Assembly (NCBI GenBank): GCA_041690135.1
Contig: JAWLHY010000009.1
Coordinates: forward strand, 64,001-128,000
From: Armatimonadota bacterium
Lineage (GTDB): Bacteria > Armatimonadota > SYMT01
DNA length: 64,000 nucleotides
Direction: 5' to 3'
The notes beneath the pieces were generated by a model. The model saw only the letters and a list, made by a program, of their open reading frames with translations, was not told where the DNA came from and ran no database searches. Position numbers and translations under genes: made by a program. This document shows positions 1 through 64,000 of this stretch, in pieces (within the stretch, counting starts at the first letter, position 1; every line of letters starts with the position of its first letter).

Positions 1-883
1 GCAGGTCGGGTCGCTCCTTCCCAAGGTTCCGGGCTTCCTCGGCGGTGAGCCGTGCGGTGTCACCGCTGGCACGCCCGTCGCTGAACGCCACCGTTTGCGC
101 GGAAGCCGGTACCGGCACCAGTGCCACGACGGTTTCGGCCGGACGACCGATGAGGGTGTTCAGCGTAGCCGCCCGCTGTTTGAGCTGGGCCTGCGCCTCG
201 ATTTCCCGCTGCGTCGCTCCGGCCAGGTCCGCTTCGGCCTCCGTCACCTCCAGGGGAGCGCCGACGCCGGCTTCCACCCGGACACGTCCGATCCGCAAGC
301 GTTCCGCTTCCAGCGCGCGCAACTCCGCCAGCACCCGGGTCTGCTCCTGCGCTTCCAGCGTACCCAGATAGGCCTCAGTCACGTCCAGGACCAGGCGTTG
401 GGCCTCCTGTTCTTCGCGCGCGAGGGCAGCCCGCTCGGCCCGGCTCGCGGCCTTCTTGCCGGCTTTAACGCGTCCCCCCGTGTAGATCGGGATGGAGAGA
501 TCGACGTTCCCCTCGAACGAGCGGTTGGGGGTGATACTGGGGCCGCCGCCGATGGAGCGCTCCGGGCCCTGGAACAGGCCGGAAGAGTTGAGGCCCACTT
601 CCGGCCTCCCTTCCGCGGCGGCGCCTCGTTTCTGGGCGCGTGCGCCCGCGGTGGAGCCGCGGGCCGCCTCCAGGCGGGGGCTCACTGCCAGGGCCATGGC
701 GAGGACGTCGCCCAATGTCAGCGAGTCCGCGGGAGAGGTGGTCGCCGCAGGCGGTGGCGGGATCGCCTGACCGGCGGAAACGGGCGCCACCACGAAGGGA
801 GTCGTGGCGAAGAGGAGGAGTCCGGCGATCAGGGGCCGCTTGCGCAGACGGGATCCGGGTTCAGTGGGAGAGAAATGTGACAT
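1..883 (-). CDS. TolC family outer-membrane efflux protein (5' part; runs off window edge)
   Basis: Manual translation from ATG at 883 (not in ORF track): MSHFSPTEPGSRLRKRPLIAGLLLF (signal peptide)...LTLGDVLAMALAVSPRL...VDLSIPIYTGGRV...LVLDVTEAYLGTL...RVEAGVGAPLEV...LNTLIGRP, the OEP/TolC repeat pattern. Confidence 0.85.
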   Translation of the reverse strand, partial: MSHFSPTEPGSRLRKRPLIAGLLLFATTPFVVAPVSAGQAIPPPPAATTSPADSLTLGDVLAMALAVSPRLEAARGSTAGARAQKRGAAAEGRPEVGLNSSGLFQGPERSIGGGPSITPNRSFEGNVDLSIPIYTGGRVKAGKKAASRAERAALAREEQEAQRLVLDVTEAYLGTLEAQEQTRVLAELRALEAERLRIGRVRVEAGVGAPLEVTEAEADLAGATQREIEAQAQLKQRAATLNTLIGRPAETVVALVPVPASAQTVAFSDGRASGDTARLTAEEARNLGKERPDL

Positions 884-902
884 CGATGCGGGTCCAGCAG
901 GT

Positions 903-928
903 GAATTAATTAAACGTTCAGTTAATTC
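903..928. promoter_or_regulatory. AT-rich imperfect palindrome, candidate repressor operator
   Basis: GAATTAA-TTA-AACGTT-CAG-TTAATTC, 20 bp upstream of the TolC-like ATG in the divergent intergenic region. Confidence 0.6.
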
Positions 929-1142
929 TAGCGGGCCGCCGGAATCCGCGACAACGGTTCCGCGGTCGATGCCGTTAAGCTCTCGCGGACCGGTCGCTGC
1001 CGGCCCCGGAGCTGCGTCAGAACGCCGCCGGGTGGAGCGCATGGTACGAGGATTAAGGCCGGTGAAAGGCCAACCTACAGCGAGGCGGGCCGGGAGGGCT
1101 TCGCAGGGGCGGCGGCGAGAGGCCGCGGAGGGTGGGGCCAGC

Positions 1143-1967
1143 TTGTCGGACAACGTGCAGTCGCTTGGAGAGGAACGGCCGGAGATCACCCATGCGCCGG
1201 CCACGGCCCTGGCCATCGGGTTGATCGCCGGGGTGGGCAGCGCGCTCCTCGGGATCGGAGGCGGGCTCGTGATGGTGCCCGCCATGGTCTTCATGCTGCG
1301 CATCCGGCAGCACCGGGCCACAGGTACTTCGCTCGCGGTGATTCTTCCGACCGCAGCGGCCGCGGTGGCCCAGTATGGGCTGGAGCAGCGGGACCTCCCG
1401 GTAATCCTCACCCTGGGAGTGGGGGGTGTGGTCGGCGCCACGGTGGGCGCCATTCTCGCGGCGCTGTTGGGGGCCAAGCAACTGCGCAGTCTCTTTGGGA
1501 TCTTCGTGATGCTGACCGGCATCGTGATGCTCCTGCCCAAGGTACAGTCCGTGGCGCAGGTAGCGGGCTCCCTCGATTTCGGGCAGGGGCTGCTCCTGGT
1601 GGGTACCGGCGTGCTGGTGGGAATCGTCAGCGGTCTGCTGGGAGTCGGCGGCGGCCTGGTGATGGTGCCGGTGCTGGTGCTGCTGTTGGGTTTCACCCAG
1701 AAGGAAGCCCAGGGCCTATCCCTGGCCGTGATCATCCCCGTCAGCCTCTCCGGGGTGATCGCCCACTACCGCCGCGGCAACGTGGTGATGGGTCTTGCCG
1801 TATGGCTCTCCATTGGCGCGGTGGTCGGCGCCACCGTGATGGGACATTACGTTCAGCGCATCGAGAATGCCACGCTGCGGGCCGTTTTTGGTGTCTTTCT
1901 TATCCTCGTCGGGCTGAGCATGGCGCGAAGCCGGCCAGCCCGGCCGCAACCGCAGAGATCGGAATGA
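1143..1967 (+). CDS. Sulfite exporter TauE/SafE family membrane protein
   Basis: Two internally repeated halves, GSALLGIGGGLVMVP...ATGTSL and SGLLGVGGGLVMVP...AQGLSL; about 8 TM helices. The start (TTG 1143) is estimated. Confidence 0.85.
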   Translation: MSDNVQSLGEERPEITHAPATALAIGLIAGVGSALLGIGGGLVMVPAMVFMLRIRQHRATGTSLAVILPTAAAAVAQYGLEQRDLPVILTLGVGGVVGATVGAILAALLGAKQLRSLFGIFVMLTGIVMLLPKVQSVAQVAGSLDFGQGLLLVGTGVLVGIVSGLLGVGGGLVMVPVLVLLLGFTQKEAQGLSLAVIIPVSLSGVIAHYRRGNVVMGLAVWLSIGAVVGATVMGHYVQRIENATLRAVFGVFLILVGLSMARSRPARPQPQRSE

Positions 1968-2596
1968 GCAGACAGGACGAATGGAAGCCGGAAGACCGGT
2001 ACCTTTATCTCAACGGCGAGATCAGCGACGAACAGACGCGCGAGATCGTCGCCCGCATCCTCCAGCACTGGGACAAGGAGTTCCTGCTGGTGATCAACTC
2101 GGACGGGGGCTCCAGTTTCAACGCCCTCTGCCTGGTGAACCTGATGCGGCAGCACGGGCGGATCGACACCCTCTGCATAGGGGTGGCCCTTTCCGGTGCC
2201 GCCGATTGCCTGGGTGCCGGCCGGAAGCGTTACATCGTGCCGGGCTCGATTGCGATGCTTCACCAGGTCTCCTGGGAGTTGGGGCGGGAGTTTGCCGCCA
2301 ACCTGCTGAAGAACGCGCATTTTCTCGACCGGCTCAACTCTCTGATGGCGGACCAGCTCGTCCAATTCACCGGCCAGAGCCGCGAAAGGCTGGACCGGGA
2401 TATGCAGAACGACTTCTACCTGGTGGACCAGGAGATCATCGACTACGGGCTGGCAGACGGGTACTGGGACCCGGCGCAACTCCTGCCTTCGGCCTCGTCG
2501 ACCCGGCGGGCCCGCCTGCGCTCCGAGATCGTGGAGCGCAGGGCGCGCCGGAGGGGAGAAGCGCCGGCAGAGAGTGCGGAAGGAGACGTCGAATGA
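1964..2596 (+). CDS. ClpP-like protease subunit (divergent)
   Basis: RYLYLNGEI, INSDGGS, CIGVALSGAA (Ser), MLHQV (His), LDRDMQNDFYL (Asp), IDYGLAD. ATGA overlap with the upstream stop. Confidence 0.85.
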   Translation: MSRQDEWKPEDRYLYLNGEISDEQTREIVARILQHWDKEFLLVINSDGGSSFNALCLVNLMRQHGRIDTLCIGVALSGAADCLGAGRKRYIVPGSIAMLHQVSWELGREFAANLLKNAHFLDRLNSLMADQLVQFTGQSRERLDRDMQNDFYLVDQEIIDYGLADGYWDPAQLLPSASSTRRARLRSEIVERRARRRGEAPAESAEGDVE

Positions 2597-3537
2597 GCTA
2601 CCCGGTCCTGGGGAGTGTCGTCCGTGAGGACCCGCGGATTGACGATTTGATTCCGGCAGGCGCCTGCATCGAAGTGCTTGCCTCCGGCTTTCGCTGGACG
2701 GAAGGTCCCGTGTGGTTGCCGGATGAGCAGTGCCTGCTGTTCTCGGACATCCCGCAGAACGCGATCTTTCGGTGGAAAGAAACGGAGGGTCTTAGCCTCT
2801 TCATGAAGCCTTCCGGTTACACCGGCGTGGTGCCCTACGGTCCGGAGCCGGGCAGCAACGGCCTCACCCTTGACTCGCAGGGGCGCCTGGTGTTGATGGA
2901 GCACGGCGACCGGCGCGTGTCCCGTCTTGAGAAAGACGGCGGTAAGATGACGCTGGTGGACCGCTTCCGGGGGCGGCGGCTCAATAGCCCCAATGACGGC
3001 GTCCACCACTCGCGCGGCGACCTCTACTTCACCGATCCGCCCTACGGTCTCCCGAACCGGTGGGACGATCCCCGGCGCGAGTTAGACTTCTGCGGGGTAT
3101 TCCGGCTTTCGCCGGACGGGGAGATGACCCTCCTGACAGGTGAAATGACCCGGCCAAACGGGTTGGCCTTCTCCCCGGATGAACGGACTCTCTACGTGGC
3201 GCAGTCCGACCCGGAAGCCGCGCTCTGGATGGCATTCCCGGTACGGCCGGACGGGACCTTGGAGGCAGGTCGCGTATTCGCCGACGTCACCGCCATGGTG
3301 GACGCCGGGTACCCCGGTCTTCCGGATGGACTGAAGGTCGACGCGCACGGGAACCTTTGGGCCACGGGACCGGGCGGCGTCCACGTCTACGCGCCGGACG
3401 GCACCCGGCTGGGCCGCGTGGACACGGGCGGTCGCACGGCGAACTGTGCCTGGGGCGAGGACGGAAGCACCCTCTTCATCGCCGCGGATAGTTACCTTTG
3501 CCGGTTACGGACAAGCACGCGGGGCAACGGCTGGTGA
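2593..3537 (+). CDS. SMP-30/gluconolactonase/LRE family protein
   Basis: WTEGPVW, LFSDIP, GSNGL, LNSPND, YFTDPPYG, RPNGLAFSPDE, PDGLKVD. ATGA overlap with the ClpP-like gene. Confidence 0.92.
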   Translation: MSYPVLGSVVREDPRIDDLIPAGACIEVLASGFRWTEGPVWLPDEQCLLFSDIPQNAIFRWKETEGLSLFMKPSGYTGVVPYGPEPGSNGLTLDSQGRLVLMEHGDRRVSRLEKDGGKMTLVDRFRGRRLNSPNDGVHHSRGDLYFTDPPYGLPNRWDDPRRELDFCGVFRLSPDGEMTLLTGEMTRPNGLAFSPDERTLYVAQSDPEAALWMAFPVRPDGTLEAGRVFADVTAMVDAGYPGLPDGLKVDAHGNLWATGPGGVHVYAPDGTRLGRVDTGGRTANCAWGEDGSTLFIAADSYLCRLRTSTRGNGW

Positions 3538-3717
3538 CGCATTCCCCCAAGGAGATAGCACCAAATACTCAATCGTAAATGCGGTTGCACAGCATAGACG
3601 ACTTCAAGAAGGTAATGCTTTAATGGGCTACCTGTCTCCCGCCGAGCGCGGGACGGCAGGCTAGCCCTTATCGTGAAGTCATTGCCGCGCGTTGTTGCGC
3701 GTCAACGGGAGACACAC

Positions 3718-4419
3718 GTGCTAAACCGCTCGAAGTCCCGAGGGTTTACCCTCATTGAGCTCCTCGTGGTGATAGCCATTATCGCCATCCTCGCCGCCAT
3801 CCTTTTCCCCGTCTTTGCCCGCGCTCGCGAGGCCGCTCGTGCCACGAGCTGCAAGAGCAATCTGAAGCAGCTCACCACCGGTATCCTGATGTACGTTCAG
3901 GACTACGATGAGGTGCTGCCGCACGGTGGGCGCTCCGGGGCGTCGCCCAACCGTTGGTATCAACTGGTCGATCCCTACATCAAGAACGCGCAGGTTTTCC
4001 GCTGTCCCAGCTATAATGTGGGGACCAACCGGGGTTACGGCACCAACGTGAACCTGATGGAGTGGGGCAATGCTTCCAGCATGGCCGAGGTCCAGGCTCC
4101 GGCCGACACGGTCATCATTGGGGACACGGCCCTCTGCACCACCGCCGTAGCGACGGACCACAACCCGTTGAACTGGGTGCAGTACCAGAGCGGCCAGACG
4201 GACTGGCAGTTCACGCCGCCGCGGGACCGGAACGGCAACGCCACCGGCCGGTTTACGGCTACCGGTGACAACGAGCGCCGCCGCCTGATCCCGCGCCATT
4301 CCGAGATGTGCAACGTCGGCTACCTCGACGGGCACGTGAAGGCGGAGAAGCTGGAGCGCCTCCTGGGTCCGCTGCCGGCTGGCGGCGTGGGGCAGTTCGA
4401 CTACTTCGATCGCAATTAA
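3718..4419 (+). CDS. Prepilin-type N-terminal cleavage/methylation protein with DUF1559 and H-X9-DG domain
   Basis: [47 protein letters not shown]-terminal [25 protein letters not shown] before GTG 3718. Confidence 0.92.
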
Positions 4420-4450
4420 GACGCGCTCTCGGCGCAGTTGCCCCTGATAG

Positions 4451-4482
4451 AATGAGCCTCCCCGGTAATGGGGAGGCTCATT
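4451..4482. terminator. Probable bidirectional intrinsic terminator
   Basis: Perfect 13-bp stem AATGAGCCTCCCC / GGGGAGGCTCATT with a 6-nt loop between convergent genes. Confidence 0.7.
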
Positions 4483-5695
4483 TCGCTGTGGAGAGTCGCC
4501 GGAGCCGGAGCATGGAGGCGATGCCCGCGGCCGGGCCCAGCGCCAGGGAAGCCAGGGCCCACTGCCAGCCGAACTGCTCTCTAAGGATCGGCACCAGCCA
4601 GATGGTGAGCACGGTGAGGGTGAAGCCGACGGCCAGTTGGAGGGTCAGTGCGGTGCCGACGTAGGTCTGCTCGGCCACCTCCGTGACGATGGTGGAAAAC
4701 TGGGCGCTGTCCGCAACCACCCAGAACCCCCACACCAGGCCCAGCACCAGCACGGCGGCGAAAGGGAGCGCCTCCCAGCCGATCGCGAGCGCGCAGGCGC
4801 CGGAGCAGAGCATGGCCAGCGAGGTGGTTTGCACTCGGCCCCACCGGTCGCCCATCCGTCCCGCCACGCAGCATCCCAGGGCGCCCGCTCCAATGATGGC
4901 AAAGGCGCACAGGGCCGCCCCGCGCGCGGGGTCGCTATCGCCTTCCCGGCGCAGCACGTCGGCCATAAAGGGGGCGATCCAGGCCCACATGGCATAGAGC
5001 TCCCACATGTGCCCGAAGTAGCCCAGGCTGGCGAGTCGTACGCCGGGATTGCGGAAGGCGAGGTAGGCCTGCCGCGGATCAAACACGGCCCGGGGGAAGG
5101 GAAAGGGACCATCCTTCGCGACGAACTCCGCCACCAGGCCGCCCAGCAGGGTCAGCACGGAGGTGCCCAGGATGACGGCCCGCCACTGCACCCCACCCAG
5201 GGCATTCAGGAGGTGCGGGAGCGCGGAACCGAGCGCGATGGCGCCCACCATGACCCCCAGCGCAGTGCCGCGGTCCCGGCGGAACCAGGTGGCGATCGCC
5301 TTGAGGCTCGGCGGGTAGACGTAGGCCAATGCGGCGCCGGTGAGGAAGCGAAGAGGCAGCGCCGCCTCCGGGCCCGTGGTGAAGACCAGCCCGCCGTTGG
5401 CCAGGGCGCTGCCCAGGGCTCCGCAAAGGACCAGTCGCCGCGGGGGCGCCAGGTCGGGGATGTTGAAGATCGCAGAGACCAACGATCCGGCGACGAAGCC
5501 GAGCTGTACGGAAATTGTCAGCAGCGCGCTGGTGGTAGCGTCCAGCACCCACTCCCGCCGCAGTTGCGGCAGGACCGCGGAAGCGGAGAACCAGCAGGTC
5601 ATTCCAAGGAAACAGGCGGTGGAGAGCATGGCCAGAGCCTGCCACCGCCCGGCGGGGGCCTCTTCCGTTGGGGTCTTCGAGGAAGCCTGTGCCAC
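4478..5695 (-). CDS. MFS transporter
   Basis: About 12 hydrophobic segments; WFSASAV, LTISVQLGF, GYFGHMWELYAMW, GRMGDRWGR, ADSAQFS. Start GTG 5695 just after the upstream stop. Confidence 0.9.
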   Translation of the reverse strand: MAQASSKTPTEEAPAGRWQALAMLSTACFLGMTCWFSASAVLPQLRREWVLDATTSALLTISVQLGFVAGSLVSAIFNIPDLAPPRRLVLCGALGSALANGGLVFTTGPEAALPLRFLTGAALAYVYPPSLKAIATWFRRDRGTALGVMVGAIALGSALPHLLNALGGVQWRAVILGTSVLTLLGGLVAEFVAKDGPFPFPRAVFDPRQAYLAFRNPGVRLASLGYFGHMWELYAMWAWIAPFMADVLRREGDSDPARGAALCAFAIIGAGALGCCVAGRMGDRWGRVQTTSLAMLCSGACALAIGWEALPFAAVLVLGLVWGFWVVADSAQFSTIVTEVAEQTYVGTALTLQLAVGFTLTVLTIWLVPILREQFGWQWALASLALGPAAGIASMLRLRRLSTAK

Positions 5696-5699
5696 GAGC

Positions 5700-7805
5700 C
5701 TAGCGTCCTTCGCCACGGATGACTTCAACCAGCCGCGCAAGGACTCTCCGGCGACCTGCTTCGTAAGTGATGATCTCCACCGTGCTGCGCCGGCTCCCTG
5801 CTTCGGACTGCAGGAGTCGGCGAGCCTCGGCCTGGGAGAGGGGGGCCTGGGCTGCGTCGCGGGGGTACGCCAGGAGCACGCTCCGCGGAGCGGCAAAGCG
5901 CAATAAGTCGGGAAGATCCCAGGTGCGAGCGAGGTTCGGCAGGATCGTCCAGTGGGCCGGAGGCGCCAGCAGTTCAGGGGTGGTGAAATCGAGCTCCGCA
6001 CCCTGCCGGTAAGTGATGGGGGTGCCGTCGAGAACCAGTTGCGCGCTCTCCGGCAGTAGAGGAGCTGCTGTGAGGAGCAGTACCCCGTCGAAACCATGAC
6101 CGTAGAACACGGTGGGCGTGTGGGCCGTCATCAGCCGCTCTTTCTCCAGCACCTTCAGCAGCACCAGGAGGTCGCGGGCTCGCTCCGCCAGTAGGGAACT
6201 GCCGGAAGCGACCAGCGCCGATCCGACCTGGCCTTCTTGCCTGGGGGACAGCGTCCGTCCGGTGTAGGAGAATTCCACCACCGTGGCGGAGGTGCGTGCC
6301 TGGTCATCCCAGTGGAGACGCTCGAACTGCGGGAGTTGGCGGTCGCGGTCGAGCCGGATCACGAGCCGGCCGCGGCCGGTGGGAGGCGTCCCAGCTGGGC
6401 GGCTGATCAGCGCGGAGACGGTGCCTCCGAGACCGGATGGCCAGGATAGCCGGAGGCGCTCCGCCAGCTTCTGGGCGTCCGGTCCGAGGTCCTGGCGTTG
6501 AACCTCCGTCGGGAGCGAAGGTTCTCCGGTCCAGCGCGCGCGGATAAAGTCGCCCGCGTGTTTCGGCGCGGCCGGTGCGCCGGTCTCTTCCCGGTCAGCG
6601 GCTGCTTTCCGGCGGGCGGGCCGGCCCATCCGTTTCCGGTTCCATTCGGAGAGGGTGAGGGTTTCCGCCGGGATCCTGCCATCCGGGAAGCACTGCAAGG
6701 CGGCATAGGGGCGGAAACCGTCGGCGGTGGGAAGTTCCTTCATGGCGGGGAGCCCGAACCGGGCGCGGAACCAGTGGATCTGACGGTCGATCATCGGATC
6801 GCTCCAGGTGTGGCCATCAGGGAACTCGGCGAACGCCAGCCCCTCCTCGCGACCGGCGGCCGCATAGAGCGCGCGTGCCTGGCGAGTCGCGGCGCGAGCC
6901 CCGGCGATGGGAAAGATGGGGTCCTCAATCCCGTTGACCACCAGCAGCGGACGCGGGTAGGCCATGGCCAGGAACAACCCGTGATCGCCCACCGTGAGAA
7001 CGTCCGTCAGCATCTCGCAGACGCACATCGTGGTATCGGCCAGGTCGGACCGGAAGGTGGTTACCGCGCAGGTGGGGGAACCGGCCTTCAGGCGGGGTTC
7101 GATGGCCATGGTATAGAGCGTCTGGCTTCCCCCGCCCGAAATCCCCGCCATACCGACCTGATCCGCGTGCACGTCCGGCCGGCTCAGCAGGTAATCCACG
7201 CAGCGGATATTGTCCCAGAGTTCGAGAGCCATCAGCGAGCTGCCCGTGAGGAAGAGCTGGCCGCCTTCCGCCCCGTGCCCGGTGCCGCGTCGTTCCTGCT
7301 TGCCCCAGCCGTCTTTGGCGAGGACGATGAACCCGGCCTTGGCGAAGCGCTGGTAGGCGTTCTGGTAGACGGGCCGGTCCCGGCCGCTGTGGCCATGAGG
7401 CATCAGGAGCGCCGGTTTGCGCGTGGGGCCGCCTTTGGGCACGTAGAGGTTGCAGGGAACCGGCACCCCGGGCTCCGTCTCCAGGACGATCTTCTCGATG
7501 AGATACTGGCCGCCATCGATAACGCCCACGTGCGTGACACGCGGTGCCTGGCGCGGGGACTCCAGGTCCAGGTCCAGCAGGTCGAGGAACCGCCGGCGGG
7601 ACTTCTGCAACTCGCTCTCCAGAGACGGCCGGTCGCGGACCGCCCCCAGGCGCTGGTGATGGCGTTCGCACCAGCGATTGAGGTGTGCCTGTACCCCCTG
7701 TACCACCGGATCGGAATGGACCGGCACTTCCGGGTGAGCGGACTGGGCGACCACCGTAGCGGCCGTCAATAGGAGCAGCAAAACGGAACTTCCGAGAAAA
7801 CGCAT
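5700..7805 (-). CDS. Secreted acetyl xylan esterase/dienelactone hydrolase-like alpha/beta hydrolase (two-domain)
   Basis: Signal peptide; PCNLYVP, PHGHSG, WDNIRCVDYLLSRPDV, nucleophile GISGGG, DPIFP, DGH. Confidence 0.8.
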   Translation of the reverse strand: MRFLGSSVLLLLLTAATVVAQSAHPEVPVHSDPVVQGVQAHLNRWCERHHQRLGAVRDRPSLESELQKSRRRFLDLLDLDLESPRQAPRVTHVGVIDGGQYLIEKIVLETEPGVPVPCNLYVPKGGPTRKPALLMPHGHSGRDRPVYQNAYQRFAKAGFIVLAKDGWGKQERRGTGHGAEGGQLFLTGSSLMALELWDNIRCVDYLLSRPDVHADQVGMAGISGGGSQTLYTMAIEPRLKAGSPTCAVTTFRSDLADTTMCVCEMLTDVLTVGDHGLFLAMAYPRPLLVVNGIEDPIFPIAGARAATRQARALYAAAGREEGLAFAEFPDGHTWSDPMIDRQIHWFRARFGLPAMKELPTADGFRPYAALQCFPDGRIPAETLTLSEWNRKRMGRPARRKAAADREETGAPAAPKHAGDFIRARWTGEPSLPTEVQRQDLGPDAQKLAERLRLSWPSGLGGTVSALISRPAGTPPTGRGRLVIRLDRDRQLPQFERLHWDDQARTSATVVEFSYTGRTLSPRQEGQVGSALVASGSSLLAERARDLLVLLKVLEKERLMTAHTPTVFYGHGFDGVLLLTAAPLLPESAQLVLDGTPITYRQGAELDFTTPELLAPPAHWTILPNLARTWDLPDLLRFAAPRSVLLAYPRDAAQAPLSQAEARRLLQSEAGSRRSTVEIITYEAGRRRVLARLVEVIRGEGR

Positions 7806-7923
7806 ACACCTTCACCTCTGGCCCGGCGTTTGCCTCATCCCGAGTGCCGCCGGCGGACCACGCGCATCAGAGTTCAACCTCTCCCGTGCCGACCTCCTAC
7901 TCCATCTGGGTCCCGCCGGAGGG

Positions 7924-9519
7924 GTGCGGTCGTCCGGAAGCGAAATTGATCCGGTGCCACCCTTTCCCACAACTCATTCCGTCTCCTCCGCCGGCGAGGG
8001 GGATCGACCTGCTGCCGGGGTCTCCCAGGCACGGTCGCCCCGGTGGCTGGCCGGGCTGCAGACCGTGGGCGTGGTGGGCGCTCTCCTGGCGTCGGTCGTG
8101 GCGGTGGCGTGGGTCATGGGCGGCGCTGCGTTGTTTTCGGGGCCACCGGATTGGACGGCTTACCGCGACCTCCGGCGCGTGCTGCCGGCCTGGAAGGAAC
8201 GCCGCGGGCCTGTACGGCGAGTGGTGGACGTGGTTTGCCTGGTGCCCGACCGGCGGACCTTTCTGGCGGCGCTTTCCACCTGGGACCGCGAGCACTTCTT
8301 CCCGATACTAATCGAGGACGATCGGTACACTCCGAAGTTCCTGCGCGCCTTTCGGCCCGGACGCGTGTTGCGTTATCCCCGGGTGGCGCCACCACGGGAC
8401 CCCTCCGCCACATGGGAAGAAGTGGTGCTGGCGGTGGGCCGCACCTGGCAGGAAGGCGGTCGTACCTCCCGCATTCGCGGCGATGCTCCACCTCCGCGAC
8501 GGCTGGGTGCCTGTCCGCCGGGAGTCGTTGTGGGTTCTCCCGGCCCATTACTGGCCGGAGCGGCCGCGCTGGCCGCCGGTCGCTTCCAGCCGCTGGTCCG
8601 TTGGGAGCCGTCCCTGGGCTATCTCGACCGTCCCGGTTACGATGCGGCCCGCAAGCTGGCGACCGAGTTGGAAGGATGCATCTCCAGAGTCGTGCCGCGC
8701 TACCGGGAAATGGGAGACGACTGCGATTTTCTCACGATGGCGACGGACTATCCGTACCGGTATCAGCACCGGGGCGACCAGGCCTTCGACGATCTGCTGG
8801 CGCGGGTCGAAGGGGAGCGGCGCTGGGGTTATGCCGGCCGCCTGGTGGGTACCGAAGCCGCTGTCGTGTACCAGGCCATGTGCAGCCTGTTCCTCCAGCC
8901 GCCGTCGACGCTGCTCTTCAATGGCTACACCGACTTCGATCAGCCGGGAGAGGTGGAGCCCGCCTCCTGGGGCAGTTACTCGCAACGGACCGCCGCCCGG
9001 GTGCTCTCGAACCGGATGACAACGACCTTGCGAGACGGCTTGCAGGCGGACCTTACCGGTTGGAAGGCGGCGTTCGGCCGGGAGAACCCGCATGGCCTGG
9101 TCTTCATCAACAGCAGCGGTGGCCCGGACTGGTTCAATCTGCGGGGTGCGCGAGGAAAGACGGATGACGTCCCGGAGAGCGTGCCTGCCGTGATCTACAA
9201 GATCCACAGCTTCTCCGCCGCTTCCCCCCACGATCCGGCAACCCTCGCCGGCCGCTGGCTCCGGAACGGAGCCTACATCTACTTCGGTTCCATGAATGAG
9301 CCGTACCTTCCGGCCTTCCGTACGCCGACCCTCGTCGCCTCCATGATCGGGGAGGGAGTGCCCTTCGCCGCCGCAATGCGCCGCGCGGACGCCCTGGAGC
9401 GCGATACGCCGTGGAGGCTGGTCTACCTGGGAGATCCCCTCTACCGGTTGGAGACGCGGACGGGGGAACGTCTTCGCACCTGGAACCCGATTGCGGAATG
9501 GTCCGCCGGCGATTACTGA
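7924..9519 (+). CDS. Hypothetical membrane-anchored protein with a caspase/gingipain-like (TIGR03790-like) C-terminus
   Basis: N-terminal TM; YAGRL; C-terminal GAYIYFGSMNEPYL...GVPFAAA...WRLVYLGDPLY pattern. Confidence 0.55.
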   Translation: MRSSGSEIDPVPPFPTTHSVSSAGEGDRPAAGVSQARSPRWLAGLQTVGVVGALLASVVAVAWVMGGAALFSGPPDWTAYRDLRRVLPAWKERRGPVRRVVDVVCLVPDRRTFLAALSTWDREHFFPILIEDDRYTPKFLRAFRPGRVLRYPRVAPPRDPSATWEEVVLAVGRTWQEGGRTSRIRGDAPPPRRLGACPPGVVVGSPGPLLAGAAALAAGRFQPLVRWEPSLGYLDRPGYDAARKLATELEGCISRVVPRYREMGDDCDFLTMATDYPYRYQHRGDQAFDDLLARVEGERRWGYAGRLVGTEAAVVYQAMCSLFLQPPSTLLFNGYTDFDQPGEVEPASWGSYSQRTAARVLSNRMTTTLRDGLQADLTGWKAAFGRENPHGLVFINSSGGPDWFNLRGARGKTDDVPESVPAVIYKIHSFSAASPHDPATLAGRWLRNGAYIYFGSMNEPYLPAFRTPTLVASMIGEGVPFAAAMRRADALERDTPWRLVYLGDPLYRLETRTGERLRTWNPIAEWSAGDY

Positions 9520-9703
9520 ACGGCTTCTTGTTTGCAGGACGCTGCCGGTGTCGAAAGCAGCACTTTGATTGATTCGCCGCGGAAGAGTCTCCGCCGGAAG
9601 GTTTTCACGATACTCTATTCTGATCTCGCGGCGCCCGACCTCCCGTAGGCCATCTTCCGTCGTCAATCGCGGATCGATCGTCCGGCGAACCAGTGTTCCT
9701 CTT

Positions 9704-10930
9704 ATGACGCAGCCTGCTTCCGACCCGATCCACGAACGGTATCACGGCCTGGATGCCCTCCGCGCCGCCATGATGTTCCTGGGTCTCGTGCTCCACGGGG
9801 CGGCATCGTACATCACCCTGGCGACGCCGGCCTGGGGCTTCAAAGACCGGAGCACCAGTATTGTCTGCGACCTGCTTGTCTTCTGCATCCACCTGTTCCG
9901 GATGCCGGCCTTCTTCGTGATGGCGGGCTTCTTCGGGGCGCTTCTGTATGAGCGGCGGGGCGCGCGGCAACTGGCGGCGAACCGGGCGGGGCGGATTCTG
10001 TTGCCGCTGGTGGTGGGCTGGCCCCTGCTCTATCCGGCCACGGTGCTGGGGTTCAGTTTCGCCGCTTCCCAGGGACAGGCATCGGTCCAGGCGTCGCTCG
10101 GCCAGAACGGGAGCGGGGGGATCCAGATGGATTGGGTGTTGATCCATCTCTGGTTCCTTTACTACCTGCTCCTCTTCTACGCCGCGGCCCTCGTGTTTGT
10201 AGCTGTGGGGCGACGGGTGCCGGAGAAAACGCGCGCCGCGCTTGCGGGGCTCTTCCGTCGTGCGGTCGAGTCGCGCCGGCGGGCCTTCTACTTCGCGCTG
10301 CCGACGGCGCTCACACTCCTGCCGATGCACATGGGATTGCTGGAGACGATCCCCTCCCTGACCCCCGCGCCGCGCATCATTCTGGCCTACGGGGTCTTCT
10401 TCGCATCCGGCTGGTTGCTCTATGGACAGCGAGACCTGCTGCCACGACTGGAGGCCGGTGCGGGGAGGTGCCTGTGGGGGAGCCTCGGCCTGTTGCCGTT
10501 CATCCTGGGCGGGGTGGCGGTCACGGTTCGCGGGTATCCGGGGGATCCCACGCTCGCTCACGGCGTGGTGGTGGTCATGGGGGCGCTGATCACCTGGTTG
10601 ATGATCTTCGGGTTGACTGGCTGGTTCCTGCGCCGTTTCCGCGCGGAGCACCCACTGGCGCGCTACCTGGCCGACGCGTCCTATTGGGTGTACCTGGTCC
10701 ACCTGCCGCTGATCATCTGGAGCGCCGGCCTGCTGGCTCCGGTGGTCCTACCGGCGCTCGTGAAGTTCCTCGTCGTCATTTCCGTCGCGTGCGCGCTGTC
10801 GCTGTTGACTTACGACCTCTGGGTGCGTCCGGGATTCGTGGGCGCCGCGCTGAATGGCAAACGATACCCCGGCTGGATTGGTCGGAAGGGTGTCCGGAAG
10901 CGTGGGAGCGATCCGGTCCCGAGCGGGTGA
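9704..10930 (+). CDS. Acyltransferase-3 family protein (OpgC/MdoC-like glucan succinyltransferase)
   Basis: RYHGLDALRA, IHLFRMPAFFVMAGFF, HLWFLYYL, YLADASYWVYLVHLP. Confidence 0.88.
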   Translation: MTQPASDPIHERYHGLDALRAAMMFLGLVLHGAASYITLATPAWGFKDRSTSIVCDLLVFCIHLFRMPAFFVMAGFFGALLYERRGARQLAANRAGRILLPLVVGWPLLYPATVLGFSFAASQGQASVQASLGQNGSGGIQMDWVLIHLWFLYYLLLFYAAALVFVAVGRRVPEKTRAALAGLFRRAVESRRRAFYFALPTALTLLPMHMGLLETIPSLTPAPRIILAYGVFFASGWLLYGQRDLLPRLEAGAGRCLWGSLGLLPFILGGVAVTVRGYPGDPTLAHGVVVVMGALITWLMIFGLTGWFLRRFRAEHPLARYLADASYWVYLVHLPLIIWSAGLLAPVVLPALVKFLVVISVACALSLLTYDLWVRPGFVGAALNGKRYPGWIGRKGVRKRGSDPVPSG

Positions 10931-11224
10931 GACTTCCAAGGTCGCGGTGGCCCCATCCGCTTTCCATCGGTTGTGCTGAGAAAACAGCCGGCGCACAGGC
11001 GTGGGTCGCCCGGTCGACGCCCACTCCGGCCACCTTCGCCAGGCAGAATCGGACTTCCACTCTCCCTCCCACCGCTGTTCCAAACCGTTCACTCCCGCCA
11101 GCCAGCATACCCGCTTTGGATCCCACCGCGAAGAATTCGCCGGGGAGGAGTCTGTTCTTCCCCCAGCGAAAGCTCGTGCGGCTTCCAACCATGCAGCCTT
11201 CTTCTGTCGGATCTGGAGACTACC

Positions 11225-12313
11225 ATGAGCCCTGCCGGTGAGATCCTGCTACTGGGGACGCGCAAAGGCCTGCTGTTGCTGCGCCGGGTAAACGGCGGCT
11301 GGACGACTTACCGCCGGGCGCACCTGGGCAACCCGGTCGCGTACGCGATGCACGATCGGAGGACCGGCGTGCTCTGGGCCAGCCTGGATCATGGCCATTG
11401 GGGGCAGAAGCTCACGCGGTCGGATGACCTGGGGGAGACCTGGCGCGAAGTCCCGGCCCCCAAGTATCCGCAAGGAGCCGAAATCAAGGACGGCAAGCCG
11501 GCCACCCTGCGCTACCTCTGGGTGCTCGCCCCGGGTGGCCGGGATCAGCCCGGGCGGTTCTACCTGGGTACCGAGCCGGGAGGTCTGTTCCGGTCCGACG
11601 ATGGCGGCGAGACCTTCCAACTGGTTGAGGGTCTCTGGAACCATCCCACCCGCAAGGAACGCTGGTTCGGTGGCGGGCGGGACGAACCGGGGATTCACTC
11701 CATCCTGGTCGATCCGCGCGACCACCGGCGCGTGCTGGTGGGGATCAGCTGCGCGGGAGTGTTCGAAACGGTGGATGACGGCGAGACGTGGGTTCCCAGA
11801 AACTGTGGGCTCCGGGCCGACTTCCTTCCCGAGCCGGATGCGGAGGTGGGCCAGGACCCACACTTCGTCCACGCGTGCGGCGGCCACCCCGATGTTCTCT
11901 GGCAGCAGAATCACTGCGGCATCTTCCGGAGCACGGATGGAGCGCGCGCCTGGCAAGCGATCTCCCAGCCGGGGGACACCGCTCACTTCGGTTTTGCGGT
12001 GGCGGCGGATGAGCGGGATCCGCAGACGGCCTGGGTCGTGCCCGCGGTTGCCGACGAGCAGCGGAGAGCGGTAGAGGATGCGCTCTGCGTCTGCCGGACC
12101 GAGGACGGAGGTCAATCCTGGACGCCGCTGCGGAACGGCCTGCCCCAGCAGGATTGCTACGACATCACCTATCGCCACGCCCTGGATATCCATGGGGATA
12201 CGCTGGCGTTCGGCACGACGACCGGCAATGTCTTCGTCTCGGAGGACCGCGGAGACACCTGGACCTGTCTCGGCAACCATTTCCCGCCGGTGTACTCCGT
12301 CCGGTTTGCTTAA
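11225..12313 (+). CDS. BNR/Asp-box repeat beta-propeller protein (sialidase-like)
   Basis: LLLGTRKGL and repeated S/T-x-D-x-G-x-T/S-W/F Asp boxes (SDDLGETW, SDDGGETF, TVDDGETW, TEDGGQSW, SEDRGDTW); WQQNHCG. Confidence 0.88.
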   Translation: MSPAGEILLLGTRKGLLLLRRVNGGWTTYRRAHLGNPVAYAMHDRRTGVLWASLDHGHWGQKLTRSDDLGETWREVPAPKYPQGAEIKDGKPATLRYLWVLAPGGRDQPGRFYLGTEPGGLFRSDDGGETFQLVEGLWNHPTRKERWFGGGRDEPGIHSILVDPRDHRRVLVGISCAGVFETVDDGETWVPRNCGLRADFLPEPDAEVGQDPHFVHACGGHPDVLWQQNHCGIFRSTDGARAWQAISQPGDTAHFGFAVAADERDPQTAWVVPAVADEQRRAVEDALCVCRTEDGGQSWTPLRNGLPQQDCYDITYRHALDIHGDTLAFGTTTGNVFVSEDRGDTWTCLGNHFPPVYSVRFA

Positions 12314-12419
12314 ACTGGCTCTTAGCCTGCTTGCCGTCAGTGCGGTTCACATCAGGCGCATGCCTCGACCGGCCGGCGCCAGGCCATACCCACCTCGTGC
12401 CCACGGTAGGGGATGGTTT

Positions 12420-13658
12420 TCACTCCTTTGCGGACGGTTTCCCTGGCGCATCGCCGGAAAAACCGCGGACGGGCAACGGCAACTTCTCTCCACCAGGCTC
12501 CCCACTCTGCGCCGCCACGGGGAGGTCGTGCGGCGAGAGGGGCGGAGCGGATGAGGGAAGTGGCAGGTGCTTGAGACGCTCCGTGGCCTTCTCGATGTGA
12601 GAGATAGCGGCGCGGTAGGCGGCGATCGACTCCGGTCCTTCGAGGCCCCAGGGAGAACAGAGTTTCCGGAGCCTGGGGAGAGCCCGCTGCAACTCGGGGC
12701 TCGGGTCGTGCCGGGCGATATGGGCCAGGGCCTGGGCCGCGGCCCGGCGCGTGTGTGGCTGCGCTTGCTCCAGGGCGTTGCAGAGCGTGGGTACTGCTGG
12801 CGCGCCGATCCCAGCCAGTATGATCCAGGCCCGGCTGCGCAGGTCGCCATCCTCGACGGAAAGTAGCTCTCCCAGCGGGGCCGCCGCCAGGGCTCCCACC
12901 CGCACCAGCGCGACACCCGCCTTCTGCGACAGCAGGGCATCCGTGGAGCGCATGGAGGCCATCAGGGCGGCAACCGACTCCCGGCAGGGTATGCGGCCGA
13001 GGCCCTCCACGGCAGTCCAACGTACCTGTGACACATGGTCCGACAGGAGCTTTGTTAACTGGGGGAGCGCGCGCGGGTCGCGGAGCCCTCCCAGTGCGGC
13101 GGCGACTTCAACGCGCACCCCTGGGCTGCGGTCTTCCACCGCCTCACGTAAAACGTCCAAAGACCGGATGTCCGGATGGGCGCGGAGGACGCCGGCGGCG
13201 GACTGCCGGACGCCGTTATCGGCGTCCCGCATCGCTCGTTCTGCGAGGAGACGCGCGCGTTCCTCGACCGTCGTGGACATGCGCTCTCCAAGCGCCTCCA
13301 CTACCTGGCGACGCACGGGGGGCTGGGGATCCATTAGGAGTTGCTCCAGGAGATCGAGGGCCTCCGTTTCCGGCCTCCGCCCGAGAAGCCAGGCGAGTCG
13401 CACGCGCAAGAGGGTGTCGGGACAACGGAGCAACTCCCGCAACGTCGGAACCACGGCACTGCCGGAGGCCGCCAGGTTCTCAGCCGTCCGCTGCCAGTCT
13501 CCTTCGCGCGCGAGGAGGCCGGCAGCAAGCCGGTCCGGATCGAGACGATGCCCTTCCCACGGGCTATCGATGCCGGTTGGCTCCGCGGCGTGCCGCTGAG
13601 GAGTTGGCTCGCTATCGGGTTGGTTGTGAGGCGGGGTCCTGGAGTTGATCGTCGTCAC
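12420..13658 (-). CDS. HEAT/PBS-lyase repeat protein 5 with triple LPxP tail
   Basis: Repeats such as LLMDPQPPVRRQVVEALG, VEDRSPGVRVEVAAALG, LSDHVSQVRWTAVEGLG. The GTG start overlaps the upstream TGA (GTGA). Confidence 0.88.
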   Translation of the reverse strand: MTTINSRTPPHNQPDSEPTPQRHAAEPTGIDSPWEGHRLDPDRLAAGLLAREGDWQRTAENLAASGSAVVPTLRELLRCPDTLLRVRLAWLLGRRPETEALDLLEQLLMDPQPPVRRQVVEALGERMSTTVEERARLLAERAMRDADNGVRQSAAGVLRAHPDIRSLDVLREAVEDRSPGVRVEVAAALGGLRDPRALPQLTKLLSDHVSQVRWTAVEGLGRIPCRESVAALMASMRSTDALLSQKAGVALVRVGALAAAPLGELLSVEDGDLRSRAWIILAGIGAPAVPTLCNALEQAQPHTRRAAAQALAHIARHDPSPELQRALPRLRKLCSPWGLEGPESIAAYRAAISHIEKATERLKHLPLPSSAPPLSPHDLPVAAQSGEPGGEKLPLPVRGFSGDAPGKPSAKE

Positions 13659-14740
13659 TCCTTTCCCCTGAATCGGTTGAAGTGGCACCGGACCGCCGTG
13701 ATGACAGCAGTCAGCAGCGCCTGTACCCCTTCGAGAGGAACTCGGCGTGCACTGGAAGACGCAGGAGGGTTGTCCGGAGGAGGCGAGCCGACAGGGCGGG
13801 GGAGACGGCAGTCTCTTTCCAGGGGGCCTTTACCCACGAGCGGAAGCTGGTGGACCGTATTCGGAGCCGAATCCGCCGGTAAGGGCAATCCGCGCACGTG
13901 CGCCGTCGCCCGTTCGATCTTGCGGATAGCCTCCTGATACACGTCGCCAGCGCCGTTGAGCTCTCCAAGGTGCGCCGCCGACCCGACCAGCCGCCGGAGT
14001 CGCGGCAGCGCGCCCTCGAGGCCGGGCGTGGGGTCTCGCTCGGCGATGCCGCAGAGGGCCTCCGCCGCCCGGAACCGGATGAGTTCCTGGTCCTGAAGGG
14101 CGGCGATCAGGCCCAGCACGGCCCGGGCGTCTCCCACCTTCCCGAGCGCTTCCGCGGCCGCGGCACGGACCTCCGTATCCCGGTCGCGGAGCGCTTCGAC
14201 CAACGCCGGCACGGCACTCCCGCTGCCGAGCAGTCCCAGGGCTCGCGCCGCTTGCCGCCGGACACTCCGGTCATTATCTTCCAGGACCGCCTCCAGCGTG
14301 GAAATGATCTCCCGGCGCGGTGCTTTCTCGACCGCTTCGGGAGCCCGTTCGATGAGGAGCGCCAGTGCTTCCACGCAGCGGTGGCGCACGCGCCAATGCT
14401 CGTCGCGGGCTCCCTGCGTAAGAGGGAGCAGGGCCCGCCCGTCCGCCACTCGCCGGAGCGCCTCGGCCGCCTCACACCGGACCTCCCAATCGAGGTCCTC
14501 GAGGGCCGCGCAAAGGGGTTCGATGGCTACCGGATCGGCCAGTTCGCCCAGGGTCATCGCTGCCTGGCGGCGCAGTTCCCAATCATCATCCTTCAGGGCG
14601 CGACACAGAGCGGGAAGTGTGGGCGGCCCGAATTGGAGGAGAGACACACGCGCGAGCCGCTGCGTGTTCGGGTTGCGCTCCTTCAACTGGACGATGAGTG
14701 CGGCGATCTCGCCCGGGTCGCGGTCGTTCGTTTTCAGCAC
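13655..14740 (-). CDS. HEAT/PBS-lyase repeat protein 4 with triple LPxP tail
   Basis: LKDDDWELRRQAAMTLG, LEDLDWEVRCEAAEAL, LRDRDTEVRAAAAEALG. Start GTG 14740 chosen to avoid overlap. Confidence 0.88.
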   Translation of the reverse strand: MLKTNDRDPGEIAALIVQLKERNPNTQRLARVSLLQFGPPTLPALCRALKDDDWELRRQAAMTLGELADPVAIEPLCAALEDLDWEVRCEAAEALRRVADGRALLPLTQGARDEHWRVRHRCVEALALLIERAPEAVEKAPRREIISTLEAVLEDNDRSVRRQAARALGLLGSGSAVPALVEALRDRDTEVRAAAAEALGKVGDARAVLGLIAALQDQELIRFRAAEALCGIAERDPTPGLEGALPRLRRLVGSAAHLGELNGAGDVYQEAIRKIERATAHVRGLPLPADSAPNTVHQLPLVGKGPLERDCRLPRPVGSPPPDNPPASSSARRVPLEGVQALLTAVITAVRCHFNRFRGKE

Positions 14741-14768
14741 CTTCGGCCCCGTTCCGGTGAGTGCTGGC

Positions 14769-15395
14769 TCATCCCAGCATTCCCGGCCAAATGTATGCGA
14801 GGAACCGCATAGCCCAGTAGATCGTGGGACGAGTTCCCGGTGTCTCGTAATCTGCGTTGGGTAGGGCCGCAAGGGGGAGGCGGGACTCGGACCCAACGGT
14901 AGGAAAGGCCGGCCGGGGCAGCGTTTCGTTGGATTGAGCGCCGGCCAGGGCGGGGAGGGGAAGGTCCTTAAAGCCGGCCGTGACTATCTCGATCTTCTCC
15001 AGCGTCAGGCGGCACTCCCGCTGCACCACCGGAAGCTCGGAACGGCGGTGCGCAATCCGCCTTCGGAGCAACGGGACAGCCGTCCGGAGCTCCGGGCCCG
15101 GGCAGTGGTCCGCCAGGTCCCGGAGCGCCTTCGCCGCGGCCTGCCGGACTGGAAAACTCAGGTCTCCGAGGGCCTGGCAGAGAGGCCCCACGGCGTCCGG
15201 ATGGCCGGTGGCTCCCAGGGCGCGCACGGCAGCCAGGCGCTGATCGCGCGTCCGCATCTCCCAGAAGGGATCATCCGCGCCTACAACTCCTGTTTTTGGC
15301 ACCCGGAGCACCTCTGCGAGCCGCGGCACCGTCTCGGTGGGAAGGAGAGGTCCGTCTTCGGGGTTTAGAGGCGCCCACATCCTGTTCGGCTCCAT
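14769..15395 (-). CDS. Short HEAT repeat protein 3 with triple LPxP tail
   Basis: RLAAVRALGATGHPDAVGPLCQALGDLSFPVRQAAAKAL followed by the shared C-terminal module. Confidence 0.82.
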   Translation of the reverse strand: MEPNRMWAPLNPEDGPLLPTETVPRLAEVLRVPKTGVVGADDPFWEMRTRDQRLAAVRALGATGHPDAVGPLCQALGDLSFPVRQAAAKALRDLADHCPGPELRTAVPLLRRRIAHRRSELPVVQRECRLTLEKIEIVTAGFKDLPLPALAGAQSNETLPRPAFPTVGSESRLPLAALPNADYETPGTRPTIYWAMRFLAYIWPGMLG

Positions 15396-15420
15396 CGGCT
15401 TGAGTCCACCTGTTCCAGGA

Positions 15421-16518
15421 TTACTTTAAACGACTCCGTAGCCAGCCCATCCACCGCTGGAGCCAGTGCCCATGGGCCACGGCCGGTAGCCCGAGGTCCG
15501 TACCGGAGGATGACGGCAGCGGCAACTCGCCGGCCACGGGATTGGGGGCTCCCGCGGGCCGGGGGAGAGCGTGGGCCTCCATCGCTCCGGACTCGGCCGG
15601 GAGCGGCAGGTCATACAGTTCCGCCGTCGCCGTTTCGACGGCATCGAGTGCGGCCTGATACTTTTCCCGGGCTACCGCCCCTTCGCGATTCCAGCCGGAG
15701 GCGAGACGCTGCAGTGAACTCACTGCCCCGCGCAGAGCCAGCACGTGGTGCTCGCGGGCCACGTCTCGCAGCGCCATCGCGGCCTCCTGGCGCACCTCGG
15801 CACGGCGGTCTTCAAGCGCCTCGATGAGCAGGGGAATCGTTTCCGGGTTCTTCAGCTTACCCAGGACGCGCACGGCCAACATCCGGGCATCCGCGTTTGC
15901 TTCCCGGACGACTTCCGCTAGCGGTTGAATCGTCGGGTCTCCGATCTGGACCAGGGCCAGCCAGGCACGCTCCTGGACCGTTTCGAACTTGTCCCAAAGC
16001 GCCGCGGTGAGCACGGGAATCGCGGAAGGATCCCCGATCCGGCCGAGGGCTTCGGCGGCCTCCATACGGAGCAGGGCTCGCTGCTCCTTCGTGGGCGCCG
16101 GAACCGGAGCGCCGTTCTCCAGCCGGTCGTCTCGCTCGAGAGCGTTGTGGGCGGGCTGCCACATGTAGCCGAACTTGTCCTTTAGCGCCGCACAGAGAGC
16201 GGGCACGGCGGATACGTCCCGGATCCGTCCCAGTACCCAGGCCGCGCGCCAGCGGACCGCCCAGTCCTCGTGGCGGAGTGCCTCGCACAGCGCATCCACA
16301 GGTCGAGAACCCATGCCGACCAGGCGCGTTTGGGCCGCCGTGCTCACGGTCCAATCCGCGCTGCCCAGGTCGCGGATCAACTCCGCGAGGGGATCCAGGT
16401 CCTCTCCGGGAGGCTCGTTCCGCGGAGGGGTGCCGGGCGAGCCGGAAGGAGGCAGCCCCTCCATCGGGGGCGGCCGCAGCGAAAGCCGGGTCAGGGGCGT
16501 GGGGATGAACTCGTGCAT
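15421..16518 (-). CDS. HEAT/PBS-lyase repeat protein 2 with triple LPxP tail
   Basis: LRHEDWAVRWRAAWVLG, EAAEALGRIGDPSAIPVL, LEDRRAEVRQEAAMAL. Confidence 0.88.
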   Translation of the reverse strand: MHEFIPTPLTRLSLRPPPMEGLPPSGSPGTPPRNEPPGEDLDPLAELIRDLGSADWTVSTAAQTRLVGMGSRPVDALCEALRHEDWAVRWRAAWVLGRIRDVSAVPALCAALKDKFGYMWQPAHNALERDDRLENGAPVPAPTKEQRALLRMEAAEALGRIGDPSAIPVLTAALWDKFETVQERAWLALVQIGDPTIQPLAEVVREANADARMLAVRVLGKLKNPETIPLLIEALEDRRAEVRQEAAMALRDVAREHHVLALRGAVSSLQRLASGWNREGAVAREKYQAALDAVETATAELYDLPLPAESGAMEAHALPRPAGAPNPVAGELPLPSSSGTDLGLPAVAHGHWLQRWMGWLRSRLK

Positions 16519-16548
16519 GATGCGGGCACGGACGACGATGTGTTAGGG

Positions 16549-16577
16549 ATTATACCCGCTCTCCTAATCTTCTTCAG
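16549..16577 (-). promoter_or_regulatory. Possible internal sigma70 promoter upstream of HEAT protein 2
   Basis: Minus strand CTGAAG-17 bp-TATAAT (perfect -10, weak -35), 30 nt before ATG 16518. Confidence 0.4.
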
Positions 16578-17157
16578 ACGGAAGTGGGAGGCCGCGCGCT
16601 TTGAGTTCGGAGCTTGCCGGGAGTGGGAGGCTCGCAAGCTCGGCCCCGGGAGCCTCGGCAGGTAAGGGAAGGGTGTCGCTCGCGTCTGTCAGCGTCTGGA
16701 TCCGCTCTGCTAGTGCACGGAAGACCACCTTATGATCCCGGTGGACCCTGCCGGAAGCACACAGCTTCTCCAGATCCGGCAACAGTGCACGAAGTGCCGT
16801 GGGTTGTGGACCGTCGAGCAGGGTCAGTAGCGCTTGGGCGATCTCCAGACGAAAGGACAGGTCCGCGCTGAATAGCGGGATATTCGTTATGCGTTCAATC
16901 AGGTTCGGACCCGCTTTGCTTCCCACCATCTTCGATCGCCGCAGGAACTCCTGGCAGAGCACCGGGACAGAGGCCGGGCCGATCCTTGCGAGCGCTTCGA
17001 TCGTGCGACCTTCGAGATCGGGGATTTCTCCGCGAAGGACTCTCTCCAGAACGGGAATAGCAGCCGGATCGCGCAGCTTTCCCAGGGCGACGACCGCATT
17101 GGATCGATCGCTGTGATGTTTAGAGCGAAGGCGCTTCGCAAACGCGGCGACGGACAT
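16564..17157 (-). CDS. Short HEAT repeat protein 1 with triple LPLP tail
   Basis: RSNAVVALGKLRDPAAIPVLERVL, TIEALARIGPASVPVLC; tail LPLPA..LPLPA..LPLPS. Visibly more A/T third positions than its neighbours. Confidence 0.78.
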   Translation of the reverse strand: MSVAAFAKRLRSKHHSDRSNAVVALGKLRDPAAIPVLERVLRGEIPDLEGRTIEALARIGPASVPVLCQEFLRRSKMVGSKAGPNLIERITNIPLFSADLSFRLEIAQALLTLLDGPQPTALRALLPDLEKLCASGRVHRDHKVVFRALAERIQTLTDASDTLPLPAEAPGAELASLPLPASSELKARGLPLPSEED

Positions 17158-17187
17158 AGTTCTGCCAGCTACCAGGACGGCTAGTGA

Positions 17188-18756
17188 TCATCGCAGCCGG
17201 ACCACCGGTTCGTTGATACGGAGCGGCTGCTTGCGGACCAGGTCCTCCACCGTCGTGCAGAGCCAGCGGTCGCTGTTGATGTGATAGGTCACGCGCAAGC
17301 GGGGCGAGGTGCCGCGACCGATTGGCCGCAACGGGAGCGGGGCATCCGCCGGGTTCAGCTCCACGACCTGGGCCTTTTCCATTGCGTTGTCCGGGCGCGG
17401 CGCCCAGTACCGGTTGCCGTTGGGCCTCGGCTCCCACGCCACGGGCGCCTGCCCAAGCCGGCCGACCTCGCATACGGAGATGCGGACCTCCTCCATGGAA
17501 GGGTAGTCCGCGTAGTAGCGGACCGCAAAGTTGGGAGCGGTGGGGTAGCGGGTACGGCGCGGCACCAGGAGCTCATATTCCGGAGTGTGGGTCCGCTCGT
17601 TCTGCACCGCAACCGCATAGTCGTGGTAGATGAAGTCGTCCACGGCCACCCCGCCCGCGTAGCGCGCCGCTCCCAACGCGACGGACGTGAACACATAAGC
17701 CGGGTCGTGCCGCACGACCGCCTTGGGGAAGGCGTCGTCCACCACGGCCGGGATCTCGGGTAACTGGGTGGAGCCTCCGGTCAGGAGCACCTCGTCGACC
17801 CCGCCGGCCAGGGGGTCCTCCTCGAGCTGGCGTTTGATATCCTGGAGGGCGATGCGAAGTTGCTCGTAGAGCCCTCGCTCCGACAGCACTTTCACCAGGT
17901 CGGCCCGCGTCAACTCCGCGCGGAACCCTCCCCAGCGGAACTCCGCCTTACCTTCCCGGCTGGCGCGCTCCTTGGCGAACATCGCCTCCCAGCGGAGGTC
18001 GCGCTGCCACTCGGGGATGTCACGGACTTCGCCGGGGACGAAATACTCCATCAGCCACCGGTCGACCTGGTCTCCCCCGATATTGACCATGTGCTTGGCC
18101 AGTACGGGCGCGCCGCCGGTGTGCGCCGCCTGGGGACCCAACCGAACGGCGGCCAGGTTCAGCGTGCCACCGCCGAAATCCACGACCAGGAGGGTTTCTT
18201 CCCGCGCGATGTTGACCCCGTATCCCAGTCCGGCCGCGACCGGCTCATCGAGCGATCGGAACCGTTTGATGCCCACGTCCCGGGCCAGGGACTGGAGCTC
18301 CGCCCGGTAATGCTCGAAATAGCCGACCGGCGCGGGGATGGTGAGGTCGGTGATCTTCGTTTGGAACTGCTTTCCCGCCGCGCGCACCAATTCCCGCAGG
18401 AAAAGGTGCGTTACCTCCCGGACGGAAAGCTCCTGGGATCCGACCTTGAGGATTGGCCGGTGTGGCTCGTCGGCGAGGCGGGGCTTGAAGCTCTGGGCGA
18501 AAGCGGGTGAGCGGCCGTCGAAGTTTCGGCTGAGAGCCTGCTGACCAATCAACACCTTGCGCACCCGTCGCCGGAAAAAGTACAGGAACCGCTGCCACTC
18601 CTCGGTAATGTGAACGGCCGAGGGCACAAGTGGCGATTGGTCGGTGGGCAGCGTCCGCCCCAGGTTCGGGAGATGAACCACGCGCACGCTGCCGTCTTCC
18701 GCCAGGGCGACGACGCTGTTCGTGGTCCCGAGATCAACAGCCCACTGTTCAGGCAT
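17188..18756 (-). CDS. Hsp70 family protein (atypical, non-DnaK)
   Basis: AVDLGTTNS, LDEPVAAGLGY, VVDFGGGTL, LLTGGSTQLP nucleotide-binding motifs; short C-terminal domain; 522 aa. Confidence 0.9.
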   Translation of the reverse strand: MPEQWAVDLGTTNSVVALAEDGSVRVVHLPNLGRTLPTDQSPLVPSAVHITEEWQRFLYFFRRRVRKVLIGQQALSRNFDGRSPAFAQSFKPRLADEPHRPILKVGSQELSVREVTHLFLRELVRAAGKQFQTKITDLTIPAPVGYFEHYRAELQSLARDVGIKRFRSLDEPVAAGLGYGVNIAREETLLVVDFGGGTLNLAAVRLGPQAAHTGGAPVLAKHMVNIGGDQVDRWLMEYFVPGEVRDIPEWQRDLRWEAMFAKERASREGKAEFRWGGFRAELTRADLVKVLSERGLYEQLRIALQDIKRQLEEDPLAGGVDEVLLTGGSTQLPEIPAVVDDAFPKAVVRHDPAYVFTSVALGAARYAGGVAVDDFIYHDYAVAVQNERTHTPEYELLVPRRTRYPTAPNFAVRYYADYPSMEEVRISVCEVGRLGQAPVAWEPRPNGNRYWAPRPDNAMEKAQVVELNPADAPLPLRPIGRGTSPRLRVTYHINSDRWLCTTVEDLVRKQPLRINEPVVRLR

Positions 18757-18761
18757 GAATC

Positions 18762-19412
18762 CTACTTCCGGTCAAACGTAACGGTTAGAGCGTAAACGTC
18801 CGCGGCGCCCGCCATCCGCAGCACGGCCGCGCACTCCGAGAGCGTGGTGCCGGTCGTCCGCACGTCGTCAACGAGCACGAGACGTGCGCCGTGCACCTTG
18901 TGCCGCGGAGTAAGTTCGAACGCACCCCGCAGATTCTCCTCGCGCTCGGCCGCGGAAAGCCCGACCTGGTGCGGCGTGGCGCGGGTGCGACGCAGGGCCT
19001 TCCACACCGGTAGGTCGGCATGTCGACCCGTGGCGTGGGCAAGAAACTCGGACTGGTTGAAGCCCCGCTCGAGAAGACGCCTCCAGTGGATAGGAACGGG
19101 CACCAGCGCGTTTGGTTGCCATTCGGAAAGCAGCGCACGCAGTTCTTCTGAGAGCAACCGGGCCAGCGGTTCCACCAGGGCCACCTGCTGACCGAACTTC
19201 AGCCGCAGCACCGCCCGGCGCAGGCTTTCCTCATGGTAACCCACGCTCCTCACCGCCGTGATTCCCAGCGGTAGCACGCCCGCTTCTTCCACCGGCCGGA
19301 TCTCTGCCCTGCACGCCGCGCAGTACGTCTCCGCCAGCGCCCCACACGTCAGGCACTTCGGCGGAAAGAGCATATCAAGGGTGCCGTTACCGAGCTTGCG
19401 TAGGAGGTCCAT
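18762..19412 (-). CDS. comF: ComF family protein (zinc ribbon + phosphoribosyltransferase-like)
   Basis: FPPKCLTC..YCAAC, LVPVPIH..RLLERGFNQS, LVDDVRTTGTTL. Confidence 0.9.
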   Translation of the reverse strand: MDLLRKLGNGTLDMLFPPKCLTCGALAETYCAACRAEIRPVEEAGVLPLGITAVRSVGYHEESLRRAVLRLKFGQQVALVEPLARLLSEELRALLSEWQPNALVPVPIHWRRLLERGFNQSEFLAHATGRHADLPVWKALRRTRATPHQVGLSAAEREENLRGAFELTPRHKVHGARLVLVDDVRTTGTTLSECAAVLRMAGAADVYALTVTFDRK

Positions 19413-19730
19413 CGTCGGGATAGCTCACGCCAAGAAGGTCGGAGAAGGGCAGGAAATCTCTCGCAAAGGTTTACGCCCCGTGGGGGTGCGCAAAGCCGCC
19501 AAGAGGGGACCGAAGGGGAGAGAAAGCTTCTTTGCAACGAATTGCAGAACGCTAGTGCATAGGCGCTGGAGCTGAATTTCAAGTTCCGACATGCAACTGG
19601 AAATCGCGAGATGAGGCACGGTAAAAGCATGTCTTCGGGGCCCCGAATTCAATAGGCGCCGCTTTTCCAGGCGACTAGGGAACAGGGTAACCTCGCGTAC
19701 ACCGGGTCCTATTACCTTCCTTCCCTTCTT

Positions 19731-19758
19731 CTTTGCGGCTCTGCGGCTTTGCGCGAGA
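19731..19758. repeat. Short-period (8 bp) intergenic repeat
   Basis: CTTTGCGG CTCTGCGG CTTTGCGC GAGA next to the 3' end of the cyclodeaminase gene; a related tract lies at 20786-20820 (CTTTCGTG..CTTTCGCG ATTTCGCG). Confidence 0.55.
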
Positions 19759-19772
19759 TTCGGTCCCTCCCT

Positions 19773-20741
19773 TCAGGCAAGCGGCTTGCCGGCTCCGTCT
19801 TGCACCGCCCGCTCGTAGACCAGCGCGGCCAGGGCGATGTCTTCCAGGGCGATGCCGTGCGACTTGAACAGCGTGATCTGTTCGTTATCGGTGCGGCCGG
19901 GGTGCTTCCCGGCGGCGATCTGGCCTAACTCCACAAGCCCCTCGGGGTACAGGACTCCCTTCTGGAGTGGGGCGAGCAGATCGCCGCCTTCCAGGGGCAC
20001 GGCGGCCAGGCTGTCGACGGTGACCAGGGACGCGCGGGAAACGGTGACGTCGTCGATTTCTCGTTTCAGCAGTGAGTTCGATCCCGCGGCGTTCACGTGC
20101 GTTCCCGGAACCAGCAGGTTGCCGTCGAACACGGGGCGAGTGGAACTGGTGATGGTGGTGACGATGGTGGCCCCATCCAGCGCTGCTTCCGGGCTCTCCA
20201 CCGGAAGCACCCACAACCCCAGGCAGGCAGCCAGTTCTTCACAGAACAGCCGGCGCCGCTCCGGGTCGCGCCCGTAGACCCGCACCTCTTGCAGGTCACA
20301 AGACCGTCCCAGGGCTTCCACCTGCGTCCGCGCCTGGTAGCCGGTGCCGAACACCGCCGCTACCGAGGCATCCTTTCGGGCCAGGAGGCGCGTGGCGACC
20401 CCGGAGGCCGCGCCGGTGCGGAGTTGGCCCAGCCGGTCCGCCTCCAGCATCGCCAGCAGCGACCCGTCTTCCGCGCTGTAGAGGAGCACGTGGAAGCGCG
20501 CTTTGCCCTTGAACGTGGTGTAGCTCTTCAATCCCACCACGCCGGGATGACCGTCCCCGCCGCCCTGCGGGTCCGCCGCGAACATCACGTGCAGCATCCC
20601 ATTCGGCGCCCGCACGCGCCGCCGCGGCTCCGTGGTGGCCGCACCCTCGCCCAGGCGCCGGAACGCTGCCTCCACCACGCGCAGCGCATCCGTCATCCGC
20701 ACCAGCCGGTCCACTTCCTCTTCCGTAATATACAGCGGCAC
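19773..20741 (-). CDS. Ornithine cyclodeaminase/mu-crystallin family protein
   Basis: LGQLRTGAASGVAT, FGTGYQARTQ, PGTHVNAAGSN, ITLFKSHGIALEDIA. AGGAGG RBS upstream. Confidence 0.9.
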   Translation of the reverse strand: MPLYITEEEVDRLVRMTDALRVVEAAFRRLGEGAATTEPRRRVRAPNGMLHVMFAADPQGGGDGHPGVVGLKSYTTFKGKARFHVLLYSAEDGSLLAMLEADRLGQLRTGAASGVATRLLARKDASVAAVFGTGYQARTQVEALGRSCDLQEVRVYGRDPERRRLFCEELAACLGLWVLPVESPEAALDGATIVTTITSSTRPVFDGNLLVPGTHVNAAGSNSLLKREIDDVTVSRASLVTVDSLAAVPLEGGDLLAPLQKGVLYPEGLVELGQIAAGKHPGRTDNEQITLFKSHGIALEDIALAALVYERAVQDGAGKPLA

Positions 20742-20928
20742 CAAAGACCCTCCTGATTCTCGCGACACCCTGGCGGGTGCCTATTCTTTCGTGTCCTTCG
20801 CCCTTTCGCGATTTCGCGTTGGCCTCGCTTCACTCCTGCGAAGGGAAGGGCTGGATGGTAGAAAACAAACCTCGTCCGTGCCATACTCATGGCCAGATGG
20901 CAGGGAGACAAGGTAGAGAGGCAAGCCC

Positions 20929-21831
20929 ATGTTGAACACCCGGATTCTCGCGGAGCGCGGCTACCACAAGCCCCCGAAATGGCTGCCCGAAGTGATCCAG
21001 TACGAAACCCAGATGGGCTCCGTCGCCTACGGGGTCTCCAGCGACAGCAGCGACGTCGACCTGTACGGTTTCGCCATTCCGCCCAAGGACCTGATTTTTC
21101 CGCACCTGGCGGGCGAAATTCCCGGGTTCGGGCGACAGGTCAAGCGGTTCGAGCAGTACCAGCAGCATCATATCCAGTCGCCGGACGAGCTGGGCGGCAA
21201 GGGGCGCGTCTACGACGTCACGATCTTCTCCATCGTCAAGTTCTTCCAACTGGCCATGGAAAACAACCCGAACATGGTGGATGCCATGTTCACCCCGCAG
21301 ACCTGCGTCCTCACCTGCACGAAGGTCGGCACCATGGTCCGCGAGAACCGGCGAATGTTCCTGCACAAGGGGAGCTGGCACAAGTTCAAGGGCTATGCCT
21401 ACGGCCAGAAGAACAAGATGTTCACCAAGACCCCGACCGAAGGCTCCAACCGCCGCGACGACTACGAAAAGTACGGCTTCGACCTGAAAGCCGGGTACCA
21501 CTGCGTGCGGCTGATGCTGCAGGTGGAGCAGATCCTGGTGGAAGGGGATCTCGACCTGATGCGGCACAGGGAGCAGCTTAAAGCGATCCGCGCCGGCGAC
21601 TGGACCGCGGAGCAGATCGCCCAGTTCTTTCAGGAGAAGGAGAAGTCCCTCGAAGCGCTCTACGTGAACAGTCCCCTCCGCCACAGCCCGGACGAGGCGC
21701 AGATCAAGGAACTGTTGCTCCAGTGCCTGGAGGAGCACTACGGCTCCCTGCGCGGCATGGTGGAAACCCCCGACCGTGCCGTCGAGACTCTCCGCCGGAT
21801 CAAGGAACTCTGCGAGGAAGCTGGAGTCTGA
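20929..21831 (+). CDS. Pol-beta superfamily nucleotidyltransferase (RlaP/YcgL-like, Nuc-transf)
   Basis: GSVAYGVSSDSSDVDLYG (GS..DxD), KFFQLAMENNPN, YGFDLKAGYHCVRL, LKAIRAG. Confidence 0.85.
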   Translation: MLNTRILAERGYHKPPKWLPEVIQYETQMGSVAYGVSSDSSDVDLYGFAIPPKDLIFPHLAGEIPGFGRQVKRFEQYQQHHIQSPDELGGKGRVYDVTIFSIVKFFQLAMENNPNMVDAMFTPQTCVLTCTKVGTMVRENRRMFLHKGSWHKFKGYAYGQKNKMFTKTPTEGSNRRDDYEKYGFDLKAGYHCVRLMLQVEQILVEGDLDLMRHREQLKAIRAGDWTAEQIAQFFQEKEKSLEALYVNSPLRHSPDEAQIKELLLQCLEEHYGSLRGMVETPDRAVETLRRIKELCEEAGV

Positions 21832-22277
21832 ATGGTGCATCCGGTAAGTGGCGATCAGATTCGCACGTTACCGGAACAAGCCTGGTGGAGTGGGTCGGGT
21901 CCAGACCGACGAGCCTCAGAAGGCGGCACCCGTAGGGAACGTCTCGCCGCAGCGTTCCGCCGTCCTGGGGCTGATCCCGTCCTGACTACTCGTAACTGTC
22001 CTGGTTTAGGATTGGACCGGTTTGGCGCAACGGGATCAAACTCGGTGCCTGCGGAATGGAACGGCGTCACATTCCCTACCGCCCCCGTCTCGCAGGGCAC
22101 GTCGTTGGACCGAAACACTTTCACGGTGGCAGCGATATCGCACACGAAAATCCGCACTCCACTTGCACTCACCCCTTAGCTCGTCGGTCGAGAGTAAGAC
22201 CGTTCTGCCAGGAGGGGACGCAATATCGTCTGCGGAACGTAACGCGGGGTACGTAGTGTGTCCGCGGGAGGCAGACA

Positions 22278-24080
22278 ATGCGTTTTCACCGTGGGGGTGG
22301 AAGGTGGCTTGCCGGTCCGGTACTGGCATTGCTGGTTGTTGTGCAACCACACGTGGAGGCACAGTCCGGTAAGAACGCGGCGGCACGCGCTCGGACCGTC
22401 GCTGCCGCGCTGGCGAAGTTGCAGGTGGCCGAGGGGCTTCGCGAGGCGGAGCAGGCTGTTGCGGCCCATCCGGAAAGCGGTCTCCTCCAGTTGCGCCTGG
22501 CCCAGGCGCAAGTTTGCGCGGCCCTGGACGCCGATGAACGACTGGGGCAGGTCGTGGACAACCTGGGCCTCCACCAGGGTCTCCAGCGCGGCCTCTCCAT
22601 GCTGCGGCAGGGCGGGCAGGGACCCCTCGACGGAAAGCCGGATGCAGTGGAAGCGGCACGGAAGGCCATCGAGGCAAATGCGCGCGAGATCCTGACGGAA
22701 GTGACCCTGAACGCCGTGGACCGGTTTCAGACGCAGGTTCGCCGGCAGGTTGCGGAGAGTGGTCCCCTGGTGGAGCGCCGGAACGGTCTGCTGGCGGATG
22801 CACTGGAGACTCTGAAAAGTGCTCGGAGACTGGGTGAGGACTCGACAGAACTCGCGCTCACCGATCTCTGGGTCCGGGTGGTCTGGCTGCTCTGGCGTGC
22901 GGAGCGGCCGGTTGTCACTGCGCATCTGGAGAAACTGGCCGCCGAGCGTCCCGTGGAAGGGCTGAATGCCTTTGCCGCCGGGCTTTCCCTGGCGAGCCTG
23001 GAAGGCGCACTGGGCGGAAAGTCGCAAAACTCCGCGGAAGTGGTGTTGAAGGCGGCTCTCCATCTCGCGGACCACCGGAAGGATGACCCGGCCGCGCTGG
23101 CCGGCGCCGCGGATATCCTTTCGGTCGTGGCCGGCATTCGGGGCGACCGGGATCCCCTCCAGCAGTACATCCTGTCCCGGCTTAACGGGCGCTACCTCGA
23201 CCGGCAGACGCAGTTGCGGGTCGGCCAGGAGAACGGGGCGGAGGCGGCGCGGCGGCTGTATGAGCAGGCAACCGGCGAGGGCGACGTGGAGGGCACGAAG
23301 GCGCCCACGGTGGCTGCCTTCCGGCTGTACGAACGAGCCCTCAAATCGGACCGCGACGGGAAGCTGCCGTATCTCCGGGTTCGCCTCTTCCTGCTCCGCG
23401 CGGCGTTCGACCCGAACCGCGCGGAAGAATTGCTCCAAGGGCTGGCCCGACGGGAGCCGCGTAACGCGGAAGTTCCCCTGGAACGCGCCCGGGTCGCCCT
23501 GCGGCTGGAGAACAACCTCCCGCAGGCCGTAGCCTACTGCCGGGAAGCGGGACGTCTGGCCGACTTTCGGCGCTCTTACCTGGTGAGTGTGCCCGAATCG
23601 CTGCGCCCGGCGCTCAAATTCCATCGCGGCGTCCGGGACCTGGTGAAGCGGGGTTGGCCGGATTACTCCGGCCTGTTCACCTCACTGCGAGAGGTGCAAA
23701 CGGCAGCGCCGAATCCCGAGGCGCGCCTCGAACTCCGAATGCTGCGCCTGCATCTCGCCGAACGGTTGTGCGGCGCCGACGACTACCCGGACCAGGCCTT
23801 CGGCATCCATGAAAAGGCGGGAGTGCTGGATGAGCTCGGCAACGGGCGAGAGCCGCTCTCGCCGGAGCAGCGGCTCCGGGTGGAAGTCCTGAAGCGGGAG
23901 CACGAGCGGGCGTACGCCACATTTCCGCGCCAGCATACCCGAATCGAACTCAGTGGCGAAGGCGTCGAGTACCGGAGCGTGCCGGCCCTGACGACCTCGA
24001 GCGGTCGGAAGAGCGGCGCGCGGATGTCTATTTCCGCGAACGGAATGCTGTCCATGGGGCTCAAGTTTTCCGGCCAGTAA
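22278..24080 (+). CDS. Hypothetical secreted alpha-helical (TPR-like) protein
   Basis: Signal-peptide-like N-terminus, 600 aa, GC3-biased; TPR-like segments (AVAAHPESGLLQLRLA, LARREPRNAEVPLERA). Confidence 0.6.
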   Translation: MRFHRGGGRWLAGPVLALLVVVQPHVEAQSGKNAAARARTVAAALAKLQVAEGLREAEQAVAAHPESGLLQLRLAQAQVCAALDADERLGQVVDNLGLHQGLQRGLSMLRQGGQGPLDGKPDAVEAARKAIEANAREILTEVTLNAVDRFQTQVRRQVAESGPLVERRNGLLADALETLKSARRLGEDSTELALTDLWVRVVWLLWRAERPVVTAHLEKLAAERPVEGLNAFAAGLSLASLEGALGGKSQNSAEVVLKAALHLADHRKDDPAALAGAADILSVVAGIRGDRDPLQQYILSRLNGRYLDRQTQLRVGQENGAEAARRLYEQATGEGDVEGTKAPTVAAFRLYERALKSDRDGKLPYLRVRLFLLRAAFDPNRAEELLQGLARREPRNAEVPLERARVALRLENNLPQAVAYCREAGRLADFRRSYLVSVPESLRPALKFHRGVRDLVKRGWPDYSGLFTSLREVQTAAPNPEARLELRMLRLHLAERLCGADDYPDQAFGIHEKAGVLDELGNGREPLSPEQRLRVEVLKREHERAYATFPRQHTRIELSGEGVEYRSVPALTTSSGRKSGARMSISANGMLSMGLKFSGQ

Positions 24081-24311
24081 GGTAGGCGCGAGCCCGTCGA
24101 TCGAGCGGGATTCGGACGACGCAGTCCGACCTGGACATCGATGGGCCGTTCATGGACCTCGAGAAACCTGGCGCCTTCAGTTTCGTTCCCCCGCGGATCA
24201 AACGACGGTCCCAATAGCGGCCATGGCTCTCCCAACCCAACCATTGGTCGAGAAGGGGAAGCGTTCGGCTTCCCGAACGGAGTAACTGAAAGTGAAATTG
24301 GGAGAGTGAAG

Positions 24312-27300
24312 ATGTGCCGACCTCCGTTCTGGGCTGTATTCCTGATCCTGCTGGGCTCCGTATTGACACACGCCACGGCCGCGCCCCGGCCCCAGGGGCA
24401 GCGGGTCATTACGGTGCAGAACGCCCAGGACGACTTCCAGCGGCCCCCCAGCGGCTCGCTGCGGGACGTCATCGAGCGGCGCGCCCTGGCGGGAGACGTC
24501 ATCCGCTTTGCCGGTCCGTTCGTGGTGCAGCTCAAGGACACACTGATCATTCCGGAGCGGCTGGCCGGGATCCGGATCGAGGGGCCCGCCGGTCTAGCGG
24601 GGCCCAACCGCCGCGGGACCGTCCTGGAGGTCCGGGCGCCGAACGTCACCCTCACCGAGCTCACTTTCCAGCGGGTTCTGCTGGTGGTGGGCACGCGCCA
24701 GGCGGGTGCGGACGGGGTTCGCATCCAGAACAACCGCTTTCAGGACGACAGCCCCCTCGATTTGCAGGGGAACGGCATTCGGGTGGAAGGGAATGAGATC
24801 TCCAACATCCGCCGCCGCGCCACGCCCGCCATCCGTCTGGATCAGACTCGCGATGCCGTCGTGCGAGGAAACACAGTTTCCGGCCAGGTGGCCACTGCTC
24901 TCAGCGATCTCAACGGCGTCAACGTTACCGTCGAAAACAACACCTTTAACGGGGCCATTACGGGCGACTTTCGGACCGGGCTGATCCGGAAGAACCAGCT
25001 TGCCGAACACCCCCTCACCCTTTTCAAGCTGGATGTGGACGGCGGCATTCCCCACGGTCGTGTGTTCGTGGACCAGAACACCGTGCAGCGGATTACCGCG
25101 CAGCGGGGGAACGCGGAGATTACGGGTAATATGGTCAGTTTGCCTGCGGGCGGGCGAGGGACCGCGGGCATCCGGCTCATCACCGAACAGCGACCCCTGG
25201 GGGCGGGGCCGTGCCTCATCTCTGGGAACACGGTGCAGGGCGGTTTCACCGGGATCAGCGTGGCCCAGCAGCCGGGTGCGGACCCGGTGGTCGTCCGCGA
25301 GAACCGGGTCGAGAACTCCAGCGTCACAGGGCTCTCCGTGACCGGCGCCGCGGTCCAGGTGGTGGACAATACCGTCGAGAATGCCGGCGGCGGGGCCCGG
25401 ACCGGCAGCGGGATCAAGATCAGCGCGTCGGGCAGTGAATTGCACGTCCAGGCGAATACCGTCCGGAACTCCCGGCGGGGCATCCTGGTGCAAGTGAGAA
25501 CGGCCAAGCACCGGGTGGCCTTGCAGGGGAACGAGATCACGGATAGCCCTCTGCGCGGGATCGAGATCCAGAAGGGGGCCGGGAAGGTCAACCTGGAGGC
25601 GAACGCCGTCCGCGGTTGCTACTTCGGGATCAGCTTTTTCGGGGGGCGTGGCGAGGTGGTCGGCGGCGAGGTGACCGGAAGCCAGGGCGCGGGGATCTTC
25701 GTCGGTCCCGGGTGCCGGGTCCGGATCTCCCGCGTGGTGCTGGGCGGCAACGGCGGCGCGGGGATCGACCTGGCGCCGGATGGCGTGACGCCCAACGAGC
25801 GGCGCAAGGCCGGCAACGACGACCTGGACTGGCCCGAGGACCTGGAGTTTGATGGGAGCCTCGGGCAGCTCACGGGCCGAACGATCCCCGGAGGCCTGGT
25901 GGAGGTGTACGGCGTGGAGACCGGCGACCGGACCGGCAACCCGGCCAACGGGGAGGGCGTGCAGTACCTCGGGTCCGTGACTGCCGACGCGCAGGGCCGC
26001 TTCGCGTGGCCGGAAGCGGGCGGTGCCCCATGCCCGCCCTCGGAGAAGTTCACGCTCACGGTGACCCGTCCCGGCGGCGATCCCGTCACTTCCGAGTTCT
26101 CGCCAGACGTGGAGTGCGAGCGGACCGGGACCACGGAACGGGTCAGCGTCAGCTCCGGCGGCTCCCAGACGGTGACCGGTTCCAGCAGCCTGGGCCTGGT
26201 GGGCGCGCCGCACCGGATGGTGACCCCGGACGGCCGGTTCGTCGTCTTTGCCTCCGACTCGCCCGATCTGGTGCCGGGAGATACCAACGAGGCCGCCGAC
26301 ATCTTCGTGCGGGACCGCCTCAACGGCACGACGGAGCGAGTCAGCGTTTCCAGTTCGGGAGAGGAGGCGCGACTCGTGGGGGAGGTGGGCAACCTGGGCT
26401 CGTACGAGGCCGCCATCAGCGCGGACGGGCGGTGGGTCGTATTCGCCTCCACGGCGAACAACCTGGTCGCGGGCGACATCAACCGCAGCGGCGACGTTTT
26501 CCTGCGGGACCGGGAAAACGGGGTCACCATCGCCGTAACGGACCCCACGGAGCAGGTGCCGCCGCTTCCCAACGGCTCCGACAATCACCTGGGCGGATAC
26601 TACTGCACCCTCAGCGGCGATGGGCGCTTCGTGGCGTTCGTTTCGCAAGACCCGTACTGGGTTCCCAACGACACCAACAACGCGGACGACGTCTTCGTCT
26701 ACAGCGTGGAGACCGGCGCCATCGAGCGGGTCTCCATCGCCACGGGCGGCGGCCAGGGCTCCGGTGGGGTGGCGGGCGGCGGTTTCTGGCCCCGGTTGAG
26801 CCACGATGGCCGGTTCGTAGTGTTCGGCTCCGCGCTTGGCGATCTCACGCCGGATGTCCTTACCCGTCGCGGTCAGGTCTACCTGCGGGACCGCCTGAAC
26901 GGTACGACCGAGCTGATCAGCAAGTCCGACGCGGGCACGGCGGCCAACCGGCTCGCCACTGTGGCCACGCTCAGCGATGATGGCCGCTACGTCGCCTTCT
27001 CCAGCGAGGCCGGCAATCTGGTCCCGGGAGATACCGACAGCGTTTCGGACATCTTCGTGCGGGATCGGATGCTGGGGACCACCAGCCTCGTCTCCGTCGC
27101 CTCGGACGGTGGAAACTTCGCCGGGGGATGCTTCAGCCCCAGCCTCAGCGCCGATGGACTTTCCGTCGCGTTCCTGGGTCCGGGTGGCCACGTTTTCCCA
27201 GATGGGCCGACCATCCTCTTTCCGGATCTCTACCTCCGGGACCGGGTGACCGGCCGGACGGAGGAGATCTCCGTCGGCGCGTTCGGAGATGCGGACAATT

Positions 27301-27500
27301 CCTCCGGTTTCCCCTGCCTGACGGGGGACGGTCGCTACGTGGTATTCCAGTCGCTGGCCACTAACCTCGTGGAAGGCGACACCAACGGCGCCGCCGATGT
27401 CTTCTTCCGCGATCGCGGCGCAGCCGGCATCGACCGCAGCCAGCCTTCTCGCTTCAGGTCCAGGCGCTTCCGGCTACGATCGTCATCGGCATTCCCGTAG
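24312..27500 (+). CDS. Secreted right-handed beta-helix + TolB/PD40-like beta-propeller protein
   Basis: Signal peptide, GSLRDVI, many xxxxxGNxI/V beta-helix turns, GIDL..DGVTPN..TSEFS module, then repeats such as SADGRWVVFASTANNLVAGDIN...DVFLRDR. Confidence 0.82.
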   Translation: MCRPPFWAVFLILLGSVLTHATAAPRPQGQRVITVQNAQDDFQRPPSGSLRDVIERRALAGDVIRFAGPFVVQLKDTLIIPERLAGIRIEGPAGLAGPNRRGTVLEVRAPNVTLTELTFQRVLLVVGTRQAGADGVRIQNNRFQDDSPLDLQGNGIRVEGNEISNIRRRATPAIRLDQTRDAVVRGNTVSGQVATALSDLNGVNVTVENNTFNGAITGDFRTGLIRKNQLAEHPLTLFKLDVDGGIPHGRVFVDQNTVQRITAQRGNAEITGNMVSLPAGGRGTAGIRLITEQRPLGAGPCLISGNTVQGGFTGISVAQQPGADPVVVRENRVENSSVTGLSVTGAAVQVVDNTVENAGGGARTGSGIKISASGSELHVQANTVRNSRRGILVQVRTAKHRVALQGNEITDSPLRGIEIQKGAGKVNLEANAVRGCYFGISFFGGRGEVVGGEVTGSQGAGIFVGPGCRVRISRVVLGGNGGAGIDLAPDGVTPNERRKAGNDDLDWPEDLEFDGSLGQLTGRTIPGGLVEVYGVETGDRTGNPANGEGVQYLGSVTADAQGRFAWPEAGGAPCPPSEKFTLTVTRPGGDPVTSEFSPDVECERTGTTERVSVSSGGSQTVTGSSSLGLVGAPHRMVTPDGRFVVFASDSPDLVPGDTNEAADIFVRDRLNGTTERVSVSSSGEEARLVGEVGNLGSYEAAISADGRWVVFASTANNLVAGDINRSGDVFLRDRENGVTIAVTDPTEQVPPLPNGSDNHLGGYYCTLSGDGRFVAFVSQDPYWVPNDTNNADDVFVYSVETGAIERVSIATGGGQGSGGVAGGGFWPRLSHDGRFVVFGSALGDLTPDVLTRRGQVYLRDRLNGTTELISKSDAGTAANRLATVATLSDDGRYVAFSSEAGNLVPGDTDSVSDIFVRDRMLGTTSLVSVASDGGNFAGGCFSPSLSADGLSVAFLGPGGHVFPDGPTILFPDLYLRDRVTGRTEEISVGAFGDADNSSGFPCLTGDGRYVVFQSLATNLVEGDTNGAADVFFRDRGAAGIDRSQPSRFRSRRFRLRSSSAFP

Positions 27501-27672
27501 ACACCGCGCGACCGTTTGAGGAGGAGAATCCAGGGGAATGCCGGAAGTTGTCCGCGCGCGATTTTCCTTCGTGGGTCCGTTCTGCGCGCCCGACTCCGGA
27601 AGGTTTGAGAATGGTGGAGTTGCTCCGGGAAGAAGATCATTGCTGTAGACGGGTCTCCGGGGATGGGCGCCG

Positions 27673-29718
27673 ATGAGGGGTAAATCCCCGCAGAACCCGC
27701 GGAGAGCCTCCCCGCATGGCTCCGCCGGGAGTCAAGGCGGGCCGGTTTCTCCGGAAACGCCCGGCGCCCGGCACCCGCTCCTCTCCGACACGCGGCGGCA
27801 GCTGGAGGCGGTGTGCAACAACGCCACGGTGGCGTTGTTCATCATGGACGAGCGGCAGCAGTGCGTCTATATGAACCCGGCCGCGGAGAAGCTCACCGGC
27901 TACTCCCTGGCCGAGGTCCAGGGCCGGGCGCTGCACGACGTGGTCCACCACACCCATCCGGACGGCACCCCTTACCCGCTCTCCGAGTGCCCCATCGACC
28001 AGGCGTTCCCCCAGAACAACCAGGAGCAGGGCGAGGAGATCTTTGTCCACCGGGACGGTCACTTCTACCCGGTCGCCTTCACCGCCAGCCCCATCCGCGA
28101 CGAGACCGATCGCCCGATCGGCACCGTCATCGAAGTCCAGGACCTCACCGAGCGGAAGCGCGCCGAGAAGGAGCTGCGGGAGAGCGAGCGGCGGTTCCGC
28201 GCCCTGGCGGACAACATCCCGCAGTTGGCGTGGATGACGGACGAAACGGGCTGGATCTTCTGGTACAACCGCCGCTGGTTCGAGTACACCGGCACCACGC
28301 TGGAGCAGATGCAGGGCTGGGGCTGGCAAAAGGTCCACCACCCGGACCACGTGGAGCGGGTCACCGAGAAATTCCGGAGGCACATCGCTTCCGGCGAGGG
28401 CTGGGAAGACACCTTTCCGCTGCGGAGATACGACGGCGAGTACTGCTGGTTTCTCTCCCGGGCCGTCCCCATCCGGGACGAGAGCGGCCGGATCAGCCGC
28501 TGGTTCGGCACCAACACGGATATCACGGAGCAGCGGGAGACGGAGGAAGCGCTGCGGGACGCGGACCGCCGCAAGGATGAGTTCCTGGCGATGCTGGCCC
28601 ACGAGTTGCGGAACCCGCTCGTGCCGATCACGAACGCAGTAGCCATCCTGCGCGCCCGGGGGGGCCAGGACCCCTTCCTGGAGCGCCAGCGGGAGATCAT
28701 CCGGCGCCAGGCGGAGCATATGGCCCGGTTGGTCGCGGACCTGCTGGAAGTGTCCCGGATCAGCCGCGGCAAGTTCACGCTGCAGCGTCAGCCCGTGAAC
28801 CTGGTGGAAGCTCTGCGCGGCTGTGCCGGCGATTATCTGCCGAGTGCGGAGAGCGCCGGAGTCCGGCTGGAGGCGGACCTGCCCCAGGAGCCGCTGTGGG
28901 TTCACGGGGACGCGGTCCGGCTCTGCCAGGCCGTGACCAACCTTCTGAGCAACGCCTTGAAATTCACGCCGGCCGGGGGCCGCATCGAGATGACGCTGCA
29001 CCGCGCGCCGGCGAACGGACCGGATCGGCGGGATCGGGCGGTCATCACGGTCCGCGACTCCGGGCCGGGCATTCCGCCGGAGCTGCTCCCGGATATTTGG
29101 GAGCCCTTCACCCAGGGAGAACAGGGCCTGGACCGCAGCCGCGGCGGCCTCGGGCTCGGGCTCGCGCTCGTCAGGCGGATCGTGGAGGGGCACGGCGGCT
29201 CGGTGCGGGCCGCGAACGCCGGGACCGGAGGGGCGGAGTTGACCCTCACGCTGCCGTTGGTGGAGGCGGAAGAACCGACCTGGCCGCCCGACCCGGCGCC
29301 GCGCCGGGAGTCGTCCGGGGTGCGCGGCCGCATCCTGGTGATTGAGGACAGCTCTGATGCTGCGGAGACCCTCCGGGACCTTCTCAATCTGGAAGGCTAC
29401 GAAGTCCGCGTGGCTTTCGACGGCCTCTCCGGCGTGGAGGCGGCACAAAGCTGGAAGCCGGCGCTGGTGCTCTGCGACATCGGCCTGCCCGGGTTGAACG
29501 GCTACGAGGTGGCGGAGCGTCTGCGCCGGGATCCAGCCACCCGTGGCCTGGGTCTGGTCGCGGTCTCTGGCTATGCCCAGCCGGATCAGGTGGCGCGGGG
29601 CCGAGACGCCGGCTTCGATGACTACCTACCCAAGCCGGTCGATCCCGAGCACTTGCTGCGGCTGGCGGCAGCCTACATGGACAGACTGCACCCCGCACCC
29701 TTCCACTCCGGAAGTTGA
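27673..29718 (+). CDS. Hybrid PAS-PAS sensor histidine kinase/response regulator
   Basis: Two PAS/PAC domains, [36 protein letters not shown]-terminal REC (IEDSSD, CDIGLPG, KPV). Confidence 0.93.
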   Translation: MRGKSPQNPRRASPHGSAGSQGGPVSPETPGARHPLLSDTRRQLEAVCNNATVALFIMDERQQCVYMNPAAEKLTGYSLAEVQGRALHDVVHHTHPDGTPYPLSECPIDQAFPQNNQEQGEEIFVHRDGHFYPVAFTASPIRDETDRPIGTVIEVQDLTERKRAEKELRESERRFRALADNIPQLAWMTDETGWIFWYNRRWFEYTGTTLEQMQGWGWQKVHHPDHVERVTEKFRRHIASGEGWEDTFPLRRYDGEYCWFLSRAVPIRDESGRISRWFGTNTDITEQRETEEALRDADRRKDEFLAMLAHELRNPLVPITNAVAILRARGGQDPFLERQREIIRRQAEHMARLVADLLEVSRISRGKFTLQRQPVNLVEALRGCAGDYLPSAESAGVRLEADLPQEPLWVHGDAVRLCQAVTNLLSNALKFTPAGGRIEMTLHRAPANGPDRRDRAVITVRDSGPGIPPELLPDIWEPFTQGEQGLDRSRGGLGLGLALVRRIVEGHGGSVRAANAGTGGAELTLTLPLVEAEEPTWPPDPAPRRESSGVRGRILVIEDSSDAAETLRDLLNLEGYEVRVAFDGLSGVEAAQSWKPALVLCDIGLPGLNGYEVAERLRRDPATRGLGLVAVSGYAQPDQVARGRDAGFDDYLPKPVDPEHLLRLAAAYMDRLHPAPFHSGS

Positions 29719-30025
29719 GGTCTGTGGGCCAAGTGATCCCGGCAGTAGAAACAGTACCCCGCGGGTGGTTGTCACGGGAAGCGCGCGGGCCTGCTTCTTT
29801 CACCGCCACGCCACTCTATCCGGCAACGGCGACGTGCGGTTGACTTTTTCACGTGTCCGGCCCGGAATTCGCCGCCATCGCGCCTCCGGAGGACCCGCGA
29901 CCTCCCGCCCATGCCGCATGTCTACCCGCAGGAGGCTCCCGAGTGGACCGTCCGGTGCTGCGAGGAGCACCGACGCCCACCGAAGCGCTGATTTCCCGGC
30001 TAATCCGACGCCATCTTCCAACATA

Positions 30026-30064
30026 AAGCGGGCGAGCCCGGAGGGTTTCCGAGCCCGCCCGCTT
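30026..30064 (-). terminator. Intrinsic terminator of glf
   Basis: 17-bp stem fully paired on the minus-strand RNA (two G-U pairs), ending in a U-rich run, 45 nt after the glf stop. Confidence 0.7.
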
Positions 30065-30108
30065 CAATGCCGCCTTATCGGTGTCGTTCCGCATCGCGCA
30101 GGACGCGA

Positions 30109-31443
30109 CTAATCCTCTTCATCCTGCATGACCGCCGTCGAGCTCTGGCTGCGGCCATTGCTGCCGGCGGTCGCCGTGCGGCCGTTGGCGGAGAGGGATC
30201 CGGCCACACCATTGGCCACACCATTGCCGGATTTGCCGTTCGATCCCGAACTTGCCGCAACTGCGGCCCGCGTCGCCACGGCAGCCGCCGCCACGGCAGG
30301 CTGGACCGCTGCCTCTTTCGAGGCTGCCGGCAAGACGATCCGTTCCGGCTTCGCGCTCAGGCCCTTGTCGAACATCGCCAGCGCCTGGGCTACCACCTGG
30401 TCCATGTTGTAGTACTTGTAGGTCGCCAGGCGTCCCACAAAGTGGACGTTGGGGGTGGCGTCCGCCAGTTCCTTGTACTTCTGGTAAAGGGCGGTGCACT
30501 CCGGCTTGGGAATGGGATAATACGGGTCTCCCTCGGCGCGCGGGAACTCGTACACAACGCCCGTTTTCGGATGCTGCTGTCCGGTGAGCTGCTTGAACTC
30601 GGTCACCCGGGTGTAGTCGTGCTCGTTCGGGTAGTTGACCACCGCCACCGGCAGGGCCTGTTCCTGGTCCAGCGTTTCATGCTTGAACTCCAGGGAGCGG
30701 TAGGGCAGTTTGCCGAAGCAGTAATTGAAGTACTGGTCCACGGGCCCGGTGAAGATCATTTCCCGGTAGGGGATCATGCCCAGGATGTCCCGGTAGTCCG
30801 TGTTCAGCATGATCTTGATGTTCGGGTGCGAGAGCATCCGTTCGAACATCCGCGTGTAACCGTGCAGCGGCATCGCCTGGAACTGGTCCGCAAAGTACCG
30901 GTCGTCCGTGTTGGTGCGGGTGGGGATGCGGGCCGTCACCTGCGCATCCAGTTCGGAGGGGTCCAGGCTCCACTGCTTGCGAGTGTAACCGCGGAAGAAC
31001 TTCTCGTATAGCTCTCGTCCCACCTTGCTGACGACCACGTCCTCACTGGTGCGGCACACTTCGCGCGGCTCGGCTACCTGGTCGAAAAACGCCTGGCACT
31101 CTGCCTCGGTCTGCAGGTTCAGGTCGTAAAGCACGTTGACGGTGGTACGGTTGATGGGGATCGGCAGCAGCTTGCCGTCCACGGAAGCCAGCACGCGGTG
31201 CTCGTAGGGACGCCACTGGGTGAACTGCGACAGGTACTCGAACACCCGCTCGGAATTCGTGTGGAAGATGTGGGGTCCGTACTTGTGGATGAGGATCCCG
31301 TCGTCGTTGTAGCAGTCGTAGGCGTTGCCGCCGATGTGGTTGCGCTTATCGATGATCAGGACTCGCTTGCCGGCCTGACTGGCCAGTCGTTCCGCGAGAA
31401 CACTGCCAGCGAAGCCTGCTCCAACGATCAGGTAGTCAAACAT
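30109..31443 (-). CDS. glf: UDP-galactopyranose mutase
   Basis: IVGAGFAG, HIGGNAYD, HKYGPHIFHT, YTRKQW, LPYRSL, TRVTEFK, PYYPIP, GRLATYKYYNMDQVV; extra low-complexity C-terminal tail. Confidence 0.96.
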   Translation of the reverse strand: MFDYLIVGAGFAGSVLAERLASQAGKRVLIIDKRNHIGGNAYDCYNDDGILIHKYGPHIFHTNSERVFEYLSQFTQWRPYEHRVLASVDGKLLPIPINRTTVNVLYDLNLQTEAECQAFFDQVAEPREVCRTSEDVVVSKVGRELYEKFFRGYTRKQWSLDPSELDAQVTARIPTRTNTDDRYFADQFQAMPLHGYTRMFERMLSHPNIKIMLNTDYRDILGMIPYREMIFTGPVDQYFNYCFGKLPYRSLEFKHETLDQEQALPVAVVNYPNEHDYTRVTEFKQLTGQQHPKTGVVYEFPRAEGDPYYPIPKPECTALYQKYKELADATPNVHFVGRLATYKYYNMDQVVAQALAMFDKGLSAKPERIVLPAASKEAAVQPAVAAAAVATRAAVAASSGSNGKSGNGVANGVAGSLSANGRTATAGSNGRSQSSTAVMQDEED

Positions 31444-31770
31444 GGTACTTCAAAATGCCTTTCATTCGATCAGCGGCCGGACGGCGATCCAGGCGCTCGG
31501 CTGCTTGGCTCTGCCCAGGGCCATCACTGTCGGTTGCTGCCATTCGGCGAGACACTCTTCGGACTTGAAGGCGTCAAAAGGGGCGTCCGTGCCCGCACTC
31601 GCTCCCCCGGGGCACGGCTGAAGGAGGGCCGCAAGTAAGCTACCCGCGAAGGAACCTGTGTCAAACCCTCCACGTATGCCCATTAACGAATTAGCCCTCT
31701 CTTACCAATAAAGCCGCACCTCTCTCCCTGACCCCCCAAAGAAGCGATCTTGGGATCTTGGCTCCCCCTC

Positions 31771-31895
31771 TCGTGCTCGTGATCGTGATCGGACTCGAGC
31801 GGGCGAGATGCCCGCCCCACAGCACCAGCCTTCGCTTGCAATCGTAATCGCAATCAAGTGGGCGCTTCATCCTTCATCCTTCATCCCTCATCCTT
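31771..31895. repeat. Cluster of short-period repeats and a REP-like hairpin
   Basis: TCGTGC-TCGTGA-TCGTGA, GCGGGC-GAGAT-GCCCGC hairpin, CAATCG-TAATCG-CAATC, (CTTCATC)x4 imperfect. Confidence 0.65.
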
Positions 31896-31983
31896 CCGGA
31901 GGTGCTTGATTCACGCCCCGCCTGGGGACAAAAGGGATGCCGGAGATTCCGGTCGCCCACGAGCGAATGAAACGGAGGGAGTA

Positions 31984-32220
31984 GTGAATACCAACGAACC
32001 GTCGCGCGCGGAAGAAGAACGGATCGGGCAGCAGACGCAGAATGAGTTCCGGCTCACGTGGGGAATGCTGCCGCTCTTTGCCCTGATCGGAGCCCTGCTG
32101 GTGGTGCTGGTGGCTTTCGTGCCCAGCCCCTACGGCGCCTTCTTTTTCGGACTGGCGAGCCTGATCGGCATCCTGGCGGTGGTAGCCTACGTCATGCGCC
32201 CGCGCCAGAGAGGTCGGTAG
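31984..32220 (+). CDS. Small two-TM membrane protein
   Basis: GGAGG RBS, GTG start, two hydrophobic helices, basic C-terminus. Confidence 0.65.
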   Translation: MNTNEPSRAEEERIGQQTQNEFRLTWGMLPLFALIGALLVVLVAFVPSPYGAFFFGLASLIGILAVVAYVMRPRQRGR

Positions 32221-32415
32221 CCTCCCGAACAACAAGTGGTGTTTAACCGGCCGTCGGATGTGGCTAGATTTAGCGGCGTCAACGCTGCTCTATCCTTCCA
32301 CACCCGGCGCGGCCGGGGCTGACCCGGGGCGGAACATCCCCTGATACGCGGGTTCGGGCGGGCGGCGTAAGTATGGATGCTTCCCCTGGCGAAGCTCTGA
32401 TCACCTTGCCCGGAT

Positions 32416-35400
32416 ATGACCTCCGTCACCCGCGAAGCCGTCGAAACAAACTTGATCCCGCCCGCTCCTTCGGCCCATTCGGCCGCTGGGGATTCCCCGG
32501 ACGATCTCACCTCGCTGGTACGCCTGGCGTCGCGCCTGCTGGCGGTACCCTCCGCGTTCGCGGGGCGGATGTCTCACGGGAAGTTCTCCCCGACGGCCGT
32601 GTCGGGCCCGTTGGCAGCGCACGAGCCGTTGCTTTTAGCGGTCGGGGATCGGCTCGCAACCGCTCTCTCCAGTCCGGTGGTGCTCGCGGACCTGCCGGAG
32701 AACTCCAGCGAGAAACAGGGGGCTACCCCCACGGGCGCCCTCCTCGCCGTGCGGCTGGATGCCGGCTCGGGGGAAGGGGCCGAGTGGTGTGGCGTCGTCG
32801 CGGATCATCCCCACGCATGGACCCGAGAGGAAGTGGAAATCCTTCGGGATCTGGTGCGTCCATACGTCGCCCAGCGGTCTCTGCGGCTGACTCTCCGCGA
32901 ACAGGCGAACCAACTCGAGGAGTTCCACCAGGACGTCCGCGCGGCGGCGGCCATCAACCGGGTGGGGCGCACGCTGGTAGCGGAGTTGGATCTCCAACGG
33001 TTGGTGCAGGCAGTAACCGACGCCGGTACGGAGTTGACGGGCGCCCAATTCGGCGCGTTCTTCTACAACGTGCTGAACGAACGCGGAGAGGCCTATACTC
33101 TTTACACTCTTTCCGGGGTGCCGCGGGAGGCGTTTTCCCAGTTCCCCATGCCCCGCAACACCGAAGTATTCTCCCCGACCTTCCGGGGGGATGGGGTGGT
33201 GCGCTCGGACGATATTACGCAGGATCCGCGTTACGGGCGGAATCAGCCTTACCACGGCATGCCGGAAGGGCACCTTCCCGTTCGGAGTTACCTGGCGGTG
33301 CCCGTCATCTCCCGTTCTGGTGAGGTACTGGGCGGCCTGTTTTTCGGGCACGCCGAACCGGGCATTTTCAACGCGCGGCACGAGCAACTCATCGAGGGAG
33401 TGGCGGCGCAGGCGTCGGTGGCGATCGACAATGCCCGTCTCTTCGAAGCACGCCGGCGGGTGGAAGATGCCCTGCGGGAAAGCGAGGAGCGCCTTCGTTT
33501 TGCCATGCGGGCCGGGCGGCTGGGCACCTGGGAATGGCGGGTCTCCACCGGCTTGGTGCGCTGGTCGGAAGAGTTGGAGCGGCTCCACGGGCTCCAGCCC
33601 GGCACGTTTCCCGGCACATTCGAGGCGTTCCAGTCCGACATGCACCCGGACGACCGGGAGCATGTGATCGGCTCCGTCCGCCGCTCGTTGGAAGAAGGCG
33701 TCGAGCACGATGTCGAGTACCGCATTGTCCTGCCGGACGGCGAACAACGGTGGGTGATGGGACGGGGGCAACTGCTCCGGGACCCGGATGGTCGGCCGGA
33801 GCGGATGAGCGGCGTCTGTATGGATATCACCGCCCGCAAGCACGCGGAGGCCTCTCTCCGTTTCCTGGCGGAGGTGAGCGAAGTTCTGGTTTCTTCTCTG
33901 GACTATGAGGTCACTCTGGCTAATGTGGCGAGGCTGGCCGTTCCTTTGGTGGCGGACTGGTGTGCCGTCGATCTGGTCGCAGAGGATGGTAGGGTCGAAC
34001 GCCTCGCGGTCGCGCATATCGATCCCTCGAAAGTCCAGCTGGCTTACGAGTTGGACAAGCGCTATCCCCCGGACCCGAATGCTTCGCATGGAGTGCCGCT
34101 GGTCCTCCGCACCGGCGAGCCGGAAATCGTGGAAGAGATCTCGGATGATCTCTTGCGAGAGGTCGCGCGCGACGAGGAGCACCTGCAACTGGTACGCGGG
34201 CTCGGGCTCAAGTCATTCGTCGCCATGCCGTTGATCGCCCGCGGGCGCGTGCTCGGGGCGATTACCCTGGTATCGGCGGAGTCCGGCCGTCGCTTCGGGC
34301 CGGAAACGGTAGCCCTGGCCGCGGAACTGGCACGGCGGGCCGCCGTCGCCATCGACAATGCGCGGCTCTACCGGGATACCGAGCGTGCGCGGGCGCTCCA
34401 GGAACGACGTGCATCCCAGGCGGCCCTCGTGGCCGATATCGGCGTGGCGCTGAACCGGGAAGGAGATCTGGAGACGATCCTTGCTGGCTGCACGGCCGCG
34501 GTGGTCGACCACCTGCAGGTGGCGTTCGCTCGGATCTGGACCTACGAGCCGGAGGGGCAGGTACTGGTACTGCGCGCGAGTTCCGGGCTCTACACCCATC
34601 TCGACGGCGGCCACGCGCGAGTGCCGCTCGGGGCATTCAAAATCGGCAGGATCGCCCAGGAAAGGCGTCCGCACCTGACCAACGACGTGCCACACGATCC
34701 CCGGGTGAGCGACCATGAATGGGCGCGCCGGGAAGGGATGGTGGCGTTCGCCGGGTATCCGCTGGAAGTGGAGAACCGGCTCGTCGGCGTGCTGGCGATG
34801 TTTTCCCGGGAGCCGTTGGCGGAGGATACGCTGGAGGCCCTCGCCTCCGTCGCCGGAATCGTGGCCCAGGGGATCGAGCGCATCCGGGCCCGGCAGGAGA
34901 TTCAGCGGCTTAACGCCTCGCTGGAAGGCCGGGTCCGGGAGCGGACCGCCGCCCTCACCGAGGCAAACCGGGAACTGGAAGCGTTTTCCTACTCCGTCTC
35001 GCACGACCTGCGCGCGCCCGTCCGCCATATCGCCGGGTTCGCCGACCTCCTGCAGAAGCGCGTGGGGAGCGATTTGGACCTCCAGAGTACCCGCTACCTG
35101 CGCACCATTCAGGACGCGGCGAAGAAGGCGGGGCAGTTGGTGGACGACCTGCTGGCTTTTTCGCGGATGGGTCGCCAGGAACTCCGGGAGAGACAGGTCG
35201 ACCTGGATCGGCTCGTCAAGGAAGCCCGCCGGGATCTCTCCGCCGAGACGTCTGGCCGGTGTGTGCAGTGGGATGTTGGGGAACTGCCTGTCGTGCACGG
35301 CGATGCTGCGATGCTCCGCTTGGTGGTGGAGAACCTGCTGTCTAACGCGCTGAAGTATACCCGCGACTGTCCGGAGGCCCGCATTACCGTTCGCTGCTCG

Positions 35401-35715
35401 CGGCAGGTGCGCGGAGAACCGAAGAATGGGGTAGAACCGGGGGAATGGATCTTCTCTGTGGCGGACAACGGTGTCGGCTTTGACATGCGGTACGTCGACA
35501 AGCTGTTCGGAGTGTTCCAGCGCCTGCACGCTGCAGAGGAGTTCGAAGGCACCGGCATCGGGCTCGCCAACGTCAAGCGCATCATTCAGCGGCACGGCGG
35601 GCGGGTCTGGGCCCAGGGAGAAGTCGGGAAGGGCGCCACCTTTTGGTTCAGCTTGCCCGAACGGTCGAGTCCGGACCAGCAGATCGAAGGAAGAGAAGAG
35701 AACGAGAACCCGTGA
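32416..35715 (+). CDS. Multi-GAF/PAS sensor histidine kinase
   Basis: GAF-PAS-GAF-GAF, then [46 protein letters not shown]. Confidence 0.93.
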
Positions 35716-36173
35716 TGGAGCCTGTTGCTGATCTCAAGCGGATCCTCCTCGTGGAGGACAGCCCGAACGACATCGAGTTGACGCTGGCGGCCCTGGAAGA
35801 ACACCACCTGACGAACGAAGTGGTAGTCTGCCGAGACGGTGCCGAGGCATTGGATTACCTGCACCGGCGGGGGATCTACCGGCTGCGCGCGCCGGGGCAC
35901 CCCGCGGTGGTACTACTCGATCTGAAGCTTCCCAAGGTCGATGGCCTGGAAGTTCTCTCCGAAATGAAGTCCGTGCCGGAGATGCGCCAGATTCCCGTGG
36001 TAATGCTCACTTCCTCGCGAGAAGAGCGGGACCTGGTGCGCAGCTACGACCTGGGGGTTAATGCCTACGTCGTGAAGCCGGTGGATTTCGGGGAGTTCGT
36101 CGCGGCCATCAAAGAACTGGGCCTGTTCTGGGCCATCATCAATCAACCTCCGCCGGGATGCGGCGGGACTTGA
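35715..36173 (+). CDS. Single-domain response regulator (Rcp1-like)
   Basis: ILLVEDSPNDIELT, LLDLKLPKVDG, MLTSSREERD, YDLGVNAYVVKPV; overlaps the HK stop. Confidence 0.93.
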   Translation: MEPVADLKRILLVEDSPNDIELTLAALEEHHLTNEVVVCRDGAEALDYLHRRGIYRLRAPGHPAVVLLDLKLPKVDGLEVLSEMKSVPEMRQIPVVMLTSSREERDLVRSYDLGVNAYVVKPVDFGEFVAAIKELGLFWAIINQPPPGCGGT

Positions 36174-36184
36174 GCGCTAACACC

Positions 36185-37885
36185 ATGACGCGACTGAGGG
36201 TGCTCCTCCTCGAAGATGACCCGTTGGACGCCCAATTGACCCTGGCGTGCCTGCTGGAAGGCGGCTTCGTCTGCGAAGCGCTGCGAGTTGACACGCGCGC
36301 GGAGTTCCGGGCGCGGCTCCTCGAGGACTGTCCGGATCTGATCCTGGCGGACTACTCACTCCCCTCCTTCGACGGCCTGGAAGCGTTGCGGATCGCCCAG
36401 GAGATCTGCCCGCAGGTCCCCTTCATCTTCGTGTCGGGCGCGTTGGGCGAAGAACTGGCCATCGAAACGCTGAAGCAAGGAGCCACCGACTACGTGCTCA
36501 AGCACCGCCTGGAGCGCCTGATCCCATCTGTCCAGCGCGCCCTACGGGAGGCGGAGGACCGGGCGGAACGCCAGCGGTTAGAGGAAGAGCTCCGACGCCG
36601 TGCGGAAGCCCTGGCGGAAGCCGACCAGCGCAAGGACGAGTTCCTGGCGATGCTGGCGCATGAACTGCGCAACCCGCTCGCCCCCATCTTCAACGCGCTG
36701 CATATGATGGGCATGGCGGAAGCGGACCCCGCTAATGTGCGGAAGTGTCGCGGCGTGGTGGAGCGCCAGGTGCGCCTGATGGCCCGCCTTCTGGACGACC
36801 TCCTCGATATCTCCCGCATTGCTCGTGGCAAGATCCTGCTGCAAAGCGAAGTGGTGAACCTCACCCAGCTTGTCCGGGATGCAGCGGAAGACCAGCGGAC
36901 GGCCCTGGAAGGAAAGGGTGTGACGTTTCGCGTTCAGGTGCCTGAGGAACCTCTTCTTGTGATGGGTGATCCGGCCCGTCTCGCCCAGGTGGTAGGCAAC
37001 CTCCTGAGCAACGCCGCCAAATTCACCCCTCGGGGCGGGACCGTTACGCTGGAGATGTCCGTGCGGGGAGATACAGCTTGCCTGCAGATACTCGACACGG
37101 GTATCGGTATGAGCCGGGAAGCATTGACTCATATTTTCGAGCCCTTCGCCCAGGAGCGCCGGGCGCTGGACCAGAACCGCACGGGCTTGGGTCTGGGGCT
37201 CGCGCTGGTGAAGGGACTGGCTCAGTTGCATGGCGGTTCAGTCACCGCCGAGAGCGAAGGTCCCGGGCACGGTTCATGTTTCACTGTGCGCCTACCGTTG
37301 CATCGTGGAACACCCGCGACCTCCGAACCTGGCATCGGGACCAATCCGCTTTCACGCAGCGCGGAGGGTCCGGGGGGTGCCAACCTCTCCGACGGTGAAA
37401 GCGCCGGCTCCCGTAAAGTGCTGGTCATCGACGACAACCGCGACGCTGCGGACAGTATGGCGGAGCTGCTGCGCCTGACCGGTTTTGCCGTTGAGGTGGC
37501 CTACTCGGGGCCGGAGGGGTGGGAGTTGGCGCGGCGCCTGCGTCCCGAAGTGGTGCTCTGCGATCTCGGTCTGCCCGGGTTGGACGGGTTCGAAATCGCA
37601 CGCCGCTTGCGGAAAGGGGAGACCGGGGTGGACGGGAAGTCAGCTCCGGGGGGCTCCTCCGCCACCATCGGGTCCCATTCGCGTGGGGAAACCGCCGGCG
37701 GAGAAAGGGGAGAGGTTGGCGCCCGCCGCGGCGATAATCCGCCCGCGTTGCTGATTGCGGTTTCCGGCTACGGACAGGAAGAAGACCGCCGCCGTTCGGA
37801 AGAGGCCGGCTTCGACTACCATCTGACTAAGCCCGTCGATCCGGCCGCTCTCCAGCAACTCCTCTCCGCCACGGTCGGGGATTGA
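36185..37885 (+). CDS. REC-HisKA-HATPase-REC hybrid kinase
   Basis: N-terminal REC (LEDDPLD, ADYSLP), AHELRNPL, NLLSNAAKFT, GLGLGL, C-terminal REC with a Gly-rich insertion. Confidence 0.92.
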   Translation: MTRLRVLLLEDDPLDAQLTLACLLEGGFVCEALRVDTRAEFRARLLEDCPDLILADYSLPSFDGLEALRIAQEICPQVPFIFVSGALGEELAIETLKQGATDYVLKHRLERLIPSVQRALREAEDRAERQRLEEELRRRAEALAEADQRKDEFLAMLAHELRNPLAPIFNALHMMGMAEADPANVRKCRGVVERQVRLMARLLDDLLDISRIARGKILLQSEVVNLTQLVRDAAEDQRTALEGKGVTFRVQVPEEPLLVMGDPARLAQVVGNLLSNAAKFTPRGGTVTLEMSVRGDTACLQILDTGIGMSREALTHIFEPFAQERRALDQNRTGLGLGLALVKGLAQLHGGSVTAESEGPGHGSCFTVRLPLHRGTPATSEPGIGTNPLSRSAEGPGGANLSDGESAGSRKVLVIDDNRDAADSMAELLRLTGFAVEVAYSGPEGWELARRLRPEVVLCDLGLPGLDGFEIARRLRKGETGVDGKSAPGGSSATIGSHSRGETAGGERGEVGARRGDNPPALLIAVSGYGQEEDRRRSEEAGFDYHLTKPVDPAALQQLLSATVGD

Positions 37886-37966
37886 CCTGCGGTGGATTGC
37901 CGGATTACTCCCGCTTCATTCCGGGGAAATCGGAAGAAGTAACAACGCAAAGAAGGGAGTAAGTGT

Positions 37967-38140
37967 ATGGAACACCGGCATCCGGCGGAACCCGTGGAGA
38001 ATGCACCGGAAATCGGTAGGAACCCGCGCCCCTGCTGGCCGGCCTGGATGGCTCTGGTGGCGGCTGGTTCGTGGTTGACCCTGGTGATCATGCTCGTTCT
38101 GATCGGGCTGGTGATCGCGCTGCTGGTCGCGATCTTCTAA
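37967..38140 (+). CDS. Small membrane protein (57 aa; below ORF-track cutoff)
   Basis: GGGAG RBS; MEHRHPAEPVENAPEIGRNPRPCWPAWMALVAAGSWLTLVIMLVLIGLVIALLVAIF*. Confidence 0.6.
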   Translation: MEHRHPAEPVENAPEIGRNPRPCWPAWMALVAAGSWLTLVIMLVLIGLVIALLVAIF

Positions 38141-38154
38141 AGGAGTCTTACGGT

Positions 38155-39630
38155 TCAATCCGAGCCAAGCGCCGGAGCGTTCGCCGTCAACTCCTCTTCC
38201 CCCTCCAACTCGGCGTCCGTTCCGGCATCCTCGGTCGGCCCTTCCGGACCGGGTCCGGTCAACTTTCCGATCAGCGCCGTAACGGCGGCCGCGCCGGCCA
38301 CGGCGAGCCCCAGGGCAGCGAGCGGCTTGGCCACGGTAAGGGCCTTTCGCGGCAGGTTTCCATGCTCCAGGTTGTGCATGCCCCAGCGCTGGAACTGTTG
38401 CCACTTCATCATGCCCTGCCCCGCGTGCTCGACTCCCAGTCCCTTCATCAGTTCCGGCATTGCCGTCCGCAGGACCGGGTGGCCGGGAACGAAGTGCACG
38501 CGTGGGTCGTGCTTGTAGCGCGGCTTTGCCGAGTCGTCGAACACGATATAGGGGCCTTCTTTCAGGTGCTCCTCAAACCGGGGGTCGTCCACCTCGCCGA
38601 TCATGATCGTGGGCGTGCCCTTGAGCCAGATGATCTGGTTCAGTTCGCCCCGGCGCAGCATGCTGTCCAGCACGCTTTTCACGTGGCCGATGGTCCCCTC
38701 CAGGGTGACGTCGCTGCCCACCAGGAAGTTGACGGGTAGGTAATCGAAGGCCCGGTGCCCCGGCCAGGCCTGGATGGCGACCTCTTCCAGCGGCGCGCCC
38801 ACGTACTCGATGGGGGACCGCACTCCCAGGGCCCGCGCCTCCGCCTCGCGGGCGAACTCCAGTTTCTCCGCGTCGTGCCCCAGCAGCCGGGCGATCGTCA
38901 CATCGGTGGCCACCGGGTCGGTAGAGGCCAGCACGCATCCGCACCAGTGGGGCAGGTTGGCGATCGGTCCGTCGCCCTCTCCGGCGATCAGGGCGTCCAC
39001 CACGCACAGGTGGGGACGGGAGACCATCATCAGGTCCATAAAGCGGCCGGCCATGTCCCGGTCGCCATGGTTCGTGTTGCGCCAGTTCTGGTTGACGGCG
39101 CCCACCCAATTCTTCAGCGCGCCGGAGATCGGCTCGATGTGGTGGTTCTTCGCCTTGGGCACGTCGATCACCACGTCGGCGTCGAGCAGCGGGATCGGGA
39201 GGGGCGCGGAGCGGGCGACCCGGCCATTTGGAATCTCGACCACCCGGTTGGGCACGGCGTCGCTCCCGAGATCGATCAGCTCCGCACCCTCGCGCTCCGC
39301 TACCGCGGCCATGCCGGTGATCTTCATGCAATCCAGCGATGAGAAGAAGCCGCCGCTCGACTCGCCGACCTGCACCTTCGCGGCCCCGGCTTCTTTCGCC
39401 AGGCGGATGAGCGCACCTACCACAAGCGGATCCGTGGTGCAGCCCTCCTCGGCCGTGTAGAAGACGGTCTGGTTCGGTTTGATCAACACGGTCTGTCCCG
39501 GTTGCACGAACTGCCGCATTCCGCCGAGGTGCTCCAGGCACTCCCGCACCAGGGCGAGCACCCGGTCCTGCGACCGGTGTTTCTCGGGGGTGTGGGCAAT
39601 GGCTACTCGGGCCCGCTGGTCTTCGCTCAT
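38155..39630 (-). CDS. DUF362 domain protein with C-terminal TM anchor
   Basis: LGGMRQFVQPGQTVLIKPN, TTDPLVV, VPKAKNH, SGALKNWVG, VVDALIAGEGDGP, STDPVATD. Confidence 0.85.
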   Translation of the reverse strand: MSEDQRARVAIAHTPEKHRSQDRVLALVRECLEHLGGMRQFVQPGQTVLIKPNQTVFYTAEEGCTTDPLVVGALIRLAKEAGAAKVQVGESSGGFFSSLDCMKITGMAAVAEREGAELIDLGSDAVPNRVVEIPNGRVARSAPLPIPLLDADVVIDVPKAKNHHIEPISGALKNWVGAVNQNWRNTNHGDRDMAGRFMDLMMVSRPHLCVVDALIAGEGDGPIANLPHWCGCVLASTDPVATDVTIARLLGHDAEKLEFAREAEARALGVRSPIEYVGAPLEEVAIQAWPGHRAFDYLPVNFLVGSDVTLEGTIGHVKSVLDSMLRRGELNQIIWLKGTPTIMIGEVDDPRFEEHLKEGPYIVFDDSAKPRYKHDPRVHFVPGHPVLRTAMPELMKGLGVEHAGQGMMKWQQFQRWGMHNLEHGNLPRKALTVAKPLAALGLAVAGAAAVTALIGKLTGPGPEGPTEDAGTDAELEGEEELTANAPALGSD

Positions 39631-39639
39631 GGTTCTCCC

Positions 39640-40455
39640 TTACGCCGCCACGGCCTTGCGGGTGGCCTCCAGGTCGCGCTCCACGGCCTTGGGATCGCTC
39701 TTGAGGCGACTCCCATACCAGGCGTGATAGACGATGCCGCCATACACCCCGCCACGGGTCACCGTCCCCAGCTTTCCCACCTGGTGGATCTCGGCCGCCC
39801 CTGGATCGAGCGGAATATACCCCAGGGTGTGACCGCGCCGGAGAAGCTCCAGCGAGATTCCCTCCCCCACATCCCAGGCCGTCTTGCCGAGTTGTTCGTA
39901 ATCGCGCGTCCAGCGGGACTGGAAGGAGAGCCGGTACTGGAAGAAGGTCCGGGCGCGGATCGCCAGGCAGCATGGATGCACGTACTCCCGGTGGTGGTGG
40001 ACCCCGGCGCAGGCGTGCTGCTCCAAAAGCTCCGAAAGACGTGCCACCCAGGTGTCGGCGACCGGATAGGCGTCCGAATCCAGTGCAATCAGCGTCTCTC
40101 CCCGCGCGAAGAGGGTCGCCAGGTCGAGCGCCTTGCCGTGCCCGATGTTGCGGGTTAGGGTCAGCGCGCGTACCCCAGTTGCGGCGCGGAGATACTCGGC
40201 GGAGCCATCCGTGGAGCCATTGTCGACGATGATCAACTCATACTCGCCCGGGGTGAGGGACTGGACCTTCCGGACCGTCTGCTCGATCATCTCCCGCGTG
40301 TTGTAGTTGGCGATGAGGATCGAGACGGGTAGTCGCGGCTGGAACGATAGGCGCCGGCATTCCCGGTGCAGGGCTTGCAGGCCTACTTTGAGACGGTAGG
40401 TGATGCCGTTGTCCGCCTGGGTCGGTAGACAGGCGCGGAGGGTGACACTCTCCAT
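39640..40455 (-). CDS. Glycosyltransferase family 2
   Basis: VSILIANYN, IIVDNGSTDGS, NIGHGKA, LDSDA (DxD). Confidence 0.88.
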   Translation of the reverse strand: MESVTLRACLPTQADNGITYRLKVGLQALHRECRRLSFQPRLPVSILIANYNTREMIEQTVRKVQSLTPGEYELIIVDNGSTDGSAEYLRAATGVRALTLTRNIGHGKALDLATLFARGETLIALDSDAYPVADTWVARLSELLEQHACAGVHHHREYVHPCCLAIRARTFFQYRLSFQSRWTRDYEQLGKTAWDVGEGISLELLRRGHTLGYIPLDPGAAEIHQVGKLGTVTRGGVYGGIVYHAWYGSRLKSDPKAVERDLEATRKAVAA

Positions 40456-40646
40456 GGCGAGACGATCTCCAGATTTCGCGGTGCGTTGGTTCAGTCGGAT
40501 CGGGGAATGATCCCGGGCGGGCGTGGGTAAGAGCCCGCAGGAGCGCCGGCAAGGCCGGGGCGCGTTGGGGCGCGGTCGAGCCGTCCGCTCACCGCCCGCC
40601 TCTGAGACACCGTGCCTTCAGGCCCCGCGTTTTGTGCAAGAGAACT

Positions 40647-41231
40647 ATGGACAGCGTTAGACGTCAGGCCGCCTCGCGTGGGCGAGAAATCCACCGTGAT
40701 CCGAAGGCAGACGCTCCGGAAGGTTGGGTCTACAACCCCTCTTCATGGAGCCAGCGAGTGCCGATCGTGCTGTTAGCCTTCGCCGGATTCTGCGTGGCGA
40801 CGTGGTTGACGCTCTTTCAGTTGGGGGTCCTGCCGACGATCTGGGAACCGTTCTTTGGAGCGGGCAGCCGGACCATCCTCCAGAGCCGCGTGTCCCACTT
40901 GTTACCGGTTCCGGACGCCGCGTTGGGTGCGGCGGGTTACCTGGCGGATGCGGTGTTTGGGCTGATGGGCGGCACGGCACGGTGGAAACGGCTGCCGTGG
41001 GTGGTGGTGGTGTTCGCCATCGCGGTGATCCCCTTCGGGCTCACCAGCCTGACACTCTTCATCCTGCAGCCCACGCTGTACGATACCTGGTGCACCCTCT
41101 GCCTTGTGTCGGTCGCCATCTCGCTGGCGATGGTCCCCTATGCCTGGGACGAGTTTGTCGCCAGTTGGCAATGGATGCGCGGCCGTCACGACGCCGGGGT
41201 AGGGTGGTGGGCCGCCCTTATGGGCCGTTAG
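40647..41231 (+). CDS. Vitamin K epoxide reductase (VKOR) family protein
   Basis: YNPSSWSQR, WEPFFG, PVPDAALG, LQP..WCTLC redox motif; 4 TM helices. Confidence 0.85.
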   Translation: MDSVRRQAASRGREIHRDPKADAPEGWVYNPSSWSQRVPIVLLAFAGFCVATWLTLFQLGVLPTIWEPFFGAGSRTILQSRVSHLLPVPDAALGAAGYLADAVFGLMGGTARWKRLPWVVVVFAIAVIPFGLTSLTLFILQPTLYDTWCTLCLVSVAISLAMVPYAWDEFVASWQWMRGRHDAGVGWWAALMGR

Positions 41232-41464
41232 CGGGTTACCTGCCAAACAGGATCGGATGGTGAACACTCACTTTGCGCCTGGGCCGGACGGGAAGGTGGT
41301 GAACGCTACGGGCCGCTGTCGTTACCCCCCACAGGTGTAGGGCGGGTCGCTCCGTCACCGCCAGGCCGTGGGTTCGCACCCGTCGTGCCGTGTGGTTCTC
41401 CGCTGCCCCTGGTTGTGTGAACTTGCATCAGCGGGTCTACGGGGGCGGCCCGCGGGGCTGAAAG

Positions 41465-41749
41465 CTACAGCCATTCCCGCTCGCCCTGCTTCTCTCCCAT
41501 CGGCCAGAAGGCCAGCCCGGCCGTGAGCCCGGCCAGCAACAGCGCGAGCGAGTACGAGAGCATCCCCGGCCCCAGGAAGTGGTAGGTCACCGCGGGGCCA
41601 CCCAGGGATCCCACAATCAGCAGGACTGTGGTCGCGTAGGCGTTCGGCATCCGGATTCCCAGCAGTTTACCGGCTACCCAGCCCAATCCGAAACCGATCA
41701 ACAGGAGCAGTGTCAGCAACCCACCTTCCAGCCATCCATCCGTGTTCAT
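41465..41749 (-). CDS. Small three-TM membrane protein
   Basis: GGGGAGA RBS; 94 aa, Gly/Leu-rich TM segments. Confidence 0.65.
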   Translation of the reverse strand: MNTDGWLEGGLLTLLLLIGFGLGWVAGKLLGIRMPNAYATTVLLIVGSLGGPAVTYHFLGPGMLSYSLALLLAGLTAGLAFWPMGEKQGEREWL

Positions 41750-41886
41750 GCGCGTCTCCCCAGGTCGCGCATACCCTTCCAGGGTCCGCAACTACACTCC
41801 GGATGCGGCGCGGCGGGGCGATCGTCCCCACTGGAAAGCAACATCCCGGATGGCACGGACCGCCGCGCCGGTGCGTATGCTAAGAA

Positions 41887-43251
41887 GTGAGCTTTCCTTT
41901 CGGCCAAACCCCCGTGCCTCTCTCCGACCCCTTGAAAAACGCAGAAGCAGGCTCTGAGGGCGGTCCCGCCGAGCAAGAGTTGCAGTCATCCCTGCGCAGC
42001 GCCCTGATCGGGGGGCGGTGGGCGATTCTGCTTGCGGAGTTGGCCGCGATTCTCTTGCGGCTTCCCTGGCTCAAGGAGAACGCCGACCTCCAGGGAGAGC
42101 TCTCGGTCGCCGCCGTCCTCCTCTACAACGTCCTGGTCCTGGTGGTCCTGCTGCGGCGTCCCGCCCGGGAGATCCCGGTCGGGGTATTCCTGGCCGTCGA
42201 CGTGATGGCGATTGGCCTCCTGGTCTCCGGCACGGAAGGCATCCGCAGCCCATTCACCGGGCTGTATTACCTCGTCATCCTGATGGGGGCGATCCACTAC
42301 AACCTTCTGGGCGGGCTCGCTGTGGCGGGAGGGGCGGTCCTCATCATCCTTCTGGCGTCCGTCACCAACGAATCCGTCTGGCCGCTGATCGTTACCGGGG
42401 AAACCCGAACCCAGACGCTGCCGTACCTGGTAATGACGGGAGCCTTCGCCGGTTACCTGGTCCAGCAGTTAAAGCGCCTCCACGAACGGCGCATCGAGGT
42501 GGAAGAGCGCCTCCGGCAGGCCCAGTTCCGCGCCGAGGAGCGCGAGCGGCAGGCGGCGCTGGCCCGCGAGATCCAGCGGACGACTCTGGCGGACCCTCCG
42601 CACCATCCTGTATATGAGCTCGCGGTGCGTTATGAGCCGCTGCAGGAGGTGGGTGGGGACTTCTACGCCTTCATGCCCGCGGGCCGGCGGCTGGGGGTGA
42701 TCCTGGGCGATGTTTCCGGGAAGGGCCTGCCCGCGGCCCTGACTTCCACCAGTATCTGCCACCTGACGCACCTGATGCGCCCGATGGACGATCCCCGGAC
42801 CTTTCTTTCCGAACTGAACCGGGCCCTGGCGGAACGGCTGCCGGAAGATGCCTTTGCCAGCCTGGCCTTCGCCTGCGCGGATCCGAAGTCCCGCTGCCTG
42901 GAAGTCTACTCGGCGGGCCACCTGCCGGCGCTGGTGGTGCGGGACGGACGGGTCGACAGGATCCATCTCCCGGGTCTGCCCCTGGGGGTATTTCCCGAAG
43001 GGACCTTTGAGCCGGCCGTCACACCCTTCTCTCCCGGCGACCTGTTGGTGCTCTATTCCGACGCCCTGGTGGAGACGCGGAACGAAGCCGGCCAGGAGTT
43101 CAGCCTGGAAGGATTGGAGAGGTTGGTGCGCGAGCATGCCGGCCGTGCCCCGCAGGAACTCGCGGCAGTGGTGACGGAGGAAGTCCGCAGCTTCGGCCAT
43201 ATACAGGACGACCTGACATTGCTCGTGGTGCGCTATCCCGCCGAGGGATGA
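41887..43251 (+). CDS. Membrane-bound PP2C/SpoIIE (RsbU-like) phosphatase
   Basis: N-terminal TMs; AREIQ, VGGDFY, GDVSGKGLPAAL, SAGHLP, LYSDALVE, DDLTLL. Confidence 0.92.
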   Translation: MSFPFGQTPVPLSDPLKNAEAGSEGGPAEQELQSSLRSALIGGRWAILLAELAAILLRLPWLKENADLQGELSVAAVLLYNVLVLVVLLRRPAREIPVGVFLAVDVMAIGLLVSGTEGIRSPFTGLYYLVILMGAIHYNLLGGLAVAGGAVLIILLASVTNESVWPLIVTGETRTQTLPYLVMTGAFAGYLVQQLKRLHERRIEVEERLRQAQFRAEERERQAALAREIQRTTLADPPHHPVYELAVRYEPLQEVGGDFYAFMPAGRRLGVILGDVSGKGLPAALTSTSICHLTHLMRPMDDPRTFLSELNRALAERLPEDAFASLAFACADPKSRCLEVYSAGHLPALVVRDGRVDRIHLPGLPLGVFPEGTFEPAVTPFSPGDLLVLYSDALVETRNEAGQEFSLEGLERLVREHAGRAPQELAAVVTEEVRSFGHIQDDLTLLVVRYPAEG

Positions 43252-43255
43252 ACGA

Positions 43256-43627
43256 TTACCGCATTACGGAGCGGAACACGTCGGGGTTCTCGGGTTCATA
43301 GCCGCAGAAGAGGCACCGGTTGTGCTTCTGCGACAGGGTGCGCTGGCAGTGGGGACAGGTCTGGATCTGCGTCCGCACCTTCCCGTCGAGCTGCCCGTCC
43401 GCAAGATCGATCTCCTGGATCCGCTGGACCAGGTCTGCGTCGGTGAGGCCGGTCCGCTCCTGGACCAGCGACCAGAGCGCCATATTGACGAGGGTCAACT
43501 GGTTCAAACGCTCTTCTAGGTCCTGGACCAGGCGTCGCGCGTCCTCAGCCCTCTCTTCGCCCCGCCTTCCGGCAGTACGGGCATCCGCTATCCGCTGGTT
43601 CTGACGAAGCTCCCAGAACAGTTCCAC
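43256..43627 (-). CDS. Hypothetical coiled-coil + zinc-ribbon protein
   Basis: ALWSLVQERTGLTD..IQEIDLADGQLDGK, CPHC..CLFCG; GGGAGG RBS. Confidence 0.75.
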   Translation of the reverse strand: MELFWELRQNQRIADARTAGRRGEERAEDARRLVQDLEERLNQLTLVNMALWSLVQERTGLTDADLVQRIQEIDLADGQLDGKVRTQIQTCPHCQRTLSQKHNRCLFCGYEPENPDVFRSVMR

Positions 43628-43689
43628 AGATGTGGGCCTCCCTTCCTAGGGCTATAACGGTCGGTAAGGGCTGCAGGTTGCGGAAAGAG

Positions 43690-43716
43690 GGATAAGGACA
43701 AAGATAAGGATAAAGA
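43690..43716. repeat. Degenerate hexamer repeat (GATAAG-like)
   Basis: GGATAAGGACAAAGATAAGGATAAAG; a similar tract lies in the opposite orientation at about 55151-55182. Confidence 0.5.
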
Positions 43717-43823
43717 GGGGCGGTGGTGGCCGGAAACTCTGCGTCCAACGAGTAACTAGCGAAGCGGCGCATGTTGAACTACCCACTGGAGGTAGCGGCA
43801 GCCGACCACGTCACGGTGCCGTG

Positions 43824-43887
43824 CTCTTACTCTTACTCTTACTCTTACTCTTACTCTTACTCTTACTCTTACTCTTGCTCTTGCTCT
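43824..43887. repeat. (CTCTTA)8(CTCTTG)2 hexanucleotide microsatellite
   Basis: Counted directly; it ends 8 bp from the proA stop codon. Confidence 0.95.
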
Positions 43888-43895
43888 CCGGAATT

Positions 43896-45398
43896 CTACC
43901 GGTGAACCTCGGGATCCGTCTGCACGACCCGCGTCCGAATCGTGAACACCCCGTCCCCACTAAGTACCCCGCCCCGGGCGAAGAGGCGCCCGTTCTGCCA
44001 GTTCGAGAGGCCGAGCTCCGGCCGGTTCAGCGCGTACTGGCCGTCCACCCAGCGGGTGAAGCCGTTCCCCACGAAGGGCGCGTTCACGGCGGCGTAGAAG
44101 CGGGCGTGGGCCTCCGGGTTCTCGCTGATCAGGCTGGCCACAAACTGCGGGCTGTACCGGTTGAACAGCGCGGCGGCCTCGTCGTTATCGGCCACGATCT
44201 TGAGGCTGACTTCGGGAGTTTCTTCCCACTCCCACTCGCGCCCCAACTCCTCCACGGGGAGGCTCTCGGCCAGCGGTTCTTCCACGTCTCCTTCGGCCCG
44301 GCGCACCCGGACCCGCGTGGAGAACCAGTCCGCGGGGACGAAGGCCTCATCACCGGCGGCCACGTGGAGCTTGCATCCGTGCCCCCGCCGTTCTCCCGCG
44401 CGGTGCAGGGCGTCGAGAAAGATAGGTACCAGCTCCTCTGCGCGCTCCCGCGGCAGACAGCAGACGTTGAGGGTGTTGCAGACCTTGCGGTCCAACGAAT
44501 GGTACACCGCCGCCGCAAAGCGGGCCGGATCCGCCTCCCGGTCCGCGACGAGCCAGGCGCCGCCGGTGCCGTGCAGGCTCACCGGCACCCCCGCCTGCCG
44601 GGCAACCCCACCCAGTTGCTCGACCGCCTTTCCCGAGCCCCGCGCCACGGCGAGCGCGAGGCGGCTGTCCGAAAACATCGCCCACCCGGCGGCGCGGTCT
44701 CCGCTCTCGACCAGGGTCGCCGCGCCCTCCGGAAGCCCGGCCGCGGCCAGCGCGGGACTCAGCGCATGCTCCACGATGGCCCGCGCCGTGCCGAGGGCGT
44801 CGCTGCCGATCCGGAACACAACGGTGTTGCCGCCACGGAGCACCCCGGTGGCATCTGCGAAGACGTTGGGCCGGCTCTCGAAGACAAAGCCGACGACGCC
44901 CAGGGGCGCCACCACCTGCTCCACCTTCCAGCCTTCGTGGTCGATGGTCTCCAGCACGCGCCCGCGCAGGGTGGGCGCGTCCCGCCAGCCGCGGAGCCCG
45001 GCGATCATGTCGCGCCGCATCTTCTCGTTGGCCACCAGTCGGGTTGTCGACCGGCCTCGGGCCTTCGCTCGCTCCACATCCTCGGCGTTGGCGGCGGCGA
45101 TCGGCGCCCACGACTCTTCCGCCTCGAGACGCCGCGCGAACTCCTCGTAGAACCGGGAGATCTCCGCGTCGGTCACGGACCCCATCGCCTGGAAGGCGGC
45201 GTGCGCACGGCCCACGGCGGCGGTGGCGATGTTGTAGGGCTCGGCGGGAATGTGGAGAAGGTCGCCGGTGCTCTGCACCACGAGGAGGCGGTCCCCCGGT
45301 TGGAAGCACTCGGCGATCTCGGCGGGAACGGTGGCGACCCGGTTGCCCGCGAAGAGGACAGGCATTCCGGCGGATAGCTCGGTGAGAAAGCTGGACAT
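43896..45398 (-). CDS. proA: Gamma-glutamyl phosphate reductase (long form)
   Basis: APLGVVGFVFESRPNV, RIGSDA, VARGSG, KVCNTLN (catalytic Cys), GFTRWVDG..PELGLSN. Confidence 0.88.
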   Translation of the reverse strand: MSSFLTELSAGMPVLFAGNRVATVPAEIAECFQPGDRLLVVQSTGDLLHIPAEPYNIATAAVGRAHAAFQAMGSVTDAEISRFYEEFARRLEAEESWAPIAAANAEDVERAKARGRSTTRLVANEKMRRDMIAGLRGWRDAPTLRGRVLETIDHEGWKVEQVVAPLGVVGFVFESRPNVFADATGVLRGGNTVVFRIGSDALGTARAIVEHALSPALAAAGLPEGAATLVESGDRAAGWAMFSDSRLALAVARGSGKAVEQLGGVARQAGVPVSLHGTGGAWLVADREADPARFAAAVYHSLDRKVCNTLNVCCLPRERAEELVPIFLDALHRAGERRGHGCKLHVAAGDEAFVPADWFSTRVRVRRAEGDVEEPLAESLPVEELGREWEWEETPEVSLKIVADNDEAAALFNRYSPQFVASLISENPEAHARFYAAVNAPFVGNGFTRWVDGQYALNRPELGLSNWQNGRLFARGGVLSGDGVFTIRTRVVQTDPEVHR

Positions 45399-45433
45399 AG
45401 CCAGAGTGTAGTGGATCGTCCGGCCGGAATCAA
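45399..45433 (-). promoter_or_regulatory. Sigma70-type promoter giving a leaderless proA mRNA
   Basis: Minus strand TTGATT-17 bp-TACACT-6 nt-ATG; no SD sequence. Confidence 0.6.
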
Positions 45434-45460
45434 CCGGGTCGCCGCTCCAGGCGCGGTCTC

Positions 45461-45919
45461 CTAATCCAGTTGTGCAAAGAAGCCAGGTGCGAAGTGGGAC
45501 TCTTCGTCCAGGAGTAGCGTCTGGATGTACGTGACCTGGCCATGATGGTGCAGCAGGTCAATCACCGCCATCCGCACCAGCAGTTGGACGGTTACCGCCA
45601 TCCCCGGCATCTGGATGCTTGCGGAAAGCTGGTCGGGAGAGGCATGGCGCAAGCCCTGCTCGTATCGCCGCAGCACGTTGCGGAGCGCGCGTTTCGCACC
45701 CTCAATGTCATCTACCGGCGGCTCGGGCGTGTTGTGGCCCAGCAGCCCGTTCAGATGGTTGAAGTTCTCCAGAATGTGGTTGACGATCTCCAGCGCCGAC
45801 TTCGCAGCAGACGATGGACGCCAGGCGAACCGGTCGTCCGGAATGAAGTCGAGATTGAAGACCAGGTTCTCCCCGGTCACACAGATCAGGCGAATCAGAG
45901 TTTCCTTTTCTTCCATCAC
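45461..45919 (-). CDS. DinB family protein
   Basis: IPDDRFAWRP..AKSALEIVNHI, HHHGQVTYIQ metal-binding His pattern. Confidence 0.85.
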   Translation of the reverse strand: MMEEKETLIRLICVTGENLVFNLDFIPDDRFAWRPSSAAKSALEIVNHILENFNHLNGLLGHNTPEPPVDDIEGAKRALRNVLRRYEQGLRHASPDQLSASIQMPGMAVTVQLLVRMAVIDLLHHHGQVTYIQTLLLDEESHFAPGFFAQLD

Positions 45920-46090
45920 ACGACTCCACTTCTCAAATTGGGTGCGGCGTTAATGGACGCCAATACCACGCATGGATACAATCGGGGTCGCCAGATTCCG
46001 GCGACCCCGACTGGGGATTGGTTCAGCATGGATAGGTCGATTGCGAAAGCCGCGGATCGACTAACGGGGAAGATTCGCAGCGGTATTTCT

Positions 46091-46969
46091 TCAGTCGCTG
46101 CCGCGCAGCACCTTCACCAGCGCGGCGAACTCCTCATCCCCGTAGCCGGCGGCCATCGCGCGCCGGAAGATCCCTTGGCCGAAGGCGGGGTACTCGGCGT
46201 TGATCCCCGCTTCTTCCGCTTGCTGTCCGAGGGTCTCAAAGAACGCCGCGCAGATGGCGACGGAGGACTCGGCCTTCTCAAAGCTCCCGGCATGGATCGC
46301 CTCGCACATGTGACGGACCATTCCGCCAATCACCGGGGCGAGGCCGGCGAGCTGCGACCCGAAGGCAGCCACGTCGAGGCCCTCCGCCTCGCAGATCAAC
46401 ACGCCATGGATGGCCCCCAGGAGCCCGCCGAAGAGGTAGGACAGGGTCGCGTAGTCGAGGGCGGAGGCCGCACCCACCGGCGCCCCGAGGTAGGCTACGT
46501 TTCCGGCGAAATGCCGGAGGAGTGGCTCGCTCCGGCGGAATGCCGACTCGGAGCCGGAGGTGAAAATCGCAGCCTCGGGCGTGCCGATCTGGCTCGGGAT
46601 CGCCATGATGGCGCCGTCGAGGTAGTCGGCCCCCCGCTCCCGCATCCACGTTTCAGTGGTGCGGGCCTCCTGGGGCGTGCCGGTGCTCAGTTGAAGCAGC
46701 ACCCGTCCCTGAAGGGCAGGAGTGATCTCCGCCGTATCGAGAAGCTCGCGGGCAGCGCGGTAGTCGGTCACACAGACGATGACCACAGGGCTCGCTGCGA
46801 CGGCATCCGCCACGCTGGGGGCAAGGTAGGCGCCTCGGGCGACCAGCGGCTCGGCACGTGCGGTCGTGCGGTTCCAGATGGTGACGGAATGGCCGTTTCG
46901 CAGCAGGGCATGAGCCAGTGCCGTGCCCATCGTTCCCAATCCGATAAGAGTGACTTCGGAGTTCATCAT
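46091..46969 (-). CDS. NAD(P)-dependent oxidoreductase, imine reductase (IRED)-like
   Basis: IGLGTMGTALA, VTIWNRT, QLSTGTP, YLDGAIMAIPSQIG. Confidence 0.85.
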   Translation of the reverse strand: MMNSEVTLIGLGTMGTALAHALLRNGHSVTIWNRTTARAEPLVARGAYLAPSVADAVAASPVVIVCVTDYRAARELLDTAEITPALQGRVLLQLSTGTPQEARTTETWMRERGADYLDGAIMAIPSQIGTPEAAIFTSGSESAFRRSEPLLRHFAGNVAYLGAPVGAASALDYATLSYLFGGLLGAIHGVLICEAEGLDVAAFGSQLAGLAPVIGGMVRHMCEAIHAGSFEKAESSVAICAAFFETLGQQAEEAGINAEYPAFGQGIFRRAMAAGYGDEEFAALVKVLRGSD

Positions 46970-46996
46970 TTTCTCTCTGAGTGTTCCTAAGTGGGG

Positions 46997-47752
46997 TTAA
47001 AGAGGGGCGCCGATCGTGGCCAGGCCGCCATCGACCAGCAGCTCGGTGCCGGTAGTGAACGTGGCTTCGAACGCGAGAAAGAGCACCGCGCGGGCGACTT
47101 CCTCGGCCGATCCATGTCGTTTCATCGGGGTGATCTCATCGCCCAGCTTCCGAAGGGCTACTCGCTGCTCCGCCGAAAGGCCGGCCACGCCCATGGTGGG
47201 GGTGTCGATAAACCCGGGGGCCACGGTGTTGACCCGAATGCCGCGCGGAATGAGCTCGGCGGCGAAGACCTGCGCGAAGGCGCGGAGGGCGGCCTTGGTG
47301 CCGAGGTAAACGCTCAGGTTGGGATTGGCGGGCCCATGGGTGACGGTGGTGACGACCATCGCGCCCCCATTCCGCACGAAGGGCGCGAGGCGCTGCATGG
47401 TGAAAAACGCTCCACGCGTGTTCACGGCGAACTGGCGCTCGTAGGAGTCGACGGTCACCTGATCGAAGGGTGCCAGCTCCGAGATGCCGGCGTTGATGAG
47501 GACCAGATCGATCTCGCCGAGCGTGCGTTCCACGTGGGCTCCCAGCGCCTCGATCTCTTCCAGCCGGGAAGTGTCGGAGCGCACTACGTGCGCTCGTGGT
47601 CCGAGCTCTCGCCGTGCGGCGGCGAGGTTCTGCTCATTCTGGCCGGTCAGCAGCACTTCAGCTCCGCCGTCCAGCAGCGCCTGAACGGTCGCCAGCCCCA
47701 TGCCGTGCGTCCCACCTGTCACGACTGCCTTCTTGTCTGCGTACTTTCCCAT
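46997..47752 (-). CDS. Short-chain dehydrogenase/reductase
   Basis: [18 protein letters not shown] (YxxxK), [14 protein letters not shown]. Confidence 0.92.
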
Positions 47753-47947
47753 CGGTTTCTCCCTGGCCGGCGGCTCCATGCCGCGGCCTGTCGACAGCGA
47801 GAATACCGCCGGCGGCTCCGGTGGGTCGCGCACGATCGGACGGAGATTGAGCATGATCGGACGCACTCGGAAGTCTCCGTTCCGCGGGTAGAGGCGGGCT
47901 TACAGGCGCAGAAGAACCAGGTTACAATCCACCGGAGGAGAACGGCA

Positions 47948-48814
47948 GTGACCGATCAGCAACCCGCTTCGACCCCCTATGCTCTCACGGCCGGAACCAC
48001 GGGTTTGGTGGGGCCGCCACATCACAACGGGTTACGCGTCGAACTCCTGACCGCAGCCCCCGGCGTCATCGAGTTGGAACCTCTCCCGGACCACCGTTTG
48101 ATCGTCCACGCCGGGCCGCCGGTCCAGGGCGCGTGCAGCATGCACCGCTTTCGCTACACTCGCGGCGACGTGGACCTCTTCCCGGCTGGAGCCGCGGATG
48201 CGTGGACGGCGGAAGACGCCGTCGCCTCTGTAACGCTCCACCTGTCTCCCTGGCTGCTGCACCGTGCCGCGGAAGACCTCGGGCTGGATCCCGACCGGAG
48301 CGGATTGGAACCCCGGCACCAGTTCCGCGACCCACGGATCGAACATCTGGCCTGGGCTCTGGAAGCGGAGCGCCAAGCCGGATTTCCGAACGGCCGCCTC
48401 TACACGGATGCCCTGGGTCTGGCGCTTGCCGCCCATTTGCTTGGGAGCTACCGGACCGTGGTTCGCACTCTCGGTGGGCTGTCCCGGTCCCAGTTGCGGC
48501 GGGTGACGGAGTACATCGAGGAACACCTGGACCAGAACCTGTCGCTAGAGCGCCTCGCCGCGGTGGCCCAGGTCAGCCCCTCGTACTTGAAGACGCTTTT
48601 CCGCCGTTCGACCGGTCAGCCGGTGCACCAGTACGTGATTCAGCGCCGGGTGGAGCGGGCCAGGGCACTGTTGTTGCGGGGTGAGTTGCCGGCCAGCCAG
48701 GTGGCCCTGGAGGCGGGGTTCGCACACCAGAGCCACATGGCCCGCTGCATGCGGCGCGTGCTGGGGGTTACCCCAGGAGAGGTGGCACGCGCCGCGGGTA
48801 ACGGAAGGGGTTAA
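47948..48814 (+). CDS. AraC family transcriptional regulator
   Basis: GGAGGAG RBS; VTEYIEEHLDQNLSLERLA, FRRSTG, VALEAGFAHQSHM..GVTP; divergent from the SDR-IRED pair. Confidence 0.92.
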   Translation: MTDQQPASTPYALTAGTTGLVGPPHHNGLRVELLTAAPGVIELEPLPDHRLIVHAGPPVQGACSMHRFRYTRGDVDLFPAGAADAWTAEDAVASVTLHLSPWLLHRAAEDLGLDPDRSGLEPRHQFRDPRIEHLAWALEAERQAGFPNGRLYTDALGLALAAHLLGSYRTVVRTLGGLSRSQLRRVTEYIEEHLDQNLSLERLAAVAQVSPSYLKTLFRRSTGQPVHQYVIQRRVERARALLLRGELPASQVALEAGFAHQSHMARCMRRVLGVTPGEVARAAGNGRG

Positions 48815-49665
48815 CGATTCGCCAGCACCCGCTCGAGCGCGGGGTCCAGGTCAGGTGTGTCGGGTAGGGAGATTCGGAAGACTTCCTGCAGTGCTCCGCG
48901 GAGTTCACCAACGCTCGTCAGGAGTCGCCGTTCCGGTGGGCCGTCGAGCGGGTAAGTGTTGAGCTCGTTGTTGATCAGGGTGTAGCGCCGACCGGGATCC
49001 GTCCGCGAGGCGATCAGGCTCCGGGTGAACGGCGATTCCGGATGGGTGGAGACATACCAGTTGTAGAGCTCGTAATCGGCGGGGAACTGCTCCACCAGGT
49101 CGAAGCGGTAGAGCGATTTCCACTCCCCGGCCACCTTTGCCTGCAGCAGATAGACATTCTCCCAGGGCAGGATCCGGAACAACTCATGCGGAGTGGTCTG
49201 CTCCGTCCCCACTTCCAGGCGTAGGGGACCGGTAGGCGCCATGACGCCAAAGCCAACGTCCGCCAGATAGGGCTGTCCTTCCAGGTCAACCTTCAGCAGC
49301 ATATGGCTCCTGGGCGGGCGCACCTCCTCCGGCTGATTCCACACGACCCGCGAAGCGAGGTAGGTTACCTGGAACCCCAATGCCTGAAGGGCTCGCCCAA
49401 AGAGGGTGTTCTGCTCGAAGCAGTATCCGCCGCGCCCTTGCCGGAGGAACTTCTCTTCAAGGGTTGCCAGAGCCAGGGATACCGGTCGACCCAGGAACGA
49501 GTTGAGGTTCTCGAAGGGAAGGCTCATGACGTGATGAAGCGTGATCCCGCCAAGGGTGGCGAGATTTGCCCGGCGTTCTCCCTGGTAACCGATGCGTTGA
49601 AAGTAGGCGTCGAGATCGAGCGGAGCATCCGTATCATCACGGCTGGTCGTTCCTTCATTGGCCAT
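48811..49665 (-). CDS. Arylamine N-acetyltransferase
   Basis: LPFENL, RGGYCFEQN (Cys), SHMLL (His), ADVGFG (Asp). Confidence 0.95.
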   Translation of the reverse strand: MANEGTTSRDDTDAPLDLDAYFQRIGYQGERRANLATLGGITLHHVMSLPFENLNSFLGRPVSLALATLEEKFLRQGRGGYCFEQNTLFGRALQALGFQVTYLASRVVWNQPEEVRPPRSHMLLKVDLEGQPYLADVGFGVMAPTGPLRLEVGTEQTTPHELFRILPWENVYLLQAKVAGEWKSLYRFDLVEQFPADYELYNWYVSTHPESPFTRSLIASRTDPGRRYTLINNELNTYPLDGPPERRLLTSVGELRGALQEVFRISLPDTPDLDPALERVLANR

Positions 49666-49884
49666 CCTGCATTCTCCTGAACTTATGTCCTGGCCCTCAT
49701 CCTCGAGGACCCGTCCCGTTCACGGTCCCATCGCAAGTGCGGTTACGGGGTGCGCGCCGTCTCCCGAGGGACCGTTCGTGTTCTCTGGGAGCATGCTATG
49801 CGTCTCGGGCTCGCGTCTGTGAAGGGGGCCGGAATCCTCTTAACGGATTTTAAGGTCGCCCGGACAACGTCCAACCCTCCGGGG

Positions 49885-49931
49885 TTGACGCCCTGTCGGT
49901 CCTGCGATACACTCCAGACATATACATGTCT
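49885..49931 (+). promoter_or_regulatory. Sigma70 promoter plus palindromic operator of the GntR gene
   Basis: TTGACG-17 bp-TACACT, then AGACAT-ATAC-ATGTCT overlapping the predicted TSS and the ATG. Confidence 0.65.
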
Positions 49932-50696
49932 ACATCTCTTCTCGACACCTATCCGGTTCAATCCGGCTTCGCGGGGATCGCCGACCTGCTGCGGCGCGCC
50001 ATCGCGTCGGGCGAGTTGCCGCGGCACGCGCAGCTTCCGGCGATCAGCGAGCTGGCGCGGCGCTACGGCACCACCGCCATTACGGTGCGGCGGGCGCTGC
50101 GGTTGCTGGAGCAGGAGGGGTTGGTGCGGGTGGAGCACGGCGTGGGGACCTTCGTGGCCGACTGGGCGGGCGCGCACGATCTGCTGCGGCTGCCGAGCTT
50201 CTCCGCCGAGATGGAAGCGCGGGAACTGGGCCCGCGGACGGAGGTCCGCGCGCGCGGCCGGAACGTAGTTCATCCCGAGGCAGCGCAGGCATTGGGGATG
50301 GGAGAGGGCACTCCGCTGGTGATGCTGGCCCGGCTGCGGCGGCTGCGGGAGCTGCCCGTGGCCTTCCAGCGCTCGTACCTGCCGGTCGCATTTGGTGACC
50401 TGGTAGGGGCCTTCCAGCCGGACCAATCGCTCTACGAAGCGCTCCGGCAGCAAACTGGCCGGTTGCCTGTTTCATCGCACGAGCGTCTGGAAGCGGTGGT
50501 GTTGCCCGCGGAGATCGCCGGCGAGTTGGAGGTCGTGCCCGGAAGCGCCGGCTGGCGGTCCCTGCGCACCACCCTCGATCCGTCGGGAGTACCGCTGGTC
50601 TTTGACGAGGCGTTTCTGCCGGGTGAGCGCCTGGAGTTGCAGATCGATCGGCACGCCGGGCAAACGCGACTCGAGTTCCGCCTCAAGTCCCCATAA
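49926..50696 (+). CDS. GntR family regulator (HutC/UTRA)
   Basis: LPAISELARRYG..ITVRRAL..HGVGTFV wHTH; UTRA domain (SFSAEM, QSLYEAL). Confidence 0.92.
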   Translation: MSTSLLDTYPVQSGFAGIADLLRRAIASGELPRHAQLPAISELARRYGTTAITVRRALRLLEQEGLVRVEHGVGTFVADWAGAHDLLRLPSFSAEMEARELGPRTEVRARGRNVVHPEAAQALGMGEGTPLVMLARLRRLRELPVAFQRSYLPVAFGDLVGAFQPDQSLYEALRQQTGRLPVSSHERLEAVVLPAEIAGELEVVPGSAGWRSLRTTLDPSGVPLVFDEAFLPGERLELQIDRHAGQTRLEFRLKSP

Positions 50697-50710
50697 CACG
50701 GACGCAATAC

Positions 50711-50892
50711 AACGCAAAGGGCGCAGAGAACGCAAAGACCGCAAAGATTTCGAAGAAGAGAATTATGTGAGTCCGTTGATCCCGATGGCCCAGGTGAAAG
50801 AGTTGTGAGCGATTGGGCAACTCACAAAGAAGAAGTCCATTCCCTCTCGGATTTCCCTTTGCGCCCTTTGCGCTCTTCGCGTTCTCTGCGTT
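50711..50892. mobile_element. MITE-like element bounded by imperfect 36-bp inverted repeats built of 9-bp units
   Basis: Left AACGCAAAGGGCGCAGAGAACGCAAAGACCGCAAAG; right (reverse complement) AACGCAGAGAACGCGAAGAGCGCAAAGGGCGCAAAG; AT-richer interior. Confidence 0.5.
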
Positions 50893-50915
50893 AATGCCCC
50901 GATAAGGAGCCAATT

Positions 50916-52127
50916 GTGAGTACCGAAATACCGATGAACCTGCCGGACGCCCGTGGGCGGTTCGGTGAATACGGCGGCCGGTTCGTGCCGGAGACGCTGA
51001 TGCCGGCGCTGGAGGAACTGACCGAGAAGTACCTCCACGCCAAGAGCGATCTCACTTTCCAGGAAGAACTGGCCTACTACCTGCGGGAGTACGTGGGGCG
51101 GCCGACCCCGCTCTTCTACGCCGAGCGCCTCACGAAGCACTGTGGCGGCGCGAAGATCTACCTGAAGCGGGAAGACCTGAACCACACGGGCGCGCACAAG
51201 ATCAACAACGCACTCGGCCAGGTGCTCCTCGCCAAGCGGATGACCAAGCCCCGCATCATCGCGGAGACCGGCGCCGGACAGCACGGGGTCGCGACCGCCA
51301 CCGCTTGCGCGCTACTCGGCTTCGAGTGCGAGATCTACATGGGCAGCGAAGACATCGAGCGGCAGCGGCTCAACGTCTTCCGGATGAAGCTCCTCGGTGC
51401 GAAGGTCAACCCCGTGGAGAGCGGCAGCAAGACCCTGAAAGACGCCATGAACGAGGCGTTCCGCGACTGGGTCACCAACGTCCGCACCACCCACTACGTC
51501 ATCGGCTCGGCGGCCGGAGCGCACCCTTATCCGATGATGGTCCGCGACTTCCAGTCGGTCATCGGCAGCGAAACCCGGGCGCAGATGCTCGAGAAGGAAG
51601 GCCGCCTGCCGGATGCCGTGGTCGCCTGCGTGGGTGGCGGGAGCAACGCCATCGGGATGTTCTATCCGTTCGTGCAAGACGAGGGTGTGCGTCTGGTCGG
51701 CGTCGAGGCTGCGGGCCACGGGCTGACGACTCCCGGCAAGCATGCCGCCACGCTGGTTGCCGGCTCTCTCGGAGTGTTGCACGGCGCCCGCAGCTACCTG
51801 CTGCAGGACGAGCGCGGCCAGGTGCTGGAGACCCACTCTGTGAGCGCCGGCCTGGACTACCCCGGCGTCGGGCCCGAGCACAGCTACCTGAAGGATGCCG
51901 GGCGCGCTGAATACGTCCCCTGCACCGACGAGCAGGCGATGGAGGCGTTCCAGCTTCTCTGCCGGACCGAGGGGATCATCCCCGCGCTCGAGTCCGCGCA
52001 TGCCGTGTACCAGGGCGCGCGGTTGGCCCGCGAGCTTCCCGCCGACCAGATCGTGGTCGTCAACCTCTCCGGCCGGGGCGATAAGGACGTGGAGCAGGTC
52101 CAGCGCATCCTCGGGGCCTCCCTGTAA
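50916..52127 (+). CDS. trpB: Tryptophan synthase beta chain
   Basis: [56 protein letters not shown]. Confidence 0.98.
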
Positions 52128-52143
52128 GAACAGAGAATTCACC

Positions 52144-52929
52144 ATGAGCCGCATTACCGAACGATTCAAGCAACTGCGCTCCCGGGGAGAAACGGGGCTG
52201 GTCACCTACATCATGGCGGGCGATCCGGATCTGGAGACCACCCGTAAGCTGGTCCTGGAGTTGGAGCGAGCCGGCGCCGACGTGCTGGAACTGGGCGTGC
52301 CGTTCACCGACCCGCTGGCCGATGGCCCGAGCATCCAGGCCGCCAACGAGCGGGCCCTGGCCTCCGGCACCACGTTGGACCAGATCCTCGACCTGGTCCG
52401 CAGCCTCCGCCAGGAGACCCAGATCCCGATCTTGTTGATGACCTACTACAACCCGATCTTCCGCGCCGGGCAGGAGAAGGTTGCCTGTGAGGCCGTGGCT
52501 GCTGGGGTGGACGGGATGCTCATCACCGACCTGCCTCCGGAAGAAGCGGACGAGTGGAAGGCGACCGCCGGCGCGGCGGGGCTGGATACCATCTTCCTGC
52601 TGGCGCCCACGAGCACCGGGGAGCGGATCCGCATTGGAGCGAAGGCCGCCAGTGGCTTCGTCTACTGCGTCTCCCGCACCGGCGTCACCGGGGCGCGCGC
52701 CGAACTGCCGGAAGACCTCCACGAATTGCTCGACCGGATCCGGGAGCAGACCGACCAGCCGATTGCGGTCGGCTTCGGCGTCAGCACTCCCGAGCACGTT
52801 CGCCAGATCGGCCAGTGGTGCGATGCGGCGGTGGTCGGCAGCGCCCTGGTGAACCGGATCGCCGCCGAGGGTCGCGACTCCGTGGCCTCCGTCGGGCAAC
52901 TCGTCCGCGAGCTCAAAGGCCGGGGCTGA
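52144..52929 (+). CDS. trpA: Tryptophan synthase alpha chain
   Basis: MAGDP, ELGVPFTDPLADGPSIQ, MTYYNP, DLPPEE, SRTGVTG, VGFGVS, VGSA. Confidence 0.98.
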   Translation: MSRITERFKQLRSRGETGLVTYIMAGDPDLETTRKLVLELERAGADVLELGVPFTDPLADGPSIQAANERALASGTTLDQILDLVRSLRQETQIPILLMTYYNPIFRAGQEKVACEAVAAGVDGMLITDLPPEEADEWKATAGAAGLDTIFLLAPTSTGERIRIGAKAASGFVYCVSRTGVTGARAELPEDLHELLDRIREQTDQPIAVGFGVSTPEHVRQIGQWCDAAVVGSALVNRIAAEGRDSVASVGQLVRELKGRG

Positions 52930-52998
52930 TCCCCATCCGCTAAGGGCTGAACAGCCATCCGCGAATTTCGCGAATGAAGCGAATGGGAAAGCTCCTCA

Positions 52999-53040
52999 GC
53001 CGGATTTTCGAGGCCGGATTTTCGAGGCCGGATTTTCGAT
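52999..53040. repeat. 14-bp tandem repeat x3
   Basis: GCCGGATTTTCGAG / GCCGGATTTTCGAG / GCCGGATTTTCGAT. Confidence 0.9.
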
Positions 53041-53326
53041 CTCGGGCAGTTGCACTGCCCGAGATAACTTCGTCCGCTCTTGATCGCGGGCAGTTGCACT
53101 GCCCGCGTTACGTTCGTCCGCAGGCCTACGCCCCGAATGGGTTGCACTGCGGTCCCCTGGTGACCGCAGCAGCCGACGCGCTCTGCACCAGCGGGCTCAC
53201 CCGGCGCTTTGTGAAACGCAATCGTAGTGAGGACCCGAACCGCTGTTACCCAGGGCAGGTGCGGCGCAGTGCAACCCCCTACGGGCCATATGGCTGCGAG
53301 CGAAACGTCCTGCTGCAGTGCAACTG
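53039..53326. mobile_element. Degenerate MITE/REP-doublet-like element with five GTTGCACTGC cores
   Basis: Two perfect hairpins (53039-53065, 53085-53107) and about 75-bp imperfect inverted arms starting CAGTTGCACTGC (53091) and ending GCAGTGCAACTG (53326). Confidence 0.55.
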
Positions 53327-53354
53327 GAACAGATCGGATTCAGGGGTTCTGCGT

Positions 53355-54482
53355 TTGTTGACACCGTCCTCGCTGGAACTGAACAGCGTCGCTGTGGCGT
53401 TAACGCGGTCCGCCTTCGGTGAGGCCACCCATGTGCGCGGGCTTTCTCTCATCCGGGAAGGCCCGCGCAGTCGCGTCTATCGGGTCACGTTCGAAGCCGG
53501 TCCGGGCGAGGAGCGGACGGCTGTTCTGAAGCAGATCACGGATGCCGGCGAGTGCGGCTTCACCGACTGGGCCAGTCTCCAGTTCCTCACCGGTAGGGAT
53601 CTCGCTCCAGAGGTCGTTCCTGGCTTTCTTGCCGGCGAGGTGGACGGTCGCAGTTTCTTGCTTACCGACCTGGGGCCTTCCCGGACCCTGGAAGACTGCC
53701 TGCGTGGGAACGACGCCGGGGCTGTGGTGGACGTCCTGCGCGGTCTCGCCCGCGCCTATGCCCGGCTTCATTCGGCCACCAGGGAAGGTGCTGACGGCTT
53801 TCTAGAGATGCGGCGGACACTTCCGGCGGGAGAGAGCCACGGTCGCGAGGCGGAGGCGGCCCGCTGGCTGCGAGGCTGGAGCAAGCTGGAGACGTGGGCC
53901 GTGGCGCTCGGAGTGCCGTTACCGAAAGGATTCCGGGCGGATCTGGAGCAGCTCGCGGCGGCTTACGCGGACCCCGGACCATTCCTGGCGTTCACCCACG
54001 GCGACCCTGCTCCCACGAACAATCACGTCTCGCCCGCGGGAGTGCGGTTGCTCGATTTCGAGTACGGCGGCTTCCGCCACGCGCTCTACGACCTGACGGC
54101 GTGGAACGTCCTCTGTCCTTTGCCGGAGTCTCTCGTCAGGGAGATGGTGCGGGTCTACCGGGCGGCCCTGCCACCGGGCTGGCGGGTCGCCGGCGAGGAC
54201 CGGGAATTCACGAGGGGCTGGGCGATGATGTCCACTTACCGCGCACTGGCGATGCTCACCTGGATCGACCCGGTGGTGCTGGACCGGAACTTTTCCTGGG
54301 TGGGGGAGTGGACCGCGCGCGAGGCGTTGGTTGCGGCGGTGGAACGATTGGTGGTCGCCGCGAGCGAGTTGCCCGACCTGGCGGGGATCGCCTCCTTCGC
54401 GGAGCGGACCCTGCAGACACTGCGGGAGCGCTGGCCCGAGTACCGGGAGCCGTTTCCACCCTGGCCGGCCCTTGCCTCCTAG
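53355..54482 (+). CDS. Aminoglycoside-phosphotransferase-like (APH/choline kinase fold) protein
   Basis: AVLKQ, LLTDLG, FTHGDPAPTN, LLDFEYG. The start is estimated; the ORF-track N-terminus runs through repeats. Confidence 0.8.
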   Translation: MLTPSSLELNSVAVALTRSAFGEATHVRGLSLIREGPRSRVYRVTFEAGPGEERTAVLKQITDAGECGFTDWASLQFLTGRDLAPEVVPGFLAGEVDGRSFLLTDLGPSRTLEDCLRGNDAGAVVDVLRGLARAYARLHSATREGADGFLEMRRTLPAGESHGREAEAARWLRGWSKLETWAVALGVPLPKGFRADLEQLAAAYADPGPFLAFTHGDPAPTNNHVSPAGVRLLDFEYGGFRHALYDLTAWNVLCPLPESLVREMVRVYRAALPPGWRVAGEDREFTRGWAMMSTYRALAMLTWIDPVVLDRNFSWVGEWTAREALVAAVERLVVAASELPDLAGIASFAERTLQTLRERWPEYREPFPPWPALAS

Positions 54483-54583
54483 CTTCCGCTTCTTGGAACA
54501 GCCGGAACCTTTTGGGGAACCCAGTAATCCAAGGGAAGGGGTGCCGGCCTGCACCCCAAGCTTGCCCTGGGGAGAGACATCCG

Positions 54584-55246
54584 ATGCACGGTCGCGCGGT
54601 CCTCTACGCCCTCTGCTTCAGTTGGGTCCTGGGAATCGCCGGATTTCCAGTTTTCGCCAACCCGCCCGTCGCTCCGGAACCGGACGGAACGATCTTCCAG
54701 CGGATCGCGTTGACGCACGCGGAGCCGCTGGGAGTGCTCCGGATCCTCACTGCGGAGACGGACGTGGACCGGCGTTCCGGTGCGCTGCATGGCAAGCACT
54801 CGCTGGTCCCGGCGGGGATTCGGGCTACGATAGCATTTCCTACCGGGGGAACCCTGATGGTCAAAGGCGAGCCGCCGGCGGTCTGCCAGTTCGCGCTGGC
54901 CTGCACCCTCCTCGACGTGCCCACGGAAAGGCGCGGGGACGGCCGGATCCGGATAACGCTCCGTCCAACACGCGCGGACCTGACCGAGTTAACCCGCCAG
55001 ATCCGCGAGCTACCGGGAGCGGGGCAGGTGCAGTTGATGGCAAAGAGCCTCACCCTGGAAGGCTCGGCGGCGTGGCTTCACCAGGCCCTCCGGCAGGCCG
55101 TGCGCCAGGAACTCAACGGGAAAGGCGCCGAAAAGTCTGCCTACGTTCCTCCTTATCTTCCGACCCTTCCTTATCTTTATCCATTTCACCAACGTCCCTC
55201 GGGCGTGATCGTCCGCTTCAGTAGGCCCTGGGGATCGCCCTCGTAG
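54584..55246 (+). CDS. Hypothetical secreted protein with secretin N-domain (NolW-like) repeats
   Basis: Signal peptide; RIALTHAEP..LVPAGIRATIAFPTGGTLMVKGEP....LLDVP pattern; no secretin beta-barrel. Confidence 0.55.
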   Translation: MHGRAVLYALCFSWVLGIAGFPVFANPPVAPEPDGTIFQRIALTHAEPLGVLRILTAETDVDRRSGALHGKHSLVPAGIRATIAFPTGGTLMVKGEPPAVCQFALACTLLDVPTERRGDGRIRITLRPTRADLTELTRQIRELPGAGQVQLMAKSLTLEGSAAWLHQALRQAVRQELNGKGAEKSAYVPPYLPTLPYLYPFHQRPSGVIVRFSRPWGSPS

Positions 55247-55812
55247 AGCGCCAACTGGTAACGTTGGAACCAGTAGAGGCTGGCTCGCCGGTACTGGGCA
55301 TCGTAGTCCGGGTGCTCGGCGCCCTGTGCGGTGCGCCGGCGGAGTAGCTGCGCGTGCTGCTCCTGAAGCAGGAGCGGGTTCCGGTTCACGTGGTGGGCGC
55401 TGATGTAGAGGTACGGGTTGGCCCGGACCACCGCGTAGAGCCGGTCGCGGGCCAGGAGCAGGTCGAGGAAGCCCGGGTTGTCCGAGCGCAGGGTGTTCGC
55501 CAGGTCCGCGGGATCGAAAAACGGAGGTCGGTCGACCGGATGGACGTGGAAAGTCCCCACGAACCGCCCCTCTTCCGTGTAGGCCTGATAGTGTGCCTGG
55601 GAAGCCAGTTCCAGCGGGAAGTGGAGCTTCCCCTCGCGCAGCGCCAGCGGAAAGCCCAACTCCGTGCCGGCGGGGGCACTGTGGTAGGTGTTCAGGAACA
55701 CCTCGGCGTGCTCCCGGAAGTCGAGGGTGTCCGGGAGGTGGTCTGGATGGCGGCGGATCGGGTCGTCGGCTGCGCGGGCCAACCAGGAGAGGGTAGGAGA
55801 CGCGAGCAGCAT
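55186..55812 (-). CDS. Hypothetical protein with a JAB/MPN-like metalloprotease motif
   Basis: TELGF...VGTFHVHPVDRPPFFDPADL; AAGAGGT RBS; 29 bp downstream of the oxidase gene. Confidence 0.6.
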   Translation of the reverse strand: MLLASPTLSWLARAADDPIRRHPDHLPDTLDFREHAEVFLNTYHSAPAGTELGFPLALREGKLHFPLELASQAHYQAYTEEGRFVGTFHVHPVDRPPFFDPADLANTLRSDNPGFLDLLLARDRLYAVVRANPYLYISAHHVNRNPLLLQEQHAQLLRRRTAQGAEHPDYDAQYRRASLYWFQRYQLALYEGDPQGLLKRTITPEGRW

Positions 55813-55841
55813 GGGGTTACCTCTTTTCAAGTGTGTATCCG

Positions 55842-56978
55842 TCAGGTGTTGTCCAACACCTGCGCGATCTGCTCCGCGGTGGCGGCGGCCAGGGTGATCC
55901 CGTCTCCCTCGTGGCCGCAGGCGAGGTACAGCCCAGGCACCTTGCTGGGGCCGATGCGGGGCAGACCGTCGGGAGTCCACGGTCGAAACCCCACGGTGGT
56001 CTCCTCCCAGGCGACCTCCGCGAGCGCGGGGAGGTAACGTGCGCCGCACTCCCGGATTCGCTCGACCTCCGGCTCAATCCCATCCTGGGAGAAGTCGACG
56101 AAGGACCGGCTCCCTCCGAGCAGGCATTCCCCCGCGGTCTCTGGCTCTTCGGCCGTTGAAGGGTGCTGCTGAAGGCTGAAGGCGATGCTCTGCGGGTCGG
56201 CGCTGAACTTGGCGCAGAGGTACTCGGCCCCGAGAAGGGGACGGTGGGTCAGCGCCCGGCCTGGGTTCCCTCGCAAGAGCACCCCGCGCCGGGGGCGGAT
56301 CTCCACCTCCGCTCCGACCATGGTAGCTAGTTCTCCGGACCAGACCCCCGCGGCCAGCACGACCGCGGACGCCTCGTACTCAACCCCTCCGGCCACCACG
56401 CCGCAGACCTTTCCGCCGGAGGTTATGAAGCTCTCCACCGGAGCGCCACTGGTCATGCTGGCCCCGTGCTGGAGGGCTTCGGTAAGCCACGCTCCCGCCA
56501 GGAGCGCCGGGTGGACCTGCGCATCCAGCGGGCAGTAGCTGGCGGCGATGACTTCGGGGGAAATCTCCGGCTCGAGGGCGCGGGCCGCGTTGCCCGTCAG
56601 CCACTGCACGGGCACTCCCGCGGCCGTGAGCGCCTGGTGATGGGCGTGGAGCGCATCCACTTCATCGGGATCGATGGCGAGGATGAGGCTGCCCGTTTGC
56701 CGGTAGAGCAGTTCTTCTTCGCGTCCCTGGGCGAACTCGGCCAGTAGTTCCAGGCTCCGGCGCGCCAGGTCGAGCGCGGGTCCCGGCCGCTTCGACTGGA
56801 GCAGGAGATGACCACCGGACACCGCCGTGGTGCCGCGGCCGGGGTGGGAGAGAACCCGCACCCGGCGCTTCGCCCGCGCCAGCGCCGCCGCGCACGCCGC
56901 CCCCACCGCTCCCGACCCGATTACGATCACATCCGTGGAAGCCGGGCGTTGCTTTCCTGGCTGCTTCTTCTTCGGCAT
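55842..56978 (-). CDS. FAD-dependent glycine/D-amino-acid oxidase family protein
   Basis: VIGSGAVGAA, ALEPEIS, VVLAAGVWS, GFRPWTPDGLPRIG, GHEGDGITLA. Confidence 0.9.
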   Translation of the reverse strand: MPKKKQPGKQRPASTDVIVIGSGAVGAACAAALARAKRRVRVLSHPGRGTTAVSGGHLLLQSKRPGPALDLARRSLELLAEFAQGREEELLYRQTGSLILAIDPDEVDALHAHHQALTAAGVPVQWLTGNAARALEPEISPEVIAASYCPLDAQVHPALLAGAWLTEALQHGASMTSGAPVESFITSGGKVCGVVAGGVEYEASAVVLAAGVWSGELATMVGAEVEIRPRRGVLLRGNPGRALTHRPLLGAEYLCAKFSADPQSIAFSLQQHPSTAEEPETAGECLLGGSRSFVDFSQDGIEPEVERIRECGARYLPALAEVAWEETTVGFRPWTPDGLPRIGPSKVPGLYLACGHEGDGITLAAATAEQIAQVLDNT

Positions 56979-57261
56979 CAGTGGGTCCCAATGGCGGAGG
57001 CGAACCCTACCTGCGGCGCGTCAGGCACTGTCAAGGCTCACCCCAGGAGCATTCATGGCGAACGGCGTACCTGACTGGCCGAAGCACTCCCGTGCACTCA
57101 ACACTTACCACCTTGTACACCACTCAAACGCGCCGGAGTTGGGCCACCAAATCGCCGGAATGATGTTGGTATGACTGATCGCGGGCGGTGCAACTCGAAC
57201 GGGCGTCTGCCTACCTGCGCCCAAAATTACAGAAAAATTAACAAAAACGGGCCACCTGACC

Positions 57262-57461
57262 ACCCGAACGCCCAACGTTTACCCCCACAGGGCACGGCGG
57301 TTCAGTTTTCCGCGCGACGCGCTGCTCTGCCGCCCCTCCGGGGCTACGGACCGACCCCCACCGAAAACTGAATCACCCTGCCCCATAGGGGGTCCGAACA
57401 CCCGAACATTTACCCCCCCCCACAGGGGGGCCCGAACACCCGAACCCCCAACGCCCAACGC
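57262..57461. repeat. Cluster of 7-8 bp repeats and REP-like hairpins
   Basis: CCGAACAC/CCCAACG units, GCCCC-TCC-GGGGC, CCCCCCC-ACA-GGGGGGG. Confidence 0.6.
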
Positions 57462-57932
57462 CTAATTCGTCACTTCCCGCATCGAAGGAATATCGATGTT
57501 GTGCGTGCGGGCGATGTCGGCGTAGCGGCGGAGGGACTGCAGCGAGAGGCGGCGGCGCTCCATCGCCTGGTTGATCTTGAGGATCAGCAGTTCGAAGACG
57601 TCGACTCCGGGGATGTTTTTTTCCACGTAATCAAACGCCCCCCGGCGCATGCACTCCACGGCGTTGGCCACATTGCCGTAGGCGGTGAGCACGATCACCT
57701 CGCTGAAGATGTCGCGGCTCATCGCGGCCTCCAGGGTTTTCACGCCGCTCTGGGGATCTTCCATCACCATATCCGTCAGGATCAGGTCGAACGGTGGGTT
57801 TGCCTGGTGGATGGCCTCAATGCCGTCCGCCTGGCTGCCGGCCTGCTCGACGTGATAGCCCTCACGCTCCAGCCGGCGGGTAATGGCATCCCGGACTTCT
57901 TCTTCATCATCGATCACGAGTACTCGATACAT
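57462..57932 (-). CDS. Response regulator receiver protein (NtrC-type REC)
   Basis: VLVIDDE, LTDMVM, VLTAYG..NAVECMRRGAFDYVEK. Confidence 0.9.
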   Translation of the reverse strand: MYRVLVIDDEEEVRDAITRRLEREGYHVEQAGSQADGIEAIHQANPPFDLILTDMVMEDPQSGVKTLEAAMSRDIFSEVIVLTAYGNVANAVECMRRGAFDYVEKNIPGVDVFELLILKINQAMERRRLSLQSLRRYADIARTHNIDIPSMREVTN

Positions 57933-59769
57933 TCAGGTCTCCAATGGAGGCATCTTCGCCGCGGAGCGCGGGCAGCACAATGATAAAGTGTGCACCCTCT
58001 CCGGGTCGACCCACTTCTGCAATCGCGCCCTGGTGGGCGTCCACAATTCCCTTCACAATGGAAAGACCCAGCCCCATTCCCTTGGAGCGCGTGGTGAAGA
58101 AGGGCGCGAAGAGGCGATCCTTGTTCTCGGTCGGGATACCGGGGCCGGAGTCGATCACCTCCAGCCGTACGGCACTTCCCTCGCGCTCCCAGGCGGGATC
58201 GAATGGCATCTGGGGGTAGCTTTCCCGCTCGGCGGGACCCCAAGGGCCGGTGATCACTCGGATCCGCCCCTGGCCCTGAATATGGTTGGCCGCGTTCTCC
58301 AGCAGTTCCGAAATGGCGCGCCGCAGCTTCGTGTCGTCTCCGGAGATCCGTGGCAGCTCGGGTGCGGTCTCTACCTGGATGGAAACCGGACCGCCGCAAG
58401 GAAAGCTCTCGCGCACGGCGGAGCTCACCAACTCGTTCAGGTCCGCCGGACGGCGCTCCAGGTGGGTGGCCATCAGGAAGTCCCGGAACTCGGTGAGGAT
58501 CTCTTCCAGCCGGAAGACCCCTAGCTTGGCACGCTGGACGATCTCCAGCACCTGCTCACCGGAAACATCGGTCCGTCGGGCGAGGTGCTCCAGCTCGTTG
58601 AGCTGGCCCTTGAGCGCAAAGACCTTGTTTCCGATCATGTGCGCCGACCGGGCGGACATTTCGCCCCAGGCCGCCATGCGCTCCATCTGGACCTGGCGTT
58701 CGATGAGAGTTTGCTGGGTGATGGCCGCCCCCACCTGGCGGGCCAGGGTGGTGAGCAGCAGCTCGTCGCGCGCGGTGAACTCATTGCGGACCGCCGTGTT
58801 CGCCGGCCGCCGTCGCACCACCCGCAGGACCCCCCATGGGCCGGAGCGGGTGTAGACCGGTACGGCCATGAACGCTTCGATCGCTTCCGAGGGGAGCTCC
58901 GGGTAGAGGCCCTGCCAGCGAGGGTCTTCGCGCACGTTGGCCACCCGCGCCGGCTGCATGTGTTCGGCCACCCAACCGGTAAGCCCCTCGCCGAGTCGAT
59001 AGGTCATCTGCCCGATGTTGTGCTGGAGCATGCGCCCAGAGGCACGCAGCACCAGCCGATCGCCCGCCGGGCTCAGCTCGAAGATGGAGCAATCGTCGGC
59101 CCGCAGCAGTCCCGCCGCGCGCGAGACGACGCACCGCAGCAACTCATCCATATCGTTGCTGGACGCCAGCTCGTTGCCGATCTCGATGAGCGCCGCCTCC
59201 CGTGCGCGGTAGTTGGCTACACTGATGGCGATGGAGCTCTGGTTCGCCAGCGCCACGAGGAGCTGGAGATCCCGCTCGTTAAAGGCGTCAATCTCTTCGC
59301 TCTCGATGTCGAGAACCCCGATGTTGCGCCCCTCGCGGTTGACCAGCGGCACGGCAATCTCGCTGCGGACGTCGGGGAAGAGCATCACGTAGTGCGGGTC
59401 GCGCCGCACGTCGCCGGTGATGTACGGCACCCCGGTCGCCGCGACCATGCTGGTGATGCCGCGCCCCGGTTCGTGGGAGATCGGAATGGACCGGATGGGA
59501 AGCTGGTCCCACCCCTGCCCCGCGGTGATCCGGAACTCGAGTTCCCCCGTCGACCGATTAACCAGTCCCACCAGGCCCCGGGTGCCCTTCACAGAGGCCA
59601 GGCCCTCTTCCAGAATCGCGCGCAGGAGGTCGTCGATGTTCAGAATCGAAGTGAGAAACCGCCCCAGCCGGTAGAACGACTCCAGTTGGGTTCCCTCCAC
59701 TCCGGCCGGCTCCCGTGCTTGCTCCTCGCTCCCACTCATCCCTACTGCTCCTGTGCCACCCAAGGTCAT
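57907..59769 (-). CDS. GAF-GAF sensor histidine kinase with atypical H-box
   Basis: Two GAF domains (RSEIAVPL..IGVLDIES; GEGLTGWVA), SAHMIGNKV H-box, ELLENA, DSGPGI, PFFTT, GMGLGL. The start may be 59739. Confidence 0.9.
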   Translation of the reverse strand: MTLGGTGAVGMSGSEEQAREPAGVEGTQLESFYRLGRFLTSILNIDDLLRAILEEGLASVKGTRGLVGLVNRSTGELEFRITAGQGWDQLPIRSIPISHEPGRGITSMVAATGVPYITGDVRRDPHYVMLFPDVRSEIAVPLVNREGRNIGVLDIESEEIDAFNERDLQLLVALANQSSIAISVANYRAREAALIEIGNELASSNDMDELLRCVVSRAAGLLRADDCSIFELSPAGDRLVLRASGRMLQHNIGQMTYRLGEGLTGWVAEHMQPARVANVREDPRWQGLYPELPSEAIEAFMAVPVYTRSGPWGVLRVVRRRPANTAVRNEFTARDELLLTTLARQVGAAITQQTLIERQVQMERMAAWGEMSARSAHMIGNKVFALKGQLNELEHLARRTDVSGEQVLEIVQRAKLGVFRLEEILTEFRDFLMATHLERRPADLNELVSSAVRESFPCGGPVSIQVETAPELPRISGDDTKLRRAISELLENAANHIQGQGRIRVITGPWGPAERESYPQMPFDPAWEREGSAVRLEVIDSGPGIPTENKDRLFAPFFTTRSKGMGLGLSIVKGIVDAHQGAIAEVGRPGEGAHFIIVLPALRGEDASIGDLNVSSTRDR

Positions 59770-59940
59770 GCCTTCCTATTGTATCAACGGGTGGGTGGGA
59801 GTACTGGGTGCCGAGCGAAGTTGATGGGTAGCCGAAGGAACGTAGGAGACTACCATACAAAATGGTAAGCAACCAGGGGTTTGGTCAGGCGAGGCGAGGG
59901 TGTGCTCTCGTCAGTAGCTTTGTGAAAGCGTAGAATTAGA

Positions 59941-60356
59941 ATGCCACGAGTTTACCGAACAATGAAGCAGGATGGAGATGGTCCGGCGCTGGGTGATCAG
60001 TTTGGTACTCTGGGAGTGCGAGTTCCCAGGGACATCGAACCCGATCCGGACGGGAACGTGCGAGCAGGTGCAGGCGGGATGTCAGTGTTTGCGAAGCTAC
60101 GCGCTTTGCCGGCTCGCATGGTACCCCGAAGTTTGCGCGCACTGTATCCGGGTGCAGTTGGCTCGGAGGCCTCTCCTGTCTGGGTTTTCGGTGAGGGGAA
60201 CTTTGCGGCGGGTCCGTTTGCCCCAGGTCTCGACTTACGGCCGGATCGGCTGCTGATCACGGCTTCATTGAACCATCAACAGTCATGGAGTTGACCGAGT
60301 ATCAGTCGGCGTTGGCCGATACACGCCAACAGTGGGACAAGGTTGAACCATGTTAA
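59941..60356 (+). pseudogene. Tse2-like ADP-ribosyltransferase-fold toxin, frameshifted near 60246
   Basis: MPRVYRTM..LGVR..GGMSV.. in frame to PD. The -1 frame continues SAADHGFIEPSTVMELTEYQSALADTRQQWDKVEPC* and ends at 60356, overlapping the next ATG. Confidence 0.65.
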
Positions 60357-61624
60357 CGACAGAGAAACGATACAGCCAGAGCCCCTATTTTCGGCTTTAC
60401 GAAGCGCAATTGCGTCAACTCCATGATCTGGTTGCCGCCGGCCTAGGAGACTCGCCCGAAGCCGAAGCACTCCGCGAAGAGATGGAAGCGCCGGAGAGGA
60501 TGCTTGGGGCGGCGGAACTGGAACATCTCAATGGGTTATCCGCCGACCTGTATTCACTCACGGATGATGAAATCTACGAGCCAGAGCCAGTATGCAGGAC
60601 GGCGGATGAACTGCGTGCCGCCATTCAGGTGGCATGGGCAAACCGGGATTGGCCGCGCTTGCTAAAGTTGCTGCGCGAGGGTCAGTCGGGACTGTCGCCC
60701 GACCAGGTGGCATTCCTGCGTGCACAGGCATACGACGCCCTCGGCCATCCGGAGACCGCGCTCCTGTTTCAGCAAAAGGCAGCACAACTCAACCCTGATT
60801 ACCACGTCTACCACTACTTGGTGATCGACTACCTCTTGCGTCTTGGGCGGTTGGGTGAGGCGATCCAGATGGCTCGCCCGCTCCTGATCGATGGGACTGC
60901 CCCGTTCTTCCTACGGATCCAAGCGTCTGCAATCTTGCAGCGCGCGAGTATCCAAATGAACCCCGCCGAGGCCCGGCTGATCCAAAGCGAGGTGTTAAAG
61001 GCGCTTCCAACACTGGTTGCCTCCGAAGATTTTGGGGTCCAGCCGGCGAATGTGCAGGTGTTAGGGCTCATCACGCTTGCCTTTTGCCAGGCGGAAATGG
61101 GGCAGGTGTCGGCGGCGATTGCTACCCTGGGTCGGGCGGTAAGCGTCAGCCCGGACACACCCACTGGGTGGGCACTCAGAGGGCAACTTCGACTTCAGAA
61201 TGAGCCTAGGGGAGCCATGTCGGACTTTGAACACGCCATACAGCGTGGGACCCAACTGCCGATTGCCTACCTCGTCCTCGCCCACGAAGAGTTGATAAAT
61301 GAGCGATTCGAACAATGCCTGGAACTCTGCCAGCGCGGCTCTAGCTTATCTGATGGCGCTCAGGAGTCGGCTTTGTTTCACTACTACGCAGCATTGGCCC
61401 GCTGGGGTAGTGGCGCCGATCCAAACCGGGTTAGGCAGAGTTTCGAGAGCGCCCTGAGACTTGACCCGTTGAATAGCGGCATCCGCGAACATTATGAGTT
61501 GTTTGCCTCCGCGCAGGCCCAGTGGGCGAGGGCGGTCGCGGATGATGTCTTACGAGACGTCGCCCGCCCAGCAACTGGAATTCGCCGGATCGACAACTTG
61601 CCACTCATTCCAGTAGCGGCGTAA
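60350..61624 (+). CDS. TPR repeat protein with N-terminal helical domain (putative toxin partner)
   Basis: N-terminal YEAQLRQLHDL..GDSPEAEALREEM..LSADLYSL; TPR-like units (AAQLNPD, AVSVSPD..WALRG, ALRLDP); lower GC than flanks. Confidence 0.8.
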   Translation: MLTTEKRYSQSPYFRLYEAQLRQLHDLVAAGLGDSPEAEALREEMEAPERMLGAAELEHLNGLSADLYSLTDDEIYEPEPVCRTADELRAAIQVAWANRDWPRLLKLLREGQSGLSPDQVAFLRAQAYDALGHPETALLFQQKAAQLNPDYHVYHYLVIDYLLRLGRLGEAIQMARPLLIDGTAPFFLRIQASAILQRASIQMNPAEARLIQSEVLKALPTLVASEDFGVQPANVQVLGLITLAFCQAEMGQVSAAIATLGRAVSVSPDTPTGWALRGQLRLQNEPRGAMSDFEHAIQRGTQLPIAYLVLAHEELINERFEQCLELCQRGSSLSDGAQESALFHYYAALARWGSGADPNRVRQSFESALRLDPLNSGIREHYELFASAQAQWARAVADDVLRDVARPATGIRRIDNLPLIPVAA

Positions 61625-61639
61625 ACAGAGAGGAACACC

Positions 61640-62452
61640 GTGTCACGGACCTGGAAGCCCGTAGAGGGGAGCACCGACGAGATCCTGGCCACCGAGGAAC
61701 GGCCTTTCGCGGCCCTGGCGGAAGGCAGCGTGCCGGCGGTGATCGTGCGCGGTGCGTTCCCACGGGGAGCCTGTGTCGAAGTGGTACGCCGGCTCTACGA
61801 AGAAGCGGGAGTCGAGGAGCGGCACGGGCAGGCCTACGATGCGGTGGGGACGAGCCTGGTGAACCGCGGCGCCGACCCCGACGCCTTCTTCGCCCACGCG
61901 CGGGAGACGCACGCGCTGTTCGGGCGCCTCTTCCAGGGGACCGAGGATCCGGTAGCCTGTCTCTATTCGCAACTGGCCGCCCTGGCCCCGGACCGCAGCG
62001 TGAAAGTGGCCCGCGAGCCGGACGGCCGCCTGTATGGCTCCGCCATTTTTCGTCTCTACCCGGCGGGGAAGGGGCACGGACCGCACTTCGACTCGCTGCG
62101 TCTCCGCGAGGGCTGGGCTCACTACGCCGCCGGGCAGTTCCGGCACCAGTTCGCGGGCGTGCTTTGCCTGCAAGAAGCGGAAGATAGCTCCGGCACGGGT
62201 GAAAGCCACATCCACCGGCAGTTCTGGTCGCCCGAGCTCCAGCCGGTCCTCGACCGGGGCGAGTTCCCCGCCTGGGCGGCGGACCGGGGCGTGGAGAGCG
62301 CAACGGTCCACCTGCGCGCCGGCGATTTCTACGTCTTCAATCCTCTCCACATCCACGAGGTGCCGACCATCTGCGGGGAGCGCCCGCGGGTGGTGCTGGC
62401 GACCTTCCTGGGCTACTCCCCGGACGACCCGGAAGTCTTCGTCTGGTCCTGA
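61640..62452 (+). CDS. 2OG-Fe(II) oxygenase superfamily protein
   Basis: HGPHFDS (HxD), AGDFYVFN..IHEV (distal His), RPRV (Arg). Confidence 0.75.
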   Translation: MSRTWKPVEGSTDEILATEERPFAALAEGSVPAVIVRGAFPRGACVEVVRRLYEEAGVEERHGQAYDAVGTSLVNRGADPDAFFAHARETHALFGRLFQGTEDPVACLYSQLAALAPDRSVKVAREPDGRLYGSAIFRLYPAGKGHGPHFDSLRLREGWAHYAAGQFRHQFAGVLCLQEAEDSSGTGESHIHRQFWSPELQPVLDRGEFPAWAADRGVESATVHLRAGDFYVFNPLHIHEVPTICGERPRVVLATFLGYSPDDPEVFVWS

Positions 62453-63540
62453 TCCGCCGGACGGTGATCCAGGTGCCGGTCCAGGAAAGTGTACGCCTGG
62501 GCACGGGCCTCGTTGGGGAAGTCGTGGTCACTCTCCGGGTAGATCGCCTTCAGATTATCCGGCTTACCGTGGAGCGTGAAGATCGGCTGGGCGGCGGCGA
62601 TGCAGTCGCGCACCCCGGATACCTCGAAGTTGGCGTCGCGGACCGGGCTGCTGGTAAAGAAGGCCCGGGGCGCCAGTGCGGCCACGATCTCGGGGAAATC
62701 GAACGGCATCCGGTCCGGGTCCTTCCCATACACGGTGTCGATGCGCGGCATGTAGCGTTGGCTCGTCCAGCCCTTCAGGTTGCCCTCGTAGTACTTATGG
62801 AAGCGGGTAAACCCGCAACTCGACACCACGGCCTGGATGCGGGGCTCGAAGACCGCCGTGAACATCGCGTTGTGCCCGCCGAGCGAGTGGCCGATCGTGC
62901 CGATCCGTTTACCGTCCACTTCGGGGAGCGACTGCAGCAGGTCGACCGATCGGATGTTGTCCCAGATCGCCCGCATGGTGCCGCTCTGCCAGCCGTCCGC
63001 CGGGTCGAAGTCGCACGGGTACTCCCCGAAGGTGGGGTAATCCGGCGCCAGCGTTACGTAACCTCGCTGCGCCAGTTCCAGTGCGTATTGCCGGTTGGGC
63101 CTTCCGCCCAGCGCCGCGACGATCCCCTTGCCGAGCTCTCCCGTGGGGTGCAGGCAGAGCATGGCCGGCGCTTTCTTTCCGGACTTCAGAGGCGGGATGA
63201 AGAGGTATGCGGCCACGCGCTGCCGGGGAGAGGTGCGGTAGGAGATCTTGCGCCGGACCAGTTCGCCAACTCGCGCTTCCTCCTCCACCTTTACCTCCAG
63301 CGGAACGCGGAACTCCTTACCGGGAAGGGGCCCCATCACCTGTTGCATCCCCGCCAGTACGTGCTTCCGTCGCTTCTGCCAGTCGGCCGGGGTTCGCACG
63401 GGCTTCCGGTTCCCGCTGCGGTGCAGATAATAGGCAAGGTCCTGATGGTCCTTGTAGGCGGGCGCCATGGTTTTCGTTTCCGAGCTGGCCCCGAGTGGAG
63501 CTAGCGCGGACAGTGCGACGAGCAAACAGACGAAACGCAT
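62413..63540 (-). CDS. Secreted alpha/beta hydrolase (dienelactone hydrolase/esterase-like)
   Basis: Signal peptide, CLHPT, LAPDYP, IGHSLGGHN, DHDFP. Confidence 0.88.
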   Translation of the reverse strand: MRFVCLLVALSALAPLGASSETKTMAPAYKDHQDLAYYLHRSGNRKPVRTPADWQKRRKHVLAGMQQVMGPLPGKEFRVPLEVKVEEEARVGELVRRKISYRTSPRQRVAAYLFIPPLKSGKKAPAMLCLHPTGELGKGIVAALGGRPNRQYALELAQRGYVTLAPDYPTFGEYPCDFDPADGWQSGTMRAIWDNIRSVDLLQSLPEVDGKRIGTIGHSLGGHNAMFTAVFEPRIQAVVSSCGFTRFHKYYEGNLKGWTSQRYMPRIDTVYGKDPDRMPFDFPEIVAALAPRAFFTSSPVRDANFEVSGVRDCIAAAQPIFTLHGKPDNLKAIYPESDHDFPNEARAQAYTFLDRHLDHRPADQDQTKTSGSSGE

Positions 63541-63632
63541 GGGTCACCTTCCGTTCTCGGTCTTTTCCGGCAGGGATGCGAAGGCACATCCCGGATAAGT
63601 TCGGGTCTCCCGGCGAGAATTCCCCCTGGAGT

Positions 63633-63914
63633 TCAACCTCCCGAGAGCGCCTGGAAAATGTAGACCTCCGACTCCGGCCGGAGCGGATCCGCGAGCCGTT
63701 CCCGGTCTCGCACGAGGTCGTTGCCCACGAAGATATTCACATGCTTGCGCAGCGCCCCGTGGTCGTCCAGAAGATAGCCAGCCAGCCCCGGGTATCGGCG
63801 GTCGAGGGCGGCGACGACCTCCGCCACCGACTCTCCGTCGATCTCCAGTTCATCCGCCTCGGCCAGGGCGGGGAAGTAGCGGTGCAGGTGTCGAGTGAAC
63901 TGAACGCGCGGCAT
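63633..63914 (-). CDS. MoaD/ThiS family ubiquitin-like sulfur-carrier protein
   Basis: SVAEVVAALDRRYPGL..LRKHVNIFVG..ALSGG C-terminal diglycine; GGAGGA RBS. Confidence 0.92.
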   Translation of the reverse strand: MPRVQFTRHLHRYFPALAEADELEIDGESVAEVVAALDRRYPGLAGYLLDDHGALRKHVNIFVGNDLVRDRERLADPLRPESEVYIFQALSGG

Positions 63915-64000
63915 CGCGGGAGAATCCTCCGGCGGGTCGTTCGGGAACTCTGCCTGCTGCTCCTCCGGCCAGTCCGATTTCGTGAGAGATTTGGCGGGGC

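Follow-up and report, generated by a model that had tools for sequence, protein, structure and literature searches.

A stand-alone Tse2-like toxin gene and its Ala-Ala-tailed TPR partner in Armatimonadota: a conserved, probable toxin-antitoxin variant, apparently undescribed

Two adjacent genes of an Armatimonadota bacterium, lower in GC content than the DNA around them, raise the question whether they encode a toxin and the protein that restrains it and, if so, how the toxin would be set free. They lie on the plus strand at positions 59908-61624 of the window, by which we mean the whole stretch of 64,000 nucleotides that was analysed. A preliminary description made from the letters of the DNA had proposed a Tse2-like toxin of ART fold coupled to a TPR protein that senses a trigger. 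The two-gene module is real, the toxin gene (59941-60356) being followed by the gene of the TPR partner, and the sequence features were found as described.

The toxin gene starts with an ATG at 59941 and carries its YR and GGMSV motifs in a frame that ends at a stop at 60294 (117 aa); the HGFIEP motif lies in a different frame, at 60249-60356. Because intact relatives of 130-165 aa span both pieces, we place a single net -1 frameshift near 60247-60249. It separates an N-terminal piece of 102 aa (59941-60246), which holds the putative catalytic R6 and S48, from a C-terminal piece of 35 aa (60249-60356), which holds HGFIEP and the putative catalytic His. The view that the reading frame is complete only after repair is borne out: tblastn with P0004, the closest intact relative (55% identical to the N-terminal piece), matches the window in two frames, and the C-terminal piece matches P0014 at 50% identity (E 3e-10). 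The break had been taken as repairable noise, but breaks also occur in 9 of 70 related toxin genes, at differing positions (L008, L015, L036, L055, L061, L064, L066, L067 and L069), and some of these may be assembly errors. The 70 loci derive from a scan of GTDB that yielded 119 matches to one pattern, P[GN]TGGMSV[SA]; the sample is biased towards it, and the toxin of the window itself does not fit it. A programmed frameshift was considered and rejected, because no slippery heptamer occurs nearby and the breaks of the relatives do not fall at one place. When the window was screened for frameshifts, 12 junctions stood out, of which 11 can be explained as gene boundaries or opposite-strand shadows, and the toxin break was missed; the screen therefore cannot settle between artefact and pseudogene. 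The frame is lost before the His: either the toxin of this copy is dead, with the antitoxin still intact, or the break stems from an assembly error. Elsewhere in the window, at about 45460 on the minus strand, coding-like segments meet without a nearby start codon, possibly a second frameshift.

Searches with the 102-residue piece recovered 401 representatives at E<=1e-3, and none of the 150 matches listed is longer than 206 aa. From these 150 we took the 120 proteins of 125-170 aa, less 9 with aberrant ends or partial matches, and in the resulting alignment of 111 relatives (A1) a triad is conserved: Arg6 in 98 (the other 13 being gaps), Ser48 in all 111 and His in 108. All three residues are present in the window toxin, the His past the frameshift, and R-S-H is the triad that Robb et al. 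in 2016 reportedly assigned to Tse2. The model of P0004 (pLDDT 97) points the same way. Foldseek placed Tse2 (5ako) at the top with a probability of 0.99 and an E of 0.008, which misses the mark of E<=0.001, and VIA-align ranked Tse2 first (Z 9.2, rmsd 2.9, 107 aligned residues), ahead of a next match at 4.3 and then other ART folds. The Pfam family PF18648 (ADPRTs_Tse2) matches 46 of the 111 relatives at E<=0.1 (best 3.8e-9) and neither the two window pieces nor P0004. At sequence level the GGMSV of the window toxin aligns with the GGTSV of Tse2 at E 0.54, the Ser motif being the only part aligned; PDB sequence searches with the toxin gave nothing meaningful and no significant similarity to Tse2 (none at E<=10 in one search, E 0.54 in another). 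Pfam, PADLOC and NCBIfam returned no matches to the window toxin pieces, and a viral structure library nothing at E<=0.001. A protein atlas led from the toxin piece to DUF6098 and ADPRTs_Tse2 (16% of one cluster), below its recognition mark, and a word-based protein search found one relative of the toxin and one of the partner. The modelled fold of P0004, the alignment and the PF18648 matches argue for the proposed Tse2-like ART fold with a conserved R-S-H, and by predicted fold and by motif the toxin appears to belong to the Tse2 family. In a tree of 57 of the 70 loci, which leaves out 13 partial toxins, the window piece is sister to that of L002 (100/84), inside an Armatimonadota group.

The stop codon of the toxin gene (60354-60356) and the ATG of the partner (60350) overlap by 7 bp, as had been observed. 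The partner is indeed a 424-aa protein with an acidic helical N-domain and TPRs, as seen in Pfam matches above the cut-off (TPR_2, E 1.2e-10), in the charge count of residues 1-75 (16 D/E against 6 K/R) and in its model, in which three helices (aa 12-68) are joined by a linker to a TPR solenoid (aa 85-405) and a disordered tail (aa 410-424). On the plus strand, 60350-60553 encodes the N-domain (aa 1-68), with its three acidic helices the predicted antitoxin. The solenoid, whose length varies in relatives, is encoded at 60602-61564; it is modelled at a pLDDT of about 90, and its top Foldseek matches are TPR superhelices. The tail, encoded at 61565-61624 and modelled at pLDDT <50 over aa 410-424, ends in Val-Ala-Ala, a candidate ssrA-like degron for ClpXP. 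Pfam scans of the window partner and its relatives found TPR families only and no DNA-binding domain, and partners consisting of the N-domain had no Pfam match. PADLOC recognised neither window protein, and the protein atlas gave no usable match to the N-domain.

Is this partner a constant companion of the toxin? Downstream DNA is available for 17 of the closest loci, and in all 17 the gene after the toxin encodes a homolog of the partner's three-helix N-domain. A profile of this domain detects a homolog directly downstream of the toxin in 42 of the 70 loci (type A), 25 of these weakly (E 2e-7 to 0.06). In 24 of the remaining loci the partner is of another kind (type B), and 4 loci have neither; with an hhalign probability of 7%, a relationship between the profiles of the two types is not convincing. 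Toxin and partner are mostly separated by -11 to +16 nt. The co-conservation of the pair is thereby supported, and the two genes form the coupled, co-conserved operon that characterises type II TA systems. What is constant in the partner is the N-domain. Among the close loci, partners have 74-78 aa (N-domain only, in L007, L009 and L014), 126-196 aa, 289-311 aa or about 420 aa; most either have 160-200 aa and about one TPR unit or lack the repeats altogether, and only 2 of 17 (L002 and L036) match the window partner in length. The idea that the short partners are assembly truncations was rejected for most of them; a continuation in another frame was found only in L036. A search for longer proteins revealed no new fused domain among 17 matches.

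The stand-alone versions of 74-78 aa, together with a predicted complex that lies across the active site, support the N-domain as the unit that would hold the toxin. The complex was folded for the L003 pair rather than for the window's own proteins. Cognate toxin and N-domain scored 0.86, against 0.00 for the best of three controls; the mark set for this score is reached by 116 of 157 solved complexes and by 2 of 215 mismatched pairs. Runs agreed in at least 97% of contacts, the pLDDT of the partner was at least 83, and the predicted interface includes S48 and H108 of the toxin and its 57-60 loop. The score may reflect likeness to Tse2-Tsi2; Tsi2 is absent from the 30 PDB sequence matches of the N-domain profile at E<=10. 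One contact, between positions 59 and 47, is aromatic/Trp in 12 of 14 cognate pairs and Arg/Glu in the window and its sister L002. This looks like a single reciprocal change, consistent with a window N-domain that fits its own toxin. Direct binding of toxin by antitoxin is a prediction only.

The C-terminus of the partner, which the preliminary description overlooked, points to release by proteolysis. An Ala-Ala end is found in 19 of 41 complete type-A partners (L021, with an open end, being left out of the count) and in the window's, against 4 of 238 neighbouring genes (5 of 285 in another gene set), 19 of 1164 internal positions and 0 of 24 type-B partners; these counts and the Fisher p-values ignore relatedness. 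The tails are mutually unrelated and occur on proteins of 74-421 aa in several clades, and only 5 of the 17 partners of the close clade carry the Ala-Ala end. Given this tail, a ClpXP-type protease could therefore destroy the partner. Ala-Ala is described as necessary yet not sufficient for ClpXP degradation in PMC10862746. In CmdTAC, an anti-phage ART system, the antitoxin CmdA has LAA at its C-terminus and is degraded by ClpP (PMC11618068); a change of its AA to DD abolishes degradation (10.1101/2024.02.24.581848).

Base composition and surroundings bear on the origin of the cassette. The GC content of the module is 0.586 against 0.659 in the window, below that of all 1177 other overlapping segments of 1717 nt (minimum 0.602), and GC3 is 0.54 and 0.66 in the module genes against 0.80-0.89 in 7 other genes of the window. 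The module had been called AT-richer than its flanks; its GC is lower, but at 58.6% GC it is not truly AT-rich. The promoter claimed for it, a sigma70-like candidate (TCGTCA-17-TAGAAT), is present at 59908-59936 on the plus strand, but alone it is no better than chance (one site against 0.5 +/- 0.8 in shuffles). TANAAT is nevertheless commoner within 60 nt upstream of close toxin homologs (7 of 16) than of other genes (2 of 91) or in random 60-mers (35 of 3059). The spacing of 4 nt between promoter and ATG is short for a leaderless start. The module is flanked by a divergent gene for a GAF histidine kinase and by a gene for a WelO5-like 2OG oxygenase. The latter, at 61640-62452, matches the family of WelO5-type carrier-independent halogenases and 2OG-Fe(II) oxygenases (E 3.5e-21). 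Farther upstream, two convergent ORFs at 55186-55812 (minus, 208 aa) and 54563-55246 (plus, 227 aa) have no Pfam match; the former has an H-x-H motif, which we take to be reminiscent of JAB-type metalloproteases. No Rhs or T6SS family was found among the flanking genes scanned, at about 53-64 kb of the window, in line with the preliminary description, which saw no such context. Neither tRNA genes nor insertion repeats were found in the window, there are no flanking repeats of note, and a plasmid search gave no match among 72,556 records. Type-A cassettes are surrounded by unrelated housekeeping genes, and in L010 the cassette sits between genes for the large and small subunits of an aconitase-family enzyme (leuC/leuD-like). 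The low GC, the unrelated neighbours and the L010 insertion are best explained by a cassette that is mobile or was horizontally acquired. In two Planctomycetota (L010:5570-8525 and L004:91-1641) the cassette directly precedes a leuD-like gene.

The wider family adds further arrangements. A tightly coupled third gene, from one of three families, is found in 17 of the 25 remote type-A loci, in which the antitoxin is short and lacks TPRs; these third genes showed no SecB match in Pfam. One, of about 200 aa, occurs in 8 loci (L037, L040, L043, L046, L056, L060, L068 and L069) and was negative in Pfam and PADLOC in the members scanned. Another, of about 137 aa, occurs in 6 (L016, L019, L025, L029, L035 and L051); it is apparently beta-rich and was Pfam-negative in the members scanned. 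The third is a KaiC-like ATPase of about 493 aa whose gene overlaps the antitoxin stop (L041:7653-9134, L057:7671-9221 and L059:7584-9065), with Pfam KaiC matches in 2 of 3. Among type-B loci, L053:6995-9312 and L063:6992-9272 encode a Tse2-like toxin followed by a UG22-like reverse transcriptase of 626-638 aa to which the type-B domain is N-terminally fused. They are candidates for a toxin system controlled by a reverse transcriptase, and L053 adjoins a type I restriction subunit. The relevant portion of a paper on UG/Abi enzymes (PMC9226505) connects UG22 with HEPN, and Tse2 goes unmentioned there. Type-B partners in L023, L026, L027, L028 and L031 have C-terminal extensions (155-218 aa), without a Pfam match in the two scanned. 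A phage search gave a single match (L071): in Vibrio phage PQ189376.1 (L071:262-943), a Tse2-like gene and a type-B partner lie beside a LexA-like repressor, a typical cargo position.

How does the cassette relate to known systems? With Tse2-Tsi2 of the H1-T6SS of Pseudomonas aeruginosa (5ako, PF18648) it shares an ART-like fold, the GGMSV/GGTSV motif, a toxin gene that comes first and, by prediction, a small acidic helical partner over the active site; Tsi2 occludes the Tse2 active site according to PMC6099711. It differs in that identity is about 20%, that the N-domain profile gave no sequence match to Tsi2, that the window partner carries TPRs and an Ala-Ala tail, and that no secretion context was seen in its surroundings. 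Tse2 is exported through Hcp1, as stated in PMC6099711 and PMC12133291, and the lack of a secretion signal is therefore weak evidence. With CmdTAC, and TAC systems generally, the cassette shares an ART toxin and an antitoxin with N-terminal helices and a disordered Ala-Ala tail (VAA in the window); in CmdTAC the toxin is released by ClpXP, as PMC11618068 and 10.1101/2024.02.24.581848 report. The CmdT triad, in contrast, is H-Y-[EDQ], of diphtheria type (PMC11618068), against R-S-H here. Furthermore, the cassette has no SecB-like gene, the next gene being the 2OG oxygenase, and a TPR solenoid stands between antitoxin domain and tail. By analogy it would work like CmdTA, but it falls outside TAC because there is no SecB-like gene and the triad differs; nor is it an Rhs tip. 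Rhs and other polymorphic toxins (L020, L030, L033 and L070) resemble it in having a Tse2-like domain followed by a small immunity gene, whereas the toxins of the window clade stand alone (0 of 42 fused) and have another partner family. DarTG, MbcTA, ParST and RES-Xre, which are type II TA systems of ART or RES fold, likewise pair an intracellular NAD+-using toxin with a cognate antitoxin. Their toxins are weak structural neighbours of P0004 (Z 2.5-4.2), far below Tse2, and their antitoxins, which are enzymatic or DNA-binding, are unrelated. Compared with type II TA systems in general, the DNA-binding domain by which antitoxins commonly, if not universally, autoregulate was not found in the window partner, and the expected intact toxin gene is frameshifted. 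The literature covered, subscription journals and supplementary tables lying outside its scope, held no account of stand-alone Tse2-like TA pairs. Term searches did not find Tse2 in PMC9503650, the DefensePredictor preprint or PMC10440598, and in PMC7955679 the Pfam family is named in the methods only. We regard the cassette as a real, conserved and apparently undescribed TA variant.

We judge it probable that the module is an intracellular, toxin-first type II TA cassette that is switched on by proteolysis of its antitoxin. The fold, the conservation, the pairing, the predicted interface and the Ala-Ala enrichment on which this reading draws are computed results. The toxin would be a stand-alone, NAD+-using enzyme of the Tse2 family (ART fold, R-S-H), with toxicity and ADP-ribosylation as its presumed activities, and the three-helix acidic N-domain of the co-translated partner would cover its active site. 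The exposed Ala-Ala tail would let a ClpXP-type protease destroy the partner, and such proteolysis would free the toxin and arrest the cell once resynthesis stopped or the tail was unmasked, the most plausible trigger being phage infection or host shut-off. The TPR solenoid would be a clade-specific add-on that probably tunes antitoxin stability. For a role in phage defence, our estimate falls just short of an even balance. The enrichment in defence islands that had been anticipated is not seen: clear defence-like neighbours occur in a handful of loci (L007, L009, L019, L021 and L025), counted in flanks of at most 7 kb without a background control. PADLOC scans covered 149 of the 156 called neighbours in the 17 close loci and 121 of 212 in the 25 remote ones, and returned mostly generic kinase, ATPase and methyltransferase matches.

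Three other accounts must be weighed, and the degrees of confidence attached to all these readings overlap and do not sum to one. The pair could be a selfish addiction module or a general-stress TA system with no specific anti-phage role, in which a labile antitoxin enforces retention and toxins often decay; we hold this to be unlikely, if not strongly so. It would fit the insertion of cassettes among housekeeping genes in unrelated contexts, the scarcity of defence neighbours and the scattered breaks in 9 of 70 toxin genes, but the plasmid records and the flanking sequences yielded nothing in its favour, and third genes and reverse transcriptase fusions exceed what addiction needs. These same add-ons lend some weight to a second account, in which the TPR solenoid is a phage sensor: its groove would retain the antitoxin's own Ala-Ala tail, or the N-domain, and competition from a phage protein for the groove would expose the degron. 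In such a form the logic of toxin-antitoxin-chaperone systems would operate without a chaperone. C-terminal peptides are ligands of TPR grooves, and where the repeats are missing, third genes accompany the short antitoxin of most remote type-A loci, as the UG22-like enzyme is joined to the type-B partner in L053 and L063; such interchangeable add-ons suggest a sensor slot. We nevertheless consider a sensing solenoid rather unlikely. The sensor role, advanced already in the preliminary description, is weakened by the partners themselves, long in only 2 of 17 close loci, mostly with about one TPR unit and in three cases with none. Moreover, the tail stays undocked in the model (pLDDT <50), the repeats have no known ligand or phage trigger, and the defence-island signal is weak.

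In the third account, which we regard as very improbable, the genes are an orphan secreted effector-immunity pair like Tse2-Tsi2, its toxin being loaded into Hcp without a visible signal, or, if the toxin is dead, an orphan immunity gene against incoming Rhs tips of Tse2-like type. Tse2 itself passes through Hcp1 (PMC6099711 and PMC12133291). Rhs proteins carry this domain as their tip in L020, L030 and L070, and in L033 with an unclassified partner; the toxin-first order and the acidic partner resemble effector-immunity pairs, and a WapI-like gene lies downstream in L013 (E 9e-6). Yet the Rhs-borne toxins use type B or another partner, and type B never ends in Ala-Ala (0 of 24), a degradation tag that would be counter-productive on an immunity protein. 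Long N-terminal fusions are found on 0 of 42 type-A toxins against 6 of 24 type-B toxins, which supports an intracellular rather than an Rhs-delivered toxin, and no T6SS or Rhs family was found among the immediate type-A neighbours scanned.

Beyond the intracellular cassette released by proteolysis, the family as a whole might constitute a widespread, undescribed type of anti-phage switch, in which a domesticated Tse2-like warfare toxin is held by a three-helix, degron-tagged antitoxin and governed by interchangeable sensors; we rate this as rather unlikely. The sensors would be a fused TPR that hides its own degron, the third genes, the KaiC-like ATPase and, with the sister partner type, the reverse transcriptase. 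If so, the TPR form would be the chaperone-free equivalent of TAC, and the family would offer many tractable enzymes for the search for the target of Tse2. That molecular target is still described as unknown in PMC12133291; the family, with its hundreds of small R-S-H proteins and their inhibitors, makes the question testable. One toxin domain is put to two uses, as a weapon delivered by Rhs proteins and probably as an intracellular switch, for which it has another partner that bears a degron. The family also points to a novel route by which sensing might be linked to release by ClpXP with no SecB chaperone involved.
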